64,000 bases of DNA from a virus. Its lineage: Duplodnaviria > Caudoviricetes. Positions 1 to 64,000 of this stretch are shown in pieces. The translations under genes and the position numbers were made by a program. The DNA lies in the IMG/VR virus record IMGVR_UViG_3300020465_001196; one strand, 5' to 3'. The notes beneath the pieces were generated by a model that searched no databases, was not told the origin of the DNA, and was given only the letters and a program-made list of their open reading frames with translations. The number at the start of each line of letters is the position of its first letter. Within the stretch, counting starts at the first letter, position 1.

Positions 1-140
1 GTTTTAGCATCTGTCCTAGAACATGACACACATCGAAAGTTACAATAACTCGTTGGTTCAAATTGAATTAGTTTTACTTCTTCTGGGTCTATATAATATT
101 CTGTCTCGGAAGTTAATGATATCCATTCTTTTGCTAACAT
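1..140 (-). CDS. Hypothetical protein, truncated by the window edge (MLAKEWISLTSETEYYIDPEEVKLIQ...)
   Basis: Hand translation: ATG at 140 reads open to position 1; a TAAATA late-promoter core lies 5 nt upstream. Confidence 0.6.
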   Translation of the reverse strand, partial: MLAKEWISLTSETEYYIDPEEVKLIQFEPTSYCNFRCVSCSRTDAK

Positions 141-158
141 AACAATATTTATTATGTG

Positions 159-602
159 CTAATATGCTATCATTCTTGAAATATGATTTGGTACTTGTGA
201 AGTTGTTGTATCAATTGTTCCTATTTGACTTGTAATAGGTCTATAATGATTTAATAATGTATTTCCTAAATTTGTAAATTTAATTGGATCACTTGTACTT
301 TCAAATAGTTGATCAATAGTTAGATTTAAAGTTTTAATTGAATCAATAACTAATAATGTATATGCTTTTGCTAATTGTTCTGATTCAACTTCTTTTTGAA
401 ATATTCCATATATGTAATCATATTTTGCAGGACTAACTTGTCTTTGTTCACCGCCATAAGTGTTTAATATTTTAGTAGTTAAATCTTGTACTGACAATGT
501 GTTTTCTGAATTAGTTAGTTGATTCATTAAATTACCAAACAATGAAGTAACTTTGGTTTCACCGCCAGTTCTTGCAATCATTTGTGTACTATCTTGTGCC
601 AT
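159..602 (-). CDS. Hypothetical protein, probably virion-associated
   Basis: 147 aa ORF 4 nt downstream of the tube paralogue on the same strand; no family recognised. Confidence 0.6.
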   Translation of the reverse strand: MAQDSTQMIARTGGETKVTSLFGNLMNQLTNSENTLSVQDLTTKILNTYGGEQRQVSPAKYDYIYGIFQKEVESEQLAKAYTLLVIDSIKTLNLTIDQLFESTSDPIKFTNLGNTLLNHYRPITSQIGTIDTTTSQVPNHISRMIAY

Positions 603-606
603 TATA

Positions 607-2337
607 TTATCCTGTTCTTATTGCGTTTCCGTTGCTGTCTTTTACTATTCTACCTTTTGAATCTTTTAATGTTCCTTTTTTAGGTTTAACATAGTTTGCA
701 GAATCTGGATTATATTTTCCACCACTGTTTGGCCAATTAGAAAACATACTACCTGTTGACGTTGAACTTGTACCAAAACTTGATCCAACACTTTTAGCAC
801 CGTTATATACTTTACTTGTAATAGCATTTATTCCATCAGTAATTGGTGTACCGCCCATAATACTTCCAAAGATAGATGAACCACCTTTTGTATTAATAGC
901 ACCAACATCACCTCTTGCATCGTTACCGGCTAAAAAACTTCCTGAGCCAGCCGATGAAGCACTTAAACTATCTTGTATGCCTGTTTCACCTGTCATTTTT
1001 GTCATATACGAATCATCTTTTAATGAACCTTCACCATCATTAGTTACACTACTAAAATCTTCTGTTGCTGGTGTTTCTGGCATCTCTGCAGTTTCAAATA
1101 ATTCATTAAGATCAACATTACTATCTTTAATTTCATCAAATGGATGATTGTATGTTTCATATAAAACTGTTTCATATGCAAACTGCATACCCATTTCAAT
1201 TGGTCCACTTGACTCATATGTAAAATTATCATGATCCATTGCTGTAACTTTTGGATTTACATATCTTATTAAAGTAAATTTTTTACCATGTATTAAATAT
1301 AAATCTAAACTTTTAATTACACCGTCTTTTTGATCATAACCATGAGCAATGTCAACACCATAGTTACTATCTTTTATCCATTGGTCACTTCCAGATACTA
1401 TTGTTCTTTGATATGGAGCGGCAATAGATTCAACATTACCAATACCTTGATATTGCCAACTTTTATTTCTGCCATCTTTCACATGATGTTCATACAAGTA
1501 CTTCCAAAGGTTCATTGCGGCACTATTCATAGTGTCATAAAATCTTACATTAATTGGATCATACTCTACACGTCTATATACGTTTCTTTTTCTATTATAT
1601 TGATTAAGTACATCCATTGCCATAGTTACTTTTGGACCATCAATTGATTTAATATTCCATATTAAACTTTTTTTCAAATCTCCAATAACTTTATTTCTTG
1701 AAATTCTTTCACCTTCTTTGTATGCATCTGATGATGTATCATTCATTGCAAACCCGGCATCTGCACCGTTATATTGATCTGGTGCCATGTTTCTTTCTAC
1801 TTGAGCATCAATTTGATTTTCAAAAACTTGATTAAATGCATCATCAGAATGAAATCTAAATGTTGCAACGTATTGAAACTTTTGTCTAGGTAACCCAGAC
1901 ATAAATGCTGTTGGTGTTGCTTTTAATGAATAGTTTTCTTGAGCTCTTGATGGACCTCTTAATGTAGGATCAACTTCGTCTGCTACTGCTCTACCTTCGC
2001 CTGGTGTTTTATCACCTTGACCTTGTACAGCACCATCAGTTGCTTCTCCTTCAGCATTTTCACCAAGTGACGCAATTGCGTCCTCGTTTTGCTGTTCCAT
2101 TGTTTTTGCTAAAGATTCATCGCCGCCTGCTCTTACGGCATTAATTTCTGCTTCAGTGAATACAGATTGATTTGTATCCATTGAAGAAAAATATTTTTTC
2201 TGTTCTGGAGTTAATATGTCAGCACCTGAGGTTGAATTGTTTTTTGATACTTTAGCGGCATCAGACGAGCCAGTTTTAATTAAATTACCACTACTGTCTC
2301 TTATTGGTTTACCACTACTATCAACTACGTTACCCAT
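607..2337 (-). CDS. Tail-tube-fold protein (gp19 paralogue, gp54/gp48-like tube initiator) with long low-complexity extensions
   Basis: Central region KFQYVATF...IKSIDGPKVTMAMDVLNQYNRKRNVYRRVEYDPINVRFYD resembles the gp19/gp54 family; directly downstream of the tube gene. Confidence 0.65.
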   Translation of the reverse strand: MGNVVDSSGKPIRDSSGNLIKTGSSDAAKVSKNNSTSGADILTPEQKKYFSSMDTNQSVFTEAEINAVRAGGDESLAKTMEQQNEDAIASLGENAEGEATDGAVQGQGDKTPGEGRAVADEVDPTLRGPSRAQENYSLKATPTAFMSGLPRQKFQYVATFRFHSDDAFNQVFENQIDAQVERNMAPDQYNGADAGFAMNDTSSDAYKEGERISRNKVIGDLKKSLIWNIKSIDGPKVTMAMDVLNQYNRKRNVYRRVEYDPINVRFYDTMNSAAMNLWKYLYEHHVKDGRNKSWQYQGIGNVESIAAPYQRTIVSGSDQWIKDSNYGVDIAHGYDQKDGVIKSLDLYLIHGKKFTLIRYVNPKVTAMDHDNFTYESSGPIEMGMQFAYETVLYETYNHPFDEIKDSNVDLNELFETAEMPETPATEDFSSVTNDGEGSLKDDSYMTKMTGETGIQDSLSASSAGSGSFLAGNDARGDVGAINTKGGSSIFGSIMGGTPITDGINAITSKVYNGAKSVGSSFGTSSTSTGSMFSNWPNSGGKYNPDSANYVKPKKGTLKDSKGRIVKDSNGNAIRTG

Positions 2338-2339
2338 AA

Positions 2340-2429
2340 TTAAACCCCTTGCTCTAAATGAACAAAGGAAGCTGACGAATTACTGTTGATAGTACTCGTA
2401 GCTTCCATTGTTTGACATATCTCTGCCAT
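2340..2429 (-). CDS. Putative 29 aa small protein (MAEICQTMEATSTINSNSSASFVHLEQGV)
   Basis: Hand translation; strong GAGGAGAG Shine-Dalgarno upstream; fills the gap between two tube genes; overlaps a long hairpin. Confidence 0.4.
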   Translation of the reverse strand: MAEICQTMEATSTINSNSSASFVHLEQGV

Positions 2430-2459
2430 GTGACTCTCCTCTATACAAAAGTTAAACTA

Positions 2460-3059
2460 TTAAAGATTTGTCTGTCCAGGGAATGATAGTGGGAATTGTG
2501 GGAATATCTCACTTCCACCAGCACCTTTATGGATAGCATTGTCATATCTCATAGTCATAATAACTTGTACAGGTTCAGATACTGCGTAATCGCCATCTGA
2601 GTAGTCAACGTTTTGTAAGAAACAACCTTCTAAATCCCATTGCTCTAGTTCAGCATCATTAGTACCATCTAAAATCTCAACTTTAGAAGTAAACTTGTAT
2701 TGACCGCCACTAACTGGACCAGTTTGTTCAAAGTGATTCATTTGCTTTTGAACTTGCTGACCAACTAATCTTGAAATACTGTTGTTGATGTCATCCCTAA
2801 TTGTAATAGTGATTGGTTCCCAAGTGTGTTTACCCATTAGGTATGCTACTGAGTTATACACGTGGATAGGCACTTCTTCATGTGTTACTTTTGGTCTTGT
2901 AATGTTCATTACCTGTTGAGTTAAATCAATAGGATTAGCACCAAGGTTACCAAAGCCTGTAAAACGTACTCTAAAACGATATTTAAGTTTAGGTTGTAAA
3001 ATACCACCTCTACCTGTAGCACCGTCTATTGGAACGCCAAATTTATTTAATGTAGCCAT
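2460..3059 (-). CDS. gp19: Tail tube protein
   Basis: PKLKYRFRV, RPKVTHEE, GKHTWEPITITIRDD, WDLEGCF and DYS motifs of the T4 gp19 family; follows the sheath gene. Confidence 0.92.
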   Translation of the reverse strand: MATLNKFGVPIDGATGRGGILQPKLKYRFRVRFTGFGNLGANPIDLTQQVMNITRPKVTHEEVPIHVYNSVAYLMGKHTWEPITITIRDDINNSISRLVGQQVQKQMNHFEQTGPVSGGQYKFTSKVEILDGTNDAELEQWDLEGCFLQNVDYSDGDYAVSEPVQVIMTMRYDNAIHKGAGGSEIFPQFPLSFPGQTNL

Positions 3060-3148
3060 TGTAATCTCTCCTTACAAACTAAATTGTATTACAAGTATTT
3101 ATGCGATTATAGAAAAATTTGTGAAAAAGTTTGGCTTTAAAGGGTAAA

Positions 3149-3182
3149 AAAAAGGCTACTATATCTCTATAGTAGCCTTTTT
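3149..3182 (-). terminator. Rho-independent terminator after the tail sheath gene (potentially bidirectional)
   Basis: AAAAAGGCTACTATA-TCTC-TATAGTAGCCTTTTT perfect inverted repeat with A/T tails. Confidence 0.85.
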
Positions 3183-3198
3183 ATGTGTATTTTAACTA

Positions 3199-6195
3199 TT
3201 AACTGTAGCTTAAAGATTCACCTGTGTTCTTTATTCTAACCGGAATGTATATAAATTCAGCCGCTTTTGCTGGTTGAATTGCTACATCTACCCACAATTG
3301 ATTTGCATCAATACGTGTTGCTGTGTTGTTAGTATCATCACAAACAACTAAGAAGTCATATAATGCTCTCTTAGAAGATAAGTCAGATAAGAATCTTTCA
3401 AAAGTATCAGTTACTTGATCTCTTGTCATTCTGTCATTTAATTCAAACAAGAATGGTTTAGCCAATGCATCAAATTGATATCTTAAGTAACAAATTAATC
3501 TTGCTACGTTAACTCTATCTAATGCTGAAGCTGTGTTATGTAATGTTTTTTGACCAAACACTACTAAACCTCTATTTGGCATATAAGCAATTGGATTAAC
3601 TTTTGCTGTGTATAGTGAGTCTCTTGATCCTGAGCTTAATACAACTGAATTATATTCACCTGTGCTTGAATCAATGTAACCAACTGATGTTGCATTTGAT
3701 ACTGTACCTCTTTGATAACCTGCTGGAGCAAACCATTGGTATGCCGCTTGGTCATTGTAAGCGATAGTTCTTAATGCAATATGCGAAGCTGGAACAACAA
3801 CGTTGTTACCACCTAAGTCAGTTGTTAGTGCTGATGGATAGTAAACAGCTGAATATGTTGATGCTGATACTAAACCGTCTTCACCGTTTTCAGTTGCGTT
3901 AGCTGAGTTAGACATCCAGTTAGATACTTCTGATGCTGATTTTAATCTAAACGGAGCGTCAAGAATAATAAATGCTGTTTCTTTTTTCGCTGTGTTTAGT
4001 GCAATCGCTTCATCATAAGTTTCTGGATAACCAGGACAAGCAATCAAGTTAAAGTTTCTTGATTCTGCTCTAATTTCATCATTTGAGCTAAATGCACTTT
4101 GAAGTGATGTTACTACAACTTTTCTTTGTGCTTTTCTACCCATGTATGCTGAGCCATCTGCTTTCATTCCTGATGCGTTAACCCAAGTTGCTCCCATTGC
4201 CGTACCGTTAGGTGCAGTATAGGCGCTGTGATATTTTTTAACATTGTAACCACTAATTCTAGTGTTGAACAATAACATACCACTTGGATAAGCCGCTGGA
4301 TCTGGTCTATCAGCATCAAAAGATGCGTATGCTGAACCCCAACCCACTGCCGCGTCTGTTGTACCAGCTGGATTACCAACTGCGTCTGCAAAAACAATAC
4401 CTGATGCTGAAGATTGATCAGTGTTATCTACTAATACGTATTTCGTACCATTGTGCTTGTAAATTTTTGGATATGCTTCTAATTCATTTGAATCAATCCA
4501 AATATCACCTGATGCCAACGCTGTGCCATCTGCCGCCTTAGTAGGCTCTGTAGATACCATTTGCAAGTCCTTGATGCCGCCAGAAGCAACTGAACCTGTT
4601 GTAAATGCATTCTTACTGTTCGCGTATGCGTGCCATTTCATTGTACCACCGTCATTTACAGCAACATAAATGTCCGCTGAAATGTTAGTGTCGTACCAAT
4701 GTGTGCCATCTGTAGCCGTTTGTGTTGGCGCTGATGCACTTGCTTCATATGATAAATTTGCCCATAAAGACGTCATGTACCATGAAGTTGCACCTGATGA
4801 CATATTGTCTGTAAAGCCTAAGTTAGCAGTAGTTGTTGCCGCTTTGTTAGAACCTGATGCTGAAGAATCTTCAACCCAAATTGCTTTACCGTTTGTTCTA
4901 GTTAATCTTAAAAATTGTTTACTTCCTGTAGAGTTATCAATAGATGCAACTACTTTTAATCCTGCCAATGTAGCATTATTATTAATGCCTGCTACTATTT
5001 CTGCAAGAGTAACTCTTGTACCTGCCGAACCCGCTGTTGCGATTTCAACTTCAGTTCCACAAATTTTCACTTTAACGTGTGTGTCAGTACCAGCTAATGT
5101 ATAATCATTAGTTGTACCTGCGAAGTCTTTAGTACCAGTTGTTACTGTTGAAGTACCTGTTGCTCTTTTTCTAATTGTCCATTGTATCTCTGGAGTAGTA
5201 TTGTTTGCTTTTTGTGATAATGCTGTTGAACCAATATCTGTTTTATCCCAGTTTTGGTCGTCTTCATCATCAAAAAGTGTGAATAAACTTCCTGCCGCTG
5301 TTGTTGAACCAATTGCGTTATCATCATCTGAGTGTAGTGGTGATGATAATGTTGACCAAGTTGATGTTGAACCTGTCCAATATTTAACAACAATGTTTGC
5401 TCCTGAACCAACCGCTGTTGATTTTAACCAAACTGAACCTGCCGCTCCAGCCGTAGGTGCGTCACCTGTGCCTGGTTGGATGTGAGTAGAAACTGCACCT
5501 GTTTTTGCTGATGCCCAATCTCCTCCTGGATCAGTTGATGTTGAACCAATTTGATACCAAACACCGCTAATTTTTTCAAATGCTCTAGCTGGTGTAGTTG
5601 AAGCTACAACAACGTAATCGCCGTTTGCTCCGTATGTTGCTTTTGGATAACCATCTGTGCCAACATTTGATGTTGCTGATGCACTTGGTGTATCTAATAA
5701 TACTGCTGGTGTAATTTTAGACCAACTAGTGTTGTTAGCACCTGCTGATTTGTACATACCCCAATCAGTTGAAGTTATATCTAACCAATATGTACCGTCT
5801 GCTGGGTTAGATGTTGGTACTGATGTTGAACCTGTAAGTCCTGCTAGATCAACTCCAGCTCTTACTACGTAGGCTCTGTTTGCAATACCTAAGTAACTGT
5901 ATGCGGCTAATAAGCCGTATTCATTTCTTTCATCACCTGGTAGCATTGTAGCCCCAGCTGAATAAAAATTCGGTGTACCAAAGGTAGATATCAATTCTCT
6001 TTGTGAACCAATTAAATATGGTTTTCCAACGTTTGCTGTTGTAGTACCTGCCGCTGTGCCATTTGTAGTACTTGGATCTGCTTTATCTTGTGCAGTCGCA
6101 ACTACAAATAGAGGGATAGTACCTGTTCCAGCACCGGCGTAAAACGATTCATCGGTTACAGAAACTGATATACCTGGTGAAACTAAATCTGGCAT
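3199..6195 (-). CDS. gp18: Tail sheath protein, enlarged (998 aa) by inserted domains
   Basis: N-terminal LVSPGISVSVTDES; C-terminal WFAPAG.QRG, VNPI, FGQKTL, ALDRVNVARL, LFELND, AEFIYIPV. Confidence 0.95.
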   Translation of the reverse strand: MPDLVSPGISVSVTDESFYAGAGTGTIPLFVVATAQDKADPSTTNGTAAGTTTANVGKPYLIGSQRELISTFGTPNFYSAGATMLPGDERNEYGLLAAYSYLGIANRAYVVRAGVDLAGLTGSTSVPTSNPADGTYWLDITSTDWGMYKSAGANNTSWSKITPAVLLDTPSASATSNVGTDGYPKATYGANGDYVVVASTTPARAFEKISGVWYQIGSTSTDPGGDWASAKTGAVSTHIQPGTGDAPTAGAAGSVWLKSTAVGSGANIVVKYWTGSTSTWSTLSSPLHSDDDNAIGSTTAAGSLFTLFDDEDDQNWDKTDIGSTALSQKANNTTPEIQWTIRKRATGTSTVTTGTKDFAGTTNDYTLAGTDTHVKVKICGTEVEIATAGSAGTRVTLAEIVAGINNNATLAGLKVVASIDNSTGSKQFLRLTRTNGKAIWVEDSSASGSNKAATTTANLGFTDNMSSGATSWYMTSLWANLSYEASASAPTQTATDGTHWYDTNISADIYVAVNDGGTMKWHAYANSKNAFTTGSVASGGIKDLQMVSTEPTKAADGTALASGDIWIDSNELEAYPKIYKHNGTKYVLVDNTDQSSASGIVFADAVGNPAGTTDAAVGWGSAYASFDADRPDPAAYPSGMLLFNTRISGYNVKKYHSAYTAPNGTAMGATWVNASGMKADGSAYMGRKAQRKVVVTSLQSAFSSNDEIRAESRNFNLIACPGYPETYDEAIALNTAKKETAFIILDAPFRLKSASEVSNWMSNSANATENGEDGLVSASTYSAVYYPSALTTDLGGNNVVVPASHIALRTIAYNDQAAYQWFAPAGYQRGTVSNATSVGYIDSSTGEYNSVVLSSGSRDSLYTAKVNPIAYMPNRGLVVFGQKTLHNTASALDRVNVARLICYLRYQFDALAKPFLFELNDRMTRDQVTDTFERFLSDLSSKRALYDFLVVCDDTNNTATRIDANQLWVDVAIQPAKAAEFIYIPVRIKNTGESLSYS

Positions 6196-6332
6196 AATAA
6201 TCTCTCCTTAAATTCTTTTCAATATAGTATTGAATTGCCTGTATTCTATATACAATATTTATGTGATGATGGCCTAAAACCGCTGGTTTATACACCAATA
6301 AAATTCCCTTTAAAAGGGCAGTAAATACATAT

Positions 6333-6689
6333 ATGACAGATAATAGACCATTATGTAGTAAGTGTAAGTCTAAACCAGCCGCCTTTAACTATAAAAAAGG
6401 CGATAAGACGTATTATAGAAAAATGTGCGACAAGTGTATACGTTTAGGTAAAGGTAAAGGCATTGGTGGAACTTCTTCTTGGCAGGCTAGTGGTTATAAG
6501 AAAAAAATTATATGTGAAAAATGTGGCTTTCACGCCAAGCATACAGCACAATTAGATGTATATCATTTAGATGGTGATTTACGTAATAGTAATTGGAATA
6601 ACTTAAAAACTATATGTGCTAACTGTCAACGTATTATGTCAATAGAACAATTTAAATGGCGCCAAGGTGATTTAATGCCAGACAATTAA
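6333..6689 (+). CDS. HNH endonuclease with Zn-finger CxxC motifs
   Basis: Four CxxC pairs; LDVYHLDGD..N...NNLKTICANCQR HNH signature. Confidence 0.8.
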   Translation: MTDNRPLCSKCKSKPAAFNYKKGDKTYYRKMCDKCIRLGKGKGIGGTSSWQASGYKKKIICEKCGFHAKHTAQLDVYHLDGDLRNSNWNNLKTICANCQRIMSIEQFKWRQGDLMPDN

Positions 6690-7354
6690 AATTGTGTGGC
6701 TTGTTTTTGTCTTTTTGCACCAGTAACATTTTTTAATACTTTCATTACACTACTTACTTTGTCATGCAATTGCTCTAATGTACCATCATTAGTTACTATA
6801 AAATCTACAGGTGCACCTGTATGGTCCCATTCAGATTTGTGTACACCAATATCAGCCAATTGCTGTTCTGCAAAATCATCGCCTTGTTGAGCTTCTTCTG
6901 CCAATGTTGTCCAATGTGGATCTGGACCACGTTTTACACGTATTGTAAATCCACCTAAGTTTTTAATAAATTGTATTTCGTTTCTAAATCTACAATCAGT
7001 AACAATAGTTAATTTTTTACCACCTGATATGTATCTATTTTCTAAACTGTTTAACCAAATTTCATGATGGAAATGCTCTCTAAATAGCTCTGTACCTACT
7101 ATTTGTAGTGCTAGTCTTGGTGTAAAATTTTTAATATTTAATTTAGATTGCCACCATTGATCTACACACTCTCTAAAGTGTCTACTATGATCAGTATCGC
7201 CTTCAAGTGTTTTTCTAGGCCAATTAAATATTTGTGCCGTTGCATCTTTTAATGGTGCCGCAAATGAATCCGGATTAAAATTATGTGTTTCTGTTAGTAT
7301 ATTAGCAACTGTATTTTTACCACTACCTATCCAACCTACTAATCCAACAATCAT
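6686..7354 (-). CDS. gp1: Deoxynucleoside monophosphate kinase
   Basis: IVGLVGWIGSGKNT P-loop, FAAPLKD, R..LQ.VGTE..R, VTDCRFRNE, HKSE motifs. Confidence 0.92.
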   Translation of the reverse strand: MIVGLVGWIGSGKNTVANILTETHNFNPDSFAAPLKDATAQIFNWPRKTLEGDTDHSRHFRECVDQWWQSKLNIKNFTPRLALQIVGTELFREHFHHEIWLNSLENRYISGGKKLTIVTDCRFRNEIQFIKNLGGFTIRVKRGPDPHWTTLAEEAQQGDDFAEQQLADIGVHKSEWDHTGAPVDFIVTNDGTLEQLHDKVSSVMKVLKNVTGAKRQKQATQF

Positions 7355-7355
7355 T

Positions 7356-7616
7356 TTACCACCTTAATTTTAACTGTGTTGCAATGTCTTCACCTTTAAC
7401 TTTTACAGTTAATTCATCACAACCTGCATCTTCCCAAAGCCAATCTTTTTCATACTTGTAACCAAGCATACCCATATAATTTGCAACTCTGGCTACTGCA
7501 TCAACTTCTCTGTAGTTGGCATTAAGAGCTCCGCCTTCGACACTGGTCCCTGTTGACTGCCCTATGTATTCATCTCTTTTGGAAATTTTATCTATATCTA
7601 AAGTAACTTCAATCAT
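7356..7616 (-). CDS. Hypothetical protein
   Basis: 86 aa ORF immediately downstream of a sigma70-type promoter; appears co-transcribed with the kinase. Confidence 0.65.
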   Translation of the reverse strand: MIEVTLDIDKISKRDEYIGQSTGTSVEGGALNANYREVDAVARVANYMGMLGYKYEKDWLWEDAGCDELTVKVKGEDIATQLKLRW

Positions 7617-7622
7617 GTTACT

Positions 7623-7651
7623 ATAGTATCATATTATAATGGATTTGTCAA
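7623..7651 (-). promoter_or_regulatory. Sigma70-type early promoter TTGACA-N17-TACTAT
   Basis: Near-consensus -35/-10 with 17 nt spacer; ATG lies 6 nt after the -10, implying a leaderless transcript. Confidence 0.75.
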
Positions 7652-7657
7652 TTGGAA

Positions 7658-8407
7658 TTATCCAATTAAAAATGTAATAGGATCGCCACCATCTGAATAT
7701 TTCTGAATTTCATCTTCTAATCTATCCATTGTAGCCTGTGCTTCTGCTTTTAAATCAGCACCATTTAACGTAACACCACCTTGTGCACCAGGTAATGACC
7801 CAAACTTACTTCTGGCCTCACCCAACATCATTTTACATTGTGCAAGTGCATAATCACGTAACCATGGCTTTGCATATGGATCTTTAAGTAAAGTTTCATC
7901 TGTTCTAACCATATAAACTTGTAGTAATAATGTTTCTGAATGTCTTGGCCTTCTTACAATTGTTAATTTTTTAGTAACAGTATCCCAAGTAAAATTAATT
8001 TTATTACCAAACAATCTACCTACAGTTTCTTGGTATTGACTAAATGCTTCCCAAGTAGTTAATCCACCAATTCTACCTGCTTGTAAAAAATACAAGTTAG
8101 TATATGCTAGTTCAAATGGGTCAACATCAATACCTGATTGATTATCAGATCCTAAAGCACGTCTAAATGTTTCTCTAACTTCTATTACTTCGTTTGGTAG
8201 TGTATACTCATTGATGTCTTCAATCATAGATAAAAATAGTGTAGACTCTTCATTTGCATTTGACGATCTTTGTCTAAATCTGTCTACTGCTAGATCTACT
8301 GCTGTTTCATAGTGTTTTGGATCAAGTTCAACGTCAACCATTCCATCACCCAAAATATTACGAATTTCATCGATAACTTTTGATCTGTTACTTTTGTCTT
8401 TAGCCAT
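7658..8407 (-). CDS. gp13: Neck protein (head-tail adaptor)
   Basis: LGDGMVDVELD..HY, W..DYALA.CK..LGEARSKF...PG..GGVTLNG motifs of the gp13 family. Confidence 0.88.
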   Translation of the reverse strand: MAKDKSNRSKVIDEIRNILGDGMVDVELDPKHYETAVDLAVDRFRQRSSNANEESTLFLSMIEDINEYTLPNEVIEVRETFRRALGSDNQSGIDVDPFELAYTNLYFLQAGRIGGLTTWEAFSQYQETVGRLFGNKINFTWDTVTKKLTIVRRPRHSETLLLQVYMVRTDETLLKDPYAKPWLRDYALAQCKMMLGEARSKFGSLPGAQGGVTLNGADLKAEAQATMDRLEDEIQKYSDGGDPITFLIG

Positions 8408-8437
8408 TTTATATATCCTATATATGTATTTATTGTT

Positions 8438-9388
8438 TTAGTTAAAAACACGGACCAGTATAGTTTCGCTATTTAAACGTCCTGTAAGCTTCACATCTGT
8501 TGCTTTAATCGAATTAAGTGTGTTTTTAAATGCTTGTATACCACCTGTATGCACACGTTCTAACACTTCAAGTGGCTTACGAAGTGTTTTTTGTATTGAT
8601 GTATCTGTATCATAATTAATTATAGATGTACCTTTTAACGTTAATCCATGGTGTTTATGTGTTGCTTCATATATTCCTAATTTTCTAGTTTTACTATTGT
8701 ACACTACTAATCCATGGGCTCCTATTATCTCTACTGGGCTAATTGACGTTAGTTTTACATCATCATCTTTTAATTTATATTTTACTTTTTTAGCTAATTT
8801 TTCTTTTGATGGTGGTTTATATTTTCTTGGCTTTCGTGATTTTAATTTATTAATTTTCCATATTTCACAATCTTTAACAACTCTCTCCCACCAAGCAATA
8901 TGTGTTTGCATTTCTTTTTTAGTATATGAGTCAAAACTTTCTACATAATCTTCTTGTAATTCTGTACGTTCATTTCTTGGTATTTCCCTATATTCTAACC
9001 CTTTACGTTCTTCATCTAATACAACATTAATATCTTCTATAATCATTTTCATAAAAGCACCAGGAATATCATTTACAGCAAAATAATCATATGCTTTAAA
9101 CTTTTTTGGATTACCATTATCTGCCCATACTTTTTCAAATTCATCATGAATATCACCCATTATAACAAAAAATCGTGTACGCATACGATCTTGTATTGAT
9201 GGCTTTTTAGGTTTTTCTTCAACTGGTTCTGCTTCTTTAACAACTTGTACTTCTTCTTGTTTTGGCTCTTCTTTTACTTCTATTTTAGCTTCAACAGATT
9301 TAGATTCAGCTTTATCGCTATTACTTTGTCGCTTTAAAAACTCAGGAATGTCTAATAAGTCTTGATTTGTCAATTTTTTCTTCTCCAT
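8438..9388 (-). CDS. Conserved T4-like phage hypothetical protein
   Basis: C-terminal SISPVEIIGAHGLVVYNSKTRKLG.Y...GLTLKGTSI..YD...QKTLRKP pattern recalled from marine T4-like phages; function unknown. Confidence 0.7.
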   Translation of the reverse strand: MEKKKLTNQDLLDIPEFLKRQSNSDKAESKSVEAKIEVKEEPKQEEVQVVKEAEPVEEKPKKPSIQDRMRTRFFVIMGDIHDEFEKVWADNGNPKKFKAYDYFAVNDIPGAFMKMIIEDINVVLDEERKGLEYREIPRNERTELQEDYVESFDSYTKKEMQTHIAWWERVVKDCEIWKINKLKSRKPRKYKPPSKEKLAKKVKYKLKDDDVKLTSISPVEIIGAHGLVVYNSKTRKLGIYEATHKHHGLTLKGTSIINYDTDTSIQKTLRKPLEVLERVHTGGIQAFKNTLNSIKATDVKLTGRLNSETILVRVFN

Positions 9389-9405
9389 ACAGCTATATAT
9401 ACACG

Positions 9406-9433
9406 ATTATACATAATTAGCTTGTTTTGTCAA
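9406..9433 (-). promoter_or_regulatory. Sigma70-type promoter TTGACA-N16-TATAAT
   Basis: Consensus hexamers upstream of the 8438..9388 gene. Confidence 0.7.
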
Positions 9434-9482
9434 CCAACTATAGTTTTTAAACAAATAAATACTAATGTAAAAGGATACTAAT

Positions 9483-11318
9483 ATGCCACGAATCAGCTTA
9501 TGGAAACCAGAAAAAGGTAATGATTATAAAATGATAGATCGTGTGATCCGCGAGCATTTTAACGCGGGTGGCACTGGAGTTTTTGTGCATAAGTATCTTG
9601 GTCCTCATGCCCAAGCATCTACTACTGATGCTACACAACCAGATAATTCTGTTGTTAGACCAACTAACATACAAGACTTATTATTTTTAGAAAATAGAGA
9701 TCGTAAATATGATACTGACGTATATGATATGCGTGGAGTATATCAAGTCGCTGATTCAGAGTTTGATTTAACACAATTTGGTGCATTTTTATCTAATGAT
9801 ACAATCTTTTTAACTTTCCATCTAAATGATATGGTAAACATATTAGGTAGAAAGTTAATGAGTGGTGATGTAATTGAATTACCACACCAACGTGAAGACA
9901 TGATGCTTGACATGGCACGTTTAGAATTTACAACTAAACCAGCTAAAAAATTTAGAAAAGGCGAAACAATAACTGGAGCATCAAGTGGTGCAACTGCAAC
10001 TGTAGTAAACTTTAATCAAGATGCTAAAGTTTTAAGAATGGTTACTGATGGTGTGTTTATTGCAGGTGAAACTGTAACTGGTAGTAAAAGTACTGCATCC
10101 GGCGAAGTAGCAAAATTTTATCCAGAAGGTCCTATGGCAATGAACAGATACTATGTTATCGAAGATGCCGCTAGAGGATCAGAAGGTTATTCACCAACTT
10201 GGTTCCCACATATTTGGAGAGTTAAATGTACTCCAATTACAGACAGTCAAGAATTTTCAGATATACTTGGTACTGGTGAAAATAAAGATGATCTTAAAAA
10301 TTTAATTTCAACTTATCAATCAGAAATTGATATTTCTGAAGCAATCGTAAATCAAGCACAAACAGATGTACCTAAAAAAGGAGTTGAAAATAGTCACTTA
10401 TATATTAACAAAGCTGATCAATATATTCCAGGAAAAGTTTATGCACATTGGCAAACAAACCAAGCATCGATTAAATTATATCAATCAACAGATACAAATT
10501 GGCAAACATTTGATTACCTTGTAAGTTCAACTAAACCAACAACAGGTGTTTCAAATGGAACACTTTGGTTAGATACAGCAAATACAAATTGGGGTTTGTA
10601 TGTTGGTAATGGAACTACTTGGTCTAGTCAAGCAGTTTCTCATGTTGATAACGCAAACATAGATGGACAAACAAAAGCACCTATTTCATCATATGCACCT
10701 ACAAACAATTATGCTGTTGTAAGTATTGATGGTGCTGTTGGTTCAACATATTACAAAAAAGTTTCAAATGGTTCATGGGTTAAAATTGCAACTGATTCAA
10801 CTACAACAACATTACTTGGTGTTGATGTTGCTATTAATTCTTCGCAACCTTCAACTAATACAAATGGAAAAATTTGGTTACAACCAAATACAACAGGTGG
10901 ATTAAAATTTGCATTTAAACAATATAGTGCAACTATAGATGATTGGGAAACTGTCGATATTGCTTTACATTCAAGTAGAGATTCGGCTAATGATGCATTT
11001 GGTTTTGCTAATAAAATTGGTATCCATGCAGGAGATGGTACTCCGCCAAATGGTATTGCAATAGCACATACTGGTTCAAGTTTTCCTAATTCATTAAATG
11101 ATGGTGATTATGTTTTAAGAACAGATTATAATCCAAATAGATTATTTAAAAAAGTAGGTAATAGATTTATTAAAATAGAAGATGATATGCGTGGAACGTA
11201 CTCTGCGGCTAACAGAATATTAAATACATTTGTTGAAAATGCAAATTCAAATAGCGATAATGCTGACGGCAAAGAACAACAAGGATTAAGTAAGGCAGTT
11301 AAGCCTAAAACGGATTAA
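9483..11318 (+). CDS. gp14: Neck/head completion protein with large insertions
   Basis: MPRISLWK, DLLFLENRDRKYD, FDLTQFG.FL.ND, LGRKLMSGDVIELPH, WFPHIWRVKC.P..DSQEF core; 611 aa is much longer than typical. Confidence 0.85.
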   Translation: MPRISLWKPEKGNDYKMIDRVIREHFNAGGTGVFVHKYLGPHAQASTTDATQPDNSVVRPTNIQDLLFLENRDRKYDTDVYDMRGVYQVADSEFDLTQFGAFLSNDTIFLTFHLNDMVNILGRKLMSGDVIELPHQREDMMLDMARLEFTTKPAKKFRKGETITGASSGATATVVNFNQDAKVLRMVTDGVFIAGETVTGSKSTASGEVAKFYPEGPMAMNRYYVIEDAARGSEGYSPTWFPHIWRVKCTPITDSQEFSDILGTGENKDDLKNLISTYQSEIDISEAIVNQAQTDVPKKGVENSHLYINKADQYIPGKVYAHWQTNQASIKLYQSTDTNWQTFDYLVSSTKPTTGVSNGTLWLDTANTNWGLYVGNGTTWSSQAVSHVDNANIDGQTKAPISSYAPTNNYAVVSIDGAVGSTYYKKVSNGSWVKIATDSTTTTLLGVDVAINSSQPSTNTNGKIWLQPNTTGGLKFAFKQYSATIDDWETVDIALHSSRDSANDAFGFANKIGIHAGDGTPPNGIAIAHTGSSFPNSLNDGDYVLRTDYNPNRLFKKVGNRFIKIEDDMRGTYSAANRILNTFVENANSNSDNADGKEQQGLSKAVKPKTD

Positions 11319-11323
11319 ATGAT

Positions 11324-12697
11324 ATGGCACAATTTTGGTATGATCAACAAATAAGAAGATACTTGTTACAGTTTGTACGTATCTTTAACGGTTTTCAAGT
11401 TAAAAGCGGTCAAAAAAATGCAGGTGGTACTTCATCTGAAGTATATAAAACAGTACCAATGCGTTATGCAGATATGTCTAGACTAGTTGCACACGTATTA
11501 CGTGGTAATACTGAAAACGCAATTAATTCAACACCATTTATGACTTGTCATATTGCTAACTTAAACGTTGCGAGAGAACGTAGACATGATCCAAAATTAG
11601 TTTCAGCACAACAAGTTCAAGAAAGAAAATATGATTCTATGAACGATCAGTATACAGCAGAATTAGGTAACACATATACCGTAGAACGTTATATGCCTGT
11701 TCCATATGATTTAACAATTAATGTTGACGTTTGGTGCTCAAACACAGAACAAAAATTACAACTATTAGAACAAGTATTAACATTGTTTAATCCTACAGTT
11801 GAATTACAAGCAAATACAAATCCTTTAGATTGGACAAATATAACAGTTGTAGAATTAATTGATATACAATGGTCATCAAGATCAGTTCCGCAAGGTGTTG
11901 ATACACAATTAGATATTGCTACACTAATATTCCAAGTTCCAATTTGGATTAATCCTCCAGCAAAAGTTAAAAAGCAAACTATTATAAACCAAATTATAAA
12001 CAGAATTCACTTAGATGAATCAATGGACGATTTAGTTTATGATAAAAATATGGCAGACTTTTTTGATCAATTTGGTACACTTGAAGAAATTGTTATTACT
12101 CCACAAGATGCACAAATTAGTGTACAAGGTAATACTGTTAGTTTATTAAGTAGTACAGGTGTAAATGAAAACTATGCATGGAAAGAATTTTTTGAACAAT
12201 ATGGGGAATTCCAAGCTGGTACTAGTAAACTTAAATTAAGAAGATCATCAGATATAGAAGATTCTACACAAGACATTGTTGGTACTATTGCATATAATCC
12301 AACTAATGATAATCAATTAATTTTTACAATTGATTCAGCAACATTGCCAACTAATACGCAAACTGCTGTACTAAAAATTATTGATCCTGCAAAAAATCAT
12401 CCAGGAGATGGTACATTGGCTAACCAAGCCACTGGACAACGTTACTTACTTGTAAATGATATTCCAGGTGGTACTGCAAACTGGGGTACTATTAGTGCTT
12501 CAGCAAATGACATTATTCAATTTAATGGTACACAATGGGAAGTTAGTTTAGACGTTAGTGTAAATGGTTCAACAGTACAATATGTTACAAATACAGCAAC
12601 AGGTTACCAATATAAATGGACTGGTACTGAATGGATTGACACATATCAAGGCCAATATAAACCTGGTTATTGGATATTAAATTTAACTGGTATTTAA
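11324..12697 (+). CDS. gp15: Tail sheath stabiliser / tail terminator with C-terminal extension
   Basis: FWYDQQIRRYLLQF.RIF, VP..Y.D.SR.V, MPVPY.L...VD.W, QKLQLLEQ...LFNP motifs. Confidence 0.88.
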   Translation: MAQFWYDQQIRRYLLQFVRIFNGFQVKSGQKNAGGTSSEVYKTVPMRYADMSRLVAHVLRGNTENAINSTPFMTCHIANLNVARERRHDPKLVSAQQVQERKYDSMNDQYTAELGNTYTVERYMPVPYDLTINVDVWCSNTEQKLQLLEQVLTLFNPTVELQANTNPLDWTNITVVELIDIQWSSRSVPQGVDTQLDIATLIFQVPIWINPPAKVKKQTIINQIINRIHLDESMDDLVYDKNMADFFDQFGTLEEIVITPQDAQISVQGNTVSLLSSTGVNENYAWKEFFEQYGEFQAGTSKLKLRRSSDIEDSTQDIVGTIAYNPTNDNQLIFTIDSATLPTNTQTAVLKIIDPAKNHPGDGTLANQATGQRYLLVNDIPGGTANWGTISASANDIIQFNGTQWEVSLDVSVNGSTVQYVTNTATGYQYKWTGTEWIDTYQGQYKPGYWILNLTGI

Positions 12698-12702
12698 TCT
12701 AC

Positions 12703-12710
12703 TATAAATA
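12703..12710 (+). promoter_or_regulatory. T4-type late promoter TATAAATA
   Basis: Exact gp55 consensus. Exact copies also at 26457-26464 (+), 22271-22278, 51566-51573 and 52270-52277 (-); TAAATA cores precede most other structural genes. Confidence 0.8.
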
Positions 12711-12715
12711 CTTTT

Positions 12716-13138
12716 ATGTATGACGCAGTAGGTGCCACTTTTTTAGCACAAGACACAAAAAGAATAATATTTAATTTGCGATCTAATTCAGTTAGCCATT
12801 CTGGCAAATGGAGTTTTTGGGGAGGCAAATTAGAATCTGGTGAGACTCCTATTCAAGCTCTTATGAGAGAAATAAACGAAGAAGTTGGCTTTGTTCCAGA
12901 AATATTAAAAATACAACCATTAGACGTATTTTTAAGTGAGGACAAAAAATTTATGTATCATACTTTTGTTATAATTACACCAAATGAATTTAAACCAAAA
13001 ATAAATCACGAATCAAAAGCATATAAATGGTGTGATATTAGCAAGTTTCCTAAACCTTTACATCAAGGTGCTCGTAGAACATTAACAGATAAAAACAACT
13101 TAAAAAAACTTGAATTAATAGTAAATAGTAGTAGTTAG
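12716..13138 (+). CDS. NUDIX hydrolase
   Basis: GGKLESGETPIQALMREINEEVG Nudix box. Confidence 0.93.
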   Translation: MYDAVGATFLAQDTKRIIFNLRSNSVSHSGKWSFWGGKLESGETPIQALMREINEEVGFVPEILKIQPLDVFLSEDKKFMYHTFVIITPNEFKPKINHESKAYKWCDISKFPKPLHQGARRTLTDKNNLKKLELIVNSSS

Positions 13139-13149
13139 AAACTATTATT

Positions 13150-14283
13150 ATGAAAATTGATCCGTATGAATTAAAGTCAGTTATGGTTGGTGTTACTGCA
13201 AGATGTAATGCTATGTGTCCAGGGTGTCCTAGAAATATCAATGGAGCATTGGTTAATCATGATATGATTGGTACTTCTGAACATTGGGATATGCCTCTTG
13301 GTTTGTTTGAAAAATTCTTTACTTCAGAACTTGTAAATTCATTAGACTGGATAGAAATGTGTGGTAGCTTTGGTGACCCGTGTATGCATCCTAAATTTTT
13401 AGAAATAATGCAATACTTAAAAAATACCCACAAAGGAAATAAAAAATTTTACGTAACAATATCAACAAATGGCTCAATGCAAACTGAAAATTTTTGGAAA
13501 ACTCTTGGTGAAATGCATTGTGATAAATTTGGTGTAGAAATTTTATTTTGTTTAGATGGTGACAATCAAGATAGTCATGTTAAGTACAGGCGTTTAACAA
13601 ACTTTGATACTATATTAGAAAATGCTAAAACATTTATAAATGCAGGTGGTTTAGCAGTTTGGCAGGCAATTGAATTTGACCATAATGAACATGAAATAGA
13701 AAATGCTCGTACAATGTCAAAAGAACTTGGATTTCATCGCTTCACAATACAATCAGGACAAGGTCGATTAACTGGATATTTAGAACATGAGTTAAAAGGT
13801 AAGCCTCATGATTACGGTTCAAAAACTAAAAAACAAAATGAAGAAAATATATCATATGATACTAAACCAAGTTATCAAAAAATGAAAAAAGAAATTGAAA
13901 AATACACTGATAAAAAAGTTGACAATATGCAATGGCAAGAAGTAAAACAAGTACTAACACATATTCCTGTTGAATGCCAATGGGAAAAAGAAAGTTCTAT
14001 ATTATTTGAATTTGATGGAAGTATTTGGAGATGCTGTTATCATGGAACATTAAAAAATAAAAATCAATGGAAGAAAAATGTTATAGGAAGATATGGAGAA
14101 AATTGGAACAATATTCAAAATCACAATTTAAAAGATATTTTAGAACATGAATTTTTCACAACTTATTTAGACGAATCTTTTACAAACCCAGATGGCCCTT
14201 TTAAAAGGTTAACCTCTTGTACAGAAGCTTGTGGAGTTCATTTGAACTTCTTGCAGAAACATCTACCTAAAAAACATAACTAA
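13150..14283 (+). CDS. Radical SAM protein with C-terminal Cys-containing (SPASM/twitch-like) region
   Basis: CNAMCPGC (CxxxCxxC), GSFGDP, STNG, SLDG-like CLDG, and C-terminal C...WRCC...C..C. Confidence 0.88.
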   Translation: MKIDPYELKSVMVGVTARCNAMCPGCPRNINGALVNHDMIGTSEHWDMPLGLFEKFFTSELVNSLDWIEMCGSFGDPCMHPKFLEIMQYLKNTHKGNKKFYVTISTNGSMQTENFWKTLGEMHCDKFGVEILFCLDGDNQDSHVKYRRLTNFDTILENAKTFINAGGLAVWQAIEFDHNEHEIENARTMSKELGFHRFTIQSGQGRLTGYLEHELKGKPHDYGSKTKKQNEENISYDTKPSYQKMKKEIEKYTDKKVDNMQWQEVKQVLTHIPVECQWEKESSILFEFDGSIWRCCYHGTLKNKNQWKKNVIGRYGENWNNIQNHNLKDILEHEFFTTYLDESFTNPDGPFKRLTSCTEACGVHLNFLQKHLPKKHN

Positions 14284-14331
14284 ATTAAACCAAAAATACC
14301 AATAAATAGAATAAAAGATCGGAGAACTACA

Positions 14332-15003
14332 TTGTCACGTATTATAAATTTTGACCAGGCTAGATTAGCTCATGCATTTGAACAGTTTGAGAAAGACTAT
14401 GCTATAACTGATTATATATTAGAAAATATTATCCCACATTTTCATTTTCAAAGTGATATCGATGACCTATTAGATTCCTATCCTGATAGCGATCGTGAAC
14501 GTTATTACGAAACTTTACAGAAAATAAAAGAAGCTGTTAAAACAATGACAAGTGATCAAAATTTAGAATTACGATATGCATTAGAAGATGAATACTTTAA
14601 ACTATTACAAAAATTAGAAACTTGTGATCCACAATGGAAAATACCATCAGTACTAATAAAATATAGAAAAAATATAAATCCTATTAGAGCATTAAAATAT
14701 GAAATACAAGAAATAATGGCTATGTATGAAGTTAATGATGAATACTATATTTGGCTTGTTAAACAATTTCATAATAAAGAAAAAATTAATGAAATAATAT
14801 TTGCTATTAAAAATGATATGGTAAAATTAAAAGAGTTACAAAAGAAATACTTACGTTCTAAAGAAAAACATTCTTATTTTGTATTACCAATGAGTTATTA
14901 TCACTGCAAAGAAATGGAAACTGATATGCTTTCATGGATTAAAACATTTCAAGAGTTTCTAAAATGGGGTAGTGAAGACGATCTTAAAAATCGTTATCTT
15001 TAA
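14332..15003 (+). CDS. Hypothetical protein
   Basis: 223 aa ORF with TTG start, GGAGA SD and an upstream TAAATA core. Confidence 0.65.
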   Translation: MSRIINFDQARLAHAFEQFEKDYAITDYILENIIPHFHFQSDIDDLLDSYPDSDRERYYETLQKIKEAVKTMTSDQNLELRYALEDEYFKLLQKLETCDPQWKIPSVLIKYRKNINPIRALKYEIQEIMAMYEVNDEYYIWLVKQFHNKEKINEIIFAIKNDMVKLKELQKKYLRSKEKHSYFVLPMSYYHCKEMETDMLSWIKTFQEFLKWGSEDDLKNRYL

Positions 15004-17384
15004 ACAACAATATTAATTACTTTAACACCAGCATCATTACTATCTTCTAATGATTTACCAACTATACACCAAGCCGGTGGATTTGCACTTTCTGGTGCAA
15101 GTGCTGTTGCTGTACCACTTCTTGCATTTGTTACAAGTACGTCACCTTTTTTAACTGTTCCTTCTACTTTACAAGGAACTTTACCACGCAATGCAACTGC
15201 TACACCTTCTGCATCTTTGTTCATTAAGTATGCTGGATTACTTGATACAACCCCTGCTACTCTATGATCAGCTAATACTGTTGTTGTAGTAACTTCGTGT
15301 TCTCCACCAAATACTAAAACTGTACCTGGCTCATAACTTGAATCTGGTTTGTATATCTCTGCCAAGTCAGCATATTGGGCCGCTGTTGCTGTTAGTGTTG
15401 CTATATTGGCTCGTATGTTTGCCATGTCAGTTAAAGTTATAGCACCAGTTTCTGCACCAGTTGCCGCTGTATAACCAAATGTAAATTTGTCTTCTGATTC
15501 ATCCCAAATCATTGCAACGTTATCACCTTTTGGTCCTGATTCATCAGCACTACCACGCCACATAACGATACCAATATCATTAGTATTATTAGTTGGATCA
15601 GAATCCCATTTGTTTAATGAAATTAATTGATCTTCAACTGTCATGTTTTGTACGTCTAATGTTGTTGCTGTTCCTGTAACAGTTAAATCTCCGTTAACAA
15701 TAACTGTTCTTCCTGTTGCTGGAGTAATATTAATATCTGTTGCACCTACTGACGTAATTGCATTTCCATTAACATCTAAATCTCCGCCAAGTTGTGGTGT
15801 TGTGTCATCTACAACTTCTGTAATAACATCTAAACCAGATGTCCAAACAAATGAAGTTGAACTATGATCATATTTTAAAAGTTTTCCATCATCTGTTGCA
15901 CCAACTGTACCAACATCTGTTAATGATGTTAAATTAATATTACTTGCTACTGTGTTTGGATCAACGTCTACCCATGCACTACCATTGTATCTTAAAACTT
16001 TACCTGTTGATGCAGATGTTATTGTTACATCTGAACTATCAGCAATTGTTGGAAAAGCATTAATCCAAGCACTACCATTCCATTTCAAATAATGGCCTGA
16101 TGCTTTTCCTGAAATAGTTGTATCTGCTAATTCATCAACTGTATCAATTAAGTTAGCTCTAAATTCTGTTGCTGAAAAATCAATATCAGTTAAACCAATT
16201 GATGTAATTGTTCCTGATTGTGATTTCATTACAATTTGATAATCAACTACACCATTATTACCCATCGATGATTCATCACCAATTGTAAATGTAAATACGT
16301 TGCTACCATAACCAGATGTTTCACCTTCGTAAATTGTTCCAGGAGATCCAGCACCACCAAACGTAGAAGCATAACCAGATGACAATGCATCTCCTTGTAC
16401 TGCTTTTACTACAGCAAATTTATTTGCTGAAAGACTTGGATTTACTGTACCAATATCAACTGTAAATGTTATTTGTACTTTTGAACTAGAATTTACTCCA
16501 GTTAAATTTTTAGTTGCTACTACACCATTTGCGGCGTATGTTGTTGCTAATGAATTAATTGTTTTTGATGCAACTTTTGTAATTGAATAATTTGCTACTG
16601 CAACTGCTGGTGCTCTCCATATAAATGAAGTTGATGAATGATCATATACTAATGATTTGTTATCATCACTTGCTGAAACTGTTGCTACATTTGATAATGC
16701 TGTTAAACTTGCCGCGGCAATACGTGCATCTGCTCTTGCATTTGTAAAGTAAAGATTACTTGAACCTTCTGTTAACGTATCTGTATTTGAGTGTCCAGGA
16801 TCTCCTGGTACCCAAGCACTACCACTCCATTTTAAAGTTTTATTTGTTGCTAAACCTGTTGTGTCTACATCTGATAATGTATTAATACTTGCCGCCGCTA
16901 TTCTGGCATCAGCTCTTGCATTTGTATAATATAAGTTTGAACCTTCTGATAAATCTGCTGTTGATTTTGCACTAAAGCCTGCATTTACTCTTGCATCTGC
17001 TCTTGTATCTGTAAAATATAAATTTGTTTGTTCTGGAACATCTGCTGTTGATACTTGGTTAGCACCTGTACCAAAATCAATGTGTGTATCGTTTACTGAA
17101 TCTGCCGCTAAACTAATTGTACCTGAAATTGTACCTGTTGTTGTTATGTTTTTATTGCCTAGATCCCATCCACTTGTTTTATAAACAAAACTTGCAACGT
17201 TAGATCCACCTGATTCAATAACTATTCCTGATCCACTTGCGTCAAGATTTCCGCCTTTGTTTAAAACAATTCTGTTATCTTTAATATCTGTATCTGTTGA
17301 TGTCGTTGATATCTGTGATCCGGATACTTTTAAATTACCCGTTACAACTAAATCATCTGCTTTAATTACTGCTTGATCGGCCAT
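15000..17384 (-). CDS. Fibre-like virion protein with internal repeats and a C-terminal autocleaving chaperone-like (peptidase G2-type) domain
   Basis: Repeats of T.dL.EGs.NLYfTnARADARI and L.DV.....dgk.L.Y..s..W; C-terminal AQYADLAEIY......GTVLVFGG..E...GVVS.NPAY..N...VAL.G.VP.KV; directly downstream of the capsid gene. Confidence 0.72.
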   Translation of the reverse strand: MADQAVIKADDLVVTGNLKVSGSQISTTSTDTDIKDNRIVLNKGGNLDASGSGIVIESGGSNVASFVYKTSGWDLGNKNITTTGTISGTISLAADSVNDTHIDFGTGANQVSTADVPEQTNLYFTDTRADARVNAGFSAKSTADLSEGSNLYYTNARADARIAAASINTLSDVDTTGLATNKTLKWSGSAWVPGDPGHSNTDTLTEGSSNLYFTNARADARIAAASLTALSNVATVSASDDNKSLVYDHSSTSFIWRAPAVAVANYSITKVASKTINSLATTYAANGVVATKNLTGVNSSSKVQITFTVDIGTVNPSLSANKFAVVKAVQGDALSSGYASTFGGAGSPGTIYEGETSGYGSNVFTFTIGDESSMGNNGVVDYQIVMKSQSGTITSIGLTDIDFSATEFRANLIDTVDELADTTISGKASGHYLKWNGSAWINAFPTIADSSDVTITSASTGKVLRYNGSAWVDVDPNTVASNINLTSLTDVGTVGATDDGKLLKYDHSSTSFVWTSGLDVITEVVDDTTPQLGGDLDVNGNAITSVGATDINITPATGRTVIVNGDLTVTGTATTLDVQNMTVEDQLISLNKWDSDPTNNTNDIGIVMWRGSADESGPKGDNVAMIWDESEDKFTFGYTAATGAETGAITLTDMANIRANIATLTATAAQYADLAEIYKPDSSYEPGTVLVFGGEHEVTTTTVLADHRVAGVVSSNPAYLMNKDAEGVAVALRGKVPCKVEGTVKKGDVLVTNARSGTATALAPESANPPAWCIVGKSLEDSNDAGVKVINIVV
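16721..17040 (-). repeat. Three diverged intragenic repeats (NLYfTnARADARi)
   Basis: DNA similarity such as cttgccgc...gcatc.gctcttgcatttgta at about 16721-16790, 16890-16950 and 16990-17040. Confidence 0.75.
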
Positions 17385-17454
17385 TGTATAATCTCTCTTT
17401 TACTATAGTTATTTAGCAGTTTTGGCCAAAATGTATTATATGCTGTTATAAAAG

Positions 17455-17484
17455 AAAAACCCCCGAGTTGCCCCAGGGGTTTTT
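17455..17484 (-). terminator. Rho-independent terminator after the major capsid gene
   Basis: Minus strand AAAAACCCCT-GGGGCAACTC-GGGGGTTTTT followed by CTTTT. Confidence 0.85.
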
Positions 17485-17515
17485 AATATTTTTATTAGAC
17501 TTTTGCGTAAATGAC

Positions 17516-18694
17516 TTACACAAATGCCGCGTTAGCAATCGCAATATTTGATAGGTAGTCTGCTGAATTACCAAGTGATGACGCTGTGTTTGTTAACTCA
17601 ACGTAACCGTATCTTGTCATGAAGCTTACTACTGGCTCAAATGTTGACGGATCAACAATAACGCCTGAAGACATAAGTGGGATGTATGGGCAATAGAAAG
17701 CCGCCGCATCTACTTCACCTGCACCTTTGTAACCAATTAAAACTGGTGATGAAGCTGAAAGATATGAGTTAACATATACTCTCATCGCACCGTTTAATGT
17801 ACCTACAAATTTAGTGTTAGTTGGAGCTTCAAACGTACCTTCAGTTGTTCTTGCGAACGCTGAAGTTGTAGCTGATTGTAAAATTGTCAAAGCTTCTGGA
17901 GAAACAACAGCCCAGTTAGCCGCGCCTCTTCTAGTTCTTTGAGCAATTAAGTTTGCTTGTTGGTTGATTAATACAGCCAACACCGCGTGTCTGTCACCTA
18001 CATAGTGAGGTGTACCAGTGAATGAACCGTTCATATCGAACGTTGCACCCGCTGTACCAGATAAAGATGTTAAAGAAGCTAAAACTTCTTGGTCGATCTC
18101 AGCCGTAATTTCTTGTGCTAATGCCGCCATTACTTCTGCTTCTACATCTAAACCATGCATTGCTGATGCGTCTTGTGCCGCTTCAAATGTCCAACGTGCA
18201 GATAGCTTTCTTGTTTTAGCTTCTACAGTTTGTTTTAAGATTTGAATTGACATTTTGTTACCAGCTTCACCCTCTAAAGATGAAGTTGATGCACCCGCAA
18301 CTGGTGACGCCGTTGACGCACCTGGGTTTGAAGAGTATGATCTTGCGATTTCAAAAGGTGAAAGTGCTTCAGAACCTGCTGTTACACCGTCTTTTGAATC
18401 TGCGTATCTAACTCTCATAGTGTGAATTTGACCTACTGGACCAGTCATTGGTTGTACACCAACGATTTCGTTAGCGATTACAGTTGGCATCACACGTCTA
18501 ATTATTGGAAGAATTACTTTGTTTAAAGCCGCAACGTTACCGGCACCTGTAGCACCAGTTGTAGCCGCCTCAGCCAAGTAAGTCTTAGTATTCTCAAGAA
18601 CAGTCTCCATTGATTTTGCTCTTTGGCCTGATAGGCCTTCCATCAATGCAGTTTTAGTATCTGTCCATTTTTCTGTGATTACTTTATCAGTCAT
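17516..18694 (-). CDS. gp23: Major capsid protein
   Basis: LP.IRRVMP..IA.EIVGVQPMTGPVG.I, VEAKTRKL.A.WT.E.AQD...HG.D.E.E, EID.E, FYCPYIPL, FMTRYG. Confidence 0.97.
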   Translation of the reverse strand: MTDKVITEKWTDTKTALMEGLSGQRAKSMETVLENTKTYLAEAATTGATGAGNVAALNKVILPIIRRVMPTVIANEIVGVQPMTGPVGQIHTMRVRYADSKDGVTAGSEALSPFEIARSYSSNPGASTASPVAGASTSSLEGEAGNKMSIQILKQTVEAKTRKLSARWTFEAAQDASAMHGLDVEAEVMAALAQEITAEIDQEVLASLTSLSGTAGATFDMNGSFTGTPHYVGDRHAVLAVLINQQANLIAQRTRRGAANWAVVSPEALTILQSATTSAFARTTEGTFEAPTNTKFVGTLNGAMRVYVNSYLSASSPVLIGYKGAGEVDAAAFYCPYIPLMSSGVIVDPSTFEPVVSFMTRYGYVELTNTASSLGNSADYLSNIAIANAAFV

Positions 18695-18695
18695 T

Positions 18696-19799
18696 TTAAT
18701 TAACTCCTAGACCTGCTAGTTTTTTAAGTTCAACAATCTCACCAGATTCTGAACTTGTTTCAGAAGGTGTTTCTCTATTACCAGTTACCTCTGTTACTGA
18801 TTCAGTAACAATTGTTTTAGTTGATTCTGCTGGAGCAGATTCATTTAAAACTGCTGGTAAGTATTTGTTAAACTGCTTTTTTAAATCGCTTGTTTGTACA
18901 GATTCAAGCAATTCATTCATTACTCGACGTTTGTCTTTAGATAAAGATGACGTTAACTCAACTAGAGTTTTTTCACGTACATTTTTATCTTCAGCAATTC
19001 TTAATTTAGTTTGAACTGCTTCGATTTCTGCGTCTTTTTCTTTTAGTTTAGATTCTGCATCAGTAGTGTTCACTGTTACAGCTTCTAATTCTTTTTGAAG
19101 TTTTCTAACCTCTGTACCTTCGGCTAGATGAGAAGACATATACTCGCCTGCGAATGCCTCAAAAACTCTTCTACCAAAATTGTTCTCTTTTGCAACTTTG
19201 ATATCATCTTTAAGTTGTGATAATTCGCTAGTAAGTGATTTTTCAACTGCTTTCTCAACAACACCAGCCGCTTTAGTAACAAAACGTTGTTTAGCGTCAG
19301 AGATAAGTTTTTTACCTTCTGATACTAATTTAACTTTTTGTTCTACAACTGCTTTTTTGTCGTTTTCAAATTCAGTTAACTCTTTTGCTAATTGTTTAAC
19401 AACGAAGTTTTCCAATTTAGCAAAATTGCTTTGCAAATCTTTCTTATCTGCGTGTAGTTCTTTTACTTCTTTAGCTAATTGTTCAGCAACAAAAGTGTCT
19501 ACTAAACCTAAATGTTTATCAACATTAGTTTTGTAAGCAACTCTTTCTGCCGCCAATGCGTCTTTGTCAGCCTTAAATTCTTCCATTTCTGAAACAAGTC
19601 TGTCAGTTAGCATTTTGTCCATAGCTTCAACGATTTGGCCCTTGTCACTTTCGTAACGTTGAGCAAATTCATCGCGAAGTTCAGCTGTGATCTCTTCTCT
19701 GGCTTCGTCTAATTTCGATTTCCAAGTTTCTTGTATTTGATTTTTCAGTTCTTCCGAAATTCCATCTTGTTCAAGAATGCCTGTAAAAATATCTGCCAT
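18696..19799 (-). CDS. gp22: Prohead core scaffold protein
   Basis: Coiled-coil Glu/Lys-rich 367 aa protein between protease and capsid; ENNFGRRVFEAF motif. Confidence 0.85.
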   Translation of the reverse strand: MADIFTGILEQDGISEELKNQIQETWKSKLDEAREEITAELRDEFAQRYESDKGQIVEAMDKMLTDRLVSEMEEFKADKDALAAERVAYKTNVDKHLGLVDTFVAEQLAKEVKELHADKKDLQSNFAKLENFVVKQLAKELTEFENDKKAVVEQKVKLVSEGKKLISDAKQRFVTKAAGVVEKAVEKSLTSELSQLKDDIKVAKENNFGRRVFEAFAGEYMSSHLAEGTEVRKLQKELEAVTVNTTDAESKLKEKDAEIEAVQTKLRIAEDKNVREKTLVELTSSLSKDKRRVMNELLESVQTSDLKKQFNKYLPAVLNESAPAESTKTIVTESVTEVTGNRETPSETSSESGEIVELKKLAGLGVN

Positions 19800-19810
19800 G
19801 AGTAGTTCTC

Positions 19811-20440
19811 CTATAACTTCAGCTCTTTTATTAATTTCGTCATCTCTTCTTTAAGATAACGTTCAGCCCTACGATCATAAACTGAATCAGCACCAAGACC
19901 ATAAATTCGTCTGCCGCCTCTCATGTTCATAAGACCTTCGTATATTGCTTTCGGATAAGCATCCGGAGCCGATGGCTGAGCTACAATATCTACAGTAACG
20001 ATTTCAAAATCAGCAACTTGTCCTGATTCGTTTACGTTTCCTGTACCTCTTGAGCTTACACCTAATTTCGCTCCACTTTCCAAAAGTGTTTTAACAATGT
20101 TCCCCATTGGGGTTGGTAAAATTTTAAGTTTACCAATTCCATTCGGACCGTCCATCCACATACTTTCAATCATATGTGATACACGATCCAAATTTACTGT
20201 TAATTCTTCAGGATGATCGGCTTCACCAAGAACTGACAAACCACCTTTAAGTCTTTCATCAATTGAGTTTACTGCCTTTTGAATTTCATCTAAAGGATAA
20301 ACTCTTTGATTTTGGTTTTTCACTCCGCCTTGGATAAAAACACCTTTCATGTATAAGTTTTTCTTGTCACCTTCGCCTTCATTAATAATTTGAATGCCGG
20401 CTTGGTCAAAAGTTAAACTTTCTAGTAACGGTTTTACCAT
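19811..20440 (-). CDS. gp21: Prohead protease
   Basis: GVFIQG..KNQN.R.YP, LGEADHP, VSH.I, LGVSSRG.G, DIV.QPSAP.AYP. Confidence 0.95.
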   Translation of the reverse strand: MVKPLLESLTFDQAGIQIINEGEGDKKNLYMKGVFIQGGVKNQNQRVYPLDEIQKAVNSIDERLKGGLSVLGEADHPEELTVNLDRVSHMIESMWMDGPNGIGKLKILPTPMGNIVKTLLESGAKLGVSSRGTGNVNESGQVADFEIVTVDIVAQPSAPDAYPKAIYEGLMNMRGGRRIYGLGADSVYDRRAERYLKEEMTKLIKELKL

Positions 20441-20480
20441 ATTGACGATCTCCTAATCTCTTTTACTTCTAGTATTCAAC

Positions 20481-21407
20481 CTATGCACTTGCTTTTGGTT
20501 TTGGTGCAGGTGCTAATTTAGCCTTCTCCTGTTTTGGACTGTCTGGATTGTCCTTAACAGCAGGTGCTTTTGAACCTGATTCTTCGCCACCTTGAGCAAT
20601 GTTACCAGCGTCGCCGCCCATATCATTTTTTGATGCAACTGGTGATTTAGTACTATCTGAACCATCTGAATGGCTAACTGCCACTTTTGATAATTCAGTT
20701 GCTTCTTCTAAATCTTCTGCGTCTTTTGAATCTTCTTCAGAGGCTTCAGTAGCAATTTCGTCTGCAACTTCAACTGATTCTTCTGGTGCAATTGCAATTG
20801 GCATTTCTGCTTCTGCATCACCTTCTAAATCATCTGCCGCTTCTTCTGAATCGCCATCTTCGTCACTCATCATTTTTTCAAATTCTGCTTTAAGATCTTC
20901 TAAAGCATCTTCTAAGTCGTCAACTCTGTCTTCTACTTCTTCTTCTGAATCAGCTGGTGCTTCTGCATCGTCAGATGCTTCGTCATCACCTTCTTCATTA
21001 GTTTCTTCATGCTCAATTTCTTCAGCACTAGTATCAGCTTCGTCTTTAACTGTATTAATTAAATCTTCTTCAGAATCACCTGTACCAGCTACTGTTTCTT
21101 CAACTTCAGTTTCAGCATCAGCTTCTTTAGTTTCTTCAACAGCTTCTTCGTCTTTTGCTTCTGTTTCAGTAACTTCTTCGTCTTTTGCTTCTTCTTTAGT
21201 TTCTTCTACAGCTTCTTCTTTTGATTCATCTGTAGCTTCAGTAGTAAGATCTTCTTCAATCTCATCAGTCTGGTTGTCGATTAATTCTTCATGAATTTTT
21301 CTAGCTTTCTCAACAATTACATCATGTAAAAGCTCTTGAGCTTTATCAGATTCATTGTTTACTAGATATTCTAGAACTTGTTCTAGCTTTGATCTCGTTG
21401 TAGACAT
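20481..21407 (-). CDS. Highly acidic prohead core / internal scaffolding protein
   Basis: Very Asp/Glu-rich low-complexity protein in the gp67/gp68 position upstream of the protease. Confidence 0.65.
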   Translation of the reverse strand: MSTTRSKLEQVLEYLVNNESDKAQELLHDVIVEKARKIHEELIDNQTDEIEEDLTTEATDESKEEAVEETKEEAKDEEVTETEAKDEEAVEETKEADAETEVEETVAGTGDSEEDLINTVKDEADTSAEEIEHEETNEEGDDEASDDAEAPADSEEEVEDRVDDLEDALEDLKAEFEKMMSDEDGDSEEAADDLEGDAEAEMPIAIAPEESVEVADEIATEASEEDSKDAEDLEEATELSKVAVSHSDGSDSTKSPVASKNDMGGDAGNIAQGGEESGSKAPAVKDNPDSPKQEKAKLAPAPKPKASA

Positions 21408-21563
21408 ATCATATCTCCTAAATCTTATTCACGTGAATATATTTAGACACGTATTTCGTGTCGACTATAACTTATATTTAACATAATTATAGGAAAATAT
21501 AGAAAAAGGAGCCTATTTTGAGCCGTTTTTGAGTCCGTTTTTAATTAAAACGCACTTTTTGGC

Positions 21564-21764
21564 TTATTGTACTGGCTGTGCGTACATTGTGGCTACAAAT
21601 TCTTTGTTTTTTTCAATGTCAGCTTTACGCATTTCACGTACTTTACGCAATTTGTTTAAATGCTGTAAAGTTAATTTAGTTTTACGACTATCAGTAATTT
21701 CTGCTTGATGAAACTGATCATCTTCTGGAAAATAGGTTTCTTTAATAATTTCTTTGTAACGCAT
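21564..21764 (-). CDS. Small conserved head-region protein
   Basis: 66 aa, RKTKLTL.HLNKLRK.RE motif; own TAAATA core 5 nt upstream. Confidence 0.7.
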   Translation of the reverse strand: MRYKEIIKETYFPEDDQFHQAEITDSRKTKLTLQHLNKLRKVREMRKADIEKNKEFVATMYAQPVQ

Positions 21765-21766
21765 AA

Positions 21767-21877
21767 TAATATTTACCTTCTCTTACTACAGTCATCACAT
21801 CTGCAATTTTCACAGTTGCAATTTTCACATTTACATTTACAATTTTTGCAAGCCATATTAATATTTACCTTCTCTTA
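21767..21877. repeat. 19 bp direct repeat TAATATTTACCTTCTCTTA at 21767-21785 and 21859-21877 flanking the Cys-rich gene
   Basis: Exact match read directly from the sequence. Confidence 0.9.
21773..21856 (-). CDS. Metallothionein-like peptide (MACKNCKCKCENCNCENCRCDDCSKRR, 27 aa, 9 Cys)
   Basis: Hand translation, absent from the ORF track; CxC/CxxC pattern, no aromatic or His residues; TAAATA core 5 nt upstream and AAGG SD-like element; fills the intergenic gap. Confidence 0.7.
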   Translation of the reverse strand: MACKNCKCKCENCNCENCRCDDCSKRR

Positions 21878-22251
21878 AGACTTTTTCTTGCTCTACCACG
21901 TAATTTCTTTAATGACGTATTCATTTTTTTAGTACGTATAGAAGCTGGACTATACTTTTTAGTATATGACGATTTAGCACCTTGTATACTACCTTTAGCT
22001 CTACGTGTACCTTTCATTCTGTTACTTTGCTGTACATTTAATGGTGCATTACACGTTTCTGGTTTAGCAACAATACGTCCTTTACGTGGGCCTGATGGAC
22101 AACGAAACTTTCTAGTTAGTTTTCCTTTTTTAGATCCTGATCCAAATTTACCTGGTGATCTTCCAAATATCTGAAATGCTCCAGTTGGCTTTGCTTCACT
22201 AACTGATTCAAAACAATATAGTTCTGTATTGCTAATTTCGTAAATCTTCAT
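21865..22251 (-). CDS. Very basic small protein, possibly internal head / DNA-binding
   Basis: Lys/Arg-rich; RKFRC.SGPRKGRIVA.P..C.AP motif; between portal and core genes. Confidence 0.65.
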   Translation of the reverse strand: MKIYEISNTELYCFESVSEAKPTGAFQIFGRSPGKFGSGSKKGKLTRKFRCPSGPRKGRIVAKPETCNAPLNVQQSNRMKGTRRAKGSIQGAKSSYTKKYSPASIRTKKMNTSLKKLRGRARKSLKRR

Positions 22252-22299
22252 AATAGTATACCTTCATTATTATTTATAATAATAATGTGTGTGTTAATA

Positions 22300-24021
22300 T
22301 TATGCTTGATCTGTTGGATTTGGTTCACCGCCACCTATTGGTGGAGTTTCTCCAGTTGCCTCTGGTGCATCTACGTCTGCATCTGCGGCTGGTTCTGTCA
22401 TTGGCATTGGTGCCGCACCCACATCACTTAAACCACCTAAGCCACCACCCATATCATCACCTTGTGCTGTTGGTCCTGCCGTTTGAGCATTTTCTTCTGC
22501 CCATAGTTTTTCGTTTTGATAAATTTCTGATTCATCAAGACCAAGATAACGTTTCATTGCAAAACGTTTAGACATAAATGGAATACCTTGTAATTGTGTA
22601 AAGATACTTGTTTGTTGATTATCAATTTCAATCTGTCTGTATTTGCCAAAGTTTTGTGGCTCATTAAATTGTAACTCAAACGATCCTGAATCAATTTCAA
22701 TACCTCTATGTTTTAAGAACATTTTAAATTCTCTATCAATAGTTGGTTGTATCATTGATTGTAAACGTTTGATATATTTTGTAAATCTAAATTCTTGTAT
22801 ATATGCTGTACCTACTCTACCATCAGTAAATGCTGAACCTGGATCTTCTGGTGTTGATGGCAAATAACTTGATGGAATTCTTAAACCTTTCATCAATTTA
22901 TTATTAAAGTATTTTAAATCATCAATTTCACCTAAGTTTTGACCACCTGGTAATGTTTCAACTTTTGATCCTCTACCTTCAGCCGTTTGTGCAAAGAAAT
23001 AATCTTCAATCATTGATAATGGATTATAAGCGGCATCCATTACATTTGCACCGCCACCTGTTTTATTTGGAATACGTTTTTGGTGTATTTCGTTTTTAAC
23101 TCTTTCAATAAATGCCATTGCTTTATTTGTTGGCATATTACCTACGTCAATATAAAATACTCTACGTTCAGGTGCTCTTTGTACTCTGTAAATAATAATT
23201 GCGTCTTCTAATAATTCTTTTTGTTTGTATACTTTAAATATACTTTCTAATACTGATGTACCAAAAGGCCAAAATCTATCCATGCCTTCTGATAATGAAA
23301 TGTGTGCAATATGCGAAGCATCAACTGGTGTTGTTTTTACTTCTTGTGTAAACCTACCACCTGTTGCTGTACTAATTGCTGTTGTTACTCCTTGGTATTT
23401 TGCATCTGTGGCAAAAGGCATACTACCACCTTGGAAAGCAATTGGTGCCGACATTTTATATTGACTCATTGTTGTTAAGTTTAAATTTTGTAAATTTAAA
23501 TCTAAATCTCTAATAAAGTATGCTTCTGGTTTTTTACCTTTACCTTCGTTAACAATAATTTTATCAATTTTACTTTGATCAACCCAAAGTAACTTATATG
23601 TTTCTGGATCTCTTACAAATACTTGATCTCCATACTTAATAGTATTTCTAAATAATTTAAAACATCTTTTGTCCCAATCATTTACATTTGACCATTGTTT
23701 AATTGCTTGGTTTAAAATTTCTGTTTCTGTATCTGTTGGTTTATCTTTATAAAATATTTTAAATGGAGCACCTGTTTTTGGATCTACTTGAGTAGCAAAT
23801 TCTGAAATAGTATCTAATGAAGCATTAATTTCAGTATCTAAATCCATTTGATCATATTGATAATAACGTTCAATACGATTTGGCTGTCCTGCATATACTT
23901 CTGGTAACCATGTGCTATATTTTGAATTCGTAGAACTTCCGCCTGGTGTTCCAGCATTACCAATTACTGACTGTTGCCCTAATTTTGTGCTATATTCTGT
24001 AAAGTGTTTTTTCCAACTCAT
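22300..24021 (-). CDS. gp20: Portal protein
   Basis: LLEDAIIIYRVQRAPERRVFYIDVGNMP..KA, EDYFF.Q..EGRGSKVETLPGG.NLGEI.D..YF..KL...L..P.S. Confidence 0.97.
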   Translation of the reverse strand: MSWKKHFTEYSTKLGQQSVIGNAGTPGGSSTNSKYSTWLPEVYAGQPNRIERYYQYDQMDLDTEINASLDTISEFATQVDPKTGAPFKIFYKDKPTDTETEILNQAIKQWSNVNDWDKRCFKLFRNTIKYGDQVFVRDPETYKLLWVDQSKIDKIIVNEGKGKKPEAYFIRDLDLNLQNLNLTTMSQYKMSAPIAFQGGSMPFATDAKYQGVTTAISTATGGRFTQEVKTTPVDASHIAHISLSEGMDRFWPFGTSVLESIFKVYKQKELLEDAIIIYRVQRAPERRVFYIDVGNMPTNKAMAFIERVKNEIHQKRIPNKTGGGANVMDAAYNPLSMIEDYFFAQTAEGRGSKVETLPGGQNLGEIDDLKYFNNKLMKGLRIPSSYLPSTPEDPGSAFTDGRVGTAYIQEFRFTKYIKRLQSMIQPTIDREFKMFLKHRGIEIDSGSFELQFNEPQNFGKYRQIEIDNQQTSIFTQLQGIPFMSKRFAMKRYLGLDESEIYQNEKLWAEENAQTAGPTAQGDDMGGGLGGLSDVGAAPMPMTEPAADADVDAPEATGETPPIGGGEPNPTDQA

Positions 24022-24092
24022 TGTTTGTACGTACCTTTATAAGAGTATTTATTAAAATTATATAGTATTTTAATAAAATAAGCAACCATTAA

Positions 24093-26441
24093 TTAACTAA
24101 CTATTTTCTCAGTATTGGCCTTATTAGAATTAATTGACTTCTGTAATAGTGAATTTGCGTTTTGTAATTCCATAATCATACGTTCATAATAGTTTTTAGT
24201 TGGATCTTGGTTTGGATCACCTTGGCCTGTCATTGGCAAATATTGACGCATAATTCTCATTTTAGCGTCAGCTATTTTTCCACCGTCCATATTATTTGTA
24301 AGTGTTGCACCATTATTATCAGGAACTGCATTTGCCATATCTGATCCTGATGCTACTGTTGTTCCTGCTAATTCAGAAACTTTATTGGTATTAAACGTAG
24401 CAATATTTTTATTCATTTCTAATAACTGTTTATAAACAATTGCTTCCATATCAGTACCTTTTACTTTTTGAAGTACTGCTTTAATTACGTCTTCTGTAAC
24501 AGTTTCTCCTGATGAAAACGAACCTCCCATGAATGTTTTACCAAGATCATCAAAGTCTCCTGTGATTGATTTTAATTTAGAAATATCATCGGTTGTCATT
24601 CCTTGAGTTAAAGTAGCCATTACTGATCTATCAGCTCCACCTTTAAGAAGAGAACCAAACCCTTGCGATTTCATAAAGTCATTGCTTATTCCAACGTCAC
24701 CAATCTTATTAGGATCATATTTTCCTTCTTTGATCATTTTTTGAATAATATATTGTGACTTAACTGCTTCTGTTCTATTGGCTTCAGCTTCTTTCATATC
24801 TGAATTGCCAGGTAATCCAAGTTTTAAGCCTTTTGTAATTGCACCTACAATCATATCAGACATTAATCCAAAGACACCACTTAATGCTCTGGCAATAGAA
24901 GCACCAAATCCTATTCCTTCAAATCCTTCAATCCATCTTAATAATCTTGCAACCATGTTACCAACTGCATCACCTATTTTTCCTGCATTCTGTAAAATGA
25001 AATCTGAGAAACGAAGTACTGCACTTGTTGCCTTAATCATAATATTTTCAAATAAGTCTAAAACTTTATTATTACCAAACAGGCTAACAAAAAACTTATC
25101 AAAAACAAGTTTAATTTTTTGTGTTGCAATTTCTAAATTTGTAAATGCTCTTGTTGTATCATCTGGTTTTTGAGCATCTCTCATTTTTTCCATATTTTTA
25201 ATTGCGGCAATTTGCTCATCTTCTAATTGTTGTGCTTGGTTAATTAAACCAATCATACGTCTTGCACCATCGGCATATTGAGTATTAGAACGTTCTAGTA
25301 TCATTAAACGTTCACGTTCTTGATCTGTTGTATTTGCTAATATGTCTAGCATATTACTAAATTTAGCACCTGCTTCATTTGGACCAACTGTATTAGTTAA
25401 ATCACTCATTGCATGATACAATGGTTGACTTACTGCTAATAGTTCTCTACCTACTTCTGTGAAGTATAATCCACCTCGTCCAACTGCTGTTGTAAATGCA
25501 CTTGCTAATTGGTTACCATAATCATTTCCTAATGCCGCAAATCCACCTGTAACAATTTGTGCTGTTTGTAACATTTGCTCACGTAATTGTTCTGGTGCTT
25601 GATTTAATGCATTTGTAAATGCGGCTACTGTAATAGATGATTTAATTATTTGTGATATTTGTTCTCTTGAAACATTTAGTAAAGTAGATAGTGCAGAAAT
25701 ATTTTTTAAATATGTTTCTGTATTTGATGCTAGTGCTTGTCTATCTGATTCTTCTAATATACCTAATAATCTTCTTTGATCTAAATAGTCAGCTGTATAC
25801 TCAGTTAGTTCCCCTAGGTTCATACCAAGTAGTCCAACTTCTTTTAAGTTATCCCTCATTGCAACATTTAAATCTGAAAATGCTCTTGTTCCAAGTACCC
25901 CAACTGTTGTAGAATATCTACCTAATATTTCAGTATACTGGTCCAAACTCATTTCAGCTCTAACTGCCGCTTTGGCTAAACCTATTGAGCCTTGATCAAA
26001 TCTGAAACCTGTAGCAAACAATACTCTAAACTGATCACTAAATGCTTTGAATCTTCCAACTATGCCACCAATAACAAATCCAAATGCACCTAATGCCGCT
26101 CCCGCTATACCTAGTTTTCCTGCAAACTTTTGTATTCCAGTATTAAATGCTTTGAATGGTGTTTTAGGTATTAGTTTATCTGCTGAAAATTTGTTAAATG
26201 CTTCTGTTTGTTTACCAGCGGCTTGCCTCATTGATTTAAAGCCTTTTTCTAGTATTGTTGTAGTATCTTTATTCTGTTTGTCTTCTTTTTTGGCATTTTT
26301 CTTATCATTCTCTTTTGTTTCTTTATTAATTTTTTCAATTGCACCCAGTTTTTCTGCTATGGCTTTTTGAGTTTCCTCAGTAGCCCATTTTGGTAGGTCT
26401 GAACCCCATTGAATTTGATTAATTATTACGTTATCTGCCAT
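24093..26441 (-). CDS. Tape measure protein (putative)
   Basis: 782 aa, Ala/Gly-rich helical protein with hydrophobic stretches; N-terminal P.WATEET motif; next to gp26. Confidence 0.72.
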   Translation of the reverse strand: MADNVIINQIQWGSDLPKWATEETQKAIAEKLGAIEKINKETKENDKKNAKKEDKQNKDTTTILEKGFKSMRQAAGKQTEAFNKFSADKLIPKTPFKAFNTGIQKFAGKLGIAGAALGAFGFVIGGIVGRFKAFSDQFRVLFATGFRFDQGSIGLAKAAVRAEMSLDQYTEILGRYSTTVGVLGTRAFSDLNVAMRDNLKEVGLLGMNLGELTEYTADYLDQRRLLGILEESDRQALASNTETYLKNISALSTLLNVSREQISQIIKSSITVAAFTNALNQAPEQLREQMLQTAQIVTGGFAALGNDYGNQLASAFTTAVGRGGLYFTEVGRELLAVSQPLYHAMSDLTNTVGPNEAGAKFSNMLDILANTTDQERERLMILERSNTQYADGARRMIGLINQAQQLEDEQIAAIKNMEKMRDAQKPDDTTRAFTNLEIATQKIKLVFDKFFVSLFGNNKVLDLFENIMIKATSAVLRFSDFILQNAGKIGDAVGNMVARLLRWIEGFEGIGFGASIARALSGVFGLMSDMIVGAITKGLKLGLPGNSDMKEAEANRTEAVKSQYIIQKMIKEGKYDPNKIGDVGISNDFMKSQGFGSLLKGGADRSVMATLTQGMTTDDISKLKSITGDFDDLGKTFMGGSFSSGETVTEDVIKAVLQKVKGTDMEAIVYKQLLEMNKNIATFNTNKVSELAGTTVASGSDMANAVPDNNGATLTNNMDGGKIADAKMRIMRQYLPMTGQGDPNQDPTKNYYERMIMELQNANSLLQKSINSNKANTEKIVS

Positions 26442-26535
26442 TTCATTAAAACCCTATATAAATACTTCAATAAATACTATTATTATAAATATTTATCGTA
26501 ATAGAAAACTACGTATATAATAGGAAACAAAAAAA

Positions 26536-27384
26536 ATGACAACTGAAAGTAAATTATCAAAATATTATAGAGCCCCGAAGCTATATGTTAAAATACCAAG
26601 TCAAGGTGCTTTTAATACTGATATGGAACAGTCAATGAGTGGTGAATTAGCTATAATGGCTATGACTGGACGTGATGAAGTTCTAACTAAAAATCCAGAT
26701 GCACTATTAAATGGTGAAGCTGTGGTTTCAATTATTAAAAGTTGTGTCCCAGGAATTAAAGATCCTTCTTTACTTCCAATTACAGATACCGATACTCTTT
26801 TAATAGCAATTAGAATTGCTTCAAGCGGAGATGAACACGAAATCAGTGCCAAATGTCCAAAATGTAAAACAGATAATAGAGTTACAGTTAATATGCGTAA
26901 TATATTATCATCAGCTAAACTATTAGAATCAACTTATAGTGTTAGATTAGATACAGGTATTACTGTGTTTATTAGACCATACACGTATGCTATGCAAACA
27001 GAAGCGGCATTGGCGGCATTTGACGAAACTAAAACTTTACAGAATTTAGCAAAAGAAGGTTCAGATGTTTCTGCTTCAGCTATGTCTGTATATAATAAAA
27101 GTTTTAACAAAATGGCTGATATGAGTGTACAACTTCTTGCAAGAAGTATTATAAAAATTGTTACTCCAGATGGTGATCAAGAAAGTGATCCAAATGAAAT
27201 TTTAACATTCTTACAAAACATTGATTCAAAAGCGGCAAAACAAATTGATGAAAAATTATCTGAGATTAATGCTTTGAACGTTGAGAAAAAAGTTGAATTA
27301 GAATGTCAAAATGAATCTTGCAAAAATAACTGGGTTACAGAACTAGATATCAATCCAACGGATTTTTTCGTCGGTGGCTCTTAA
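26536..27384 (+). CDS. gp26: Baseplate hub / tail assembly chaperone, gp26-like
   Basis: Y.RAPKLYVKIPS.G, MT..DE....N.DALLNG, D.D.LLIAIR.AS.G, two CxxC-like Zn motifs. Confidence 0.85.
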   Translation: MTTESKLSKYYRAPKLYVKIPSQGAFNTDMEQSMSGELAIMAMTGRDEVLTKNPDALLNGEAVVSIIKSCVPGIKDPSLLPITDTDTLLIAIRIASSGDEHEISAKCPKCKTDNRVTVNMRNILSSAKLLESTYSVRLDTGITVFIRPYTYAMQTEAALAAFDETKTLQNLAKEGSDVSASAMSVYNKSFNKMADMSVQLLARSIIKIVTPDGDQESDPNEILTFLQNIDSKAAKQIDEKLSEINALNVEKKVELECQNESCKNNWVTELDINPTDFFVGGS

Positions 27385-27599
27385 AGGCCGAGCCACAGGA
27401 AATAAACGCCTACTTTGAAGGACTAGTAAAAGAGACAACTGCTATACAAAAACAAATTACAGAAATTTGTTGGTATATGCGTGGATCGATTACATGGGAA
27501 CAAGCATGGGAGCTTTCTGATGTAGATCGTAATGACATTATTAAATATGTCGGCGAAAACGCAGAACGTTTTAAAAAGTCTGGACAGGTAGTTGTTTAA
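27360..27599 (+). CDS. gp51-like second chaperone domain in the -1 frame, with no start codon of its own (probable frameshift extension of gp26)
   Basis: Hand translation GFFRRWLLKAEPQEINAYFEGLVKETTAIQKQITEICWYMRGSITWEQAWELSDVDRNDIIKYVGENAERFKKSGQVVV*; frame open from 27330 with the first ATG only about 40 codons in. Confidence 0.7.
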   Translation, partial: GFFRRWLLKAEPQEINAYFEGLVKETTAIQKQITEICWYMRGSITWEQAWELSDVDRNDIIKYVGENAERFKKSGQVVV

Positions 27600-37735: not shown

Positions 37736-39220
37736 ATGGCAACTAAAAAAATACAATCAATTACATCTTTAAAAAATGCTGTTACTGATGAATTAAAAAC
37801 TTTAGGCTTTGTAAAAAAATACGATAGTATATATGAAGCCGTTGTTATTAGTGCAAAAGATATACAAAAAAATGGTAGACTTGTAGTTAGATTAATTGGT
37901 GAAAATGTTAAAACAACTGATTTACCGGATGAATATGTAAAAAGTGAAGCACATTTAAATTTAACTGTCCGTTGGAGTTCTCCATTTGCTGGAGCAACAA
38001 ATATCAGTAATACAATTAAATCTGGACTATCTACATTACCTGGATCTTCTCCAGCTAGTGATCCTGATAAAGTATATGATGGTACACAACGAAGTTATGG
38101 TATGTGGATGATTCCACCTGATGTTGGAAACAAAGTTTTAGTTATGTTTATTGGTGGTGATTTAGCCAAAGGTGTAGTTGTAGGTTGTTTATATCAAAAT
38201 TTAATGAACCATATGGTTCCTGGTATTGCTAAATCTAGAACATTTACATCTGTAGAATCTGAATTAAAAGAAACTCCAACAGCAGAATATAATAAAGCAT
38301 CAGATATTGCTAGTGATGTAGATTACACAAAATCAAGATCAAGTGATGGGTTAACTCCAACAGATAATATTAAAAGAGCTGTACATACTCCGCACTATAA
38401 TGGTTTAAAAGAACAAGGATTAGAAGAAGATAACACTAGAGGATTAACAAGTTCATCAGCAAGACGCGAATCACCTTCAAAAGTTTTTGGAATATTAACG
38501 CCAGATGCAAATCAGTTTGTAATGGATGATGGTGATCAACAGTTAATTAGATTAAGAACAAAGTCAGGTGCTCAAATATTATTAGATGAAACCAATGGTA
38601 ATGTTTATATTATTAATAAAAAAGGTACTGGCTGGATTGAAATGGACGATGCTGGTAAAATAGATGTATGGGCAAATGACTCAATTAGTATACGTTCACA
38701 CAAAGATATTAATATAAGAGCAGACAGAGATTTAAATTTAGAATCAGGTAGAGATATTAATGTTAGGACTACACAAACAACTGCAACAGGACAGCCAAGT
38801 GATACTACTGGTATTTTGCCAGGAGTCAATGGTGCATTTAATTTAGATGTTGCAGGTGCTTTAAATATTAAAACTGTTGATGCAACAACAATAACATCAG
38901 GAAAAGAATTTCATTTACAATCATCAGCAAATTATCTATCTGCTATTAAAGTAGGTGATTCTTCGGGCAATACTGAAATTAATAGTGCAGGAAATCATCA
39001 TGAAACAGCATCAGCAATACATATGAATGGTCCTGCGGCAGTGGCGGCTACACCATACGGTGGATTAACTGCTAAAGTTGATACTGATGGAAATTTATTT
39101 TTTACAAATACTCTTTATACAAGAAATAGTGAAGATAAAAGAAATACTGAAAGAGTTGGAACTATCCTAACAAGGTTCCCAACTAGAGAACCTTTTGCTA
39201 GGCAAGAATATACAGATTAA
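37736..39220 (+). CDS. gp5: Baseplate central spike (gp5/VgrG-like OB fold plus short beta-helix, no lysozyme domain evident)
   Basis: GRL.V, SPF.G.T, SYGMW..PPD.G..V.V.F, G..S.SARRE.PS.VFG..TP, IRLRT..G.QIL. Confidence 0.75.
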   Translation: MATKKIQSITSLKNAVTDELKTLGFVKKYDSIYEAVVISAKDIQKNGRLVVRLIGENVKTTDLPDEYVKSEAHLNLTVRWSSPFAGATNISNTIKSGLSTLPGSSPASDPDKVYDGTQRSYGMWMIPPDVGNKVLVMFIGGDLAKGVVVGCLYQNLMNHMVPGIAKSRTFTSVESELKETPTAEYNKASDIASDVDYTKSRSSDGLTPTDNIKRAVHTPHYNGLKEQGLEEDNTRGLTSSSARRESPSKVFGILTPDANQFVMDDGDQQLIRLRTKSGAQILLDETNGNVYIINKKGTGWIEMDDAGKIDVWANDSISIRSHKDINIRADRDLNLESGRDINVRTTQTTATGQPSDTTGILPGVNGAFNLDVAGALNIKTVDATTITSGKEFHLQSSANYLSAIKVGDSSGNTEINSAGNHHETASAIHMNGPAAVAATPYGGLTAKVDTDGNLFFTNTLYTRNSEDKRNTERVGTILTRFPTREPFARQEYTD

Positions 39221-39829
39221 TTACCAACCAACACCAACTGGTGTTAGCATATATTGACCTTTATCGTTGGTAACTTGCATACCATTTTCAATTTTAACTT
39301 TAGGATCTTTCATAAGTTCCCATTTACCTGAAGCCGTTCTACAAGCAACACCTTCACTTTGTTCCATTCTTGCACCAATTTGTACTTCTTGGATAAAAGA
39401 ACGACAAGGTATTTGACCGTTTTGTATGTAGTAAGTTTCAGTTACCATTACACCACCTCTATGGCCAGTGTTTGGATTTTCCCAAGTAACAGGAACACCA
39501 TCTTTAGCATATTCAAATGCTCTATAGGCAACTTTTTCGTGTTTGACAGTTTCATAATGATCTAATTGAGCTCCTACGTTACGTCCCCAATGCGAACCAA
39601 GTATTACACCCAAAATAGTTGCGGCATCTTTACCACTTCCACTACCAAATTGATTACCAATTACACCACCAATAACAGCACCACCTAATGTGTAAGTGTC
39701 TGTTTTAGAAACAGTTTGTCCTGTTGTAGCCGTACAATTAGTTAGAAATATAACAGCAAATAAACTTGCTATTAGTTTTTTTATTTTATACATTTTATAC
39801 CTCTTCATATTCTTACTACTATAACACAA
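39221..39829 (-). CDS. Lipoprotein of the 17 kDa surface antigen (RT0821/Lpp0805-like, glycine zipper) type
   Basis: Basic N-terminus, hydrophobic signal and LTNC lipobox; GAVIGGVIG...G.G.GK.AAT.LG..LG glycine zipper; WENP.TG..G...CR.F.Q......GVACR...G.W. True start may be the internal MYKIKK. Confidence 0.82.
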   Translation of the reverse strand: MCYSSKNMKRYKMYKIKKLIASLFAVIFLTNCTATTGQTVSKTDTYTLGGAVIGGVIGNQFGSGSGKDAATILGVILGSHWGRNVGAQLDHYETVKHEKVAYRAFEYAKDGVPVTWENPNTGHRGGVMVTETYYIQNGQIPCRSFIQEVQIGARMEQSEGVACRTASGKWELMKDPKVKIENGMQVTNDKGQYMLTPVGVGW

Positions 39830-39845
39830 TATAGAAATCTGTCAA
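39818..39845 (-). promoter_or_regulatory. Sigma70-type promoter TTGACA-N16-TATAGT with TG extension
   Basis: Hexamers upstream of the lipoprotein gene. Confidence 0.65.
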
Positions 39846-39861
39846 CCAAAAAAAGCCATAA

Positions 39862-39898
39862 AAAAAGCCTGCAAAGTATAGACTTTTACAGGCTTTTA
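39862..39898 (-). terminator. Rho-independent terminator after the HTH gene
   Basis: Minus strand AAGCCTGTAAAAG-loop-CTTTGCAGGCTT followed by a T run. Confidence 0.75.
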
Positions 39899-39915
39899 AT
39901 ACTAAAGTGGCCTAA

Positions 39916-40179
39916 TTAGGCAACTTTTCTTTGCATAATACGATATTTTACCGCACTTCTTTTAGTATCTCTAGTAACAAATCTTAGTGATCTGATATCA
40001 AAACCGTCTTGTCTCAACTCACAAATTCTTGCAGTTGGTTTCATGATTTTGTATCTAGATACTAATGATTTATTAGTTACTGTAGATCCAGTACCCCAGT
40101 AATACTGTAGGATTCTCTGTTTTTGAGTACCTACTTTGTACTGTGAAGCACCTTTTTTAGTTACGTTTTGTAAACCCAT
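39916..40179 (-). CDS. Small winged-helix / HTH DNA-binding protein (likely start MGLQNV)
   Basis: GGAGA SD before the ATG at 40179; QKQRIL..., .ARI.ELR..G..I motif. Confidence 0.7.
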   Translation of the reverse strand: MGLQNVTKKGASQYKVGTQKQRILQYYWGTGSTVTNKSLVSRYKIMKPTARICELRQDGFDIRSLRFVTRDTKRSAVKYRIMQRKVA

Positions 40180-40256
40180 TTTATTCTCCAGTTCTAACAA
40201 GTTAAGTTTATGTATTACATAATAATACAGAAATTTGATTTTGTCAACCATTTTAT

Positions 40257-41549
40257 TTAGGCCACTATAAAGTAAAGTAAACTTACTGCCGCAATGGCCA
40301 TACTTCCTGAATTTAATTCAGAATGTTTGCCACTTAATGCTTTAATAACAACATAAGCAATAAATCCTAGTGCAATACCATAAGCAATATTAAAGGTTAA
40401 TGGCATAATAATTGCCGCCAATACTGCCGGTGCATATTCACTTACATCATCCCATTCAATATCCTTAAGATTTCTTAAGAAGTATGTTGCAATGAATACA
40501 AGTGCAGGAGCCGTTGCAAATGCTGGAATACTCTGCGCCAATGGAGCAACGAATAAACACAATGCAAACAACACAGCAACCGTTACTGCCGTTAGTCCTG
40601 TTTTACCACCTTCTTTAATACCTGCACCAGACTCAATGTATGATGTAGTATTAGAAGTACCTGCTAGTGCACCAACTGATGTTGCAACTGAATCGGCCAA
40701 TAATGCTCTGTCAATATCTTCAACTTCGCCATTCTTATTAACTTTACCAGTTAAGTTTGCAACACTTGTTAGTGTTCCTGCGGTATCAAAAAAGTCTACA
40801 AATAAAAATGCAAATGCGACTCCAATGAAACCTGACGTTGCAATTAAACTAAAGTCCATACTAAATGCATGACTTGGGTTTGGAATACTACCAACTACAC
40901 CGCCCATTTCTGAAATACCAAAAATCCAAGCGATAATACTTGTTGCAATAATACCAATAATAATTGCACCTGGGATACCACGTTTGTCAGCAATTGCCAT
41001 AATAGCAAAACCTAGTCCTGCTAATAGTACGGGCCAACTTGAAATATCTCCTAAGCCAACTAAAGTTGCCGGGTTATCAACAACAACACCTGCATTCTTT
41101 AAACCAATAATAGCAAGGAACAAACCAATACCTGCTCCTACTCCAAGTTTCATACTTCGAGGAATACTATTAATAATATACTTTCTTGCTGGTGTTATAC
41201 TTAAACCAATAAACACTATACCTGCAATGAATACAGCCGCTAATGCCTGTTGATACGTATAGCCCATTCCAAAAATAACACCAAATGCAAAAAAGGCATT
41301 TAGTCCCATTCCTGGTGCTAGTGCTACGGGCCATTTAGCCCAAAGTCCCATTATAAGTGTACCTACTACTGCCGCAATAATTGTTGCAGTAAATACAGCA
41401 CCGAATTCCATTCCGGTACCTTCAGTTGACAATATAGCAGGGTTTACTACCGTGATATATGCCATTGTTAAAAATGTGGCTAACCCAGCCATGATCTCAG
41501 TTTTCACTGACGTCTTGGCTTTTGCTAACCCAAATAGTTTTTCTAACAT
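40257..41549 (-). CDS. NCS2-family (AzgA/PbuG-like) nucleobase permease
   Basis: TEI.AG.ATFLTMAYI..VNP.IL, ALAPGMGLNAFF, DFFDTAGTL, YIES.AG...GG.TGL, F.IA.GIA.GFI.Y; about 12 hydrophobic segments. Confidence 0.95.
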   Translation of the reverse strand: MLEKLFGLAKAKTSVKTEIMAGLATFLTMAYITVVNPAILSTEGTGMEFGAVFTATIIAAVVGTLIMGLWAKWPVALAPGMGLNAFFAFGVIFGMGYTYQQALAAVFIAGIVFIGLSITPARKYIINSIPRSMKLGVGAGIGLFLAIIGLKNAGVVVDNPATLVGLGDISSWPVLLAGLGFAIMAIADKRGIPGAIIIGIIATSIIAWIFGISEMGGVVGSIPNPSHAFSMDFSLIATSGFIGVAFAFLFVDFFDTAGTLTSVANLTGKVNKNGEVEDIDRALLADSVATSVGALAGTSNTTSYIESGAGIKEGGKTGLTAVTVAVLFALCLFVAPLAQSIPAFATAPALVFIATYFLRNLKDIEWDDVSEYAPAVLAAIIMPLTFNIAYGIALGFIAYVVIKALSGKHSELNSGSMAIAAVSLLYFIVA

Positions 41550-41655
41550 ATTATTCTCCTTTATATAAAGATTAAATTATATTATAGCAAGTTTATTGAA
41601 AAATTACAACACACGATTGAGTTGTATATCCACACATTGTTGGCCAATGGTTATA

Positions 41656-41997
41656 TTAAGTTAATCCTTGAGTCCAACCATGTCCATAAAGTTCTTCTAT
41701 ATCAACATAATCAGATCCATACTTTATTCGGTCAACGTGTTTTTGCTGATGTACACAAAGCCTTTTATATTCAGCTAAATCTTCTATTTCTGAAATTAGT
41801 TTCATTGGACAAGGATCATTTAATATATCATCTAAATGTTTTATAGCACATAATCTTGTACTATATGCAATTATATCTTTTTTTGTTATACCTTCGGTTA
41901 AACAAGTTAGCAATATATTTTTTCTATATTTGTCAATTAAATTCGATAATTGTTTTACCCTCTTTGGATCAGGATAAGGTGGTCTTCCCTTTTTCAT
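41656..41997 (-). CDS. Hypothetical protein
   Basis: 113 aa ORF 2 nt downstream of the radical SAM gene on the same strand. Confidence 0.55.
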   Translation of the reverse strand: MKKGRPPYPDPKRVKQLSNLIDKYRKNILLTCLTEGITKKDIIAYSTRLCAIKHLDDILNDPCPMKLISEIEDLAEYKRLCVHQQKHVDRIKYGSDYVDIEELYGHGWTQGLT

Positions 41998-41999
41998 AA

Positions 42000-43520
42000 T
42001 TACTCCTCTTTATACTCTTGAGATCCTGGATTAGGTCCTTGCGGATTCATGACCCAACCTTCTGTTATGGCTCGTTTTTCTAATTCTTTTTTCATCATAT
42101 TACCTTTAGTTGAATCACCGTCAACTATATTTTGTAATTTTTGTAAATTTGTATCTGGTATTGATTTATACCATTTGACAACATCTTCTGGAAATGTTTT
42201 TTCAAATAATTTGTTTCTTCTTACATCATATTGTGAATAAAATGATTTAAAATCTCTTTCACGTGATTCAATTGAAGATGTACCTTGATGGCCCACTTCT
42301 ACTTCACGCAAGTAGTTTATTAATCTACTTACACCATCTTGTTCCATATCAAAAAATAACTCGTGCTTTTTTCCTACATTTTCTAACCAATTTTCTAAAT
42401 TATCTGCTAAACGTTTTTTAATATCTTGCGGTAACGTTACTGCTGATTGAAAACTTGGAAAACGTAATATGTTAAAGCTCATTGCAGGAGCAAATTGTCC
42501 ATAACGTTCTTTTAGTTTAATCATTTCGTCCATAAATTCTGTAATACTAAACAAGCACAATGCATTGATAGTCATCATCATGTGTAGTTCACGTACATTA
42601 CCTTGTTCCATCATTTTATGAATATTACCTAACCAAGTATCCCATATTAATCCATCACGTATATATTCTGCGTGTGATCCAAATGCTTCGTTTGATGTAT
42701 ATAAATCAAACTCTTTAAACGCATGGCTTTCTTTTGCTAGTCTATCTATTAGTTCTGGTTTAGTTCCTAAATTAGAATTTACTGCTAATCGTACATCACA
42801 ATCTTTGTTGCTTTGCCACCAATTTAGTAATCTCCAAAAGTCTTGCGACATAGTTGCTTCACCACCAGTTACTCTTAATTCTTGTAGTGTGTGTTGTAAA
42901 TCTGATTCCCACCATTTAAAGAAAGCATCTACATAAGGATTGCCTGCATTTTTCTTTCCATATGGCATTGCCCATTTACCATCTTGTTGAAATGCTCTTG
43001 CACCGTCTGATACTAAATTTTGATAAGCACCGCTTTTCTTTATATCATTTTGCCATTGTGTTGAGAAACTAGCATTACAATATGAACAAGCATAATTACA
43101 ATTGGCATCGAAAGCAATTTCTAATGTTTTTAAATTAACATCTTCTTGCCAATCCATTTCACTTGCTTCTTTAATTTGATCTTCTGTGTATATTACAGTT
43201 TTATAAACTCTATCAGAAACATTGTTAGGACCTAGGTCTTCAACTTTCCAACAATATTCACACTCTTTAGGTCTTTCACCACATTGCATTTGTTTACGTA
43301 CCATTTTTTTATATTTGGTATTATGTATTGCTTTTGGATTTGCTAATACTTCTTCTAATGGTATTTTATGTGCAGGTGGGTGATGACAACTTGCTGTTGT
43401 TCCGCTGTTTAACCATACAGTAGCATTATACCATTTGGCACCACACCATGATGTCGATATTGGGTTAATTACCCTATCTCTATACTGTTGGTATGTTTCG
43501 TCTTTACGTTTTTTTGTCAT
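42000..43520 (-). CDS. Radical SAM protein with N-terminal twitch/SPASM-like Cys cluster
   Basis: C.AKW....SCHH...ECEYCW; CNYACSYC; TGGE; NSN. Confidence 0.9.
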   Translation of the reverse strand: MTKKRKDETYQQYRDRVINPISTSWCGAKWYNATVWLNSGTTASCHHPPAHKIPLEEVLANPKAIHNTKYKKMVRKQMQCGERPKECEYCWKVEDLGPNNVSDRVYKTVIYTEDQIKEASEMDWQEDVNLKTLEIAFDANCNYACSYCNASFSTQWQNDIKKSGAYQNLVSDGARAFQQDGKWAMPYGKKNAGNPYVDAFFKWWESDLQHTLQELRVTGGEATMSQDFWRLLNWWQSNKDCDVRLAVNSNLGTKPELIDRLAKESHAFKEFDLYTSNEAFGSHAEYIRDGLIWDTWLGNIHKMMEQGNVRELHMMMTINALCLFSITEFMDEMIKLKERYGQFAPAMSFNILRFPSFQSAVTLPQDIKKRLADNLENWLENVGKKHELFFDMEQDGVSRLINYLREVEVGHQGTSSIESRERDFKSFYSQYDVRRNKLFEKTFPEDVVKWYKSIPDTNLQKLQNIVDGDSTKGNMMKKELEKRAITEGWVMNPQGPNPGSQEYKEE

Positions 43521-43521
43521 T

Positions 43522-44910
43522 TTATTGCTTACACAAATTATAAAATTCTTCTAATTCCGGAAAAGTTTTGCAGAAGTTTTTATTTCTTCGTTTATCATAT
43601 TCATCTACATATGATACAAAATCTTTTCGTACTTGTTTTATATTTAATCTCTCTTGCGGATTGGGTCCTGCGGCAATGTACTCTTGAAATCGTCTTAATT
43701 TAGCAATTTCAAAATCAAAGAATCCTTTATATGCGTTATCATGTGTTTCTGCATTTTCTAACATAATTTGTACAGAAGGATCAAGCATTTTAGAATAACT
43801 AGGATCAGCAACAACACCACTTAGATAACTAGGATGTCTTAATATTGCTGTATCTAATGTTATTGGTACTCTACGTTCATTGCTATAAAATTCTCTTTTT
43901 AATGGATGTATTATATCTACAAGTTTATGAAAGTTTGGTAAACTTAATAAACCAGTTGTACACATTATTGTTACTTTTGTTTTTGGTAACTCTGTTAATA
44001 CACGACATATATTATCGTACCATTGATTAAAATCTAATCCATCTCTAATATATTCTGCCTGTTCGCCAAATGTATCTACACTAGTGTACAATCTTGTTAA
44101 ACCAATTTTATCATCTAATGTAATACGTTTCATTTTTTCAATGTATTGATCAAAAAGTTTATCTGGTACACATCCATTAGAGTTAATTGCTAATTCTAAT
44201 TCTGGTCTTGGATTATTATTAATATAATCTAAAACTTTAAATGTGTCTTTGGTTAAAAGAGGTTCCCCGCCTGTGATACGAAAAACTTGGAGGTTTTTAT
44301 ACAGGTCGGGAAACCATTTCCAGAATGCGTCAACATAAGGATTATGTTCACGATGAGGAATCGGTAATTTGCCTTCTTTTCGAAGCCATTGTAAATTATT
44401 AAAGTTATCACTTGTAGGATATGCACCCTGTGATTCAATTTCTTCCATCCATGAACTGCTAAATGCAGGTGAACAGTAAGAACATTTTAAGTTGCATACA
44501 TTTGAAAAACTAACCTCAACATAAGTTGGATTAACATTTTCTACACCAACCATTTCAGAAGTTTCTTTTAAAAAAGGTTTAGCCCAGTACTCATGTGATT
44601 TAGAACTTCTATCGCTATAATGTTCTGGACCTAAATCTTCTACGTTCCAACAATACTGACATTCAGGTGGTCGTACACCTTTTAACATCAATTCTCTTTG
44701 TGATTTTTTATACTCTGTGTTATGTAAAGCACTAGGATTATTTTTTAATTCTTCAATAGGTACTTTGTGTGTTCTAGGATGATGGCAACTATGCGTGTGT
44801 CCATATTGCAAGTGTATCGTTGATTGATACCACTTTGCTAGACAGAAACTTGGAGATACAGCATTTAGTTCATCTCTGGTTTGTTTAATCTTAGGTACTT
44901 CATCTGTCAT
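43522..44910 (-). CDS. Radical SAM protein, paralogue of the adjacent gene
   Basis: CLAKW...HSCHH...ECQYCW; CNLKCSYC; ITGGEP; NSN; SVD. Confidence 0.9.
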   Translation of the reverse strand: MTDEVPKIKQTRDELNAVSPSFCLAKWYQSTIHLQYGHTHSCHHPRTHKVPIEELKNNPSALHNTEYKKSQRELMLKGVRPPECQYCWNVEDLGPEHYSDRSSKSHEYWAKPFLKETSEMVGVENVNPTYVEVSFSNVCNLKCSYCSPAFSSSWMEEIESQGAYPTSDNFNNLQWLRKEGKLPIPHREHNPYVDAFWKWFPDLYKNLQVFRITGGEPLLTKDTFKVLDYINNNPRPELELAINSNGCVPDKLFDQYIEKMKRITLDDKIGLTRLYTSVDTFGEQAEYIRDGLDFNQWYDNICRVLTELPKTKVTIMCTTGLLSLPNFHKLVDIIHPLKREFYSNERRVPITLDTAILRHPSYLSGVVADPSYSKMLDPSVQIMLENAETHDNAYKGFFDFEIAKLRRFQEYIAAGPNPQERLNIKQVRKDFVSYVDEYDKRRNKNFCKTFPELEEFYNLCKQ

Positions 44911-45917
44911 TTTAACACTTTGTAACGAGTAATTCCGTCAGTTCCTTTCTCTGTCACGAATGCTCCAGAGCGAGGTGGATTCCAATAAACTTTTTTGAAA
45001 AATGCAGAACCTTCTGCACTTAAATCATCTATTTGTAATCCAAGTTTACTTCTTAATTCTTTACCAAGTCTAACAGTTTCATTCCAAAGTTTATCTTTAT
45101 CCCACTGATACTTTTCATGATGGCAAGTTTCATTGCCGCCTGCAAATTGTGGTTTAACTGTTTCATTCCAGAATTTAGTATGCCATTCAAAATCTCTTAC
45201 ATTAACAAAATCCCAATCTGTGCAATTGGTCATATAACAACCAAGTCTTGTACCGTACAATGCCCATAAACCATTTTCAACATCCATTCCAACTGATGCC
45301 CAAATTAAAAGTCTATGATAATTTTTATCATGTATATTCTTTTCAAAGTTAACCGGATCTACTTTAAATCCTCTGTCTAATGACATCTTAACACCTTCTC
45401 TAAACCCTGCTCTGTATGCCTGATAAGGTGTTGCATTATTATATACGTGTGAAAAGCATTCATTTAATTGTATGTAATTCATATCCCAACAAAAATCTAC
45501 TGCTGATCCTTCTGATTCTGCGGCTTCATGTGTTTTCATATCAAGTACTGCTTGTTTAGGCCAACACTTAATACCACCATTACCATACATTAATCCATTA
45601 ATGTTATTATAACCTGTAAAAGATATTACGGATTGATTTAAATTTTCTAAATCATAATCAGAAAAATCAAGTTCTAAGTCCATTAGTTTTTCCCAATTAA
45701 CCAATTTATTATCACCGTCTACAGTAATAAATCTATTAGTATCACTTCTGTTTGCACAGGCTTTATGTGCCGCATCTGATCCTTCAACACCATGCGTATG
45801 TTTTGCCCATGGCACTTTATTTACAATATCTGCCCAATGTTCTTTGTAATTAGGTTCATCATAAGACAGATAAAATATATCAATATCTGCAATTTTTATT
45901 TTTTTATCAGCACTCAT
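44907..45917 (-). CDS. GT-A-fold glycosyltransferase-like protein
   Basis: DIFYLSYDEPN, GVEGSDAAHKACA, FITVDGDN (DxD), GNGG.K.W, RAGFREGVK. Confidence 0.7.
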   Translation of the reverse strand: MSADKKIKIADIDIFYLSYDEPNYKEHWADIVNKVPWAKHTHGVEGSDAAHKACANRSDTNRFITVDGDNKLVNWEKLMDLELDFSDYDLENLNQSVISFTGYNNINGLMYGNGGIKCWPKQAVLDMKTHEAAESEGSAVDFCWDMNYIQLNECFSHVYNNATPYQAYRAGFREGVKMSLDRGFKVDPVNFEKNIHDKNYHRLLIWASVGMDVENGLWALYGTRLGCYMTNCTDWDFVNVRDFEWHTKFWNETVKPQFAGGNETCHHEKYQWDKDKLWNETVRLGKELRSKLGLQIDDLSAEGSAFFKKVYWNPPRSGAFVTEKGTDGITRYKVLK

Positions 45918-45920
45918 TGT

Positions 45921-46550
45921 TTATATCTCCACCATTAAATAATCATCATAAATTCTTCTCGTGTATACATTACAAGTATTTAACTCTCCTGTGTAACTGG
46001 CTGTTAACTTATCTTGTGTAAGTAACTGTACAACAGGTACATAATAACTTGCAAATAAATCATGTGGGTCACCTGTTTGTGTTATAAAGAAGTTTAGTAT
46101 ACTTGTTCCATTTATTACAAGCATTTCTGGATTAGTGAACTTTTGTTGTTTACCAGTAAGTTGATACTTACTTGCCATATATGCTTTTAGTGTAGGATTA
46201 AATTCAAAAGTAACTGTTTTTTCTTTTTTATTATGTACAACTCTAATATCATAACTTAAATCATCATCTGTTCCTGATCTAATTTTATGTAAAGTTTTAT
46301 CAATTTCACGTATGTTTAAATGTATTTCTTTTTTCTTAATTGTAAAATCATCTGGATCTTTTGGATTTAATTCTATATAATACTGTGATTGTACTTTTGT
46401 ACCATCAACAAATTCTTTTATGTCATCAAACTCAACTTCATAATAAGGATGTATTACAGAACTATCAACTTCTCGAACAATTTTAACAATGTCTTTTGTT
46501 TCTAAATCATAATATAATATTCTAGACGTTGACATATACTTGCTCCTCAT
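45921..46550 (-). CDS. Hypothetical protein
   Basis: 209 aa ORF inside the glycosyltransferase operon. Confidence 0.6.
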   Translation of the reverse strand: MRSKYMSTSRILYYDLETKDIVKIVREVDSSVIHPYYEVEFDDIKEFVDGTKVQSQYYIELNPKDPDDFTIKKKEIHLNIREIDKTLHKIRSGTDDDLSYDIRVVHNKKEKTVTFEFNPTLKAYMASKYQLTGKQQKFTNPEMLVINGTSILNFFITQTGDPHDLFASYYVPVVQLLTQDKLTASYTGELNTCNVYTRRIYDDYLMVEI

Positions 46551-47397
46551 ATCTTTTTATAATTTCATCTGTAAGGAAATTCTTTGTAACATAATGTACT
46601 GGTAATGTTTGTTGATAGTTTCCAATTTTTAATCTACAATCTGGTGTAAAGTAAGCCCCAATATGTTTAGTCCAATCTTCTGTTGAACCTGATTTCCAAT
46701 TTTGTAATCTTGCTTTCATGTGAACAAATGTTGGACAAGTTACTGCTGGATTTGTTGATTGTTCTACAATGTCTAACATTTTCATTGCCATTGCATATAC
46801 AACATCAGCACTTAAAAACTCTTGTTTAGGTAATACTAATGCTGTGTCTCTATAATATTCCCAACGTCTAAATATATCTTCAACAACACTAAAGTATTCA
46901 TTTACCATATTTGATTTTTTATTAAAATAGAAAAATGCTGTATATACATTTGGTAGCATATTTGGTCCAAATGTTTTTCTGTAATGGTTATCAATTATTG
47001 TTTCACCTCGATATGTTTGAACGTTTGTTGTTGCCATCATATCCCAATGTGTAAAGTATTCCCACCAATGGCTTAGGTCTGTCATAAACAACATATCAGT
47101 ATCTAGTATTACTGTTTGCTCATAAGGTGTGCAATGGTAGTATTTCCATTTGTTGTTAATTTTCCAATCTGCCATTTGAGCGTCATCTTCAAAAGGTAAT
47201 TCAATAACTTCATCAAATACTGCTCTATAATGTTCTGGTACATCTGATTTATTAATAACAGCAATAGATATATTTTTAATTTGTGATTGTGTATGCTTAA
47301 TACTTAATGCTAATGCATAAGCCATACGTACATAATTAATAGATTTTCCATCTGCATCTTTAGAATTCTGTGCTATTACCAAATAACCTTGTTTCAT
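46522..47397 (-). CDS. GT-A-fold glycosyltransferase (GT8 / mannosyltransferase-like)
   Basis: Y...A..LA.SI, NK...Y..TPYEQTVILDTD (DxD), NVYTAFFYF.K. Confidence 0.72.
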   Translation of the reverse strand: MKQGYLVIAQNSKDADGKSINYVRMAYALALSIKHTQSQIKNISIAVINKSDVPEHYRAVFDEVIELPFEDDAQMADWKINNKWKYYHCTPYEQTVILDTDMLFMTDLSHWWEYFTHWDMMATTNVQTYRGETIIDNHYRKTFGPNMLPNVYTAFFYFNKKSNMVNEYFSVVEDIFRRWEYYRDTALVLPKQEFLSADVVYAMAMKMLDIVEQSTNPAVTCPTFVHMKARLQNWKSGSTEDWTKHIGAYFTPDCRLKIGNYQQTLPVHYVTKNFLTDEIIKRYEEQVYVNV

Positions 47398-47948
47398 TTG
47401 TTTACCTTATTGTAAATTTGTATCCAATTATCAACCTTTTCAATATTGTCAGCATCATACATAGCATTGTAACTATGCTTCATAAAGTACGTCTTAAGTC
47501 CAATATTAGCACCGGCTACTGCGTTTGTCCACTTGTCTTCCACCCATATAGCACCACTTCCTTTGTATTGTGATAGCCATTTGTTTTTTGGTTCCATAAA
47601 TGGAATAATATCAATTCTTGCGAACACATCTGGAAATAAACTTTCAATATTTTGTTTTCGTAATGCGTTTGCATATTGATCTACACCCATTGATGTACAA
47701 GCAATAATTTCCCAACCCTCTTGTTTAAACTTTGGTAATATTTCTTGTGCATCTCTTAAAGGAGGCAAAAACCCAATCCATGCAGTATTATTATAATATT
47801 TTATAATGTCTGCTGTTTGATCTGATTGTGCAAATGTTGTAGGATCCCACAACGATACTTCTGGATAATACTGTTTTAAATATTTTTGAAAATGGTCTGA
47901 CCAGTTTAATACTACGCCGTCTATGTCTGTTAATAAAATTTTATGCAC
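47394..47948 (-). CDS. HAD-superfamily phosphatase (5'(3')-nucleotidase-like)
   Basis: LTDIDGV motif I, TS motif II, K...WVEDK motif III/IV. Confidence 0.82.
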   Translation of the reverse strand: MHKILLTDIDGVVLNWSDHFQKYLKQYYPEVSLWDPTTFAQSDQTADIIKYYNNTAWIGFLPPLRDAQEILPKFKQEGWEIIACTSMGVDQYANALRKQNIESLFPDVFARIDIIPFMEPKNKWLSQYKGSGAIWVEDKWTNAVAGANIGLKTYFMKHSYNAMYDADNIEKVDNWIQIYNKVNK

Positions 47949-48825
47949 TATACATCTCCACTATTTTTTTACTCTGTCGTACAATTGAATACTTGTTCAT
48001 TACATGGACATTAACGCCATCTGTACGTGCTGGAATAAAGTTACCAGGCTCACTTATTTTCTCTAATAAAAATGATAGTGATCCTTTTGAATTTACATTA
48101 TGAAGTTCATCATAATCTAATGTGTGTTGTAAAAAGTCGACTGGGAGGTTTTTAACTAATCGACTTTTTGCAAAACCATTAAACATATGAACAGCAATAC
48201 TAAACGCATGATCATTTCTAAAGTTATATGTTGTAATACCATAAAGTGTTTTAAAATAAGGATAGTTTGATTTAATTGATTCTAGTAAATTAAAAAATAT
48301 TTCTGTCTCAGGAGTTTTTCTAAAAAAGAAAACTGTTGCCCAATAAAAATCAATACCAAAGTCATCAACACGATCAAATTCTTGATGATGTCTTCCTGAT
48401 AATAAATCATAACTTCTTCTGTTAATCATTAAATCTTCTTTATGTCCCCAAATTTGATTTAATGTATCATTGCAAATTAGATAGTCAACATCAATAACTA
48501 GTGTTTCATCATATGGGGATTGTGTAAAAACTGTTGACCTATTAATATTATAAAATTGCAATAAGTTAACTGTATGTCTTGTATCTCTATAACGTTTGTT
48601 ATTTTCTACTTTGCGTCTTGGTTGTATTTTTATATTTTCAAAAGTACTGTCAATTAAACTTTGATCATATTGTGTTTTTAAATGTCGTACAGTACCTTCG
48701 TCAGTAATCAAAGTAATAGCATCAATACCCATATGATGTTTAATCATTAGAGCATTGGCTAATGCTATACTACCATAATCAATTTCAGAATTGTTATGTG
48801 CAAAAAATACTATACCTTGACTCAT
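47941..48825 (-). CDS. GT-A-fold glycosyltransferase, paralogue of 46522..47397
   Basis: G...FA.N...DY...A, SPYDETLVIDVDY (DxD), YWAT.FFF.K, RND.AFSIA. Confidence 0.72.
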   Translation of the reverse strand: MSQGIVFFAHNNSEIDYGSIALANALMIKHHMGIDAITLITDEGTVRHLKTQYDQSLIDSTFENIKIQPRRKVENNKRYRDTRHTVNLLQFYNINRSTVFTQSPYDETLVIDVDYLICNDTLNQIWGHKEDLMINRRSYDLLSGRHHQEFDRVDDFGIDFYWATVFFFRKTPETEIFFNLLESIKSNYPYFKTLYGITTYNFRNDHAFSIAVHMFNGFAKSRLVKNLPVDFLQHTLDYDELHNVNSKGSLSFLLEKISEPGNFIPARTDGVNVHVMNKYSIVRQSKKIVEMYSA

Positions 48826-49172
48826 GCCTCTACTAATTTTGCAGTTCTTCTTTTGGTTTGCATTTCGCTATATTGTTTGTGGTAATCATTTGTTACCTCA
48901 AAATATCTTGATGTAATTTCTGTTAAGAACGATTTTAAATTTTCAATCTTAATAGGATTTTCATTAACATCTAGCAATACCATTTCTTCATATCCTTGTT
49001 GTACAAATGTACCAACAAAAGCAATTAGCTCTTGAGTTACTTTAAATGTACCACCTTCTGTTGAATATGATAACAATGCCTGGCTTTTATTTTTCAGGAT
49101 TTGTTTTTGATTAAAGAATGTCTGCCTGTAGTTGGCAAATTCTAATGCTTTGTGTAATCTTTCATCACTCAT
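48822..49172 (-). CDS. Hypothetical protein, first gene of the glycosyltransferase operon (likely start MSDERL)
   Basis: GGAGG SD before the ATG at 49172. Confidence 0.65.
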   Translation of the reverse strand: MSDERLHKALEFANYRQTFFNQKQILKNKSQALLSYSTEGGTFKVTQELIAFVGTFVQQGYEEMVLLDVNENPIKIENLKSFLTEITSRYFEVTNDYHKQYSEMQTKRRTAKLVEA

Positions 49173-49213
49173 AAAAAACCTCCGTTTATGTATAATATTA
49201 TACATAACGGAGG
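49173..49213 (-). terminator. Hairpin terminator after the fibre gene, overlapping a promoter and an SD
   Basis: Minus strand CCTCCGTTATGTATA-ATAT-TATACATAAACGGAGG followed by TTTTTT. Confidence 0.78.
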
Positions 49214-49225
49214 CGTAAAAGTCAA
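49197..49225 (-). promoter_or_regulatory. Sigma70-type promoter TTGACT-N17-TATAAT
   Basis: Near-perfect consensus embedded in the terminator hairpin. Confidence 0.78.
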
Positions 49226-49239
49226 ATACTTTTTAATTA

Positions 49240-50178
49240 TTATGCACTTACTTCTGTAGTTGTAGCAGAACTTGGGTTAGCAACTTGTACATAAGAGGCG
49301 TTATCCGCTCTTAATGTAGTAATTGTGCTAGTTAAAGTTCCATCAACTGCGTCAGCGCCTGTCCAAGCTGTACCTTCATTTGGAGCAGTACCTAAACCGC
49401 CACCAGTGTATGTACCAGTTTGTGCCGCGTGATCATCTTTGAAGTAAACAGTAAAAGTTAAAACAGTTGCTGAGCCATAAGCCGCGTTTGCTTTTGCTTC
49501 AATTGTCCAATCATTCGCTGAATAGTTTCCTTGACCTGTTGCTGTAAAAATTTGTTGATTTGAAGTTGTTAAATCATCAAAACCTACAGAGGCCGCTGTT
49601 CCACCTGATCCAGTGTATGTAGTTGCACCTTCGGCAAATTTTACTGTGCCTGCGTTTGACAATAAGTTAGTCCAATCAGTGTTTTGATCTGTTGAAGAAC
49701 CACCTGCTCGTGATCCTGCAAATCTAATTTCACCGCCTGAATTAAAAAAGTGTCTAGCCGCATTCGCTGATGCAAAAGTTACTGTTAATATGTGTTGAAC
49801 TGTTCCAGTCCATGATGCTGTTCTTGATGAAGTTACACCAGAATCAGTAGCCATATTAGACGCATCTGCAGTCAGCTTGTTATTTGTAATTAATGTGATA
49901 TCTGCCTCTAAGTTAGATAATGGCAAAATGTTTCCACCAGCTGATACTGTGTTTGACGCATTCGTCAACGTAGTACCTTGGTGGTTAGCACCTTTCTGTA
50001 ATCCAGAAAGTAAACTGTTCCATTGTGCCGCTGTAATTGTGTTACCTGCAGAAACCGCCGCGATTTCTGAAATACCATAACCACTATCTGCTGAGCCAGT
50101 ACCAATAATTGTGTTAATGTTTGTAGCAAATGTGTTATAATCACTTGCTGTAATTGTATCACCTTGTTGGTAAGCCAT
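49240..50178 (-). CDS. Tail fibre / baseplate-associated structural protein
   Basis: MAYQQGDTITASDYN, G..I.AAQWN.L, A.HQG, R.FFNSGG.I; Ala/Thr/Gly-rich. Confidence 0.6.
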   Translation of the reverse strand: MAYQQGDTITASDYNTFATNINTIIGTGSADSGYGISEIAAVSAGNTITAAQWNSLLSGLQKGANHQGTTLTNASNTVSAGGNILPLSNLEADITLITNNKLTADASNMATDSGVTSSRTASWTGTVQHILTVTFASANAARHFFNSGGEIRFAGSRAGGSSTDQNTDWTNLLSNAGTVKFAEGATTYTGSGGTAASVGFDDLTTSNQQIFTATGQGNYSANDWTIEAKANAAYGSATVLTFTVYFKDDHAAQTGTYTGGGLGTAPNEGTAWTGADAVDGTLTSTITTLRADNASYVQVANPSSATTTEVSA

Positions 50179-51500
50179 TATTTTACTCCTATTGCAATTG
50201 GAATTAATTCGACTTCTTCCGAAGTCTTGTCGACAAGACTGCGGCCAATAACCGCACGGTAATCAACATTGTTCTCGTCTTCTACTAGTTGTGCTACGCC
50301 CGGTAGTGAACTAGAAACAATACGATCACCTTTACTTACTGTGCCGATAACTTTCGTTAGCACTCGACCTTGGTAAGCAATATATGGATGGGTTGCATCA
50401 TCTCCAGCTAAAGCATTTAACTTTAGACCTGGTTTTTGTGATACTACGCCAAATACTTTTGTATCTTTAAATTTTGTTGTTTGTGTAACTTCTTTGTCAC
50501 CTGCTAGTGCAACAACTGTTCCACAATCATATTCATCATCAGCTTCATAACGTTCTGCTATATCACCATATTGTGCAATCATTGCCTGTGCATAAACGTT
50601 TCTGAAAAACTTACCATCACCACCTAAATCAATTGATGCTGAACCTTGTTGCGTTGAAGATGGTTGACCTGCTGTACCGTGAGCAGGTGGAACAATATGT
50701 CCTTGTACTGTTTGTGGATTTGTTTGTGTTAATCTTAAAAATGATGCCGCACTATGACCACCTAATTGGTCTGCATTAACACCTTCTGATTGTAAACTAT
50801 CCCAAGTGTTAACTCCGTGAATCAATGTACCTGTTTGTGTAGTTGTTGATGAACTTACTGTAATCGCCGCTGTAAAGCCATCAAAGATTGCTTTTTCAAC
50901 TGTTACACCTGCACCTGATCCTGGATCAGCAAATCTAAAGTGTGCTGGAGAAACAACTCTTGCTACTTCAACTGCACCTGATTTTTTTTGTAAAACTTCT
51001 GCAATTACTTGAATTTTGTCTGAAACAACATAACCGTTGTTATTTGCCGCCGCATCATCAACGTGTGTTGCAGTTAATTCTATAACCTGTGTATATGATT
51101 TATCTGATGCTGATGCAAATTGTTTGTAACCTGTTGCAGAACCATCTACATTAACATTTAATTGTTTTGTAGATGTATTGTACCATAGAGAACCTTTTGT
51201 AGTTGCATGAGGATATGTTGTGCCTACGTGTACTGTTACTGGATGCCAACCTGTTGAACCTGATAATCTAACTTTTAAAGATTGATTTGTTGTATCCCAC
51301 CAAAGTTGTCCTTCTTGTGGATCAGCTGGTGCTGATGTATTTGCATTGTTTTCTAATAATTTTATAAAATCTTCGGCAATAGTTTCACCGTAACCAGTGA
51401 AGTTTTTACCAATTAATGTAATACCACCAATAGAAGCAGTAGTACCGTCATTTACCGTTGAAACAATACTTCCTCTTGTGTTGTTTACTGTATATGGCAT
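50178..51500 (-). CDS. Tail fibre protein with C-terminal autocleaving chaperone-like domain
   Basis: N-terminal L.GKN..GYGE...E.F..LLEN.A...AP..P..GQLWWD; C-terminal AQYGDIAERYE.D....GTVV...G.KE, similar to 15000..17384. Confidence 0.75.
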   Translation of the reverse strand: MPYTVNNTRGSIVSTVNDGTTASIGGITLIGKNFTGYGETIAEDFIKLLENNANTSAPADPQEGQLWWDTTNQSLKVRLSGSTGWHPVTVHVGTTYPHATTKGSLWYNTSTKQLNVNVDGSATGYKQFASASDKSYTQVIELTATHVDDAAANNNGYVVSDKIQVIAEVLQKKSGAVEVARVVSPAHFRFADPGSGAGVTVEKAIFDGFTAAITVSSSTTTQTGTLIHGVNTWDSLQSEGVNADQLGGHSAASFLRLTQTNPQTVQGHIVPPAHGTAGQPSSTQQGSASIDLGGDGKFFRNVYAQAMIAQYGDIAERYEADDEYDCGTVVALAGDKEVTQTTKFKDTKVFGVVSQKPGLKLNALAGDDATHPYIAYQGRVLTKVIGTVSKGDRIVSSSLPGVAQLVEDENNVDYRAVIGRSLVDKTSEEVELIPIAIGVK

Positions 51501-51607
51501 CGTTTATGTTCTCCTAAACTTTCAATCTTTAAAAGTAGTATATAAAATACTTACTTTATATTAGTTATTTATAATAACCACTACAATAATAAAGCTATAT
51601 ACTTAGA

Positions 51608-52255
51608 TTATTGCAGTTGTACCCTGATAGTATATACTATCTCAATCACCCTATTTAAACTCTTTTGCACAGGATGAAATATAACGTGTGTTAATAGATA
51701 TTCACTTGCTATACCACTTACATTATAAGCATAAATGCCTAATTCGTCAAATATAAAATCTGTTGATGAATCTGAAGTTGCTGTATCTGAAGTAGTTTGA
51801 CTTGATGGTTCACCAAAATCAAGTGTACAAGTAATTTTTAAATCTGTGTATGAACTAGAACTTGTAACAATTGCTACATTGTTTTTAGTATCTGTTGATG
51901 GATCTTTACCAACAATTTTTTCATATGTTTTATTATATAACGCCGCTGAATCATCTTTAATATTTCCAGTGTTTGTTGCTTTGTATTTGATTTCACCAGT
52001 ATTAAGTACATCTGATCCACCATTACCAAAAGCCATATGATATATGCCGTTATCAGCTGTTTTCCAATACGACATTGCGTTTGCAATCACAAACGCCATA
52101 TTACCAAAGTGAATAGCATTTCTTTTATTAACTAACTCTTCGCCAGTTTCAGCATCACGAATTAGCAAATGACCTTGCATTTTAACTTTTGCACCTTCAT
52201 TTGGCATAGTTTCGTTTTGCTCTTTATCTGTGTTATGTTCCATACTCTTTTCCAT
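51608..52255 (-). CDS. Baseplate/tail structural protein
   Basis: GH..I.D..TGE.LV.KRNAIH..N, MAFGNGG, LD.GEP, FIFDELG, LLTHVIFHPVQKSLNR.I.I.YT.R. Confidence 0.7.
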   Translation of the reverse strand: MEKSMEHNTDKEQNETMPNEGAKVKMQGHLLIRDAETGEELVNKRNAIHFGNMAFVIANAMSYWKTADNGIYHMAFGNGGSDVLNTGEIKYKATNTGNIKDDSAALYNKTYEKIVGKDPSTDTKNNVAIVTSSSSYTDLKITCTLDFGEPSSQTTSDTATSDSSTDFIFDELGIYAYNVSGIASEYLLTHVIFHPVQKSLNRVIEIVYTIRVQLQ

Positions 52256-52296
52256 ATTAACTTAATATATATTTATACTTATATAATATACTCTGT

Positions 52297-55200
52297 TTAT
52301 TCATTTCGCAAGTATTTTGCTATGTCTCCAGTTGAATTTGTAGTATCAAGCACACTATATCCCGTATTGTTCCAGAATCCGTTGTTTCTAGCTCCTGGTA
52401 TATTTGTATCTCCACTGTATACCTCAGTGCTATTTGCATGAGTTAAAATTGTTGTGCCGTGCGTTCCTCGTACAATATCTAATAAATCATTACCTTGAAT
52501 TCTATGGTATTCAATTCTTTCATTGCCAACATATATTACTCCTGGCTGTCCTGAATATGTTCCAGCAGTAGTTACACCAACGTCTTTTGGTTGAGGTAAT
52601 AAACTAGCATTGGCTACACTAATTTTATTTGAGTATGGAGTAACTGCCGCGGTTAATGTTGTATGGTCTGTTGTTGAGTTTCCTCCACCACTGTCAACAA
52701 ATTTTTGTCTTAGATATTTTACAGTTCCGTATGGTTTGTAATGAATTTGGTATTGTGATAAATCACCTGTTCCTGTATAGTTTGGTGCACTACCAGAAAC
52801 ACCTTCGTATGTTTTAACAGTTATGAATAAACTTTCTTTTGGTTTTAATGGTACAAGTTCTTCTGGATTTGGATCTTTGTCTGGTCTTACAAATCCTGCT
52901 GAATCTAATTTAGATTTTACTAGCACCCATTTACCTGCATCATAATCAGTTTCAAATGTTGCTGACGCTGTGTGCGTTTCGTTTGTGTAATAAATTAATT
53001 CATCAACTAAATCCCAACGTGATTCTTGTAGTGTTGTTTCACTTGCTAAATTTTTATGTGTTACGTTTGCAACATAAACTTTGTTGTTGTGTTTTACAAT
53101 ATCACCAACTGTATAACTTGTTGATGCTGACCATGCCGTAAAGTGAGTTAAGTCTGAATATTTTACAAATGAATCTTTTGCAAAAGATGTACCTGTTTTC
53201 CATTGTAAGTTTTCATTTACAAATTTTGAATCATACCAAACTTGAGTTGCTTCATCATCATAACCAATTTCAGTATTTGTATCTAATGCTGTAGCATCCC
53301 ATCTCAAACTATCCCAAGCAAAAGTAGTTAAGTCTTTTCCAATTCTATCTCTGTTTACAACAAAGCCAATTGGTTGAACATCTAAATCTTTAAATGACGT
53401 AATTGCATTTTCTAAATTAGTTGTAAACGTACTTACTTGAGTTACGTTTGCAGTATCTACATTCGCTAACTCATTTTTAAAATAATATTTTGCTAATCGA
53501 TCAACGTGTGTTGATTCAGGTGTTGACGTTTTCACTTTGTCAATCAATGCCGCATCAGTTGGTGCAGTAGTTGGACTAAAGTTGTAAGATATTAATTTAC
53601 CTGCTTGTACATCTGTAACAAAAACTCCTGAAGTATGATTAGCAGTAACTTGCCAGTAACCACCTCTATATTTTAAAGGTGTACCTGCTGTATATGATGT
53701 TGCCGTTGCCCATGTATTAATACTGTTTGTTGAAGGTGACAACAATGTTATCTTAGAACTAACTCTATCAAATAATAATTTAGTTGTAACTTTTGGTGTA
53801 GGATTAGTTGTACCGCTACCACTATTGTTTATTGTGTAATCAGCAGTTGATGTAAAGTCACTCATTGCTAAATTCATATTTTCTCTTGCTGGTGCTTTTT
53901 TACTTAAGAAGTCTCTAATTTTTGCTTTGTAAGGTTTAACTTCTTCAATGTAAGTTTTAATATCATCAAATGGATCTTTTTCATAAGATGCTTTTTGTTT
54001 TAATGTTGTATCTTGTTGAATAACATTTATGTATGTTGTTTTAAATAACCAATCAGTATTACTTTGTTCACTTGAAATATATCTTATTAATGCAAACAAT
54101 ACATCATTTTGTTTACCAAGTTTATCACTTATGAATACATTTAATCTTAATGCTGATATATACTGTCTTAATTCATTTGCTAGTGCTGTAGAATTATCTT
54201 CTGTATATACTGTTGTTTTTAATTTAGTTGTTGCAGTTTGTAAACCAATTCTTACTAATGATAAATTGTCTGAATCAATTGACGTTGTTGTCCCTGCCAA
54301 ATAATCAGCATCAGTATATTTGTATAATGCCCATTTAGATGCGTAATCATAATTTACTTTAATTACATCGCCTTCGTTAAGGTTAGCAGTAACAATGTCT
54401 GCTTTGTAATCAACAATTTCATCAATTATAGTATTATCATTAAATGTGCTATTGTAATACCAATTTGCTTTTTCATGGTACACAGATGTTGTAACTGTAC
54501 TATCCCAATTTGAATGTTCAACGTCTAAACTAATATTAGCAGTAATGTTATTCAATGCTTGGAATAAAACTTTTCTTGCATTTTTAATATTAACAAACCA
54601 AGTTTGTCTTGGTCTTACTTTAGAACCATATCTATCATTTAAAGATATTGATGTATCAGGAACAGTATTTCCAACAATATCATATCCACAAATACTGTCA
54701 GTCATTTTATTCCAAATTTGATTTGGAATTTGTGTATCTGAATATCCTTCTCTAATTAACAACCATTGTGCGTGTGGTTTATCTGTTTTATCTTTTGTTT
54801 TTCTATTTCTATAATTAATTTGTAAAACACTATTGTCTTTAGTTAAGTTATTAACAACATTTGCAATCATAAATGAATTAGGTGATATTGGTGCAAAATA
54901 ACTTAACCCTTGTGTTAATGGTGAAGTCATTAAGTTTGAAACTGTTTGTGTATCACTTGTTCTAGAATCCATTTGAGGTACAGTTGTTTTGTTTTTAACC
55001 CAATAATAATAAGTTGTAATATTTGCATTTGTATATGGATCAGTAGTAATTTCACTTACATAATTTGTTGTTGACTTAACTGTTCCTGTTCCTAAATACG
55101 AATCTGGAAGTTGTGATGATTTAACCCATTCATAAATGTCAATTGTAGATCCTTCAAATAATCTACCCCAATGTTTTCTTCTATAATTATTGTCATGACT

Positions 55201-58200
55201 TTCATAATCAATATATCTTGTTGTTGATTGATCCCACCAAACTTGACCAACGTATTCATCAGTCCATGGATTATTAACACTAATTTGTGTTGTATCAGAA
55301 TGATTATTATATATTGCAGGATCTATTTCAGTTTTATATGTTATTTCACGATCAGCAGTTGCAGGTAATATACCTTTTATAGGATCGTAAATATTCATAC
55401 CAACATCAATTTGATGATCCCTGTCATCATACAATGATGTTTTCTTAAATTGTTTTGTATCAATTTTGTCTTTTTGTCTACGTTTTGTTTTTTCAAAATA
55501 TGCTGTTGTTGTTTGAGTTGAATCACTATAGTTTACTCCACTATGCAAAATCCATGTACCACCTGCCGCACTTACACTTGCAGGCTCACTACCACGTATT
55601 GTATTATATGAAGATATTATTGATGCGTTAGTAGTATATCTGTATACTCCCCATTTACCAGTAAAGTCATCATCTAACCAAATTAGTGCACCTTCTGTCC
55701 AAGCACTATTTGATAATCCTGTACCTGTTAAGAAGTTTGTAATTGTAGTTGAAGTACTTGTTGATACGTATGCTTTGTCAGTTGCAATACCATTGTTTAA
55801 TCTTACATCTTTCCAATCAAGTAATTTTATAACATCAAGACCAGTCTGATTATTAGTTGTAATAAATTCTGGAGTGCCGTCTGCTTGTGTAATTGAATAT
55901 TCTTTTTTAGTATAACTTAACGATAAAGACATATCCCCAGTTGTTGCTGATGATACTGAAATGTTTGCTCTAACTGTTGCATTTGAATTGTCTGTAATAT
56001 TCTGTGATGGAGTAACTGTTTTAACTCCTGCTGTATTTAAACCTGTTAATGTATATAATGTAGTTGCTGTTGATCCATCCCATTTTTCAACAACACCTGT
56101 AACTGTACCATCAAATGCTGTTGTTACATTTGCAGTAAGATTATTTAAAACGTGTATCTTACTTAAATTTGGAGATAAGTTTATAATATAATTTGCTTTA
56201 GTATCTACTACTGAAATTTTACCAGTTGCTGTACTAATAATCCCTGCACTAAATCCTTTGTTCCATAAACCTGTTGGAACTGTAATTGCAGTTATAACTC
56301 CACTAGATACAGTAATGTTTCCTGGTGATGTTAATGTTCCAACTGTTGTCCCAGCATTGTTTATAATTTTAATACTTGGAGATTGATAATTTGTACCACC
56401 ATTAATAATTGTTAAATCTTTAATTTCACCTAAACGTCCACTTGCACCATCTCCAGTAAATGTAAATGTTGCAGGTGTGTAATGCGTTCCAGAAGTTTTT
56501 GTTGTACCATCAAAAGAAACAACTGAATATCCATCTGGGGCATCTGCGTAATTATCTCCGCCACTGTTTAATGTTAATTCACTTCCACCAGTATTACCAG
56601 TTAATGCTCCAGTAAATGAAACTGTTGGAGCAGTATAACCGCTACCAGCATTAGTAATAGTAATTGCATCAACTTCTCCACTTCCATTAATTGTACAAGT
56701 TGCTGTTGCACCTTGTCCTGTTGTATCTGTAATTTTTACTTGTGGTGCTGATTGGTATCCTGTACCTGCCGCACTAATTGTTATAGCAGTAATCAATCCA
56801 TCTTTTTCTTGTCCTAATGTTGCGAATGCTGTAGCACCAGTTCCATCTCCTGTGATAGTAACAGTTGGTTGATATGTGTACCCTGCACCAGCGGCCGTTA
56901 AAGTAATACCAGTTACTTTACCTCCTGCTATTGTTGCCGTTGCTGTTGCACCTACACCGCCGCCACCGGATATATTAACAGTTGCTGAACTGTAACCTGA
57001 CCCTTGCTCTAGTACTTGTATTGATGTAATTGGAAACGTATCATTAACTGTTGCAGTTGCTTGAGCACCACTACCACCATTAATTTTATCAACAGTCATT
57101 GCCGCACCTGTGCCACCGCTACCTGTAAATGTAATTGTGTCGCCTTCTGCAAATCCGGCTCCACCACCTGAAACTGTTACTACTGTAATTGTACCATTAA
57201 TATTACCAACGGCAATGTCTGCACCTGTACCAGCAATATTTGAAAACGAAACTGTAGCAGTTGGTTCTGTTGGTGTTGTTGTTTCAAGTTTTATTTTATG
57301 TGTTCCCCAAGTTTGAGGATTATAAACAAGGTCACCATTTCCATTATAAGTTTTTTCTAATACTAAATCTTTTTCTTGTCCAATATCTGCACCAGTGCCT
57401 GTTACAGTAACAGTCATTGCCGTGTTAGCATCACCACTGGTTGAAACACGATCAATTCTAGTACTTGTATCATATAACTTATAAACATTCCAATCTTTAC
57501 CAGATAATACGTCTTTGGCTACCCATGCCGTACTACCTATTGAAACATTTTCAGATGCATTTGTATAAACGTTTGCCAATGCATTTGAATCTAATGCTTT
57601 GTACGTTGCATCATCAAAATGTACATAACCAGCTGTTGGTACTATTGACGTAACTGAAGATAATACTGGCCATAAGTTTGCCAAAGATTTTTCACCTTTT
57701 GGTTTTTTCAACCAACGTGTTGTATCATCAATATCAATAGTAATTACGTCATCAGTTTTTGAATCATAACCTGAAGTTGTTGTTCCATCTGATGGTAATA
57801 AAAATTCAAATGTTTGTGGATCACTAACAACATCATTTGCTTTTACTTGTAATTCTATTTGTTGATTAAATGCTGTTGAACCAAAGTCTCCAACTTTAAA
57901 TGCCCATTCTTCATATGTGTCAAACGTTTGATCAGTGCTTACAGTTGTTGAACGTAATAATCTGTCAATAGCATTTGTTGTACCTTTTTGTTTTATCATA
58001 CCTTGATAAAACTTAACTTGATTAGTTTTGCTAATTTTTAAGTTTGTTAAATAATCTCTTTCTTGATATCCAATTAAATGCATTGCCGCATCTCTAAAGT
58101 TAGTGCTAACTAAAGAAGCATCAACGTCATAATATAATCTACTATCTGTTACTGATTTTTCAAAGTTATTAATTAAACTTGTACCGCTAATAATATAACC

Positions 58201-61200
58201 ATCTGATTCAAGTTTACCATTCCAACCTAGTGTTTTAATTGTGCTTAATTTAATACGTGGTTGTCTTTGTGCTAAAACAGTATTGTAAATTGTATCATTA
58301 AAGATTGTTTTATTGTTTAATGTTATTGCGTGTTCTGTTTCTTTAATAGATAACCTTAATCCATATACACCAATATTTTGTTTGTGTGTAATTGTTACAA
58401 TATCATCATCACGTAAAACTTCTAATTGCTGTGCATCTAATCCAAAACCTTCTTTGTTTAGTACACTATATACACCATTATTAATATCAGTTATACCTTG
58501 TACGACACCTGTTAATGGTGCAAATCTTAATCTATCGGCACTTGGACTTAAAGTTATAAAAGTTCCTTTATCCCATTTACCTAAACTCCAGAATAAAAAT
58601 TCTTTTGCACTATAATCATAATCTTTGTTTTCACCTGCATCAGTATTAAAGTCATCAAATATCCAACCAAGGCTTTTTAAGTATTCACCATAGCCACGAA
58701 TAACATCATATACTTCTTGTCTTGTTTTATAAACTGTGCCATAACCACATTTTTTAATTTGGTTTTCATTATAATCAAAATAATGTTCAACTTCAGTGCC
58801 ACCAACTGTTGGAAGAACTTTTAGTAATTTCCATTTATTCATATCTGGTGACCTATCAGTTGTTAGTGAAACATGAGTAGTTGTTGCTTGATAATATTTT
58901 GTATCATGCTGTACAATCTCATCTCTATGATAAGTTGTTCCTGGATTATATCCAACTGGAGATATTGATTTACCACCAACACGTACTTTTTTAGATCTTC
59001 CAGATATTAAAGGTACTAATGTATTAAAGTATGGATGAACAATATCATAACCAAATAATTTATATCCACCTTCAACTGCTTGTACAACTACTCCACTATA
59101 TGATGCTTCTTGAACACTTCCACCAGTATGTAAAGTTATATTAATATCTTCGTTTGGAACTGTAATACTTGTTGCATTACTTGTTGAATCATATGCTTCT
59201 GATTCAACTTGTAGTGTAGATGCATCTATAAATCCTGCACAACGATAAGTTAAGTTTGTTTGTAAATTTCTAATTACGTTACCAAAAGATTCTGTAATAG
59301 GTTTGCCTTTGTAATTTAAATATTCAACTAAAAAGTTTTGTACACCTGCTTTATAATGAGTTATATTGCTACTATCAGTTTCAGTATGTACATAATAGTC
59401 TTTGTTATTTGATCTTTTACCTGTGCTTGAATCTATAATTTGATTGTTATCAGCATTTGATCTAGTTAATTTGTTTGAATCCCAAAGTAAGTCAACGTAT
59501 GAACCAGGTGTAGTTAAGTATAATATTTTTTGAATTGCATATTGATACGATGATGAAGTATAAAATGCATTTTCTACCGGAGCACCATCTCCAAATTCCC
59601 AATCAAGTTGTGATTCGTATTCAGTTGGGTTACTTGAAATAATACCTGCTTGTAAAGGACTTAATAAGTTTCCTGTTGTACTTACAGGTACGTATGATGC
59701 AAAACCTGGTTTTTTATAAACGTTGTCTGCATTTAAATATGAATTATCAGTGTAATTATTTCTTGAACCATCTCTAATAATACCTTGCTCAATATCATTT
59801 ATTAATTGTGTTCTTGTTGCTGTTGTTGTCCAAGAATAATAATTATCCCACCATAATGGTTTTTGAGAGAAGCCCAACATTTCCCATGGATGAGTATGTG
59901 GTCTATCTGTTCCATAATACCAACGATAAATTCCTCTCCAATGTCCTGGTAATTGATCACCATTTGCATCTTTAATTGTTGAATAATTTAATACTTTCCA
60001 ATCAACAACTACTCCGCTACTTGTATCTATTACTCCTGTTGCACCACTTGTTTCACCAGTAACTGTTTCTGAAAGTTGAAAAGAATCAACTACGTTATTA
60101 ATTGTTATTGTGTTAGTTCCAACTTTAGTAATAATACCTTCTGCACCAGATGAGCCGCCATTTACTTTTTCACCAACTTTAAATGTTCCTGACGAACTTG
60201 AAAAATTAATTACGTTTGTATAACCAGTATTTTCTTGATAGTTTACTGCATTCTCAGAAGCCCATCTTGTAAATATTGGTCTAAGTAAATTATTAAACTC
60301 TTCTCTTGTCCAACTAGTTGAATTAAAGAAGTTTGGTTGTATTTTGTTAATGTCTAACAATACAGAATAATCTCTGTTTGTAAATCTTTTATTAATTGAG
60401 TTATATATTCTTTTTTCTAATTCTAATAATGCTGTATCACGTAAGTCATTATATTTTAATACTAATGCACCATCATGACATTGTATAAAGTTTCTTGTAC
60501 CAGTTGAATACGTAATCGCATCTGATACTTCTTCTGGTCTATATACTCTTGCCGCTCCAAGTTTTGCTGGAGTAGGTGGAACCCACGTTGGTTGAATTGT
60601 TTTATAATGTCTAATAGTAATTACATCATTTACTTTTGGTTTATTATTTGCATAACCTATGAAGATAATTTTATTTCCATTAGATGAATTATTAACAATA
60701 TACTCATGATTGTATAACATTAAAACATTATTTTTGTAAACGTAAAATGCTTGGCTATCATAATCATTATCAGGATTGTATGCTGACGTAATTGCTAATC
60801 CTGGTTCTGTATTAAATATCTCTTGTGTTTCACTTCCTTGTAAAAATGTGTTTGTATTTCCCCAAGTATAATTTGTTGACGTAATAGTATGCGTTTCTGT
60901 TGTATACCTATCACCACTTGCTAACATAAACGAATTTGCAAAAGGTGTTGTAGGAAGTTTATCTATATTAATATTTTTAAGTGCTTTGTCAACTATTTGT
61001 GCTGTAGTTAATAAAGATGCATCTTGTGTTACTTGTATTTTGTTTACAGAATTTAAAAATTTTAATTGAAACTCTTGATATCTATTTTTAACATAACGTA
61101 TTGATGAAATCATATCTAAGTCATCGTTGTTAGTAAATGACATTGCTTTAAGTAATGATCCGTCGTGTTGTAATATTACTGATCCTTTACCTAAATTTTT

Positions 61201-63999
61201 AGCAGTATCTCTGTAATTGTTTGCTCCACCAATGTCTCCAGTAAACCCTGTTTGGTTTTGAACTATTGATTCAAAGTGTTGGAAAAATTCTGAATATGAA
61301 CCTGATGCAACTTCTTCGTTTGCTGAATTTGATTCTAAATTTTTTGGTATTTCATAATAGTTAATTGCTTTAATAGGAGTATTGTTATTTGTATCATAAT
61401 AAACTTTTACAAAATCATTTTCTACTAATGCAGTTGTAAACACAATTTCAACACTTCTATTAGTTGTATAGTCTGTACCAAATACTTGCTTAACACCATT
61501 TTTATATACTTCCATATTTGAAACTGATGTTGGAATTACTTCAAGTGTTGGTTTATCAGTTAAATTTGCTTTTGAAACTGTATGCTCTTGTACTAAACGT
61601 TGTCTTAATTTTTGACTTGAATTCCATTCGTTTTTGTAAAACGTTTCAGTTGCATCTGTAAGTTTTGTAATTGGGTTATCAATAATTACTAATTTAATTG
61701 CAGAATTATGTGTTGCACAATTGTAATATAATGTGTTTGGTGCACCAGATGGAACTGTAAAAGTTAATGTAGTATTTGCTCCACCGTAATATGATCTTGA
61801 TCCAGTAACTCCAGTTAAGTACTCATTCTCATAACCGTTTTGCGACCAAGTTGTACCTGTTGAAAGATAAAATGGATGATTTGATCCAGTATAACCAGTT
61901 GAGCTTGTTTCTGGAGAACTTAACTTAAAGTTATATGTGTTGCCTCTTTGTAAAATTAATATTGGTTGTTCTTCACCATTTATAAAGTAAACATTTTTTG
62001 TTGAATCTTTTTTACTTGGATTAATGTTAACTTCATAATCAACTGTTTTAGCAATTGTTTCAGGATACAAATACTCTTTGAAATATTTGTATCCTGTTAT
62101 TGCAGTTGAGGTATTATATGTGTATGAGTCAAGGTTGAGGTAATTACAAAACTCAATATCACTTTGGCCACTACCAGTAACATAAGATAGTGGAAATCCT
62201 AATTCTGTATCATTAGTACCTGTACCAACTTTATAACCAAATATTTTTGATCCAGCAAAGTCAGATGATGCATATACTCCTGCATCACTTAATAAAACTT
62301 TATTGTTGTCATATAAATTAAATAATGGTGCAATGTTTGATTGTGTTTTTTGTTGTGCTTGATTCCAATTGTAACCATCATAGTACCATTCAGTACCACC
62401 ATATGTTGTACCTTGAGAAATATATACTTTGTCATCTTTATCAACACTTGAAACTACTTGAGTTAATTTTATTTGTGATCCTACTCCAGATACTTGCCAA
62501 ATAGAACCTTCAATAGTAAATGATGTGCTTGATACGTCCCAACCTACATCACCACCTGTGTTACCACCGCCACCAGTTGTAGCATCAGAGTCAGTATCAT
62601 GATCCCATAAACCACTATCCCATTGTACATAGTCATCTTGTGATGCCGCATTTGGAAATAGTATTGTATCTCTGTTTTGAATTTGTCTACCGTCAATTGC
62701 TATATTTGATTGCGTTTCAATTTGTGTTTTTGATAATGTTCCTTCTATAACAGTAACATCGAGAATATGTTTTTTACCATAATCATATAATTCAATATCT
62801 CTATTAAATTCTAAAATTGGTCTTGTAGCACGTCTACCAGTTGTTTTTGTAAATGCAGTTGTTGATGTTACAGTAACACTATCCCATGCTTGACTAATTT
62901 CATCCCAATCACCTGTGTCCCATAAATGGTTTTCAGTTGACGAAGTTGTTAAACTTGGATAGTTTTCTAAAGTATTTTTATGTACCCAACCATTTGTTTT
63001 TGACCAAATGTTTCCATCTCTAGCACCACGTTCAATTGTAATATAATCTTTTGTCGATGCTGTTTGTTCTTTTAAGTTTCTTAAATTTCTTTTATCAATT
63101 AATTTAATTTCTCTACCAACACCTTCAACTATATAAGTGTTTATAGTTTGTGTGTTTGTTGCAGTAATTGTTGCACTATTACCACTTGTAGAAGATACTG
63201 TTACTGCTGTTGGTGTAACACCATCGCCTAATGCTGTTGTAGTTAAATCTATACCTGTAATTGTACCACTGCCATTTACACTTATTACTTTACCAACTAC
63301 TACAGTTGAAATAATAATTGTATCATTAACAGCATATCCGGTACCACCACCAGTTAAGTTTAATCCTGTAATGGTGTGATAAAATTTGTATGCGTTGTTT
63401 GTAACTGATTGTCCAAATTGTACTTGTAATCCATTTGTAAATATAGTACCATCAGGTGCGGTATATGTTTTCTTACCAATAATATCTGTTGCTGGATCAA
63501 TTTGGTTACCACCAGACCCGTCAACAATTGTTGCAGGTAAATTTGAAAACACTCCATTTGTTTCTGTTGATAAATCATCATTTGATGGATACCAATAATA
63601 GTTTGCATAGTTTAAAAACTTATCTATATCAATTGGTGGTGCAAATGAATAATAACTTTCTTCAAATAACTTTGCATGGTTATTAATAACTCCACCATCA
63701 AATCTTAATTTGTTTACTAGGTCTTCGTATGTAGTTTGGTAAGATATCCTTTGAGTATCATTATCTCTTACAACAACTGATGGTTCTAATTGATAATTAT
63801 ATCTATCTACAGATGGCTCACCTAAATAAGCATCTTTCTTGGTTTGATAAATTCTACCTTCACGTCTTCCAACGAATCCATTTGTAAATTCATTTTCTTC
63901 GTTTTTGAACCATTGGTCAACTGTAGAATCAAAAAAGTTTGTTAACTTTGTTGACTGTAGAACAAACGGTAATTGTTTTGAAGCTACAAATTGCTCAGC
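52297..63999 (-). CDS. Giant baseplate wedge protein (gp7-like), at least 3,900 aa, 5' end beyond the window
   Basis: The track starts at an internal GTG (63552); hand translation shows the frame stays open to 63999 (AEQFVASKQLPFVLQSTKLTNFFDSTVDQWF...YSFAPPIDIDKFLNYANYYW). Contains HPWEMLG, EEWA...G.FG, GGSGY-type repeats and CBM-like modules. Confidence 0.8.
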   Translation of the reverse strand, partial: AEQFVASKQLPFVLQSTKLTNFFDSTVDQWFKNEENEFTNGFVGRREGRIYQTKKDAYLGEPSVDRYNYQLEPSVVVRDNDTQRISYQTTYEDLVNKLRFDGGVINNHAKLFEESYYSFAPPIDIDKFLNYANYYWYPSNDDLSTETNGVFSNLPATIVDGSGGNQIDPATDIIGKKTYTAPDGTIFTNGLQVQFGQSVTNNAYKFYHTITGLNLTGGGTGYAVNDTIIISTVVVGKVISVNGSGTITGIDLTTTALGDGVTPTAVTVSSTSGNSATITATNTQTINTYIVEGVGREIKLIDKRNLRNLKEQTASTKDYITIERGARDGNIWSKTNGWVHKNTLENYPSLTTSSTENHLWDTGDWDEISQAWDSVTVTSTTAFTKTTGRRATRPILEFNRDIELYDYGKKHILDVTVIEGTLSKTQIETQSNIAIDGRQIQNRDTILFPNAASQDDYVQWDSGLWDHDTDSDATTGGGGNTGGDVGWDVSSTSFTIEGSIWQVSGVGSQIKLTQVVSSVDKDDKVYISQGTTYGGTEWYYDGYNWNQAQQKTQSNIAPLFNLYDNNKVLLSDAGVYASSDFAGSKIFGYKVGTGTNDTELGFPLSYVTGSGQSDIEFCNYLNLDSYTYNTSTAITGYKYFKEYLYPETIAKTVDYEVNINPSKKDSTKNVYFINGEEQPILILQRGNTYNFKLSSPETSSTGYTGSNHPFYLSTGTTWSQNGYENEYLTGVTGSRSYYGGANTTLTFTVPSGAPNTLYYNCATHNSAIKLVIIDNPITKLTDATETFYKNEWNSSQKLRQRLVQEHTVSKANLTDKPTLEVIPTSVSNMEVYKNGVKQVFGTDYTTNRSVEIVFTTALVENDFVKVYYDTNNNTPIKAINYYEIPKNLESNSANEEVASGSYSEFFQHFESIVQNQTGFTGDIGGANNYRDTAKNLGKGSVILQHDGSLLKAMSFTNNDDLDMISSIRYVKNRYQEFQLKFLNSVNKIQVTQDASLLTTAQIVDKALKNINIDKLPTTPFANSFMLASGDRYTTETHTITSTNYTWGNTNTFLQGSETQEIFNTEPGLAITSAYNPDNDYDSQAFYVYKNNVLMLYNHEYIVNNSSNGNKIIFIGYANNKPKVNDVITIRHYKTIQPTWVPPTPAKLGAARVYRPEEVSDAITYSTGTRNFIQCHDGALVLKYNDLRDTALLELEKRIYNSINKRFTNRDYSVLLDINKIQPNFFNSTSWTREEFNNLLRPIFTRWASENAVNYQENTGYTNVINFSSSSGTFKVGEKVNGGSSGAEGIITKVGTNTITINNVVDSFQLSETVTGETSGATGVIDTSSGVVVDWKVLNYSTIKDANGDQLPGHWRGIYRWYYGTDRPHTHPWEMLGFSQKPLWWDNYYSWTTTATRTQLINDIEQGIIRDGSRNNYTDNSYLNADNVYKKPGFASYVPVSTTGNLLSPLQAGIISSNPTEYESQLDWEFGDGAPVENAFYTSSSYQYAIQKILYLTTPGSYVDLLWDSNKLTRSNADNNQIIDSSTGKRSNNKDYYVHTETDSSNITHYKAGVQNFLVEYLNYKGKPITESFGNVIRNLQTNLTYRCAGFIDASTLQVESEAYDSTSNATSITVPNEDINITLHTGGSVQEASYSGVVVQAVEGGYKLFGYDIVHPYFNTLVPLISGRSKKVRVGGKSISPVGYNPGTTYHRDEIVQHDTKYYQATTTHVSLTTDRSPDMNKWKLLKVLPTVGGTEVEHYFDYNENQIKKCGYGTVYKTRQEVYDVIRGYGEYLKSLGWIFDDFNTDAGENKDYDYSAKEFLFWSLGKWDKGTFITLSPSADRLRFAPLTGVVQGITDINNGVYSVLNKEGFGLDAQQLEVLRDDDIVTITHKQNIGVYGLRLSIKETEHAITLNNKTIFNDTIYNTVLAQRQPRIKLSTIKTLGWNGKLESDGYIISGTSLINNFEKSVTDSRLYYDVDASLVSTNFRDAAMHLIGYQERDYLTNLKISKTNQVKFYQGMIKQKGTTNAIDRLLRSTTVSTDQTFDTYEEWAFKVGDFGSTAFNQQIELQVKANDVVSDPQTFEFLLPSDGTTTSGYDSKTDDVITIDIDDTTRWLKKPKGEKSLANLWPVLSSVTSIVPTAGYVHFDDATYKALDSNALANVYTNASENVSIGSTAWVAKDVLSGKDWNVYKLYDTSTRIDRVSTSGDANTAMTVTVTGTGADIGQEKDLVLEKTYNGNGDLVYNPQTWGTHKIKLETTTPTEPTATVSFSNIAGTGADIAVGNINGTITVVTVSGGGAGFAEGDTITFTGSGGTGAAMTVDKINGGSGAQATATVNDTFPITSIQVLEQGSGYSSATVNISGGGGVGATATATIAGGKVTGITLTAAGAGYTYQPTVTITGDGTGATAFATLGQEKDGLITAITISAAGTGYQSAPQVKITDTTGQGATATCTINGSGEVDAITITNAGSGYTAPTVSFTGALTGNTGGSELTLNSGGDNYADAPDGYSVVSFDGTTKTSGTHYTPATFTFTGDGASGRLGEIKDLTIINGGTNYQSPSIKIINNAGTTVGTLTSPGNITVSSGVITAITVPTGLWNKGFSAGIISTATGKISVVDTKANYIINLSPNLSKIHVLNNLTANVTTAFDGTVTGVVEKWDGSTATTLYTLTGLNTAGVKTVTPSQNITDNSNATVRANISVSSATTGDMSLSLSYTKKEYSITQADGTPEFITTNNQTGLDVIKLLDWKDVRLNNGIATDKAYVSTSTSTTITNFLTGTGLSNSAWTEGALIWLDDDFTGKWGVYRYTTNASIISSYNTIRGSEPASVSAAGGTWILHSGVNYSDSTQTTTAYFEKTKRRQKDKIDTKQFKKTSLYDDRDHQIDVGMNIYDPIKGILPATADREITYKTEIDPAIYNNHSDTTQISVNNPWTDEYVGQVWWDQSTTRYIDYESHDNNYRRKHWGRLFEGSTIDIYEWVKSSQLPDSYLGTGTVKSTTNYVSEITTDPYTNANITTYYYWVKNKTTVPQMDSRTSDTQTVSNLMTSPLTQGLSYFAPISPNSFMIANVVNNLTKDNSVLQINYRNRKTKDKTDKPHAQWLLIREGYSDTQIPNQIWNKMTDSICGYDIVGNTVPDTSISLNDRYGSKVRPRQTWFVNIKNARKVLFQALNNITANISLDVEHSNWDSTVTTSVYHEKANWYYNSTFNDNTIIDEIVDYKADIVTANLNEGDVIKVNYDYASKWALYKYTDADYLAGTTTSIDSDNLSLVRIGLQTATTKLKTTVYTEDNSTALANELRQYISALRLNVFISDKLGKQNDVLFALIRYISSEQSNTDWLFKTTYINVIQQDTTLKQKASYEKDPFDDIKTYIEEVKPYKAKIRDFLSKKAPARENMNLAMSDFTSTADYTINNSGSGTTNPTPKVTTKLLFDRVSSKITLLSPSTNSINTWATATSYTAGTPLKYRGGYWQVTANHTSGVFVTDVQAGKLISYNFSPTTAPTDAALIDKVKTSTPESTHVDRLAKYYFKNELANVDTANVTQVSTFTTNLENAITSFKDLDVQPIGFVVNRDRIGKDLTTFAWDSLRWDATALDTNTEIGYDDEATQVWYDSKFVNENLQWKTGTSFAKDSFVKYSDLTHFTAWSASTSYTVGDIVKHNNKVYVANVTHKNLASETTLQESRWDLVDELIYYTNETHTASATFETDYDAGKWVLVKSKLDSAGFVRPDKDPNPEELVPLKPKESLFITVKTYEGVSGSAPNYTGTGDLSQYQIHYKPYGTVKYLRQKFVDSGGGNSTTDHTTLTAAVTPYSNKISVANASLLPQPKDVGVTTAGTYSGQPGVIYVGNERIEYHRIQGNDLLDIVRGTHGTTILTHANSTEVYSGDTNIPGARNNGFWNNTGYSVLDTTNSTGDIAKYLRNE

Positions 64000-64000
64000 C

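What the first reader, a model, noticed from the sequence alone, without database searches (positions are those of the whole stretch)
21773..21856. Unannotated phage metallothionein-like peptide in the head-assembly operon
The minus strand encodes MACKNCKCKCENCNCENCRCDDCSKRR: 9 Cys in 27 aa in CxxC/CxC clusters, no aromatics, a tandem C(E)NC.C unit. Nine Cys equals the ligand count of the mammalian metallothionein beta domain, which binds 3 Zn/Cd or about 6 Cu(I). It has a late-promoter core 5 nt upstream and sits between portal and prohead genes. I am not aware of characterised phage metallothioneins. It could buffer Cu/Zn during assembly, supply Zn to Zn-finger morphogenesis proteins (gp26, HNH, Rad50 hook), counter host copper or oxidative stress, or be packaged in the head.
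Basis: partly seen in the sequence, partly recalled or inferred. Interest (0 to 1): 0.82.

Follow-up and report, generated by a model that had tools for sequence, protein, structure and literature searches.

The report
Mobile nine-cysteine micro-gene in marine jumbo phages
A 27-residue peptide with nine cysteines, too short for gene callers, is a real, conserved and horizontally mobile micro-gene of marine T4-like jumbo phages; it most likely forms a metallothionein-like metal-sulfur cluster, but metal binding is untested.

Summary
The ORF is at 21773-21856 (-), as described. It lies in a 92-bp insert bracketed by a 24-nt direct repeat (one mismatch). The repeat duplicates the upstream gene's stop, the GAAGG ribosome site, the spacer and the ATG of the gp67-like gene, so the peptide gets a working translation start.

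Close relatives lack the insert precisely. L232 is at least 99.5% identical to carrier L208 in the flanks. Other contigs keep the insert.

The same 9-Cys core (62/69 nt) also sits in an unrelated auxiliary-gene region of more distant jumbo phages, with a different tail. Six alleles show about 11 core substitutions. None removes a Cys, and three are synonymous TGT/TGC changes (P about 0.01). In that second slot an unalignable 35-aa, 12-Cys ORF can replace it. The same Cys spacing is an optional module in one other viral protein family.

There is no match to any Pfam, PHROG or PDB entry, metallothioneins included. RNA libraries contain the locus.

Verdict:
- Real accessory micro-gene: about 0.85.
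- Metallothionein-like metal binding: plausible, about 0.5, untested.
- A head-assembly-specific role is weakened.
- The cited promoter hexamer is non-specific; a true TATAAATA lies upstream of the 128-aa gene.

The scan noted this same stretch and its repeat before, on this genome only.

The parts
21773..21856 (-). 27-aa micro-ORF MACKNCKCKCENCNCENCRCDDCSKRR with stop codon
   Evidence: the same ORF at the same junction in L201/L219/L229 and L208/L212
21788..21850 (-). 9-Cys array core (codons 3-23), spacing CxxCxCxCxxCxCxxCxCxxC; this is the part shared between the two genomic contexts
   Evidence: gap-free alignment with nine invariant Cys columns
21797..21826 (-). internal 15-nt tandem duplication (ENCNC / ENCRC), 13/15 identical; suggests the array grew by short tandem duplication
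   Evidence: sequence read directly
21854..21877 (-). direct repeat copy 1: end of the 128-aa gene (KRR, TAA), spacer and the micro-ORF's ATG; contains GAAGG (21868-21872), which serves as the ribosome-binding site
21762..21785 (-). direct repeat copy 2 (23/24 identical to copy 1): supplies the micro-ORF's KRR tail and stop, and the spacer and ATG of the gp67-like gene
   Evidence: empty sites in L001, L211, L232 and others hold a single copy
21865..22251 (-). 128-aa very basic (pI 11.3) accessory ORF, first cistron of the unit; found only in the window's subclade
   Evidence: no Pfam or PHROG match
22271..22278 (-). perfect T4-type late promoter box TATAAATA, 20-27 nt upstream of the 128-aa gene's ATG and followed by GAAGG; probable promoter for the 128-aa gene, the micro-ORF and the gp67-like gene
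21564..21764 (-). 66-aa gp67-like gene (phrog_13986), widely conserved just downstream of the portal gene in relatives; its translation start region is what the cassette duplicates
22300..24021 (-). portal protein gene (gp20-like)
   Evidence: phrog_213, E 1e-111

Best explanation
The feature is a genuine, translated, accessory micro-gene. Its product is a 27-aa peptide whose 21-residue core is a fixed array of nine cysteines. The gene travels as a mini-cassette of roughly 70-90 bp: a generic gene-junction and translation-start sequence (stop TAA, ATATTAAT spacer, ATG, with GAAGG upstream) followed by the Cys core. In the window it was inserted at the boundary between the 128-aa gene and the gp67-like gene, and the insertion duplicated 24 nt of that boundary. 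The micro-ORF therefore starts on a copy of the gp67-like gene's initiation region and ends on a copy of the 128-aa gene's last codons. It is read as the second cistron of a late transcript from the TATAAATA box at 22271-22278. The direct repeat also allows precise loss, which explains the empty sites in near-identical genomes. The peptide most likely folds around a metal-thiolate cluster as metallothioneins do: nine thiolates could hold about three Zn/Cd or several Cu(I) ions. It would then act in the infected cell as a metal or thiol buffer, not as a virion part. Shown here: the ORF, the repeat architecture, presence/absence polymorphism, a second genomic context, Cys conservation with synonymous changes, and replacement by another Cys-dense ORF in the same slot. 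Inferred: translation, metal binding, which metal, and the physiological role.
For: Architecture and empty sites. L232 has flanks at least 99.5% identical to carrier L208 but lacks the 92 bp precisely. Carriers come from independent samples: the window, L201/L219, L229 and L208/L212. Six DNA runs from three studies hold the stretch, and one contig in run X1 spans the whole stretch with no differences, so it is not an artefact. A second context (L248-L250, L252-L254, L258, L335) encodes MACKNCKCECENCNCDYCRCDDCGETRD between unrelated genes. Its core is 62/69 nt identical, while those genomes share only about 35-63% protein identity with the window's relative G001, which points to horizontal transfer. 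Selection: about 11 core substitutions, 5 synonymous (3 of them TGT/TGC in Cys codons), 6 nonsynonymous, none removing a Cys. P(0 of 11 remove a Cys) is 0.007-0.016 and P(3 of 3 Cys-codon hits synonymous) is 0.001-0.014. Within context B there are 3 synonymous and 0 nonsynonymous differences. Sampling through the neighbour genes, which cannot be biased by Cys content, found no Cys-loss allele. The same slot with the same boundaries holds an unalignable 35-aa, 12-Cys ORF in L255/L256. The identical Cys spacing is conserved as an optional module, once duplicated, in one viral protein family. That family accounts for all but one spurious hit among 1.84 billion representative proteins. Expression signals: the same GAAGG-spacer-ATG as the conserved gp67-like gene, and a late box upstream. 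RNA-library contigs bridge the 128-aa gene end and the micro-ORF start (X16) and the context-B ORF and its downstream gene (X15); RNA runs from three studies hold part of the stretch. The insert has no RNA structure and matches no Rfam family. Charge is not conserved (pI 8.4 against 4.5) while the Cys array is.
Against: There is no direct evidence of translation, and RNA-library contigs can come from contaminating DNA. Only six alleles and about 11 substitutions exist, so overall dN/dS is only marginal (P 0.008-0.11). The insert's low divergence relative to its flanks (4/81 against 11-14%) could reflect recent transfer instead of constraint. There is no similarity to any metallothionein family or solved structure, and the atlas link to an insect metallothionein family is weak (0.75-0.77). 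The gene is dispensable: most close relatives and the complete genome G001 lack it. Metal binding, stoichiometry and metal identity are entirely untested.
Confidence: 0.55

Rival explanations
1. The peptide is real, but it is a small metal- or disulfide-stabilised knot that binds and modulates a specific host or phage protein, as many tiny phage takeover proteins do. It is not a metal buffer.
For: It is an accessory, strain-variable, horizontally moved small gene, as anti-host factors often are. The Cys positions are fixed while the residues between them vary. The third Cys-rich type in relatives (L259, L263, L274) contains His, Gly and an ND..CTGC motif, which looks more like a folded zinc mini-domain.
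Against: Nine Cys in 21 residues leave almost no surface for specific recognition. Charge flips from basic to acidic between contexts. The slot can be filled by an unalignable Cys-dense peptide, which fits a bulk chemical property better than a specific interface.
Confidence: 0.15
2. The peptide is a substrate of one of the phage's radical-SAM enzymes, that is, a RiPP-like product with thioether cross-links between Cys and Asp/Asn/Glu as in ranthipeptides or SCIFF peptides.
For: The window encodes a radical-SAM protein with a CNAMCPGC motif and a Cys-rich C-terminal part (13150-14283, +). Its weak best resemblance is to SPASM-type maturases. Relative G001 has at least six paralogues. The peptide alternates Cys with Asp, Asn, Glu and Lys.
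Against: There is no leader peptide: the first Cys is residue 3. The enzyme lies 8 kb away on the other strand. No Cys-rich micro-ORF sits next to any of the four paralogue loci examined in G001 or next to the window's enzyme. G001 has the enzymes but no such peptide. The 31- and 38-kb context-B contigs have the peptide but no radical-SAM gene. All NCBIfam scores are far below cutoff.
Confidence: 0.1
3. The insert is a neutral or selfish by-product: a junction duplication plus short tandem-repeat growth that happens to be open and translated, spreads by recombination between similar gene junctions, and has no function for the phage.
For: The direct-repeat architecture, the internal 6-nt and 15-nt tandem repeats, the patchy distribution and easy precise loss. 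The sample of substitutions is small.
Against: Cys codons change only synonymously (P about 0.01). Context B shows 3 synonymous and 0 nonsynonymous differences. The core has been retained in two unrelated loci of distantly related phages. All six near relatives in context B keep a Cys-dense ORF in the slot, of two different types. The same spacing is conserved in an independent protein family.
Confidence: 0.15
4. The ORF is an assembly or sequencing artefact in low-complexity sequence.
For: The core is low-complexity, and short-read contigs break inside it.
Against: The identical stretch occurs in six runs from three studies, including a 2.2-kb contig that spans the whole stretch in one piece. 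Several independent metagenome assemblies carry allelic variants. The contig breaks are explained by the second-context copy sharing the core.
Confidence: 0.01

Closest known systems
Metallothioneins, especially the 9-Cys beta-domain type and the very short fungal Cu(I) metallothioneins of about 25 residues (from established knowledge of the superfamily, not tested here)
   Same: Very small size, about one third Cys, Cys arranged only as C-x-C and C-x-x-C, no His, no aromatics in the window's allele, built from short tandem units. Nine thiolates is the ligand count of a three-metal M3S9 cluster.
   Different: No detectable sequence relationship to any curated metallothionein family or solved structure. 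Phage-encoded, 27 aa and free-standing. Metal binding is unproven. The context-B allele has one Tyr.
Unnamed viral protein family represented by L202:4822-5121 and P0001-P0007, P0016-P0021 (100-184 aa, next to a ResIII/Helicase_C_2 helicase and a family-B DNA polymerase)
   Same: Exactly the same nine-Cys spacing, with the same kind of polar D/E/N/K spacer residues, aligned without gaps. The array is optional there too: present in some members, replaced by acidic linker in others.
   Different: There the array is an internal module of a longer protein in a different large-virus lineage. Here it is a stand-alone gene. The function of that family is unknown.
Mobile gene cassettes of T4-like phages: the cassettes described in marine cyanomyoviruses (PMC3037559), and the promoter-stem-loop regulatory cassettes of T4-type phages (recalled from memory, not read here)
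   Same: A small accessory unit bounded by repeated regulatory or junction sequence, found at different genome positions in related phages, and gained and lost between close relatives.
   Different: Far smaller: one 84-nt gene. It is bounded by a duplicated stop/RBS/ATG junction, not by promoter stem-loops. No stem-loop is present (fold z = 0.48) and no endonuclease is associated.
SCIFF and ranthipeptide precursors (Cys-rich RiPP precursors matured by radical-SAM/SPASM enzymes)
   Same: A short Cys-rich peptide in a genome that encodes radical-SAM enzymes with SPASM-like features.
   Different: No leader region, no adjacent maturase, and peptide and enzymes do not co-occur.

Membership tests
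Metallothionein (operational superfamily definition) | Low molecular mass (under about 10 kDa) | tested here: met
   27 aa, 3.16 kDa
Metallothionein (operational superfamily definition) | High Cys content (about 15-35%) arranged as C-x-C, C-x-x-C or C-C motifs | tested here: met
   33% Cys; spacing 2-1-1-2-1-2-1-2
Metallothionein (operational superfamily definition) | Few or no aromatic residues and His | tested here: met
   None in the three context-A alleles; one Tyr in the context-B alleles
Metallothionein (operational superfamily definition) | High metal content bound in metal-thiolate clusters with characteristic spectra | not testable with these tools
   Needs the peptide with Zn, Cd or Cu(I) titration, native MS and UV/CD
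Any curated metallothionein sequence family (Pfam Metallothio* models, including the prokaryotic family) or solved metallothionein structure | Significant match to the family profile or to a solved chain | tested here: not met
   No Pfam hit at E up to 10 and no PDB sequence hit at E up to 10. The atlas gives only a 0.75-0.77 neighbour for the longer related peptides. Composition filters may hide weak matches.
RiPP precursor of a radical-SAM/SPASM maturase (SCIFF / ranthipeptide type) | Leader or recognition region preceding the modified core | tested here: not met
   The first Cys is residue 3 and the whole peptide is 27 aa
RiPP precursor of a radical-SAM/SPASM maturase (SCIFF / ranthipeptide type) | Maturase gene adjacent to or co-occurring with the precursor | tested here: not met
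   The radical-SAM gene is 8 kb away on the other strand. There is none in the context-B contigs. G001 has at least six such genes but no peptide.
Classical zinc ribbon or zinc finger mini-protein | Four ligands in two pairs separated by a structured loop | tested here: not met
   Nine Cys lie within 21 residues and no gap exceeds 2 residues; no Pfam zinc-finger match
T4-type mobile regulatory cassette (promoter-stem-loop bounded) | Flanking repeated promoter plus stem-loop sequences | tested here: not met
   The flanking repeat is a stop/RBS/ATG junction. There is no significant fold (z = 0.48), and the only perfect late box is upstream of the 128-aa gene.
Nine-Cys array module shared with the L202 viral protein family | Nine Cys with spacing CxxCxCxCxxCxCxxCxCxxC and polar spacer residues | tested here: met
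   Gap-free alignment with nine invariant Cys columns. The profile recovers only that family, apart from one spurious repeat protein, among 1.84 billion representatives. Common descent as opposed to convergence is not resolved.

The most novel reading that the evidence does not exclude
Marine jumbo T4-like phages carry a previously unseen class of horizontally mobile micro-genes under 40 aa. At least three sequence types encode Cys-array peptides that act as virus-borne metallothionein-type metal or redox buffers, that is, auxiliary genes for Cu/Zn/Cd or oxidative-stress handling in infected ocean bacteria. They spread by a 'born-translated' mechanism in which the cassette duplicates the stop/RBS/ATG junction of tightly packed genes.
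Probability: 0.35. Interest if true: 0.8.

Novelty: new variant of a known kind. Interest (0 to 1): 0.62.

Why it matters
The gene is invisible to standard annotation. As I recall, Prodigal's minimum gene length is 90 nt, above this 84-nt ORF, and consistent with that the stand-alone peptides were absent from a sweep of 1.84 billion representative proteins. Even so, it shows the marks of a selected, mobile gene in widespread marine phages.

If the peptide binds metals, it would be the first phage metallothionein-type protein with comparative support. It would also add trace-metal or thiol buffering to the list of processes that ocean viruses manipulate.

The cassette's structure, a duplicated stop/RBS/ATG junction, gives a simple and general way for micro-genes to be inserted already translatable and later lost without scars. 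That is relevant to how small phage genes are born and exchanged.

At 3.2 kDa the peptide can be made by chemical synthesis, so the central claim can be tested cheaply.

Tried and rejected
1. A pure Cys-spacing DNA scan was swamped by (TGY)n trinucleotide repeats and was uninformative. Forcing non-T spacer codons fixed this, but the fix missed the context-B allele because Tyr17 is coded by TAT.
3. Pfam, PHROG and PDB sequence searches returned nothing for the micro-ORF. They returned only non-significant hits for the longer Cys-rich peptides and the L202 protein.
4. The structured-RNA or terminator reading was rejected: fold z = 0.48, and only one sub-threshold Rfam hit, which lies on the opposite strand outside the insert.
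5. The idea of a two-gene module (upstream basic gene plus peptide) was rejected because the two upstream genes are unrelated.
6. The idea that context B is part of the window's own genome is not supported. The context-B contigs share nothing with the 64-kb window except the ORF, and their shared genes are only 35-63% identical to G001, against 81% DNA identity between the window and G001. The equal contig depth in run X1 remains unexplained.
7. The genome-contig scans found no copy in prokaryote genomes; they returned only unrelated ORFs sharing the MACKNCKC start.
8. No whole genome is held for the window, so a second copy elsewhere in this genome could not be checked.
9. Literature searches found no characterised phage metallothionein.
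10. Structure prediction was not run. The peptide is below the 30-aa limit, and predictions without metals would not be informative.

Full report
**1. The observation**

The minus strand of 21773-21856 is an ATG-started ORF that encodes MACKNCKCKCENCNCENCRCDDCSKRR: 27 aa, 9 Cys, no aromatic residue and no His.

On the gene strand the order is:
- portal gene, 22300-24021 (phrog_213)
- a 128-aa very basic ORF, 21865-22251 (pI 11.3, no family match)
- the micro-ORF
- a 66-aa gp67-like gene, 21564-21764 (phrog_13986)
- an acidic 308-aa ORF
- the gp21-like protease
- a scaffold-like gene
- the major capsid gene

The window has 33% G+C. It belongs to a marine T4-like jumbo phage whose GenBank relatives are only distant (about 68% identity over parts). 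It shares about 81% DNA identity over roughly 60 kb with a complete 328-kb IMG/VR genome, G001/L001.

Chance does not produce such an ORF. Of the nine other Cys-dense short ORFs in the window, eight lie on the + strand, mostly opposite the annotated minus-strand genes, and the ninth is antisense to a + strand gene; all are hydrophobic. In the whole of G001 all 15 such ORFs are hydrophobic and antisense inside large genes, and none is polar or intergenic.

**2. Anatomy**

In G001 the homologue of the 128-aa gene ends AGG TAA ATATTAAT ATG and runs straight into the gp67-like gene. The window has 92 extra bases at that point. They are bracketed by a 24-nt direct repeat with one mismatch, at 21854-21877 and 21762-21785. 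Each copy holds the last codons of the 128-aa gene (K-R-R), the TAA stop, the spacer and an ATG.

Three things follow:
- The micro-ORF starts on a copy of the gp67-like gene's initiation region, with GAAGG 11 nt upstream of the ATG.
- It ends on a copy of the 128-aa gene's last codons.
- Its unique part is 69 nt, which is in frame.

The core itself contains a 6-nt repeat and a 15-nt tandem repeat (ENCNC/ENCRC).

A perfect TATAAATA lies 20-27 nt upstream of the 128-aa gene's ATG. The motif is under-represented in the window (7 found against 13.5 expected). Where it occurs it sits 21-31 nt before start codons, including that of the portal gene. The micro-ORF is therefore most simply the second cistron of a late transcript.

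The insert does not fold better than shuffled sequence (z = 0.48) and matches no Rfam family.

**3. Distribution at this junction**

I sampled relatives through the neighbouring 128-aa gene, so Cys content could not bias what was collected. In viral and metagenome contigs the results were:
- *Carriers:* the window, L201/L219, L229 and L208/L212.
- *Empty sites:* L001/L218/L234, L002, L211/L228, L213-L217, L230/L231, L232, L233, L235 and L236.

L232 differs from carrier L208 by 1 of 381 nt and 1 of 198 nt in the flanking genes, yet lacks the 92 bp precisely. So gain or loss is recent and scarless, as expected for recombination or slippage between the repeats.

The window and L208 differ at 11.5% and 13.6% of flank positions (pS 0.29 and 0.53) but at only 4 of 81 positions in the micro-ORF.

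Six DNA runs from three studies hold the stretch, and one contig in run X1 spans the whole stretch in one piece without a difference. This rules out an artefact.

**4. A second genomic context**

Laying contigs from public runs revealed a second version of the Cys stretch in different flanks. It appeared in a DNA run, a metatranscriptome run and an unrelated DNA run.

I recovered it from IMG/VR in L248/L258, L249/L252, L250/L254 and L253/L335. The peptide is MACKNCKCECENCNCDYCRCDDCGETRD, 28 aa with the same nine Cys positions.

It lies between an 85-aa basic ORF and a 303-aa phrog_727 gene, in a region that also holds a ClpB-like ATPase, an NT5C nucleotidase, a phrog_3704 'ferredoxin', a peroxiredoxin and a GMP reductase.

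These contigs share nothing else with the window. Their genes are only about 35-63% identical in protein to those of G001. Yet the 69-nt core is 62/69 identical.

Homology starts at the upstream AAGAGA...TAAATATTAAT junction and ends after the last Cys. The tails (SKRR against GETRD) and the neighbouring genes differ, and the two upstream genes are unrelated. The unit that moved is therefore the translation start plus the Cys array, and it moved horizontally between distantly related jumbo phages.

**5. Evidence for selection on the peptide**

Six distinct alleles give about 11 substitution events in the 23-codon core:
- five synonymous, of which three are TGT/TGC changes in Cys codons 3, 8 and 23
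- six nonsynonymous, all at spacer residues

By simulation over transition/transversion ratios of 1 to 5:
- P(no event out of 11 removes a Cys) = 0.007-0.016
- P(all three Cys-codon hits are synonymous) = 0.001-0.014
- P(at least 5 of 11 synonymous) = 0.008-0.11

Within context B, L248 and L249 differ by three synonymous and no nonsynonymous changes. L335 differs only in its stop codon, TAG for TAA.

The strongest single observation is in L255/L256. The context-B slot has the same upstream spacer and the same GAT TAA TTATG exit there, but it holds an unalignable 35-aa ORF with 12 Cys. What is maintained at that position is a Cys-dense micro-protein, not a particular sequence.

A third type (35-38 aa, 9-11 Cys, with its own AGGAGA site) follows the next gene in further relatives, L259, L263-L265 and L274.

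Net charge is not conserved (pI 8.4 against 4.5), which argues against a role that depends on basic charge.

**6. The array elsewhere**

The same spacing, CxxCxCxCxxCxCxxCxCxxC, with D/E/N/K spacers occurs inside a 100-aa ORF of an unrelated 144-kb viral contig, L202.

In that protein family the array is present in some members down to about 50% identity. It is duplicated in one member and replaced by acidic linker in others. A profile of the array searched against 1.84 billion representative proteins returned 11 hits. All were from this family except one spurious eukaryote-type repeat protein.

The family sits beside a helicase and a family-B DNA polymerase in a different large-virus lineage.

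So the array behaves as a discrete, portable unit. Whether the stand-alone genes and the embedded modules share ancestry or converged is not resolved.

**7. Expression**

One RNA-library contig lies without a difference across 21830-22027, covering the end of the 128-aa gene and the start of the micro-ORF. Another bridges the context-B ORF and its downstream gene. RNA runs from three studies hold part of the 161-nt stretch.

This is compatible with transcription but is not proof, because such libraries can contain DNA.

**8. What it most likely does**

Nine thiols within 21 residues, in C-x-C and C-x-x-C motifs only, without His or aromatics and built from short tandem units, meet the sequence-level definition of a metallothionein. 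Nine thiolates is the ligand count of a three-metal cluster (established knowledge of the superfamily).

I therefore commit to a metal-thiolate cluster peptide that acts as a metal or thiol buffer in the infected cell. The probabilities are about 0.85 that the gene is real and selected, and about 0.5-0.55 for the metallothionein-like mechanism.

It is not a sequence member of any known metallothionein family. The atlas similarity of the longer relatives to an insect metallothionein family is below evidential level.

A head-assembly-specific role is weakened by the second context, by the charge flip and by the gene's absence from close relatives.

**9. Rivals**

- *RiPP precursor.* This deserved a test, because the window encodes a radical-SAM protein (13150-14283, CNAMCPGC motif, weak SPASM-type resemblance) and G001 has at least six paralogues. 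But there is no leader and no adjacency, and peptide and enzymes do not co-occur.
- *Specific protein-binding mini-knot.* This remains possible.
- *Neutral junction-duplication by-product.* This remains possible but is disfavoured by section 5.

**10. Novelty**

Literature searches found only annotation-level mentions of metallothionein genes in viromes (PMC13317609, PMC12917443) and no characterised phage metallothionein. Mobile cassettes in T4-like marine phages are known (PMC3037559), but not of this size or with this architecture.

I class the finding as a new variant of a known kind.

Earlier notes of this scan describe the same stretch and its 19-bp repeat on this same genome. They add nothing independent.

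Noticed in passing
window 13150-14283 (+); G001 around 224.4, 250.9, 272.6, 277.3, 289.7 and 303.0 kb (loci L343-L346): A radical-SAM protein with a CNAMCPGC motif and a Cys-rich C-terminal part, whose weak best resemblance is to SPASM-type maturases. The complete relative genome carries at least six paralogues at 27-37% identity. A multi-copy radical-SAM family in a jumbo phage is unusual, and its substrates are unknown.
   Followed up: partly
L255 1391-1498 and L256 1391-1498: A 35-aa ORF with 12 Cys and 2 His (MEDNKKCICEDCSCEHHCEETCDCDCGTCTCECCD) occupies exactly the slot that holds the 28-aa 9-Cys ORF in L252-L254, with the same boundaries.
   Followed up: partly
L259 2139-2246; L263 and L264 2631-2741; L265 2625-2741; L274 2736-2843: A third family of 35-38-aa Cys/His-rich micro-proteins (pattern C.KCG...HC...C..C.ND.CTGC.C..CK) with a strong AGGAGA ribosome site, placed after a 129-133-aa phrog_727 gene (111 aa as called in L274). 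No Pfam, PHROG or significant PDB match.
   Followed up: partly
L202 4822-5124; proteins P0001-P0013 and P0016-P0021: A viral protein family (N-terminus MKYLKTFE..., C-terminal GLTAKQKKLPEAFQKAILKKQ repeats) in which the nine-Cys array is an optional insert, duplicated in P0019. It is encoded beside a ResIII/Helicase_C_2 helicase and a family-B DNA polymerase; one relative's helicase carries an intein.
   Followed up: partly
L334 from 10224 (+), identical in L337 from 92 (+); L332 6794-6817 (-) and L333 3925-3948 (-): Other small phage ORFs (54-57 aa) begin with the same eight residues, MACKNCKC, and then diverge. The L334 copy, on a 455-kb viral contig, has a perfect TATAAATA box about 31-38 nt upstream of its ATG. 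This could be chance or a shared N-terminal motif.
   Followed up: no
window 21865-22251 (-): The 128-aa, pI 11.3 ORF between the portal and gp67-like genes exists only in the window's subclade. In most relatives the gp67-like gene follows the portal gene within about 45-125 nt, although some carry other inserts there. It may be an internal head or DNA-associated protein. The module is mosaic: this gene is 97% identical to L211 but about 84% to L213, although L211 and L213 show the same divergence from the window in the downstream gene.
   Followed up: partly
L003, L004, L007, L009 and L010, immediately upstream of the gp67-like gene's ATG: In several relatives a (T)ATAAATA box lies only 5-9 nt before the gp67-like gene's ATG. 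That would leave almost no leader and hints at leaderless or very short-leader late mRNAs in this phage group.
   Followed up: no
run X1, laid on window 21795-21867: In the run that may be the window's source, the contig with the context-B version has the same depth (8.3) as the main contig (8.6). The context-B contigs otherwise look like a more distant phage. Whether the window's own genome carries a second copy is unresolved.
   Followed up: partly
window 52297-61515 (-): A single 3072-aa ORF, not examined.
   Followed up: no
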